NCBI RefSeq assembly: GCF_055900595.2
Contig: NZ_CM148325.1
Direction: 5' to 3' (one strand)
DNA length: 64,000 nt
The notes under the pieces are model-generated. The model ran no database searches. It was not told where the DNA came from and was given only the letters and a program-made list of their open reading frames with translations. Of this stretch, positions 1 to 64,000 are shown one piece after another (within the stretch, counting starts at the first letter, position 1; each line of letters starts with the position of its first letter). The translations under genes and the position numbers were made by a program.

Positions 1-18773: not shown

Positions 18774-20126
18774 TTAACGCATGGTAACGAACTCTTCTGC
18801 CGCCGTTGGGTGAATGGCGACGGTATTGTCGAAGTCTTTTTTGGTTGCGCCCATCTTCAGCGCCACTGCGAAGCCCTGCAACATTTCATCCATACCAAAG
18901 CCAATGCCGTGAATACCGACAATCTTCTCTTCCGGTCCAACGCACACCAGTTTCATGCGGCACGGCTGGCGGTGCGTGGTGACTGCGGTATACATCGCGG
19001 TGAAAGAGGATTTATACACTTTCACCTGATCGTCGCCGTACTGCTCGCGCGCCTGCGGTTCCGTTAAACCAACAGTACCAATCGGCGGATGACTGAAGAC
19101 CACGGTCGGAATGTTGCTGTAATCCAGATGCTCATCCGGCTTGTTATTAAACAGGCGTTCAGAGAGGCGGCGGCCTGCTGCAACTGCCACCGGTGTCAGT
19201 TCCACTGCGCCCGTGTTATCGCCCACCGCGTAAATACCTTCAACGTTGGTATTTTGATATTTATCGACGACGATATAGCCTTTTTCGTTAGTTTTAACGC
19301 CAGCGGCTTCCAGGTTGATGTTGTCATTGGCAGGTTCGCGACCAATCGCCCAAATCAGGCAATCCACCGTTTCACTGCGACCATCTTCCAGCTCCAGCGT
19401 CAGGCTGCCATCAGCATTTTTCACGACCGCTTTCGGGATGGCGTTGGTGTGCAACTGCGGACCTTCGGCGTTCATCACTTCGACCAGCGTTTCAGAGATC
19501 ATCGGGTCGAAGCTGCGCAGCGGCGCATGTTTACGAACAAACAGATGCGTCTTTGCGCCGAGGCCGTTAATCACACCCGCCAGTTCAACGGCGATGTAAC
19601 CCGCGCCAACAACCGCTACACGCTCTGGCAAAGCAGGAAGGGCGAAGAAGCCATCGGAATCAATACCGTATTCCACGCCCGGAATATCCGGGTGGCTCGG
19701 GCGACCGCCGGTGGCGATCAGGATATGATCGGCCGTGATGGTTTCGCCGTTTACTTCAATGGTTTTGGCATCAACGAAGCGGGCAAAGCCTTTGATTACA
19801 TCAACGTTATTTTTACCGAGCACGTTTTCATAGGAGGTATGAATACGGTCGATATAGGCGGTACGGCTGGCGATCAACGTTTCCCAGTTGAACTTATTGA
19901 TGGTGGTATCAAAGCCATAATCCGGGCCGTACATGTTGATCGCTTCACGGATTTGCGCCGCGTGCCACATCACTTTTTTCGGCACGCAGCCAACATTCAC
20001 GCAGGTGCCGCCCAGTTCTTTGGCTTCAATCAGCGCGCATTTCTGACCGTACATAGCCGCGCGGTTGATGGAGGCGATACCGCCGCTGCCGCCGCCGATG
20101 GCGATGTAATCATAGTGTTTAGTCAT
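18774..20126 (-). CDS. gor: Glutathione reductase
   Basis: 450 aa ORF with FAD-binding GGGSGG and redox-active disulfide [13 protein letters not shown]. Confidence 0.97.
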
Positions 20127-20197
20127 GACATATTGTCCTTATCGTTGATTACCGCGATTGTAGCGCGAGACGTAATAGGTGCCAGCAATGGCTGCAA

Positions 20198-21040
20198 TTA
20201 CTCTGGCACGATCCAGCTTACGGTGGCATGTCCGGTGCCAGCCGGAACCAGTTTGCTATGCAACCACGGCAACACGTTATTCATCTGCTGTTCCAGCTTC
20301 CACGGCGGGTTAATCACAATCATGCCGGAAGCGGTCATGCCACGGCGATCGCTGTCTGGCAATACCGCCAGTTCAATTTGCATAATCTTGCGAATACCGG
20401 TCGCTTCCAGATCGTGGATCATGCGCTTGATTTGCTGACGCAGCACCACTGGATACCACAGCGCGTAGACGCCTGTGGCAAAACGTTTATACCCCTCGTT
20501 AATGCCGCTGACCACCGCCTGATAGTCGGTTTTCATTTCATACGGCGGGTCGATAAGGATTAAACCACGGCGAGAAACCGGCGGCAGCTTGGCTTTAAGC
20601 TGCTGGAAACCGTCGGCTTTTTCCACGCGCGCACGGCTGTCTTTCTGAAATTCAGCACGCAGCAACGGGAAATCGCTCGGGTGCAGCTCGGTCAGTTGCA
20701 GACTGTCCTGCTCGCGCAGTAGCTGGCGAGCAATCAACGGCGAACCTGGGTAGTAACGTAACTGCCCGCTACGGTTAAAATGTTCCACCACGCTGATGTA
20801 CGGTTCCAGCTCCGCAGGCAGATCGTCCTGCTGCCAGATACGGGCGATACCTTCGAGATATTCGCCGGTACGCTCGGCATGTTCACTGCCTAACTGATAA
20901 CGCCCCGCACCCGCGTGGGTATCCAGATAGAGAAACGGTTTATCTTTCTCTTTCAGTGACTCGATGATCAGGCTCTGAACGGTATGTTTAAGAACGTCGG
21001 CGTGGTTGCCAGCGTGAAAGCTGTGGCGATAACTGAGCAT
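20198..21040 (-). CDS. rlmJ: 23S rRNA adenine N6-methyltransferase RlmJ (YhiR)
   Basis: ORF 20198-21091 trimmed to ATG at 21040 (MLSYRHSFHAGNHADVLKH..); DPPY catalytic motif present. Confidence 0.9.
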   Translation of the reverse strand: MLSYRHSFHAGNHADVLKHTVQSLIIESLKEKDKPFLYLDTHAGAGRYQLGSEHAERTGEYLEGIARIWQQDDLPAELEPYISVVEHFNRSGQLRYYPGSPLIARQLLREQDSLQLTELHPSDFPLLRAEFQKDSRARVEKADGFQQLKAKLPPVSRRGLILIDPPYEMKTDYQAVVSGINEGYKRFATGVYALWYPVVLRQQIKRMIHDLEATGIRKIMQIELAVLPDSDRRGMTASGMIVINPPWKLEQQMNNVLPWLHSKLVPAGTGHATVSWIVPE

Positions 21041-21242
21041 GGGTAAAGGTGTTCCGGTAAGTAAAAATCGGCCCGTATTCGGGGCGCACAAAAGCCTATC
21101 AGGACAGTATACCGAAAAGAGGCCGTCGCCGCGAAAGCGTAACGTTTCTCATTGAAATTCACTACACTTAACCCCATGCTACACACATTATGTAAAGCGC
21201 CTGTTGAGCGCTTCCTTAACCTCTTTAACCAGGACTGCGCTA

Positions 21243-23285
21243 ATGACGAATCCGTTACTGACTCCCTTTGAATTGCCTCCGTTTTCTAAAATTCTCCCGG
21301 AACATGTCGTTCCAGCCGTGACGAAGGCATTGAATGACTGCCGTGAAAATGTGGAGCGCGTAGTAGCGCAAGGGGCACCGTACACCTGGGAAAATCTCTG
21401 CCAGCCGCTGGCGGAAGTGGACGATGTGTTGGGGCGTATCTTCTCCCCGGTCAGCCACCTGAACTCGGTGAAAAATAGCCCGGAACTGCGTGAAGCCTAC
21501 GAACAAACCCTGCCGCTGCTGTCAGAATACAGCACCTGGGTAGGGCAACATGAAGGGCTGTATAAAGCGTACCGCGATCTGCGCGATGGCGATCATTACG
21601 CCACGCTGAATACGGCGCAGAAGAAAGCGGTTGATAACGCCCTGCGTGATTTTGAACTCTCTGGCATCGGTCTGCCGAAAGAGAAACAGCAACGCTACGG
21701 CGAAATTGCTACCCGTCTTTCCGAACTGGGCAACCAGTACAGCAACAACGTCCTTGATGCGACGATGGGCTGGACCAAACTCGTTACCGACGAAGCGGAA
21801 CTGGCGGGTATGCCAGAAAGCGCGCTGGCGGCGGCAAAAGCCCAGGCCGAAGCGAAAGAACTGGAAGGCTACTTGCTGACGCTGGATATCCCAAGCTATT
21901 TGCCGGTAATGACCTACTGCGACAACCAGGCCTTGCGTGAAGAGATGTATCGCGCTTACAGCACTCGCGCTTCCGATCAAGGCCCGAACGCCGGTAAGTG
22001 GGACAATAGCAAGGTGATGGAAGAGATCCTCGCTCTGCGTCACGAACTGGCGCAACTGCTGGGCTTTGAAAACTACGCCTTTAAATCTCTGGCTACCAAA
22101 ATGGCGGAGAACCCGCAGCAGGTGCTTGATTTCTTAACCGATCTGGCAAAACGCGCCCGTCCGCAGGGTGAAAAAGAGCTGGCACAGCTGCGCACCTTCG
22201 CCAAAGCCGAATTTGGCGTCGATGAGTTGCAGCCGTGGGATATCGCATACTACAGCGAAAAACAGAAACAGCACCTCTACAGCATCAGCGACGAACAGCT
22301 GCGTCCGTACTTCCCGGAAAACAAAGCGGTTAACGGCTTGTTTGAAGTGGTGAAACGTATTTACGGCATCACCGCTAAAGAGCGCAAAGATGTTGATGTC
22401 TGGCATCCGGATGTCCGTTTCTTCGAACTGTATGACGAGAACAACGAACTGCGCGGCAGCTTCTACCTCGACCTCTATGCCCGTGAGAACAAGCGCGGCG
22501 GGGCGTGGATGGATGACTGCGTAGGCCAGATGCGTAAAGCCGACGGTTCGCTGCAAAAACCGGTCGCTTACCTGACATGTAACTTCAACCGCCCGGTGAA
22601 TGGTAAACCGGCGCTGTTTACGCATGACGAAGTAATCACGCTGTTCCACGAGTTCGGTCATGGCCTGCATCATATGCTGACCCGCATTGAAACCGCCGGT
22701 GTATCCGGGATCAGCGGGGTACCGTGGGATGCGGTCGAACTGCCGAGCCAGTTTATGGAAAACTGGTGCTGGGAGCCGGAGGCGCTGGCGTTTATCTCCG
22801 GTCACTATGAGACTGGCGAACCGCTGCCGAAAGAACTGCTGGATAAAATGCTGGCGGCGAAGAACTACCAGGCGGCGCTGTTTATTCTGCGTCAGCTGGA
22901 GTTCGGCCTGTTCGATTTCCGTCTACATGCAGAATTCCGTCCGGATCAGGGGGCGAAAATCCTCGAAACTCTGGCAGAAATCAAGAAGCTGGTTGCCGTG
23001 GTACCGTCTCCGTCATGGGGCCGTTTCCCGCACGCTTTCAGCCATATTTTCGCCGGTGGTTATGCGGCAGGTTACTACAGCTACCTGTGGGCTGACGTAC
23101 TGGCGGCAGATGCCTTCTCACGCTTTGAGGAAGAGGGTATTTTCAACCGAGAAACCGGGCAGTCGTTCCTCGACAACATTCTGAGCCGTGGCGGTTCAGA
23201 AGAGCCGATGGATCTGTTCAAACGCTTCCGTGGGCGTGAACCGCAACTGGATGCGATGCTGGAGCATTACGGCATTAAGGGCTGA
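21243..23285 (+). CDS. prlC: Oligopeptidase A (M3 zinc metallopeptidase)
   Basis: ORF 21204-23285 trimmed to ATG 21243 ([13 protein letters not shown]..); HEFGH zinc-binding motif. Confidence 0.95.
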
Positions 23286-23292
23286 TCATTCA

Positions 23293-24045
23293 GTGAAAAT
23301 CTGTTTAATTGATGAAACAGGCGCCGGAGACGGCGCCTTATCTGTTCTGGCGTCCCGCTGGGGGCTGGAGCACGATGAAGACAACCTGATGGCGCTGGTG
23401 TTAACGCCGGAACATCTGGAATTGCGCAAGCGTGATGAGCCAAAACTTGGCGGCATCTTTGTTGATTTTGTTGGCGGAGCGATGGCGCATCGTCGCAAAT
23501 TCGGCGGTGGTCGTGGTGAGGCGGTGGCGAAAGCGGTGGGCATTAAAGGCGATTATTTGCCGGATGTCGTCGATGCCACCGCAGGACTGGGGCGCGATGC
23601 CTTTGTGCTGGCTTCTGTAGGTTGTCGTGTACGGATGCTGGAGCGTAATCCGGTGGTTGCTGCATTGCTCGACGACGGCCTGGCGCGTGGTTATGCGGAT
23701 GCGGAAATCGGCGGCTGGTTGCAGGAGCGTTTGCAATTAATTCACGCCTCCAGCCTGACGGCGCTGACTGATATTACCCCACGCCCGCAGGTGGTCTATC
23801 TCGACCCGATGTTCCCGCATAAGCAGAAAAGCGCGCTGGTGAAAAAAGAGATGCGCGTGTTCCAGTCGCTGGTGGGGCCGGATCTCGACGCTGATGGATT
23901 GCTGGAGCCTGCACGCTTGCTGGCGACCAAACGCGTGGTGGTAAAGCGCCCGGACTACGCGCCACCGCTGGCGAATGTCGCCACGCCAAACGCGGTAGTT
24001 ACCAAAGGGCATCGCTTTGATATTTATGCAGGTACGCCGGTGTGA
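23293..24045 (+). CDS. rsmJ: 16S rRNA methyltransferase RsmJ (YhiQ), GTG start
   Basis: Frame of ORF 23188-24045; start placed at GTG 23293 ([16 protein letters not shown]..) just after the prlC stop. Confidence 0.85.
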
Positions 24046-24093
24046 AAGTAAAGCAGGGTAGTGTTATTGCTACCCTGTGTTCTGCAAGAATAA

Positions 24094-25563
24094 TTAATGG
24101 CTTTCCGGCGTCTCAATCATGCGTTTTAGCCACGGCACCATCAACAGCATCACTACTGCAACGCCCAGCGTAACCAGGCCAATTTTACCAAACACGCTGG
24201 TATAGACGGGCAACGTCTCAAGCGGATCGGTAATGTTGTCTGGTACTGCGGTAAATGTTGCCACATAGCCGCCAAGCAAGAACGCGGCAGCTTGCGTCAG
24301 GAACCACATCCCGAGAATAAAGCCCATCAAATGCTGCGGCACCAGGGCAGCAATCATCGCCAGGCCAAGGGCACTAATAAACAGTTCACCTAAACTCTGG
24401 AATAAGTAAACCAGCACGATAAACCATGGTGATGTCAGCCCTTGTGCATCAGCAAACCACATTCCCGCAGCTGCAGCCGTCAAAAAGCCCAGCGAGCACA
24501 TAAACATACCGAGAGTAAATTTCATCGGCATCGAGAGGTCTTTGCCTTTGTTACCCAAATGCGTGTAGATACCTGCCAGTATTGGGCTGGCGAGTACCAC
24601 CCAGAACGGGTTAAGCGCCTGGAAGCTGACCGGGTTGATGGAAAAGCCGAGAATTTCATGATGCACGTTGTTGATGGCAAAGAAGTTCAGCGACGTTGGC
24701 ATCTGGGCGTAGAGAATGTAAAACACCACCGCTTCGAGCATCAGGACAAAGGCAACAAACATTTTATTGCGCCCGGTTTTATCCAGCTTGAATGCCTGAC
24801 GAAAGAAGATGATGGTGACGACGATGGAGAGAACAATCAGCACCAGATTGGCGACTTCTACGTTGTGCATCAGCCATGCACAGACGAAGATCATCACCAC
24901 GCTGCCAAGTAATACGTACAACAGTTTGCTGAAGCTCATCGGCTTGAAGTCGGGTTCAGAACCAATGTTTTTCACCATTCCACGACAGGCGATGTAAACC
25001 AGTAGCGCGATAATTAACCCCGCACCGCACAGGTTGTAGGTAACAGAATAACCGAATCTATCAGCGATCACGGGGGCCAGCGATAACGCTATCAACGAGC
25101 CGATATTGATCGACATATAGAATAGGGTGAATGCGCCATCAAGCCGTGGATCTTTCGGCGGATAGCACTTCGAAAGCAAGCTGGCGGGGTTAGCTTTAAA
25201 CAGGCCGTTACCGACAGCGATAGTGCCCAGGGCGATGAAAATCAGGTCAGGCTTAAGTAGCGACATGCCGGTCATGAAGTAGCCAATCGCCAGCACAAGT
25301 GCTCCGAGAACAATGGTACGTTTGGTCCCCAGCAGGTGGTCGCCGACATAGCCGCCAATGGAAATGAGGCCATAGACCAGCGCAGCAAACGCACCAAAAG
25401 TGACAAAAGCCTGCTCTTGCGAGAATCCAAGCTGTTTAACGAAGAAAACCGCCAGTACGCCCTGCACGCCGTAGTAGCCGAATCGCTCCCATAACTCGAC
25501 AAAAAAGATCATGAAAAATGGGCGAGGTTGCTGCAGCATCCCCATGGGTGTTGTTGTATTCAT
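24094..25563 (-). CDS. dtpB: Proton-dependent di/tripeptide permease (POT family)
   Basis: 489 aa polytopic [35 protein letters not shown] (POT family signature). Confidence 0.93.
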
Positions 25564-25778
25564 ATTTATTAACCTTCCAATACCATCCTGAAAAGTATGA
25601 ACGCGTAAGGGATAACGCGCGAAAAAGTTTACATCTGTCAGAGATTCTTAATATTGATGCGGTGAATAGATTAATACACTATTACAACAGAAAATAACCA
25701 GCTGATCACACTAATGATGGAAAATATGATGGTGTTAAATGTTGTATTGGCTGGGGATTTTGATTGCGTACGCAGATC

Positions 25779-25812
25779 GTAGGCCTGATAAGGCGTATAC
25801 GCTGCATCAGGT
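25779..25812. repeat. REP element
   Basis: gtaggcctgataaggcgtatacgctgcatcaggt, REP-type palindrome in the dtpB-uspA intergenic. Confidence 0.5.
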
Positions 25813-25821
25813 AACAAGGCG

Positions 25822-25854
25822 CGCCAAAAAGCAAAACGCCCGCATATGCGGGCG
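25822..25854 (-). terminator. uspA rho-independent terminator
   Basis: Palindromic stem cgcccgcatatgcgggcg; on the minus strand it is followed by a T-rich run (gttttgcttttt); 27 bp downstream of the uspA stop. Confidence 0.6.
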
Positions 25855-25880
25855 TTCAGGCACACGTCGTGGAGGGAAGA

Positions 25881-26315
25881 TTATTCTTCTTCGTCGCGCA
25901 GCGGAACAATCAGCATATCAACGTGAACGGTGTTGATCAGCTGACGTGCGGAAGACATCAGTTTGCTCCAGAAGTCCTGGTGGTGACCACAAACCACCAG
26001 ATCCATATCGTATTTCTTGATTGCATCGACCAGAACCTGGCCCAGATCGCCGCTGCCGCTCAGGGTTTCAGTGATTGGGTAGCCTGCATTAGTAGAAAGC
26101 TCGGTCAGCGCATGATGTGTCTCTTCAGAGATGCGTTTCTGCATATCACCCAGATTCACATCAATAAGCCCGGTGTATAGGTCAGAGTAGTTTACATCTA
26201 CGTGGATCAGAGAAACTTTCGCATTGTAGGGGCGAGCCATAGAGACTGCTTTCTCTACCAGAACTTTGCTTTCCGGGGAGAGATCGACCGCGATGAGAAT
26301 GTGTTTATAAGCCAT
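25881..26315 (-). CDS. uspA: Universal stress protein A
   Basis: 144 aa [27 protein letters not shown].. Confidence 0.97.
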
Positions 26316-26705
26316 AGTGTTACTCCTTCCATAAAGTTGTCGATGACTGGCCAGCTAGCGTTTCTTGTGCCGTTACGTCACCCGCGTCCTGCGAACTACG
26401 TGCGCGGGGCTAACCCAGCCGTAAAGATTCAGTGTTAAGACCATCCTTACCTTATAGCGACCCGGATGATCCGTCAATCCGCCTTGCTTACCCGTTAGAT
26501 AAACAAATTTTCGGCATGAATATATTGATAGTGGTTAACCTTCTGGAAAAAAAACAACCTGATCTCCTACACTATCTATAGAGCCGCTCGGATGTTGGTC
26601 ACCACAAAAGCGGTTTCTCCAGGACCTGGTGTTAACTGATTGGCAGCGTATCGGGAGCGGTAGCCCCGGGGTGGAACTCCGCGGGCAGGTCGCCGGGGAG
26701 GAGGT
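26316..26705. promoter_or_regulatory. uspA / uspB divergent promoter region
   Basis: 390-bp intergenic between divergent starts; individual sites not resolved. Confidence 0.45.
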
Positions 26706-27041
26706 ATGATAAGCACCGTCGCATTATTTTGGGCTTTATGTGTCGTTTGCATTGTTAACATGGCGCGCTATTTCTCATCACTACGCGCGTTGTTAGTGGT
26801 ACTGCGTAACTGCGATCCATTGCTCTATCAATATGTGGATGGGGGGGGCTTTTTTACCTCACATGGCCAACCCAACAAACAGGTGCGTCTCGTTTGGTAT
26901 ATCTATGCCCAACGTTATCGCGATCATCACGATGATGAGTTTATTCGCCGCTGTGAGCGGGTGCGTCGGCAGTTTATTCTGACCAGCGCATTGTGTGGTC
27001 TGGTGGTGGTCAGTCTGATTGCATTGATGATTTGGCATTAA
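26706..27041 (+). CDS. uspB: Universal stress protein B (small membrane protein)
   Basis: 111 aa [33 protein letters not shown].. with two hydrophobic segments; GGAGG RBS. Confidence 0.95.
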
Positions 27042-27064
27042 GCACTTCAGCAAAAATAACGCAT

Positions 27065-27093
27065 AAAAAAAGCGGGCCAGCAAACTGACCCGC
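27065..27093 (-). terminator. Strong rho-independent terminator, probably ending the pitA transcript after the BIME
   Basis: On the minus strand: 9-bp stem gcgggucag / cuggcccgc (one G-U), 4-nt loop, followed by seven T. Confidence 0.55.
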
Positions 27094-27116
27094 TCGAGAC
27101 TGATTACAAACGCAAA

Positions 27117-27218
27117 ATTGCCTGATGCGCTACGCTTATCAGGCCTACATAATCTCTGCAATCTATTAAATTTGCATGTTTTTGTAGGCTGGATAAGGCG
27201 TTCACGCCGCATCCGGCA
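27117..27218. repeat. BIME: two inverted REP elements
   Basis: attgcctgatgcgctacgcttatcaggcctac and gtaggctggataaggcgttcacgccgcatccggca; closely resembles the REP region at 15621-15713. Confidence 0.55.
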
Positions 27219-27285
27219 TGAACAAAGCGCACTATGTCAACAATCTGAAGCGGGCCAGCTGACCCGCTCGTTTTGGTGCGTGCGA

Positions 27286-28785
27286 TTACAGGAACTGCAA
27301 GGAGAGCCAGTAAAGCCCGCCGGAAAGCAGTACCGCAGCCGGAAGGGTAAACACCCAGGCCATCAGAATACTGGTCACGGTTTTACGCTGTAAGCCGCCG
27401 CCATCTACCACCATCGTCCCCGCGACAGAAGAGGAGAGTACGTGGGTAGTGGAAACCGGCATCCCGGTATAACTCGCCAGGCCGATAGACACTGCTGCAG
27501 TCATCTGGGCAGACATCCCCTGAGCGTAGGTCATGCCTTTCTTACCGATTTTCTCACCGATAGTCGTTGCCACACGACGCCAGCCAATCATCGTACCGAT
27601 ACCTAACGCCAGCGCGACCGCCATGATGATCCACACCGGCGCATACTCGATGGTGCTAAGCATGTCGGACTTCAGTTTCTTCAACAGGCGCTGATCGTCT
27701 GCACTCACGCCAGGCATCTTCACCACTTTGTCGATAGTGTCAGAAACGCACAGCATAATGCGGCGCATCTGGCTACGTTGATCAAGCGACAGCTTGTCGT
27801 AGCTTTCCACATCAGTAGTCAACATGCCTTTCAGGCGGTTGAGCGCGTTAATGGTATTCGACGGATGGCAATGGAACTCCGCAGGTTGCGTTGCGCCAGC
27901 TTCCGGAGCCGGTACTAACTGATCAGCACCGGTAGCCTGTTTCAGCAGCGCAGGGTGCTGCTCAAAGTAAGCTTCCACGTTGTTGATGGCATCACGGGTA
28001 CGGGTGATTTCGTAGCCAGTAGCATTCATGTTCACCACGAAGCCTGCTGGTGCGACGCCAATCAATACCAACATAACCAGACCAATGCCTTTCTGACCAT
28101 CGTTCGCGCCGTGCGAAAACGCCACGCCGATAGCGGAAAGGATCAGCGCAATACGCGTCCAGAACGGCGGCTTTTTCTTGCCGTCTTTCTTTTCACGCTC
28201 CGCTGGGGTCAGGTGGATACGGGCGCGTTTCTTGGTGCCGCTCCAGTAGCGGCGCAGCAAGAAAATCAGACCGCCAGCAAACACCAGGCCGACAATAGGG
28301 GAAACGATCAGAGAACCGAAAATACTTAATACTTTCGGGATATTGAGTGCATCCACCACTGACGTCCCGGTCATCAACGCATTGGTTAAACCAATCCCGA
28401 TGATCGCGCCAATCAGCGTATGAGAGCTGGATGCAGGTAAACCAAAGTACCAGGTACCCAGGTTCCAGATAATCGCCGCCAGCAACATAGAGAACACCAT
28501 GGCAAGGCCATGAGACGATCCCATATTAAGCAGCAGATCCGTCGGCAGCATATGCACAATGGCATAGGCAACACTCAGACCACCCAGCAAAACACCCAAA
28601 AAGTTGAATACCGCCGCCATAACCACGGCGAGCTGAGAACGCATCGCGCGGGTATAGATAACGGTTGCCACGGCGTTGGCTGTGTCATGGAAACCATTGA
28701 TGGCTTCGTAGAACAGCACAAAAGCCAGTGCAAGCAATAATAACAGCCCGGTATGCAAATCCAGGCCAGCAAACAAATGTAGCAT
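27286..28785 (-). CDS. pitA: Low-affinity inorganic phosphate transporter
   Basis: 499 aa polytopic [48 protein letters not shown] (PHO4-family signature). Confidence 0.95.
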
Positions 28786-29016
28786 AGGACGTTACGCCAT
28801 TTTGAGGACATGAACGCGGCGCATTATCAGTGACTTTCGCGGCGCGGGCAAAGTGAAATATAGACTTTTTTTGATTTGCCTCCTGTATGGATTTCACTCA
28901 AAAAATAATTATCTTATATAATTCAGGCAAATACTTCCTTTTAGTAATATTGATGCTGGTGCGACCACTGAGGAATCTTTACAATTCACGCCCGTTTTTT
29001 CTTAGAGGAGCGCAAC

Positions 29017-30219
29017 GTGGAAAGGTTTGATGCCATTATTATAGGCGCTGGTGCGGCGGGTATGTTCTGTTCTGCGCTGGCAGGTCAGGCAGGACGCCGG
29101 GTTCTGCTGATCGATAATGGTAAAAAACCAGGGCGCAAAATCCTCATGTCTGGCGGTGGGCGCTGCAACTTTACCAACCTTTATGTCGAACCGGGCGCTT
29201 ATCTGAGCCAGAATCCGCATTTTTGTAAGTCTGCACTCGCGCGTTTTACCCAGTGGGATTTCATTGATCTGGTCAATAAACACGGCATTGCCTGGCACGA
29301 GAAAACGTTAGGGCAACTCTTCTGTGATGACTCCGCGCAGCAGATTGTCGACATGCTGGTGGATGAGTGCGAGAAGGGCAATGTGACCTTTAGATTGCGT
29401 AGCGAAGTGCTGAGCGTGGCGAAGGATGATACAGGCTTCATGCTTGAACTGAACGGCATGACTGTCGGTTGCGAAAAGCTGGTCATCGCGACCGGTGGAC
29501 TGTCAATGCCAGGGCTGGGCGCGTCGCCGTTTGGTTATAAGATTGCCGAACAATTTGGCCTCAACGTGCTGCCGACCCGCGCGGGTCTGGTGCCATTCAC
29601 TCTGCATAAACCGTTGCTCGAAGAGTTACAGGTGCTGGCAGGCGTGGCGGTGCCTTCCGTGATTACCGCTGAAAACGGCACCGTTTTCCGTGAGAACTTA
29701 CTCTTCACCCACCGCGGCTTATCTGGACCGGCGGTGTTGCAGATTTCCAGCTACTGGCAACCGGGGGAATTTGTCAGCATCAATCTGCTACCGGATGTGG
29801 ACCTCGAAACCTTCCTGAATGAGCAGCGTAACGCACATCCGAATCAGAGCCTGAAAAACACACTGGCGGTTCATCTACCGAAGCGGTTGGTTGAACGCTT
29901 ACAGCAACTTGGGCAAATCCCGGATGTTTCGCTAAAACAGCTCAACGTGCGTGACCAACAGGCACTGATTAGCACATTGACCGACTGGCGCGTACAACCC
30001 AACGGCACTGAAGGCTATCGCACTGCCGAAGTGACGCTCGGCGGCGTGGATACCAACGAACTCTCTTCACGGACGATGGAAGCGCGCAAAGTGCCTGGGC
30101 TGTACTTCATCGGTGAAGTGATGGACGTCACTGGTTGGCTGGGAGGCTATAACTTCCAGTGGGCGTGGTCGAGTGCGTGGGCTTGTGCGCAGGATTTGAT
30201 TGCAGCGAAGTCGTCCTGA
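29017..30219 (+). CDS. yhiN: FAD-dependent flavoprotein YhiN (HI0933 family), GTG start
   Basis: 400 aa ORF; N-terminal GAGAAG dinucleotide-binding motif; GAGGAG RBS upstream. Confidence 0.88.
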   Translation: MERFDAIIIGAGAAGMFCSALAGQAGRRVLLIDNGKKPGRKILMSGGGRCNFTNLYVEPGAYLSQNPHFCKSALARFTQWDFIDLVNKHGIAWHEKTLGQLFCDDSAQQIVDMLVDECEKGNVTFRLRSEVLSVAKDDTGFMLELNGMTVGCEKLVIATGGLSMPGLGASPFGYKIAEQFGLNVLPTRAGLVPFTLHKPLLEELQVLAGVAVPSVITAENGTVFRENLLFTHRGLSGPAVLQISSYWQPGEFVSINLLPDVDLETFLNEQRNAHPNQSLKNTLAVHLPKRLVERLQQLGQIPDVSLKQLNVRDQQALISTLTDWRVQPNGTEGYRTAEVTLGGVDTNELSSRTMEARKVPGLYFIGEVMDVTGWLGGYNFQWAWSSAWACAQDLIAAKSS

Positions 30220-30531
30220 CCTATTACCTAAAGATGAAAATTATTAGAGCCGCATTAAAAATGAGCTAATTTTGATAGTGGCTATCTTGTGATTATTTTC
30301 TAATGAGCCCGTGAACTGAACCCCCATGCTTAATATAAGGTGGAGGGAAAGGTGATTGAAAACTCACCCAGTGGGCTGATCTTTATAAAATATGAACAGG
30401 TTGAAAAAAACAGTAACTTTGCTGTTTTTTATACTTAACCACTATGCATTAATGCTGCGTTATTTCATTCTACCTAAGAAAAACCAGCGTTACGCAAATG
30501 GTCAACGCTGGTTTTATCCGGTACGTTGCAA

Positions 30532-31584
30532 TTATTTTTTAGCAGAACCCGCTTCTAATATTGAAACGATTGAGAACAACGTAAAGCATACCGCTCCCAA
30601 ACCGACCAGAACCCGCGAAGGAATAAAATACCCTATGTCGGTCTGCGCCATTTCCGCAAGAAACGATGCCAGGAAAAGGCAAAACAGGCAGGTGAAGACG
30701 GGAATCATCGGAATTCTGTTGGCTAACGAACAGGTACGTCTCCAGACCAGTGCCAGTAGCCAGACTTTTGAGAATATGCTGTAACAGATCATTCCGAGGC
30801 AAATGAGGATAATGCCGGGAGCCAGCCGAGCGCTTGCATCGGAACTGACTAAGACGTATATGCCCTGCAGCACTGTGATTGAGCCGAGGAAAATAACCCA
30901 ATAACACCACAGCCAGTGCTCTTTCGTTGAAAACGTATTACGTGTTTGATGGACGATTGTGGCAACAAGGCCAATTAGACAGGCACAGATTGCGGTTAAC
31001 CCAAGCAATACGTGACCAGCGACATAATGTGGGGTTATGTCGGCACTGCGTAACAGCGTTATCGACCAAATGAAACCGAGCAGGGTGAGTAACACGGGAA
31101 CGGCAATGAGGCAATTACCGATTAATGAAGAATAAGCCTGTACCGGTGTTCCGTCGCTCTTACTCCCCGCTGCGTTTTTAGGAATGAGCAGAAAGTGACC
31201 GGATGACGCTGCCACCGTCGATACACAGGCGGCAATCATACCAACGCCGAAAATCACATGACCGGCGACAAACTCGTCTGCCATCACATCATTGCCTGCT
31301 AACAGTGCCCAACCCCATATCATGGTGATAATTGACCCCGCATAGCCAATAATGGGGAACAATGTATTGTAAAACGTATTAACGCCGCGCGTGAGCTGCG
31401 AAATGATAATAAATGCGGTAGTGAATAATGCCAGGCATATGGCTGCCAGAGAAATGAGCACATGACCCGCGACGAAATATTCGCTTTGCCCTGAACTTTC
31501 CAGCACAAAGCCACCTAACGCGATACAAATCAAGCCCATAATTAAAGGGATTAATTTGAAAAGCCACCCGATATATATGTTCAC
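30532..31584 (-). CDS. yhiM: Inner membrane protein YhiM, GTG start
   Basis: ORF 30532-31683 trimmed to GTG at 31584 (VNIYIGWLFKLIPLIMGLICIALGG..) giving 350 aa; repeated FVAGHV / YVAGHVL membrane motifs. Confidence 0.8.
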   Translation of the reverse strand: MNIYIGWLFKLIPLIMGLICIALGGFVLESSGQSEYFVAGHVLISLAAICLALFTTAFIIISQLTRGVNTFYNTLFPIIGYAGSIITMIWGWALLAGNDVMADEFVAGHVIFGVGMIAACVSTVAASSGHFLLIPKNAAGSKSDGTPVQAYSSLIGNCLIAVPVLLTLLGFIWSITLLRSADITPHYVAGHVLLGLTAICACLIGLVATIVHQTRNTFSTKEHWLWCYWVIFLGSITVLQGIYVLVSSDASARLAPGIILICLGMICYSIFSKVWLLALVWRRTCSLANRIPMIPVFTCLFCLFLASFLAEMAQTDIGYFIPSRVLVGLGAVCFTLFSIVSILEAGSAKK

Positions 31585-46186: not shown

Positions 46187-46774
46187 TCAGTTAACTGAAT
46201 CGATCCATTGCACACTGTCGGCGGTGAGCGTAAAGGGAGTAGGGGTGCAGATCGCCAGACTTAAATTTTCAAGCTGACAATGGCTGACTGACAGCGAGGA
46301 CTGATAGGTGCTGTCTACGCTGACGATTTGCCAGGCGCTGCCGCCACGTTGTTTAACGATAGCTTCTTTGCGTGTCCAGATGCGCCAGAACATTTCCAGT
46401 TGCTGATCTGGATGCACGGCGTCCATCTCGGCATGTTCTCCGAGGCTGAACACCGCGTTCGCCAGCCAGCGCCAGTTGGCACGCGGGCGAATCACTTCGA
46501 TATCGCAGCCGACTTCGCCCTCATCGCTCAACAGTAGGGCAATATCGTCACCGCTATGGCTTAAGTTGAACCATAGCGGCGTTTCCGGCGCGAATGCAGG
46601 TTTGCCTTGTTCGCCATAGATGATCTCAGGTAGCGGGGAAAGCGTGTGTGAAAGCAATGCACGCCCCGCCAGCCAGCGTTCGCGCCGTGGACCTTGCGGT
46701 GCTTTATCGCGTAAAGCCGGTGGCAGTGGAGCTGCGCTTAAGGTCGAAACTTTCCCCAGAACTATCCGATACAT
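46187..46774 (-). CDS. acpT: 4'-phosphopantetheinyl transferase AcpT
   Basis: 195 aa Sfp-type ORF; start lies 1 bp downstream of the apeR stop, so probably co-transcribed with the PKS-like cluster. Confidence 0.88.
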   Translation of the reverse strand: MYRIVLGKVSTLSAAPLPPALRDKAPQGPRRERWLAGRALLSHTLSPLPEIIYGEQGKPAFAPETPLWFNLSHSGDDIALLLSDEGEVGCDIEVIRPRANWRWLANAVFSLGEHAEMDAVHPDQQLEMFWRIWTRKEAIVKQRGGSAWQIVSVDSTYQSSLSVSHCQLENLSLAICTPTPFTLTADSVQWIDSVN

Positions 46775-46775
46775 A

Positions 46776-48005
46776 TCAGGGCCAACGTTTTATGATGATG
46801 GATGTATTAATGCCGCCAAAGGCAAAGTTGTTACTCTGCAAAAACTCACAATCAATCTTGCGCGCTTCATGCATGATGTAATCCAGCTCGCCACAGTTAG
46901 GGTCTGGTTTATTCAGGTTTAGCGTAGGCGCAAACCAGCCTTCTCGCATCATTTGCAGACTCATCCAGGCTTCGAGCGCGCCACAGGCACCAAGCGTATG
47001 ACCAAAATAGCTTTTCAGCGAGGAGAGCGGCACATTATCACCGTAAATGGCTGCTGTCGCCAGACTTTCTGCCATATCACCACGATCGGTCGCCGTGCCA
47101 TGCGCTGAAATATAGCCAATATCTTGTGCGCTTAACCCGGCGATTTTCAGCGATTGCTCCATACAATACTGCATGGTTTCTCGCTGTGGTTGGGTGATAT
47201 GCGCGGCGTCGCAGTTAGTGGCAAAGCCGACGATTTCTCCATAAATGGTCGCACCGCGCGCTTTGGCGTGCTCCAGTTCTTCGAGAATCAGCGTGCCTGC
47301 GCCTTCGCCAATCACCAGCCCGTCGCGGTTTTCATCGAACGGTGAAGGGGTGGTTTTCGGCGCGTCATTATGCTGGCTGGTGGCGAAAAGCGTATCAAAT
47401 ACCGCCGCTTCTGAAGGGCATAACTCTTCGGCGCCACCAGCAACCATCACCGTTTGATAACCGTGACGAATGGCTTCCCACGCGTAGCCGATCGCCTGGC
47501 TGCCGGAGGTACAGGCGCTGGAGGTTGGGATCACCCGCCCGCGCAGGCCAAAAAATAGCCCGGTATTAACGGCGGTGGTGTGCGGCATCATCTGCACATA
47601 GGTGGTGCCAGTGATGTTATTGGTGTGCTTTTCAGTCAGCATGGTGGCGAACTCGCTCACCGGACCGGTACTGCCGGTCGATGAACCGTACGCAATGCCC
47701 GTTTCGCCGCTGGTTAATATCGGATCGCCAATCAACCCTGCCTGCTCTAACGCCAGCTCGCTGGCTCGGGTCGACATTTGCGACACGCGGCCCATCGCAC
47801 GGATACGCTTACGGGTGTAGTGCTCCGGTAGCGTAAAATCATCAATCGGCGCGCCAAGCAGGGTATGCAGGCCATCGTAAACCTGCCACTCCGGCATTTT
47901 GCGCACTGCGTTCTCATACGCCAGCAAACGCGCGGAAACGTCCTGCCAGTTTTCACCAAAGGCAGTCACGCCGCCCATTCCTGTAATCACTACGCGACGT
48001 GTCAT
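46776..48005 (-). CDS. apeR: Beta-ketoacyl-ACP synthase (KAS I/II-like), APE cluster
   Basis: 409 aa; active-site Cys in SSACTSGS, C-terminal HGTAT and GHTLGA motifs; symbol assigned by order/content match to the APE family. Confidence 0.75.
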   Translation of the reverse strand: MTRRVVITGMGGVTAFGENWQDVSARLLAYENAVRKMPEWQVYDGLHTLLGAPIDDFTLPEHYTRKRIRAMGRVSQMSTRASELALEQAGLIGDPILTSGETGIAYGSSTGSTGPVSEFATMLTEKHTNNITGTTYVQMMPHTTAVNTGLFFGLRGRVIPTSSACTSGSQAIGYAWEAIRHGYQTVMVAGGAEELCPSEAAVFDTLFATSQHNDAPKTTPSPFDENRDGLVIGEGAGTLILEELEHAKARGATIYGEIVGFATNCDAAHITQPQRETMQYCMEQSLKIAGLSAQDIGYISAHGTATDRGDMAESLATAAIYGDNVPLSSLKSYFGHTLGACGALEAWMSLQMMREGWFAPTLNLNKPDPNCGELDYIMHEARKIDCEFLQSNNFAFGGINTSIIIKRWP

Positions 48006-48733
48006 AACATCCCTCCGTTGATGGAAATAACCTGGCGGGTGACGTAACCCGCAATATCAGACATTAAATAACTGGCAAGCCCGGCAACTTCTTCCGCCTG
48101 GCCCATGCGTTTCATGGGGATCATCGACATTGCCTCTTTCAGAGCGCTCTCTTCCATTTCGATCATCCCGGTATCAATAAGCCCCGGCGCGATGCAATTG
48201 ACGGTGATTTTGCGCTTCGCGAGTTCGATAGCCAGTGCTTTTGTTGCGCCGATAATTCCGGCTTTGGCAGCACTGTAGTTCACCTGGCCGCGATTGCCCA
48301 TTACGCCGGAAACCGAGGACAGCGTGATGATGCGTCCGCCCTGGCGTGCGCCGATCATCGGCATAATGCACGGCTGAATGACGTTGTAGAAACTGTCGAG
48401 GTTGGTGTGGATCACCGCATCCCAGTCGTCATCGCTTAAAGCCGGAAAAGCGGCATCGCGGGCGATCCCGGCGTTACTAACCACGCCGTACCAGGCACCG
48501 TGTTGCGCGATCTCGTGCTCCAGCACTTCCCGACACTGTTCGCGGTTTGCGACGTCGAAACTGAGCAAACGCCCGTTACCACCGTTGGCGACAATGGCAT
48601 TCAGCGTTTCCTGAGCGCCTGCGGCGTCACGGTGATAGTGAACGCCAATGTTAAAGCCGTCTGCCGCCAGTTGGCAGGCGATGGCGCGACCAATGCCTTT
48701 GCTGGCACCAGTAACCAGAACTGAACGACTCAT
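48002..48733 (-). CDS. apeQ: 3-oxoacyl-ACP reductase (SDR, FabG-like), APE cluster
   Basis: 243 aa; Rossmann motif TGASKGIGRA, catalytic YSAAK; 4-bp overlap with apeR. Confidence 0.78.
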   Translation of the reverse strand: MSRSVLVTGASKGIGRAIACQLAADGFNIGVHYHRDAAGAQETLNAIVANGGNGRLLSFDVANREQCREVLEHEIAQHGAWYGVVSNAGIARDAAFPALSDDDWDAVIHTNLDSFYNVIQPCIMPMIGARQGGRIITLSSVSGVMGNRGQVNYSAAKAGIIGATKALAIELAKRKITVNCIAPGLIDTGMIEMEESALKEAMSMIPMKRMGQAEEVAGLASYLMSDIAGYVTRQVISINGGML

Positions 48734-49197
48734 CAGGACGCTCCTTGTTGAAACAGGGTGGTAAGTTCTTCCGCAGTCGGCTGGAAGGTGTTAATGCGGC
48801 CCGTTGCCTCGCCGTCGTTGATGCTGCACTCAAAACTGCCGAAGCGTTCATCTTGCATCAGCAGTTTGACGGTAATGGTCAGCGTCTGGCCTGCGGGCAG
48901 AATGCCAGCGGCGCAAAGCAATTCACGCGCGCCCAGTACCATCCCTAACTCAATACTGTTTTTGCCCTGCTGGTGGCGATGCCAGCCAGACCAGACGCCG
49001 ACGGTTTGCGCCATCAGTTCAAGGGCAAACCAGCCAGGGAGATTGCCGTCCGGGTCGAGAAACGGTGCCAGTACACCACTGGGCGAAACCGTCACGCGGC
49101 ACACGGCGCTGTCATCGCTGACGCTCACCACTTCTTCCAGCAGCAACATGGGCGCATCGTGGGGCAGATAAGCGCCGGGTGATAAATAGTGGCTCAC
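48733..49197 (-). CDS. apeP: Hotdog-fold dehydratase subunit (FabA/FabZ-like), APE cluster
   Basis: 154 aa hotdog-type ORF between KS and KR genes; 1-bp overlap with apeQ. Confidence 0.65.
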   Translation of the reverse strand: MSHYLSPGAYLPHDAPMLLLEEVVSVSDDSAVCRVTVSPSGVLAPFLDPDGNLPGWFALELMAQTVGVWSGWHRHQQGKNSIELGMVLGARELLCAAGILPAGQTLTITVKLLMQDERFGSFECSINDGEATGRINTFQPTAEELTTLFQQGAS

Positions 49198-50372
49198 GAA
49201 ACCCTCCCGAGCAGAATGCTGGCGTTATTGCCGCCAAAGGCGAAAGAATTGGACAGGATCACCGGACGTGCCAGCGGCTGTGGTTTTTCGATAATGCCGC
49301 ACGGTGGCAGCGTGGGATCGCGTGGCGACAGGCTGAAGTCCTGAGCGGGCAGCGGTAAATCACGCTCTAAGATCAACGTGCTAATTGCCGCCTCGGTAAT
49401 GCCCGCCGCGCCCAGCGTGTGTCCGGTCAAATGTTTGGTGGAGCTGCACGGTACGCGTTCGCCAAACAGGGCGTTAACCACCATTGATTCAATCTGGTCG
49501 TTGAGTTGTGTGGCGGTGCCGTGCAGGTTGATATAGCCCACCTCATCCGGCGTAAGCTGCGCATCGTTCAGCGCCTGGTTAATAGCGCGGATCGCCCCTT
49601 CGCCCTGCGGATGCGGGGCCGAAATATGATAAGCGTCGCTTGATTCACCAACGCCCAGTAACGCGATGGGCTGCGGTTCACGGGTCAGCAGCATTAGCCC
49701 CGCGCCTTCGCCAATGGTGATGCCCGCACGGTCACGACCGAACGGCTGACATAAGGTGGGCGACAGCGATTCGAGGCTGTGAAAACCGTTAATCGGCATC
49801 CGGCTCAGAGTGTCTGCGCCACCCACAATGGCGGCATCGACCAGCCCCGCTTCGATAAGCCTGCGCCCGCTGATCATCGCTCTGGCGCTGGAAGAGCAGG
49901 CGGTTGAAAGAGTATATGCCGGGCCGTCGAGCGCCAGCCAGTGGCTGAGAAAACGCGACGGATCGCCGAGTTCTTGTTGTGCATAGTGCCATGTGGTGCT
50001 TGGCTGCCCGTGGGTGCGCAGGTTAACGTGCGTGTCGCCTTCATGCAGGCCGGAGGTGCTGGTGCCAAGCACAATCGCGATGCGCTCGCGGCCATATTTT
50101 GCGATGGCGTCATCAACCTGCAGCTGGATCTGCGCCAGCGCCGCCAGCAGGATCTGATTGTTGCGCGAGCGGTGCGCAGCGAATTTTTCCGGGATAAGCG
50201 GAAGCTCGCCATCCACGCCAGCCAGGACCGCCTGCGGATGCCCCTGCAACCAGCCTGCGCGTGGGCGCATTCCGGGAGCAACACCGCGAGTCAGGTTGGC
50301 TGCGATCTCATCAAGATTATTTCCCAGGGCGTTGATCATGCCAACGGCGGAAATATAAATCATATTAGTCAC
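49194..50372 (-). CDS. apeO: Beta-ketoacyl-ACP synthase (KS), APE cluster
   Basis: 392 aa; active-site Cys in STACSSSARA, HGTAT and GHTLGAAG motifs. Confidence 0.78.
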   Translation of the reverse strand: MTNMIYISAVGMINALGNNLDEIAANLTRGVAPGMRPRAGWLQGHPQAVLAGVDGELPLIPEKFAAHRSRNNQILLAALAQIQLQVDDAIAKYGRERIAIVLGTSTSGLHEGDTHVNLRTHGQPSTTWHYAQQELGDPSRFLSHWLALDGPAYTLSTACSSSARAMISGRRLIEAGLVDAAIVGGADTLSRMPINGFHSLESLSPTLCQPFGRDRAGITIGEGAGLMLLTREPQPIALLGVGESSDAYHISAPHPQGEGAIRAINQALNDAQLTPDEVGYINLHGTATQLNDQIESMVVNALFGERVPCSSTKHLTGHTLGAAGITEAAISTLILERDLPLPAQDFSLSPRDPTLPPCGIIEKPQPLARPVILSNSFAFGGNNASILLGRVS

Positions 50373-50949
50373 CTAAGTATTGAATGGTGATGTGGTATTT
50401 AAAGACATGCTGCTCAATGCTGATTGGCACGCGTTTTCCTTTGCGATTCAAATAGGTGATTTCCGTGACCAGTTTGCCGCTGGCGTTACGCAGTTCGCGT
50501 TTGTCACCGTTGTCACGAAGTGTCCATCCTGCGGGAAGTTGCGGTTGCCAGGCGCTAATCGGCCAGTGGCTGAGCATTACGTCAGCCAGCACCTGACTTG
50601 CTGGCGGCAACTGTGGGACGACGATGGATTGCTCGGCGCGTAGCCCTTGCGCATCGTAGGTCACCAGAAACAGACGAATGCCGACTGATGACAGTCCGGC
50701 AAGGGTGATTTTCTGGTCGTCGGCATTAAGCATCACCAACAGCGACTGGGTTTTGCCGTTGAAGCTGCCAGTCAACAGTTGTTGGGAATTGACGGCGGGT
50801 GAAATCCCCGGCGCAGGCAGCGTGATGCGTGTGCCAGGTTGCAGCCACGCCTGCGGGCGGCCTTCCTGTTCCGGTTGCGAGTGGCTACAGCCGGTGAGGA
50901 TAAGCGTAGCGGTCAGGGCGAGCGCCCGCCAGAAGGTGGGTTTGATCAT
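50365..50949 (-). CDS. apeN: DUF3261-type lipoprotein, APE cluster
   Basis: 194 aa; signal peptide with lipobox LTGC; 8-bp overlap with apeO. Confidence 0.6.
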   Translation of the reverse strand: MIKPTFWRALALTATLILTGCSHSQPEQEGRPQAWLQPGTRITLPAPGISPAVNSQQLLTGSFNGKTQSLLVMLNADDQKITLAGLSSVGIRLFLVTYDAQGLRAEQSIVVPQLPPASQVLADVMLSHWPISAWQPQLPAGWTLRDNGDKRELRNASGKLVTEITYLNRKGKRVPISIEQHVFKYHITIQYLGD

Positions 50950-53261
50950 TTTTTTGTTCTCTTTTTATCGGGCATAGCCAGCGGCGAAAGCAGGAAGGCG
51001 GTGAAAATACCGCTCACCAGCACAATGCCAAAACTGCTGATGGCCTGAGTGGCGCTGAATACCAGCATTCCCAGCGTCAGCAAGGTGGTGAGCATTGCCA
51101 GCGTGATCGCCAGTAGGGAAGTTAACGGTGTACCGCGCGGATTACTGAAAAACAGCGTGTAGTTGATGCCGATGCCAAGCACCAGCACCAGCGCCAGCAG
51201 CGAAAAGAGATTCACCGCCTGCCCGCTCATCGCCAGCACTGCCAGACCGCAGCCCAGCGAAAGCACCGAAGGCACCAGGCTGATAAGCCCTTTGCGCCAG
51301 CCAAGGCGGGCCACTGCGCCGCAGGCAATCACTGCCAGCGCCACCAGCAACAAACCGGTTAAGACGTGGCGGTAAAGTGCGAACAATTCATCAAAAGTGT
51401 TTTTGCGATCAACCCAGGCAATGCCCTGGTAATAGCTGGCTGTTTCCTGCAACAACGCGCTACTTTTAACCCCTTCAACCGGCACCAGTACGCCGCTTGC
51501 GCCGTTTTCCAGCGTCAGCCACAGCAGACGCCAGCCTTCACTGGCGGGGCTTGCCAGCCATTCATCGACCTTCACTGGCATGGCGTTGAGATCTGGTTTC
51601 ACCGCCGTCAGCCCGGCATTTTGCAGCGCTTTTGTTACCGTCGGGGCAGACGTTTTCAGCAGATGTAAATCTTCCTCCTGCCGCACCAGGGAGTTCAGCG
51701 GAATAGTGCGGTAGTTGCTGATAAGACCGTCTTTTTTCGCTTTCTCCAGCGAGGCGGTAAATGTCTCCAGCCGCCGCAATGTTTGCTGTGGCGAATCGCC
51801 GTAAACCACAAACCATTTTTGATCGACGCTTTGTCCGGTCAGGGCGGTAATGGCTTTTTCCTGCGCCAGAATATGCTGCGGCAGCGCCTGTAACTGCGAG
51901 ATATCGTCATCGACGCGCAGCATTGACATCCCCGCCAGCGAAAACAGCGCCAGCGCGACGGGCAGACCCCGCGACAGTTTTTTATTGCGCCGCCACGCCG
52001 CCAGCCAGCGCAGCATCAGCGCCATCGCCGGAACCGGACGCACCGGCAGGCCACGGCACAGCCACGGATGCCAGAACAGAACGGTCAGACAGGAGGCGCT
52101 CAACCCGACGGCGGCAAAAATCGCCATCTGGCGAATGCCGGGGAAGGGGGCGAGCATCATAATCAGATACGCCGCCACGGTGGTGAGCAGCGCCAGTAGC
52201 AAGGCATTGCGCACTTTCGCCAGGCTTTGCCACGGCGAAACGTCATTGCCGTGCACCATCCGTTCAGTGAGGTAATAGAGCGTGTAGTCAGCGGAAATGC
52301 CGATAACGCTCATGCTCATCACCAGCGTCATCAGGTGTAATTCACCGAAAATCAACAAGGTGGCGACCGTTCCCGCCAGCGCGCCAATGCCGATGGAAAT
52401 CACGCAAAGCAGCAACGGGCGTAAAGAGCGGAACACCGCCACAATCAGTAATATCACCCCCAGCAGCGTTGCCACGCCCAGGGTTGAGATATCCTGCTTC
52501 GCCTGTTGACTGGCGTAATCGCTGTAAAATACCGTGCCGCGCGAGAGCAACTGCGCCTGCGGGTAACGCGTTTTCAGATCCTTTTCCAGCGTATTCAGGG
52601 TGGTGATGAGCTGGTGGGTTTGCTGCATATCAAACGACGATCCCGCCAGTTCTCCGTGTAGCAGATACCAGTAGTTGCCCTGGGGATCCTGCGTCACCAG
52701 CCAGCCGTCCATCAGTCGTAAACGCTGACCGTTTTTCGCCATCGCCAGCTGCGAGCCGCGCATTAACATCAGCGGATCGTTTTGCAGCTCCTTGCCGCTT
52801 ACCCCGGAGAACGCAGAATAAAGCTGGGAGAGGATCCACTGCGCCTGCGCTTCACCGCCGTTTTGTAGTCGGGCGCGAGTGTCGGGGTCAATCAGGCCGT
52901 TGCGATGCTGCCAGAAAAACGCTCCCCACGCCTGCTGGCTGGCGGCATCCATTGGCCCTTTAACATCGCCGAGCGCAGCGGATTTTTGCAGCAGCGTCAG
53001 CCATTCCTGAGCGACCAGGGGATTAGCCTCTTTACCGGGGCTGACCAGCCACACCAGTTGGCGGTCCAGACGCTGCATAAAGCCGTCATTCAGCGCCGGG
53101 GGAATATCGCCCATCGCCTGTTTGGGTAACATAGCCAGCACGCTACTGTTCAGTCGTGATTGCGGCAGCAGGATCAGCAACGCCGCTGCCATGACCAGGC
53201 AGATGATCCCCCATAACAGCGCCGGGCGTTTACTGGGCGGCAAAACGTTGGCGTTCGTCAT
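50946..53261 (-). CDS. apeM: MMPL/RND-superfamily membrane exporter, APE cluster
   Basis: 771 aa with two multi-TM bundles separated by large soluble domains. Confidence 0.7.
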   Translation of the reverse strand: MTNANVLPPSKRPALLWGIICLVMAAALLILLPQSRLNSSVLAMLPKQAMGDIPPALNDGFMQRLDRQLVWLVSPGKEANPLVAQEWLTLLQKSAALGDVKGPMDAASQQAWGAFFWQHRNGLIDPDTRARLQNGGEAQAQWILSQLYSAFSGVSGKELQNDPLMLMRGSQLAMAKNGQRLRLMDGWLVTQDPQGNYWYLLHGELAGSSFDMQQTHQLITTLNTLEKDLKTRYPQAQLLSRGTVFYSDYASQQAKQDISTLGVATLLGVILLIVAVFRSLRPLLLCVISIGIGALAGTVATLLIFGELHLMTLVMSMSVIGISADYTLYYLTERMVHGNDVSPWQSLAKVRNALLLALLTTVAAYLIMMLAPFPGIRQMAIFAAVGLSASCLTVLFWHPWLCRGLPVRPVPAMALMLRWLAAWRRNKKLSRGLPVALALFSLAGMSMLRVDDDISQLQALPQHILAQEKAITALTGQSVDQKWFVVYGDSPQQTLRRLETFTASLEKAKKDGLISNYRTIPLNSLVRQEEDLHLLKTSAPTVTKALQNAGLTAVKPDLNAMPVKVDEWLASPASEGWRLLWLTLENGASGVLVPVEGVKSSALLQETASYYQGIAWVDRKNTFDELFALYRHVLTGLLLVALAVIACGAVARLGWRKGLISLVPSVLSLGCGLAVLAMSGQAVNLFSLLALVLVLGIGINYTLFFSNPRGTPLTSLLAITLAMLTTLLTLGMLVFSATQAISSFGIVLVSGIFTAFLLSPLAMPDKKRTKK

Positions 53262-53835
53262 CGGTCAGTTGCGCTGGCGTCAGTTGATGTTGGGTAAGAG
53301 CGATATCGGTGCGATCGCCCTGTTTATCATTAAGCTGAATGCTCTCCAGATAGGTTTGCCCGGCGAGATCGATGGTATTGAAAATTTTATCCAGCGGCGT
53401 GGTGGTCGGCGTCAGGCGCAGCGTCCAGCGGCCTTCGCCTTTGTCAGCAAATTCGACGCGGAAGTTTTGTTCCAGCACTTTGCGATCGGCCTGGAACAGC
53501 GCGCGCAGCAGGTGGTTAAACTGGAACATCTGCGGGTTATTTTCTGCCGTGATGATTTGTGGCGGCTGACCGTTGATCACCTGCACCATGCGTTTATCGT
53601 CCAGTAATAGCTGCATGGGGAACGGTGAGGTTTGATCCCACAACAGCCCCTGGTCGCGGGCGATCAACATCTGCCCCTGCGATCGCAGCGGTTGCGGCAG
53701 ATCTTTAATCGTCCGGGTTTGATCGAAATGGGCGCGGATCACCGGCTGTTCGGTAAAGCGTTGCTGAAGATCGTCCAGGGTCAGGGCGCTCACAAACGGG
53801 CTAATCAGCAGCGCCAGCAGCGGTAAAAATTTCAT
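53230..53835 (-). CDS. apeL: LolA-like periplasmic lipoprotein carrier, APE cluster
   Basis: 201 aa, signal peptide MKFLPLLALLISPFVSA, LolA-like size; overlaps apeM by 32 bp. Confidence 0.6.
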   Translation of the reverse strand: MKFLPLLALLISPFVSALTLDDLQQRFTEQPVIRAHFDQTRTIKDLPQPLRSQGQMLIARDQGLLWDQTSPFPMQLLLDDKRMVQVINGQPPQIITAENNPQMFQFNHLLRALFQADRKVLEQNFRVEFADKGEGRWTLRLTPTTTPLDKIFNTIDLAGQTYLESIQLNDKQGDRTDIALTQHQLTPAQLTDDERQRFAAQ

Positions 53836-54254
53836 GGTTTGACTCCCATGCGTTCAAACAGAATATCGGGGCTGACAAAGCACAGTTCGCGGCTTTGCTC
53901 GTCGACCGCGACCTGAATGGTGTATCCGGTGGTGGCGCGTTTGCCCGTTTCGGCATCGAAAATCTGATAGCCAATTCGCAGGCGGTTTTCGAACTCTTCG
54001 ATATGCGCACGCACGCGGATGCGTTGCTCAAAGGTGAGGGCGTGGCGATATTTCACCCGCGCATCGACCACTGGCCACAAATAACCCGACTCTTTCATCT
54101 GCCGATAGCCGTAATTGAACTGGTTGAGCAGCGCCTCGCGGGCCACTTCAAAGTAGCGAAAATAGTTACCGTGCCAGGCCACGCCCATCATATCGACGTC
54201 GTGAAATGGAATGATCAGCTCGACTTCAGCGGTAAATCGGGGATCGTTAAGCAC
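53832..54254 (-). CDS. apeK: 4HBT/YbgC-type acyl thioesterase, APE cluster
   Basis: 140 aa hotdog thioesterase (HDVDMMGVAWHGNYFRYFE). Confidence 0.7.
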   Translation of the reverse strand: MLNDPRFTAEVELIIPFHDVDMMGVAWHGNYFRYFEVAREALLNQFNYGYRQMKESGYLWPVVDARVKYRHALTFEQRIRVRAHIEEFENRLRIGYQIFDAETGKRATTGYTIQVAVDEQSRELCFVSPDILFERMGVKP

Positions 54255-54257
54255 CCT

Positions 54258-55934
54258 TTACTCCTTGTCCTGGACTTCCGGCAGTTGCCAGAAATCGAAA
54301 AAATTAAACCAGTCGAGGGGCGACTGGAGCGCGTGATGTTCCAGACGCGCGGCGTAATGATCGATAGCGTTTTGCAGCGCCTGCTGGCGTTCGCCACGCG
54401 GCAACAGCAGCGGGTCGGCAAAGGTTTCGCAGTTAATATGCAGCTTGCCGTGCTGGCGCAGGGCGAAAATCAGATTCACCGGGCAGCGCAAAATAGACGC
54501 GAGAATAAACGGCCCCTGTGGGAAGGGCGCAGGCTGGCCCATAAACGAACTCCAGCAGACGCGCCAGTCGCCGCCGCGTTGCGGGTTGATGGCGATGCGG
54601 TCACCAACAATCGCCACCCATTCGCCGTTATCCAGCTTCTCTTTTAGCAGGATGGCGGTGTCCGGGCCGATATCCGTCACCGGCATCAGGTTAATGCCTG
54701 CCTGAGGAGCCATCTCCTGCATTATCTGTTTAAAGCGTTGGGCGTTTTCGCTAAACACCAGCGCGTTAATGGTTTTGTAGCCCTGAATTTTTGCCAGCGC
54801 CCGGCACACTTCCACATCGCCAAGATGCGAGGCCAGCAGCAATTTGCCGCGCGGATCGCTGACGTTAAGTGCCGCTTCTGCGCCTGGTGCAAACAGCACA
54901 TCACGCCCGAGTTGCAGCTCGCCGCGCCAACTGGCGATTTTGTCGAGCATGGCGTTGCCGAAACGTAGAAAGTGCTGATAGCTGTTGAGTTTTGCTGCCT
55001 GTGGTTGATGCTGGCGCACACGGGCGAGCCAGTCTTGCGACGCTTTGCGCGCCCGGCTGGCGGTGAGCCAGTAGACGCCCACCACCGGATAAAGCAGCGC
55101 GGTAAACGCCGTTCTTCCCAGCAGGCGCCAGACCAGCAGCATCAGGCGCATTCCCCATAATCCTTTCACTTCGCTCTGCCGCGCCCAGTGGCTGGAAGAG
55201 TGGCGCATCAGCAGCGAAGGAATACGCGGCAACATGCCGAAAAACAGGCGCGTGTGCATGAGCGAGATGCGGACGTTATCTTTCAGGGCATCAAAGTGCG
55301 AAAGCCCGTCCAGCGGATAGGTGACGCGGGTCGGCACGAAATAGCTGGTGTTTCCCTGCCAGTAGAGGCGCACCATCACTTCGGTGTCGAAATCCATCCG
55401 CTTGCCGATGGTGGCGTGTTTTGCCAGTTGCAGCGTTGGCGCAACCGGATAAACGCGAAAGCCGCACATGCTGTCTTTCAGTTGCAGGGAGAGCGTTTCG
55501 ACCCATACCCAGATGTGGGTGACCCAGCGCCCGTACAGCCGTGAGCGGGGGATGGAGTCATCGTAAATTGGCTGGCCGGAGATCAGTGCCGCAGGGTGTT
55601 GTTCAGCGAGTGCCAGCAGTTTGGGGATATCTTCAATCGCGTGCTGACCGTCGGCATCTACCTGTACCGCATGGCTGAACCCCGCGTCTGCCGCTGCCTG
55701 TAAGCCGCGCATTACCGCCGCGCCTTTGCCTGCGTTTTCTGCCAGGCGAATTAATGTCACGCCAGGCTGTTCGGCAACCAGATTATCCAGTTGCTGTTGC
55801 GTGGCGGCATCGCTGCCGTCATCCACCACAATACAGGGCAGATTAAATGGCTTAAGACGCGCCAGCACGCCCGGCATCATTGCGCCGTGGTTGTAGCAGG
55901 GGATCAACACGCAGGGAGAAAAGTTTACCGACAT
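54258..55934 (-). CDS. apeJ: Fusion protein: GT2-like glycosyltransferase plus lipid-A-type (LpxL/HtrB-like) acyltransferase, APE cluster
   Basis: 558 aa; N-terminal GT2 features (VLIPCYNHG..VVDDGSDAAT, DADGQH), C-terminal half acyltransferase-like. Confidence 0.6.
   Translation of the reverse strand: MSVNFSPCVLIPCYNHGAMMPGVLARLKPFNLPCIVVDDGSDAATQQQLDNLVAEQPGVTLIRLAENAGKGAAVMRGLQAAADAGFSHAVQVDADGQHAIEDIPKLLALAEQHPAALISGQPIYDDSIPRSRLYGRWVTHIWVWVETLSLQLKDSMCGFRVYPVAPTLQLAKHATIGKRMDFDTEVMVRLYWQGNTSYFVPTRVTYPLDGLSHFDALKDNVRISLMHTRLFFGMLPRIPSLLMRHSSSHWARQSEVKGLWGMRLMLLVWRLLGRTAFTALLYPVVGVYWLTASRARKASQDWLARVRQHQPQAAKLNSYQHFLRFGNAMLDKIASWRGELQLGRDVLFAPGAEAALNVSDPRGKLLLASHLGDVEVCRALAKIQGYKTINALVFSENAQRFKQIMQEMAPQAGINLMPVTDIGPDTAILLKEKLDNGEWVAIVGDRIAINPQRGGDWRVCWSSFMGQPAPFPQGPFILASILRCPVNLIFALRQHGKLHINCETFADPLLLPRGERQQALQNAIDHYAARLEHHALQSPLDWFNFFDFWQLPEVQDKE

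Positions 55935-64000: not shown

Follow-up and report, generated by a model that had tools for sequence, protein, structure and literature searches.

Analyzing a 64,000-nucleotide stretch of DNA (NCBI RefSeq assembly GCF_055900595.2, contig NZ_CM148325.1; hereafter the window), we found that acpT lies directly behind apeR, at the end of an aryl polyene (APE) gene cluster. The explanation that we consider highly probable is that acpT is the last gene of the native enterobacterial APE cluster, which lies here between yhhT and nikA, that it is made with the cluster and activates the carrier proteins ApeE and ApeF, and that it is orphaned by deletion. An earlier note had proposed, from the sequence, that acpT terminates the APE operon, and the parts of this proposal that can be tested in sequence hold, i.e. 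the 1-nt gap, the lack of promoter-like or terminator-like sites at the junction and the linkage across genera; apeR and acpT would be co-transcribed, and a requirement for AcpT over AcpS is inferred. The features of the region are listed below, with ape gene names assigned by order in Table 1 of PMC8253772.

46187..46774, minus strand, acpT, 195-aa Sfp-type (group II) 4'-phosphopantetheinyl transferase (PPTase; ORF, NF007676, PF01648, motifs)
46775..46778, minus strand, junction: apeR TGA and the single spacer nucleotide (sequence)
46776..48005, minus strand, apeR-type beta-ketoacyl-ACP synthase, 409 aa, last ketosynthase, C-terminus ...IIKRWP-stop (ORF, NF006587)
48002-48733, minus strand, apeQ, KR (PGAP, ORFs)
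48733-49197, minus strand, apeP, DH (PGAP, ORFs)
49194-50363, minus strand, apeO, KS (PGAP, ORFs)
50365-50949, minus strand, apeN, DUF3261 (PGAP, ORFs)
50946-53261, minus strand, apeM, MMPL (PGAP, ORFs)
53230-53835, minus strand, apeL, LolA-like (PGAP, ORFs)
53832-54254, minus strand, apeK, thioesterase (PGAP, ORFs)
54258-55934, minus strand, apeJ, GT2 (PGAP, ORFs)
55925-56278, minus strand, apeI, DH (PGAP, ORFs)
56265-57626, minus strand, apeH, AMP-binding (PGAP, ORFs)
57623-58204, minus strand, apeG (PGAP, ORFs)
58209..58460, minus strand, apeF, 83-aa acyl carrier protein, candidate AcpT substrate (NF003757, 146 bits)
58472..58729, minus strand, apeE, 85-aa phosphopantetheine-binding carrier protein, candidate AcpT substrate (NF006617, 90 bits)
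58704-59525, minus strand, apeD, LPLAT acyltransferase (PGAP)
59522-60244, minus strand, apeC, chain-length factor (PGAP)
60285-61343, minus strand, apeB, methyltransferase (PGAP)
61412-61789, minus strand, apeA, lipoprotein/hypothetical, 5' end of the cluster (PGAP)
61790..62180, minus strand, yhhT-apeA intergenic region, 391 bp, AT-rich (34% GC), presumed cluster promoter region (sequence)

The span 46187-46778 comprises acpT, a 1-nt spacer and the stop codon of the ketosynthase gene. As the earlier note had claimed, the ORFs place the start of acpT one base past the apeR stop on the same strand: position 46775 is the sole nucleotide between the apeR TGA (46778-46776) and the acpT ATG (46774-46772). 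The strand had been left unstated; all of the genes are on the minus strand. The same genes at the same coordinates are annotated by PGAP in an identical genome (window coordinate = locus coordinate + 27049), and positions 46050-48100 are 100% identical to E. coli strain Z0117EC0005. From apeC to acpT the gaps between genes range from -32 to +11 nt, the +1 nt between apeR and acpT being as tight as any within the cluster, while the 5' gaps are wider (apeA-apeB 68 nt, apeB-apeC 40 nt). On its other side acpT is separated from nikA by 110 nt containing a perfect NikR operator. The GC content of acpT (55.6%) compares with 55.3% for the cluster.

The identical junction is intact in 569 of the 5426 complete E. 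coli genomes, and a 1-3 nt apeR-acpT junction was found in all eight APE-linked places examined outside E. coli; given these two sets, the adjacency is not due to chance. The order MMPL-DUF3261-KS-DH-KR-KS-ACPS together with the 1-3 nt junction is present in Citrobacter (L005/6), Enterobacter hormaechei (L009/10) and K. aerogenes (L011), and also in the metagenome loci L013, L014 and L016, whose AcpT is 47%, 42% and 38% identical, respectively; the short metagenome contigs L012 and L015 start with the ApeR C-terminus, and over the five metagenome loci with the junction AcpT identity is 38-50%. Where the contigs reach, the neighbors downstream of acpT vary (nik, the arn operon, NlpC/P60, MS channel). 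In all genera compared the C-terminus of ApeR reads ...KRW-x-stop.

The cluster itself carries the E. coli-type APE gene set, defined as the adenylating enzyme ApeH, the ApeC/ApeO CLF-KS, the ApeR KS, the dehydratases ApeI/ApeP, the reductase ApeQ, the carrier proteins ApeE/ApeF and the LolA/MMPL/DUF3261 export and lipid-attachment genes, and it is colinear with the CFT073-type cluster, with which it was compared over 6.3 kb. PGAP labels include "ApeP family" and "ApeI family" dehydratases and a chain-length factor. The apeR product scored 780 bits against the equivalog NF006587 (beta-ketoacyl-ACP synthase; cutoff 470) and shares 81-93% identity with the ketosynthases that precede acpT in other genera. 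It is the orthologue of CFT073 c1186, named ApeR in the gene table of PMC8253772, as established via the CFT073-type copy in strain AST216: window positions 46776-53097, covering apeR up to part of apeM, are 95.65% identical in nucleotides to that copy, the junction of which is 99.3% identical in CFT073. The cluster is located between yhhT and acpT-nikA, a layout as in E. coli O157:H7. No tRNA gene, a frequent island integration site, was found in the whole window.

Sfp-type PPTases transfer the 4'-phosphopantetheine arm of CoA to a serine of a carrier protein. By family profile and motifs AcpT is a member of this (group II) superfamily. It scored 394.4 bits against the AcpT equivalog NCBIfam NF007676 (cutoff 174), residues 1-195 aligning with profile positions 1-195, and it matched Pfam ACPS PF01648 with E=4.5e-11. 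The Mg/CoA-binding motif G-x-D-x-E is present as GCDIE (residues 89-93, nt 46510-46496) and the W/F-x-x-K-E-A-x-x-K motif as WTRKEAIVK (residues 133-141, nt 46378-46352), both being invariant in 7 orthologues. Among solved structures, Sfp (1qr0) comes closest, with E=8e-9. Sfp of B. subtilis and EntD share the PF01648 superfamily with AcpT and are likewise dedicated PPTases encoded with the carrier proteins of their pathway, yet the relationship to Sfp is distant and AcpT is shorter (195 aa vs about 224-230); AcpT and EntD are 28% identical (PMC4103896). The AcpT family proper is small, with 31 clusters at E<=1e-30 among 1.84 billion representatives. The two carrier proteins that the earlier note had placed at 58209-58729 were recovered by the profiles NF003757 and NF006617, and each carries the serine of the LDSID attachment motif (ApeF Ser40, ELDSID; ApeE Ser41, GLDSID). 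Compared with their O157:H7 orthologues, ApeF is identical at 82/83 residues and ApeE at 83/85. The physical linkage of the enzyme and its candidate substrates proposed in the earlier note is thus present, in an arrangement that is already that of O157:H7. Here AcpT would transfer phosphopantetheine from CoA to the conserved serines Ser41 of ApeE and Ser40 of ApeF, and in their holo form the two proteins would bear the 4-hydroxybenzoyl starter as well as the polyene chain during its growth.

The earlier note had named an independent promoter and terminator separating apeR from acpT as the finding that would speak against a common operon. Consensus scans of the minus strand from 45800 to 48300 detected nothing resembling a sigma-70 promoter, and the apeR-acpT junction showed no terminator-like site; around the junction counts were at or below the shuffled expectation. 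Because counts are at chance level, the absence of a match is weak evidence, and promoters that are weak or not of the sigma-70 type could be missed. The sole terminator-like match on the minus strand (48052-48035) lies inside apeQ, upstream of the junction, and is within chance. Upstream of apeA there is one sigma-70-like match (9/12, 61995-61967), a count not above the shuffled expectation, and immediately behind yhhT a hairpin ending in a T-rich tail (62160-62124) has the appearance of this gene's terminator. The anti-SD duplex energy of acpT is -1.5 kcal/mol compared with -8.3 to -10.8 for apeP, apeQ and apeR. Essentially lacking a Shine-Dalgarno and starting 1 nt behind apeR, acpT appears from these features to be translationally coupled to apeR. 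Transcription would start in the AT-rich region upstream of apeA and yield one or a few polycistronic mRNAs extending through apeR into acpT; ribosomes terminating at apeR would most likely re-initiate at acpT, so that AcpT would be made when, and roughly in proportion as, the cluster is expressed.

K-12 carries an orphan acpT directly behind yhhT with nikA downstream. Its AcpT (yhhU/ORF195) is orthologous and differs from that of the window at 5/195 residues; the cluster is deleted and there are no carrier-protein substrates in cis. The K-12 genome and PMC8253772 agree with what the earlier note had stated, namely that AcpT is an orphan in K-12 and that its substrates are encoded in an island of other E. 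coli. Both K-12 and Salmonella retain the scar AACGTTGG(C/T)CCTGAT immediately followed by the ATG of acpT, corresponding to the ...RWP-stop of apeR; in K-12 it amounts to ~19 nt from the 3' end of apeR with its stop codon, 54 nt behind yhhT. The 569 apeR-acpT and 4856 yhhT-scar-acpT junctions add up to 5425, i.e. every E. coli genome with acpT. The apeR remnant, together with ...KRW-x-stop being intrinsic to ApeR in all genera, argues for deletion and not insertion, and as part of our preferred explanation we consider it very likely that apeA through most of apeR were deleted in 4856/5426 E. coli (K-12 included) and in Salmonella. Searching the window for the source of the ~35 nt that separate yhhT from the remainder of apeR in K-12 and Salmonella gave only chance-level short matches, hence there was no clean excision relative to the window allele. 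Where apeR is gone (K-12, Salmonella), acpT is intact and keeps its catalytic motifs, and its dN/dS is ~0.13.

The opposite history, in which acpT belongs to the core of the nik region and an APE island by coincidence integrated just upstream of it, draws on the presence of acpT-nikA in 5425/5426 complete E. coli genomes and of the island at this site in only 569. It is extremely improbable, since Enterobacter and Klebsiella have acpT behind apeR and nowhere near nik, and island-less genomes keep the last apeR codons and the stop; insertion of the island beside a resident acpT was therefore rejected, being effectively refuted by what is left of apeR and by the linkage seen in several genera. 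Unlikely, too, is that acpT merely adjoins the cluster and is expressed independently from a promoter in the 3' part of apeR or otherwise, the 1-nt spacing being a relic of packing. In favor of this, acpT is kept intact and under purifying selection where apeR is gone, so that it can presumably be expressed to some extent in the absence of apeR; in K-12, multicopy acpT produces phenotypes, and weak or non-sigma-70 promoters are beyond the reach of the scans. However, the scanned region lacks a sigma-70-like site and acpT a Shine-Dalgarno, the 1-3 nt junction was kept while AcpT diverged to 38% identity, and the hairpin found behind yhhT in island-bearing strains is absent from K-12, where acpT lies 54 nt behind yhhT, so that read-through from yhhT could explain expression of the orphan.

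The APE cluster of Acinetobacter baumannii has tandem ApeE/ApeF that share the attachment serine (Ser41 in ApeE); it lacks a PPTase and its carriers were activated with the housekeeping AcpS, while the enterobacterial type ends in a PPTase gene of its own. Because A. baumannii AcpS converts ApeE and ApeF of this species to the holo form in vitro, our explanation is tempered: AcpT may not be strictly required. A rival view holds AcpS to be the physiological activator of ApeE/ApeF, with AcpT redundant for APE and kept for another, possibly non-catalytic role. It gains from the A. baumannii result, from the CFT073-type cluster lacking a PPTase, from the suppression of yejM/lapC mutants by AcpT, for which enzymatic activity is reportedly not needed, and from the conservation of orphan acpT in 4856 E. 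coli genomes and Salmonella. Nevertheless, the ApeE/ApeF homologues of O157:H7 are reported to be activated by AcpT in vitro (De Lay & Cronan 2006, cited in PMC8253772), the catalytic motifs are preserved in every orthologue compared, and a redundant gene would hardly stay so tightly linked to the cluster in different genera; we regard this view as improbable.

Two further readings concern coupling and deletion, and we put them forward as tentative and rather doubtful: (a) acpT would be translated solely by termination-reinitiation from apeR, tying the PPTase supply to expression of the cluster and leaving the K-12 orphan nearly silent, and (b) the orphan would stem from one deletion, with a scar common to K-12-type E. 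coli and Salmonella; in (b), the upkeep of an intact orphan under purifying selection would imply a second AcpT substrate or function outside aryl polyene synthesis. Neither (a) nor (b) was found in the literature searched.

The closest known system is that of O157:H7, in which the locus is identical (yhhT, 18 ape genes, acpT, nikA) in gene order and 1-nt junction. AcpT differs there from that of the window at 4/195 residues, and nucleotide divergence is ~4-5% (95.7% identity over 46050-48100) with no functional difference apparent. De Lay and Cronan reportedly used the name O-island 138 for the region and gave Z4853/Z4854 as the AcpT substrates. The link between enzyme and substrates and the orphaning of AcpT in K-12 were already published in 2006, and the title of that paper states that AcpT is orphaned from its O157:H7 substrates (De Lay & Cronan, Mol Microbiol 61:232). 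There is hence nothing new in them: the arrangement holds up and is conserved, and the finding is correct but ordinary. The CFT073 APE_Ec BGC (c1186-c1204; Cimermancic 2014; Johnston 2021, PMC8253772) comprises the 18 genes apeA-apeR, ordered as in the window. It produced aryl polyene pigment on heterologous expression (PMC8253772), and pigment is predicted for the window cluster. The CFT073-type copy occupies another chromosomal site, beside cdiBA and decayed sugar genes, and its homology to the window ends exactly at the apeR stop codon. The absence of acpT in cis accounts for the statement in PMC8253772 that there is no dedicated PPTase; genomes with this copy keep an orphan acpT at yhhT-nikA. 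As a point against our explanation, the CFT073-type copy works in a K-12 host although no acpT is linked to it; since this host has chromosomal acpT and acpS, the experiment does not discriminate between AcpT and AcpS. For annotation it is useful that the window represents a native, cis-linked E. coli APE cluster with its own activating enzyme. BGC boundaries derived from the CFT073 copy end at apeR and leave out acpT, although this gene closes the cluster both in its native E. coli position and in all APE-linked loci that were examined from other Enterobacteriaceae.

In the window, acpT and the last ketosynthase gene of the aryl polyene (APE) cluster lie on the minus strand, as does every relevant gene, with a single nucleotide (46775) between the ketosynthase stop and the acpT start codon:

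46187-46774, minus: acpT, phosphopantetheinyl transferase (PPTase) gene, 195-aa ORF, ATG at 46774-46772
46776-48005, minus: apeR-type ketosynthase gene, 409-aa ORF, stop TGA at 46778-46776
58209-58460, minus: carrier protein ApeF, LDSID motif, Ser40
58472-58729, minus: carrier protein ApeE, LDSID motif, Ser41

The 195-aa ORF matched the NCBIfam AcpT equivalog NF007676 (394 bits; cutoff 174), carries the Pfam ACPS domain and has Sfp as its nearest solved structure, while the 409-aa ORF matched the beta-ketoacyl-ACP synthase equivalog NF006587 (780 bits). The ORF coordinates bear out the one-base, same-strand spacing claimed in an earlier note, which omitted only the strand, and the two carrier proteins it placed in the cluster both carry the LDSID motif. 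Its claim that enzyme and candidate substrates are physically linked also holds, and the O157:H7 locus is arranged alike.

PGAP annotation places yhhT, an 18-gene cluster, acpT and nikABCDE-nikR in this order on one strand, and the cluster is an APE cluster:

Genes 1-9: hypothetical/lipoprotein, methyltransferase, chain-length factor, LPLAT, two ACPs, hypothetical, AMP-binding enzyme, ApeI dehydratase
Genes 10-18: GT2, thioesterase, LolA-like, MMPL, DUF3261, KS, ApeP dehydratase, FabG2, KS

It is colinear with the CFT073-type cluster (95.65% identical over 6.3 kb), for which pigment production has been demonstrated (PMC8253772). Intergenic distances range from -32 to +11 nt between apeC and acpT, with 68 nt for apeA-apeB and 40 nt for apeB-apeC; the +1 gap of apeR-acpT is in keeping with the close spacing of the apeC-acpT stretch. 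acpT and the cluster agree in GC content (55.6% and 55.3%). Between acpT and nikA lie 110 nt that include a perfect NikR operator (GTATGA-N16-TCATAC at 46114-46141; 0 expected by chance). On minus-strand RNA this palindrome is the main hairpin, followed by TTATTT, and one might speculate that it doubles as a weak end of the ape-acpT transcript. The yhhT-apeA intergenic region is AT-rich (34% GC), and directly after yhhT both the window and O157:H7 carry a hairpin (62124-62160, minus; ATGGCCAC-N13-GTGGCCAT then TTTGATTTG) that looks like the yhhT terminator.

Several independent lines of evidence, namely linkage across genera, GC content, the missing Shine-Dalgarno sequence and, weakly, the junction scan, indicate that acpT belongs to the APE cluster. 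In Citrobacter (L005/L006), Enterobacter hormaechei (L009/L010) and Klebsiella aerogenes (L011), an ApeR-type ketosynthase gene ends 1-2 nt ahead of the AcpT orthologue and the upstream order MMPL-DUF3261-KS-DH-KR-KS is common to all three, while acpT is followed in Citrobacter by phenolic acid decarboxylase/LysR and then nik, and in Enterobacter and Klebsiella by a convergent arn operon. The distant family members P0141, P0143 and P0160 (47%, 42% and 38% identity; 50%-clustered library) are linked as the orthologues are, and two short metagenome contigs (L012, L015) start with the ApeR C-terminus, 2-3 nt ahead of the PPTase start. Across loci the ketosynthase remains 81-93% identical while AcpT identity drops to 38%; AcpT thus diverges much faster than the neighbouring ApeR (at least 81%).

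A second location of the cluster, found in E. coli AST216, adjoins cdiBA and decayed sugar genes and lacks acpT in cis. In L003, the AST216 locus (4700-5060), the sequence before the apeR stop codon is unrelated to the window and homology begins exactly at that codon, with the break precisely in the 1-nt spacer. The junction is shared by 162 genomes, CFT073, Nissle 1917, ABU 83972 and ATCC 25922 among them:

CFT073 NC_004431.1, 1143526-1143826: CFT073-type junction, translocated second APE copy

In K-12, yhhT is followed after 54 nt by acpT, in line with the earlier note's description of K-12 AcpT as an orphan, and Salmonella is arranged likewise. Both keep AACGTTGG(C/T)CCTGAT directly 5' of the acpT ATG, that is, the last apeR codons (…RWP), TGA and the 1-nt spacer:

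K-12 locus (L002), 4716-4799: scar
Salmonella locus (L007), 5930-6012: scar
Window, 46772-46794: matching stretch

Since ApeR ends in …KRW-x-stop in all genera examined, this remnant is a deletion scar and not an insertion site, and a coincidental insertion of the cluster beside a resident acpT is effectively refuted. On the left, the break is at the stop codon of yhhT (TGA in orphans, TAA in island-bearing strains). K-12 and Salmonella share homology at the left end of the ~35-nt orphan spacer, and a search of the island for the spacer's source found none. The shared scar points to a single ancient deletion or to exchange of the allele. Among 5426 complete E. coli genomes, 569 carry the apeR-acpT junction and 4856 the yhhT-scar-acpT junction (sum 5425). 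The yhhT hairpin is missing from the orphan spacer of K-12 and Salmonella, and therefore acpT may be read through from yhhT there. Comparison of window 46187-46774 with orthologues in L002, L004, L005, L007, L009 and L011 gave pairwise Nei-Gojobori dN/dS of 0.06-0.13 (K-12 versus Salmonella, 0.13 at dS 1.28), and catalytic motifs are intact even without APE substrates, indicating that orphan acpT is under purifying selection.

The likely explanation is that transcription passes through apeR into acpT, that translation is coupled and that AcpT activates ApeE and ApeF. The cluster would be transcribed from the AT-rich yhhT-apeA region, and the view of acpT as the terminal gene of the APE operon finds support in sequence and comparison. 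A Shine-Dalgarno sequence is all but missing from acpT (anti-SD duplex energy -1.5 kcal/mol versus -8.3 to -10.8 for apeP, apeQ and apeR), which together with the 1-nt spacing suggests termination-reinitiation from apeR. An independent internal promoter driving acpT is improbable; a minus-strand scan of the junction found no sigma-70-like site and no terminator-like site, with scan counts at chance level that make this weak evidence. AcpT would move 4'-phosphopantetheine from CoA onto ApeE Ser41 and ApeF Ser40, a transfer chemistry established for the family.

It is equally unlikely that AcpS, the housekeeping PPTase, is the true activator and AcpT redundant. In favour of that reading, AcpS acts on A. 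baumannii ApeE/ApeF, and the reported suppression of yejM/lapC by AcpT is non-catalytic. In vitro, AcpT activated the O157:H7 ApeE/ApeF homologues (De Lay & Cronan 2006, as cited in PMC8253772); O157:H7 and window differ at 4 of 195 AcpT residues and 1-2 carrier protein residues, and their apeR-acpT junctions are identical. PMC8253772 itself points to AcpT for APE carrier proteins. Its statement that the CFT073 BGC 'does not contain a dedicated PPTase' arises because the characterised cluster, APE_Ec, is the CFT073 copy (c1186-c1204), without acpT. The host used to express this BGC, Top10, derives from K-12 and presumably carries the same orphan acpT as MG1655, and our literature search found no in vivo experiment separating AcpT from AcpS.

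Both the pairing of AcpT with its substrates and the orphan status of K-12 AcpT with respect to the O157:H7 substrates are already known; to judge by its title and the citing papers PMC8253772 and PMC4103896, De Lay & Cronan 2006 deals with both. The linkage is ordinary and already explained. Our small, possibly new additions are the missing acpT Shine-Dalgarno, the junction kept down to 38% AcpT identity, the scar common to K-12 and Salmonella, the CFT073-type copy that breaks off precisely at the stop codon of apeR and purifying selection on orphan acpT.

The 2 kb at 46050-48100 are 100% identical to E. coli Z0117EC0005 (dog, Korea) and belong to a lineage that is uncommon at this locus: no more than 9 of 5426 genomes reach 99% identity or above. 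K-12 and O157:H7 each stand at just ~96% there, and acpT dS is 0.15-0.16 between the window and either, versus 0.037 between the two. Elsewhere, the gorA-arsR interval holds the dinQ type I toxin gene with two full-length AgrB antisense sRNA matches next to it (~90 bits each; 18045-18127 and 18278-18362, minus). The chu heme-uptake locus is whole, with a shuA/chuA 5' UTR RNA thermometer match upstream of chuA (7770-7801, plus; 60.1 bits, gathering score 58). An Rfam ES036 (CssrF) sRNA match (27141-27181, minus) is borderline, scoring 37.9 bits where the gathering score is 37.6. The DUF4049 gene at 31966-33573 (plus), next to its paralogue yhiJ, is a pseudogene interrupted by an internal stop according to the annotation of the identical genome.

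Follow-up and report, generated by a model that had tools for sequence, protein, structure and literature searches.

Sequence, profile and structure comparisons identified five co-oriented genes at 50365-55934 on the minus strand of the window (the whole 64,000-nucleotide stretch of DNA that was analysed) as the already described apeN, apeM, apeL, apeK and apeJ, which make up the late-stage section of the aryl polyene (APE) cluster of E. coli. In ApeJ, a genuine two-domain fusion, a GT2 N-terminal half is joined to a divergent C-terminal acyltransferase half of the LpxL/LpxM/PatA type. Established here are the identities of the genes, the folds and catalytic motifs of their domains, their signal sequences and their synteny. 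The gene functions, the sugar-phospholipid anchor of the product and the hypothesis of its Lol-like export have all been published before, and the functional labels of ApeJ, ApeK, ApeL, ApeM and ApeN are those of Table 1 of PMC8253772.

Identity and Distribution of the Locus

The features considered are the following, with the evidence for each in brackets.

50365..50949, minus strand: apeN, DUF3261 lipoprotein with a LolB-like fold, predicted to be anchored in the outer membrane (lipobox LTGC, Cys21, Ser at +2)
50946..53261, minus strand: apeM, RND-superfamily inner-membrane transporter of the MMPL/HpnN (HAE3-like) type (Pfam MMPL, PDB relatives, topology)
53230..53261, minus strand: 32-bp overlap of apeL and apeM (apeM ATG at 53261, apeL stop at 53230-53232; direct sequence reading)
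53230..53835, minus strand: apeL, periplasmic LolA-family paralogue with Sec signal peptide MKFLPLLALLISPFVSA|L (Pfam LolA/LolA_3, NCBIfam, PDB 8t5j)
53832..54254, minus strand: apeK, hotdog-fold thioesterase of the YbgC/4HBT type (Pfam 4HBT_2, NCBIfam)
54258..55934, minus strand: apeJ, GT2-acyltransferase fusion (ORF)
55206..55934, minus strand: apeJ N-terminal GT2 domain, residues ~1-243 (PF00535, PpgS match, fold)
54261..55190, minus strand: apeJ C-terminal acyltransferase domain, residues ~249-558 (LpxM profile match, PF03279 in homologues, PatA fold)
57623..58204, minus strand: apeG, small COG4648 membrane protein (four hydrophobic segments)
58704..59525, minus strand: apeD, PlsC-type lysophospholipid acyltransferase (NCBIfam AGP_acyltrn match, RefSeq annotation)
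46187..46774, minus strand: acpT, phosphopantetheinyl transferase (RefSeq annotation, gene junctions)

A preliminary description of the window had reported five consecutive genes here; all five ORFs lie at the positions it gave, and their boundaries are identical to those of RefSeq in an annotated genome of 100% identity. Annotated E. coli genomes contain the region with 100% identity, at the acpT-yhhT site; the E. coli APE cluster is located between acpT/nikA and yhhT and is found in ~825 of 5426 complete genomes of the species. The window carries a co-linear apeA-R set that includes KS/CLF, two ACPs, the ApeI/ApeP dehydratases and a KR, together with the ApeH ligase and the ApeJ-N block, and the published CFT073 apeJ primers match it with zero mismatches. 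The APE clusters of E. coli CFT073 (Cimermancic 2014, Johnston 2021) and Xenorhabdus doucetiae (Grammbitter 2019/2020) contain the same genes in the same A-R order, and nothing in the present cluster differs from them substantively. The J-K-L-M-N order was kept in essentially all of the 80 loci retrieved, in taxa that range from Enterobacterales to Shewanella, Zoogloeaceae and Thalassospira.

Three neighbouring genes bear on the cluster as a whole. Outside the five-gene block, apeD is nevertheless part of the same anchoring pathway. The small gene apeG co-occurs with apeLMN and was found in all loci examined; its product returned no family match in the NCBIfam profile search. Located on the same strand, acpT follows apeR directly, with a 1-bp gap, whereas a dedicated phosphopantetheinyl transferase is said to be missing from the cluster in the paper on CFT073 (PMC8253772). 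Homologues of ApeE/F in O157:H7 are activated by AcpT, according to the citation of De Lay & Cronan 2006 in PMC8253772.

The overlap of apeL and apeM had been called unusual compared with 4-bp overlaps elsewhere in the cluster. Its length of 32 bp (53230-53261) is real, but the comparison is only partly right, as overlaps of 26 bp (apeD/apeE), 14 bp (apeH/apeI) and 10 bp (apeI/apeJ) also occur when RefSeq starts are used. The arrangement is conserved: apeL and apeM overlap by 23-35 bp in 42 of 73 loci, which belong to Enterobacterales and many Vibrionaceae, and in several loci the overlapping ATG is the sole possible start of apeM.

Published Knowledge of the APE Lipid

The APE lipid has been chemically proven in Xenorhabdus to be APE-6-O-GalNAc-1-phosphate-diacylglycerol, and a Xenorhabdus apeJ mutant accumulates an acylated glycerol-phosphate intermediate (Grammbitter 2020 preprint). 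Late intermediates are obtained from E. coli mutants in apeD and apeJ, and the APE lipid is lost in an apeM mutant (Johnston 2021, PMC8253772); the apeL and apeN mutants were possibly polar, and non-polar deletions were not obtained (PMC8253772). The anchor structure is established for Xenorhabdus only, whose ApeJ relative in our homologue set is ~65% identical to the E. coli protein, and by analogy the E. coli product may carry a similar anchor. Pigments related to APE have been reported in the outer membrane (Grammbitter 2020 preprint), and an outer-membrane location of the APE product itself has been argued by analogy with xanthomonadins (Grammbitter 2020 preprint; PMC8253772).

ApeJ Combines a GT2 Domain with a Divergent Acyltransferase Domain

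Both halves of the fusion that had been suggested from the sequence were recognised in ApeJ. The GT2 N-terminus is evident from a PF00535 match at residues 8-130 (E=2.7e-20). PpgS (polyprenyl-phospho-GalNAc synthase) is the best NCBIfam match of this domain, its PDB relatives are DPMS and ArnC, and Foldseek matched the predicted structure of the N-terminal half to GtrB, ArnC and DPMS with E-values of 1e-8 to 1e-10. Alignment of homologues revealed that Asp-39, Asp-93 and Asp-95 (DAD; the DxD motif) are invariant. The predicted model, with a pLDDT of 93.8 and with halves that match GtrB/ArnC/DPMS and PatA, points to an N-terminal half that resembles GT2 enzymes of the lipid-phosphate type (GtrB/ArnC/DPMS/PpgS). 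The resemblance lies in the best family and fold matches and the conserved DxD motif; in contrast, ApeJ scores far under the equivalog cut-offs (for example, 53 versus 370 bits for PpgS) and, in place of the C-terminal transmembrane hairpin of GtrB/ArnC, has one weak hydrophobic segment only. The acceptor of GtrB, ArnC, DPMS and PpgS is polyprenyl phosphate, whereas that implied by the APE product is diacylglycerol phosphate. From the sugar-1-phosphate linkage of the Xenorhabdus product, ApeJ would be expected to glycosylate a lipid monophosphate.

The acyltransferase half is detectable only via profiles and fold. Single-sequence searches of the PDB did not reveal it, and E. coli ApeJ has no PF03279 match in a single-sequence Pfam search, even at E<=10; the only direct match to an acyltransferase was a weak one to PIM acyltransferase in NCBIfam (E=0.0025). 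A family profile built on this half, in contrast, recovered LpxM (5kn7) at E=1e-6 and PatA at E=0.02, and PF03279 was matched by 94 of the 111 aligned homologues, which are 32-53% identical to ApeJ (best E-value 3.9e-19). In agreement with these data, the predicted fold of the C-terminal half resembles that of PatA (E ~5e-10, TM-score 0.68-0.71), and the lipid-A-type acyltransferase proposed for this half was thereby borne out. The profile alignment set the HX4E motif at His-370 and Glu-375 (SHLGDVE) on the PHFGTWE of LpxM; among ApeJ homologues His-370 and Asp-445-Arg-446 are invariant, and Glu-375 is at least 90% conserved.

PatA is a phosphatidylinositol-mannoside 6-O-acyltransferase, which acylates the sugar 6-OH of a glycophospholipid. 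ApeJ, whose C-terminal half shares the fold of PatA and LpxL/LpxM (PF03279) and aligns its HX4E motif with that of LpxM, presumably acylates the sugar 6-OH on a glycophospholipid in the same manner, in line with the product chemistry (Grammbitter 2020 preprint). It differs from these enzymes in its low identity of ~17%, its fusion to a GT2 domain and its donor, presumably an aryl-polyenoyl-ACP.

ApeM Is a Member of the RND Superfamily

The Pfam MMPL domain (PF03176) was detected in ApeM at E=8.6e-8, and a hydropathy scan placed 11 hydrophobic segments, arranged 1+5/6 and 5, around two large loops at residues 33-257 and 451-632 (~225 and 180 residues). The MMPL domain, the two large periplasmic loops and an arrangement in keeping with twelve helices are those of MMPL/HAE3/HpnN-like RND proteins; the earlier designation as an RND/MMPL-like exporter agrees with this, with export a putative function. 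In 71 orthologues, down to 26% identity, Asp-325-Tyr-326 (GISADY) in TM4 and Tyr-701 (GINY) in TM10 are invariant. TM4 and TM10 are the helices in which conserved charged residues of such RND proteins serve a proton relay. MmpL3 and HpnN are the basis for reading TM4/TM10 residues in this way, and by analogy with them the Asp-Tyr pair of ApeM may act in a proton relay.

By sequence, ApeM is most closely related to HpnN, MmpL-type RND proteins and BstA, with which it shares the RND topology, and its best PDB relatives are the HpnN structures 5khn and 6wu0. ApeM is nevertheless shorter than such relatives (771 versus ~880 aa) and falls far below the NCBIfam cut-offs for HAE3 (49.8 versus 351.9 bits), HpnN (46 versus 751.85) and BstA (30.8 versus 1400). 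In the sterol system BstABC, an RND protein is paired with periplasmic and outer-membrane partners. The RefSeq annotation of the present locus lists no membrane-fusion or outer-membrane-channel partner gene near apeM. A metagenomic cluster, on a single contig, has the acyltransferase domain fused to the C-terminus of ApeM.

ApeL, ApeN and ApeK

ApeL matched the Pfam families LolA (PF03548, E=1.6e-11) and LolA_3 (PF19574, E=5.5e-11) as well as PDB 8t5j (E=1.2e-22), and its N-terminus, MKFLPLLALLISPFVSA, is a hydrophobic leader that is conserved in orthologues. The LolA domain and the Sec signal peptide place ApeL in the LolA family and are consistent with the periplasmic carrier function ascribed to it. 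LolA proteins hold acyl chains in a hydrophobic cavity and dock on an extractor in the inner membrane, and ApeL may do likewise. The score of 60.3 bits against the LolA equivalog (TIGR00547, cut-off 112) rules out that ApeL is the housekeeping LolA; it is a LolA-family paralogue. Flexirubin LolA2 (LolA2_flexi) is its second-best NCBIfam family, at 55 bits (E=6.5e-15).

ApeN is, as had been noted, a lipoprotein of the DUF3261 type (E=3.4e-39), with a lipobox L-T-G-C at residues 18-21 that is followed by Ser at +2. The lipobox is present in 67 of 73 orthologues, none of which has Asp at +2. A lipobox that lacks the inner-membrane retention signal is characteristic of LolB as an outer-membrane lipoprotein, and ApeN is likewise predicted to be sorted to the outer membrane. 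The model of ApeN displays an unclosed beta-barrel with a helical lid and has LolB, rather than LolA, as its closest fold. It shows no LolB sequence-family membership: Pfam returned DUF3261 only, and the NCBIfam and PDB sequence searches returned nothing.

The thioesterase assignment of ApeK agrees with its Pfam 4HBT_2 match (PF13279, E=1.3e-16), and its score of 60.8 bits is just under the cut-off of the YbgC/FadM subfamily (TIGR00051, 68.7). By visual inspection alone, the Asp of its HDVDMMG motif corresponds to the catalytic Asp in YbgC. Since ApeL, ApeM and ApeK all lie below the NCBIfam cut-offs of characterised families, their substrates cannot be transferred by homology.

Proposed Pathway and Alternatives

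We consider it probable that the genes act in the order ApeD, ApeJ (with ApeK), ApeM, ApeL and ApeN, the scheme that best explains the data. ApeD would build a lipid of the phosphatidic-acid type, and the GT2 domain of ApeJ would place a hexosamine (GalNAc in Xenorhabdus) on the lipid phosphate. The PatA/LpxM-like domain, through its His/Glu pair, would then acylate the sugar 6-hydroxyl with the aryl polyene chain taken from its carrier protein, with the hotdog thioesterase ApeK as a likely helper in release or proofreading. ApeM, as a proton-driven RND protein of the HpnN/MmpL type, would pull the finished lipid out of the inner membrane; ApeL, the secreted LolA paralogue, would shield it through the periplasm; and ApeN, with its LolB fold, would take it up and insert it at the outer membrane, to which ApeN itself would be delivered by the housekeeping Lol system. 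Inferred parts of this scheme are which of the two ApeJ reactions comes first, the passage of the lipid from ApeM via ApeL to ApeN, and the proton-motive force as the source of energy.

The sugar or lipid anchor and the dedicated Lol-like route in the preliminary description match the models of Johnston 2021 (PMC8253772) and Grammbitter 2020, in which the route is likewise a proposal. The comparison with the Lol pathway (LolCDE-LolA-LolB) holds in part: a secreted LolA-family carrier and a LolB-fold outer-membrane lipoprotein are present, but the inner-membrane step falls to an RND protein, with no ABC transporter of the LolCDE type, and the route is therefore a hybrid. ApeL lies under the LolA equivalog cut-off, ApeN lacks a LolB sequence-family match, and the presumed cargo is a glycolipid rather than a lipoprotein. 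ApeJ, ApeL, ApeM and ApeN fit the envelope-targeting module that was suggested for the five genes, whereas ApeK is a biosynthetic or release enzyme and not a targeting component. A further parallel is offered by the flexirubin locus of Flavobacterium johnsoniae, in which the LolA/LolB paralogues LolA2/LolB2 lie inside an aryl-polyene-type pigment locus (De Smet et al. 2025); ApeL differs in scoring below the LolA2_flexi cut-off of 125 bits, and the phylum and the pigment ester are also different.

ApeL and ApeN have the folds and families of lipoprotein carriers and could instead be a private chaperone and receptor for lipoproteins of the cluster, such as ApeA, with the pigment lipid travelling otherwise. 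Cluster-encoded lipoproteins do exist (ApeA, with lipobox LAGC, and ApeN), and for flexirubin LolA2/LolB2 either the pigment or locus-encoded lipoproteins are allowed as cargo (De Smet et al. 2025). However, a housekeeping LolA and LolB are available to E. coli in any case, the ApeA and ApeN lipoboxes look standard, and ApeL scores well under the LolA equivalog cut-off. In addition, apeA is dispensable for pigmentation (PMC8253772) and absent or differently placed in many loci, while apeL, apeM and apeN are always together; the conserved overlap couples apeL tightly to the RND gene, which suggests a substrate shared with ApeM. We regard a lipoprotein-only role as quite improbable. That ApeM alone shuttles the lipid via its periplasmic domains, with ApeL and ApeN as stabilisers, assembly factors or regulators, is unlikely, if less so. 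For HpnN, the closest solved relative of ApeM, a direct shuttle has been proposed as the mechanism. ApeM has the two large periplasmic loops for such a role, and its mutation alone abolishes the mature lipid (PMC8253772). Against this, LolA- and LolB-like genes stay beside apeM in essentially every one of the 80 loci and recur in distantly related flexirubin clusters (De Smet et al. 2025), and the predicted residence of ApeN in the outer membrane is more in keeping with a receptor than with a factor that assists a pump of the inner membrane.

A third alternative is that the module only flips the finished lipid, which would stay in the outer leaflet of the inner membrane, with the Lol-like proteins having an unrelated envelope role. 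In the literature, the outer-membrane location of the E. coli product rests on the xanthomonadin analogy, which leaves room for this reading; yet a secreted carrier and a LolB-fold lipoprotein sorted to the outer membrane are hard to explain with an inner-membrane-only product, and the reported outer-membrane location of related pigments (Grammbitter 2020 preprint) also argues against it. We judge it very improbable.

Returning to the favoured ApeD-to-ApeN pathway, we tentatively raise one extension, conceivable but somewhat unlikely, in which export and the final acylation are physically linked: the acyltransferase domain of ApeJ would dock on ApeM and add the pigment chain while the glycolipid passes to the transporter, from which it would go on to the LolA-like and LolB-like carriers.

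Significance

Few biosynthetic gene clusters of Gram-negative bacteria are as widespread as those for APE, whose products give protection from oxidative stress. The present analysis confirms and slightly sharpens the existing annotation and reveals nothing new beyond it. It adds that the C-terminal half of ApeJ genuinely belongs to the PatA/LpxM-type acyltransferases, with HX4E intact, that ApeN is nearer to LolB in its predicted fold, that the TM4 Asp-Tyr of ApeM is invariant and that the apeL/apeM overlap is conserved in evolution. ApeL-M-N represents a compact candidate system for the periplasmic crossing of a bulky glycolipid. If acylation and export were coupled, the conserved 23-35 bp overlap would force the carrier and the pump to be translated in a coupled manner, and ApeLMN would be an experimentally tractable RND-plus-Lol-paralogue route for a non-protein lipid.

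Genomic Setting and Conservation of apeJ-N

The window originates from the E. coli chromosome. Several complete genomes carry its region 50365-55934 with 100% identity, and the region was found in approximately 825 of the 5426 complete E. coli genomes, being chromosomal in every case. The ORF listing and the RefSeq annotation were concordant for five co-oriented genes:

50365-50949, minus strand: apeN, DUF3261 in RefSeq
50946-53261, minus strand: apeM, MMPL family transporter in RefSeq
53230-53835, minus strand: apeL, LolA family in RefSeq
53832-54254, minus strand: apeK, acyl-CoA thioesterase in RefSeq
54258-55934, minus strand: apeJ, GT2 in RefSeq

These genes lie within an 18-gene block, flanked by acpT-nikABCDE and yhhT, that is the aryl polyene (APE) cluster. 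The block also codes for the ApeI and ApeP dehydratases, a KR, and a KS, with a methyltransferase, KS/CLF, a PlsC-type acyltransferase, two ACPs, a COG4648 membrane protein, and an AMP-ligase as its remaining content. Published primers for CFT073 apeJ matched the window with zero mismatches. A second site for the cluster in E. coli was also considered; both genomes compared, which differ by ~4% in apeJ, have it at the acpT-yhhT site. A promoter and terminator scan of 45900-62300 returned counts at the shuffle expectation (13 vs. 10.4; 24 vs. 20.2).

Eighty related loci were retrieved with a 15-sequence ApeJ alignment (A2) from Enterobacterales, Vibrionaceae, Aeromonas, Shewanella, Gilliamella, Zoogloeaceae, Thalassospira, and other taxa; because this alignment was used for retrieval, the set is biased to clusters with a fused ApeJ, mostly from Gammaproteobacteria. 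The gene order H-I-J-K-L-M-N-O-P-Q-R was preserved in nearly all of these loci that were sufficiently long. Downstream of the block, acpT (46187-46774, minus strand), which encodes a phosphopantetheinyl transferase, follows apeR on the same strand after a 1-bp gap, and it comes after apeR in 24 of the 80 loci. It looks like the final gene of the operon in Enterobacteriaceae; the CFT073 paper (PMC8253772) described the cluster as having no dedicated phosphopantetheinyl transferase.

Several variants and neighboring features were recorded. In L084, a metagenomic APE cluster, an LpxL/PatA-like acyltransferase domain is joined to the C-terminus of ApeM by a short Gly/Ala linker (9001-12249 of that locus, 1082 aa), and a separate GT2 gene (259 aa) occupies the J slot. 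If real, this single-contig fusion suggests that the final acylation and export are physically linked, a possible Rosetta-stone connection. In L087, a variant APE cluster (5187-9960 of that locus), an aromatic ammonia-lyase gene separates the acyltransferase gene from apeK, and two genes (418 and 341 aa) without Pfam matches fill the usual apeM slot. Elsewhere in the window, a low-GC island (12001-14000, 33% GC) holds a 407-aa CDS annotated as a hypothetical protein (~12417-13640, minus strand), flanked by an ArsR-family/permease pair and slp. Two neighboring low-GC DUF4049 paralogues, yhiJ and a gene annotated as a pseudogene with an internal stop, are located at ~31966-35457 on the plus strand (34% GC at 32001-34000).

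ApeJ Is a Two-Domain Fusion

A Pfam GT2 match covers ApeJ residues 8-130 (E = 2.7e-20), and the closest family and PDB relatives of the N-terminal half, PpgS, DPMS, ArnC, and GtrB, are enzymes that glycosylate lipid monophosphates. The GT2 residues D39, D93, and D95 are invariant. Searched as a single sequence, the C-terminal half gave zero Pfam matches, and its sole PDB matches were DARPins (designed ankyrin-repeat proteins), which we judged spurious and which persisted weakly in the profile search. Single-sequence searches of this half were thus uninformative, so the acyltransferase question called for profile and fold methods.

A full-library search with residues 236-558 recovered 2901 relatives, whose top 150 cluster representatives included 78 stand-alone proteins (280-360 aa) and 46 GT2 fusions (540-630 aa). 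PF03279 (Lip_A_acyltrans) was matched independently by 94 of the 111 aligned relatives (best E = 3.9e-19), and the family profile matched LpxM (5kn7, E = 1e-6) and PatA (E = 0.02). The invariant family motif SHLGxxE aligned with PHFGTWE of LpxM, the HX4E catalytic motif, whose residues correspond to H370 and E375 in E. coli ApeJ; D445-R446 is likewise invariant in the family alignment. An AlphaFold2 model of full-length ApeJ (pLDDT 93.8) matched PatA with E ~5e-10 and a target-normalised TM-score of 0.68-0.71, and separately matched GtrB, ArnC, and DPMS.

On this GT2 evidence and the profile, motif, and fold evidence for the acyltransferase, the fusion is real, and from conserved residues and modeled fold both halves look catalytically competent. 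The preliminary description had proposed a GT2-like domain followed by a lipid-A-type acyltransferase, and had named a lack of acyltransferase similarity as one of the results that would speak against it. E. coli ApeJ alone has no Pfam acyltransferase match, yet the LpxM profile hit, the PF03279 matches of its relatives, and the PatA fold agree, and the similarity is found by profile and fold. Where the two domains are split, their genes adjoin in the same cluster slot; E. coli ApeJ is therefore a simple fusion of neighboring genes. Among the relatives from the C-half search, the representative protein P0127 (1185 aa) may be an ApeH-ApeI-ApeJ triple fusion with AMP-ligase, dehydratase, GT2, and acyltransferase domains, unless it is a gene-calling artefact.

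Envelope Proteins of the Module and ApeK

ApeN matched DUF3261 with E = 3.4e-39. Its N-terminus, MIKPTFWRALALTATLILTGC followed by S, carries a canonical lipobox that has Ser at +2. Of 73 orthologues, 67 had a recognisable lipobox, the +2 residue being Ser or Ala and never Asp. In E. coli, an established sorting rule for lipoproteins applies to the +2 residue. Because ApeN has a canonical lipobox without Asp at +2, this rule predicts that it is placed in the outer membrane. Another lipoprotein, a small one, is encoded by apeA (61412-61789, minus strand; lipobox LAGC, Ala at +2). It weakly matches Lpp/OprI-type alanine-zipper lipoproteins (E = 0.003), differs in place and orientation among genera, and is absent in many loci.

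ApeL has a Sec-type leader and matched LolA (E = 1.6e-11) as well as LolA_3. It scored 60 bits against the housekeeping LolA model, which has a cut-off of 112, and flexirubin LolA2 was its second-best family. The closest solved relative in the PDB is 8t5j (E = 1.2e-22; also 9coz and 9cwl), deposited as a LolA-family lipocarrier, which may be an ApeL-type paralogue instead of a housekeeping LolA; a literature search found no relevant paper on these three entries. A Sec-type signal peptide at the ApeL N-terminus (53785-53835) is present in every orthologue with a clear start as well, so a periplasmic location is expected, contrary to the Grammbitter preprint (10.1101/2020.12.19.423268), which describes ApeL in its text as LolA-like and cytoplasmic.

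ApeM matched MMPL weakly but significantly (E = 8.6e-8) and has 11 hydrophobic segments in an RND-like arrangement with two large loops. Among characterised proteins it is closest to HAE3, HpnN, and BstA when scored with family models, and to the HpnN structures 5khn and 6wu0 when compared by sequence; all of these scores are far under the curated cut-offs. ApeK is a probable hotdog thioesterase of the 4HBT_2/YbgC type. The earlier reading of these four products as a lipobox-bearing DUF3261 lipoprotein, a LolA-like periplasmic carrier, an RND/MMPL-like protein, and a thioesterase was borne out.

Gene Overlaps

apeL and apeM overlap by 32 bp, from the apeM ATG (53261) to the last base of the apeL stop codon (53230). 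Overlaps of 23-35 bp at this junction were present in 42 of 73 loci, covering Enterobacterales and many Vibrionaceae, and in several genera the overlapping ATG is the sole possible apeM start. In Shewanella the two genes overlap by 1-4 bp or are separated by short gaps, and in Aeromonas they are separated by gaps; the long overlap is therefore clade-conserved and fits translational coupling. Downstream starts were rejected: an in-frame TTG keeps a 14-bp overlap and is missing in several genera, and the next ATG (Met24) falls inside TM1. The overlap is thus real as first described, but overlaps elsewhere in the cluster are not uniformly 4 bp, as the RefSeq starts give three other long ones:

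58704-58729, minus strand: apeD/apeE overlap, 26 bp
56265-56278, minus strand: apeH/apeI overlap, 14 bp
55925-55934, minus strand: apeI/apeJ overlap, 10 bp

Anchor Chemistry and Proposed Transport Model

PatA acylates the sugar 6-OH on a phosphatidyl glycolipid. The acyltransferase half of ApeJ is most like PatA, and its GT2 half is of the type that adds a sugar to a lipid phosphate. These domain results closely fit the solved Xenorhabdus product, in which an aryl polyene is esterified to GalNAc at C6 and the anomeric carbon of this sugar is bound to the phosphate of a diacylglycerol; an apeJ mutant there builds up an acylated glycerol-phosphate intermediate (Grammbitter et al., 10.1101/2020.12.19.423268). 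In E. coli, apeD and apeJ mutants yield late intermediates, apeK mutants early free acids, and an apeM mutant no mature lipid; that study obtained no clean deletion of apeL or apeN (Johnston et al., PMC8253772). The assembly half of the model thus has an experimental basis.

Both studies (PMC8253772 and 10.1101/2020.12.19.423268) proposed that ApeM, LolA-like ApeL, and LolB-like ApeN bring the lipid to the outer membrane, and De Smet et al. (2025) gave flexirubin LolA2/LolB2 the same role, as a suggestion only. We infer this transport half, which gains support from ApeN, with its predicted LolB fold and its signal for sorting to the outer membrane, the ApeL signal peptide, the lipid-shuttle affinities of ApeM, and the strict synteny. 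Instead of the pigment lipid, ApeL and ApeN might carry lipoproteins encoded in the locus; ApeM might be the only shuttle for the lipid, as has been proposed for HpnN; or the product might stay in the inner membrane. All three are less likely, given that apeL, apeM, and apeN constantly co-occur, that apeA is dispensable and variably present, and that ApeN carries an outer-membrane sorting signal.

The lipid or sugar anchor and dedicated Lol-like route put forward in the preliminary description are thus supported as the published model, and both finding and interpretation restate what is already known of a well-known cluster. Delivery of ApeN itself must use the housekeeping Lol pathway, and the dedicated route therefore depends on the general one.
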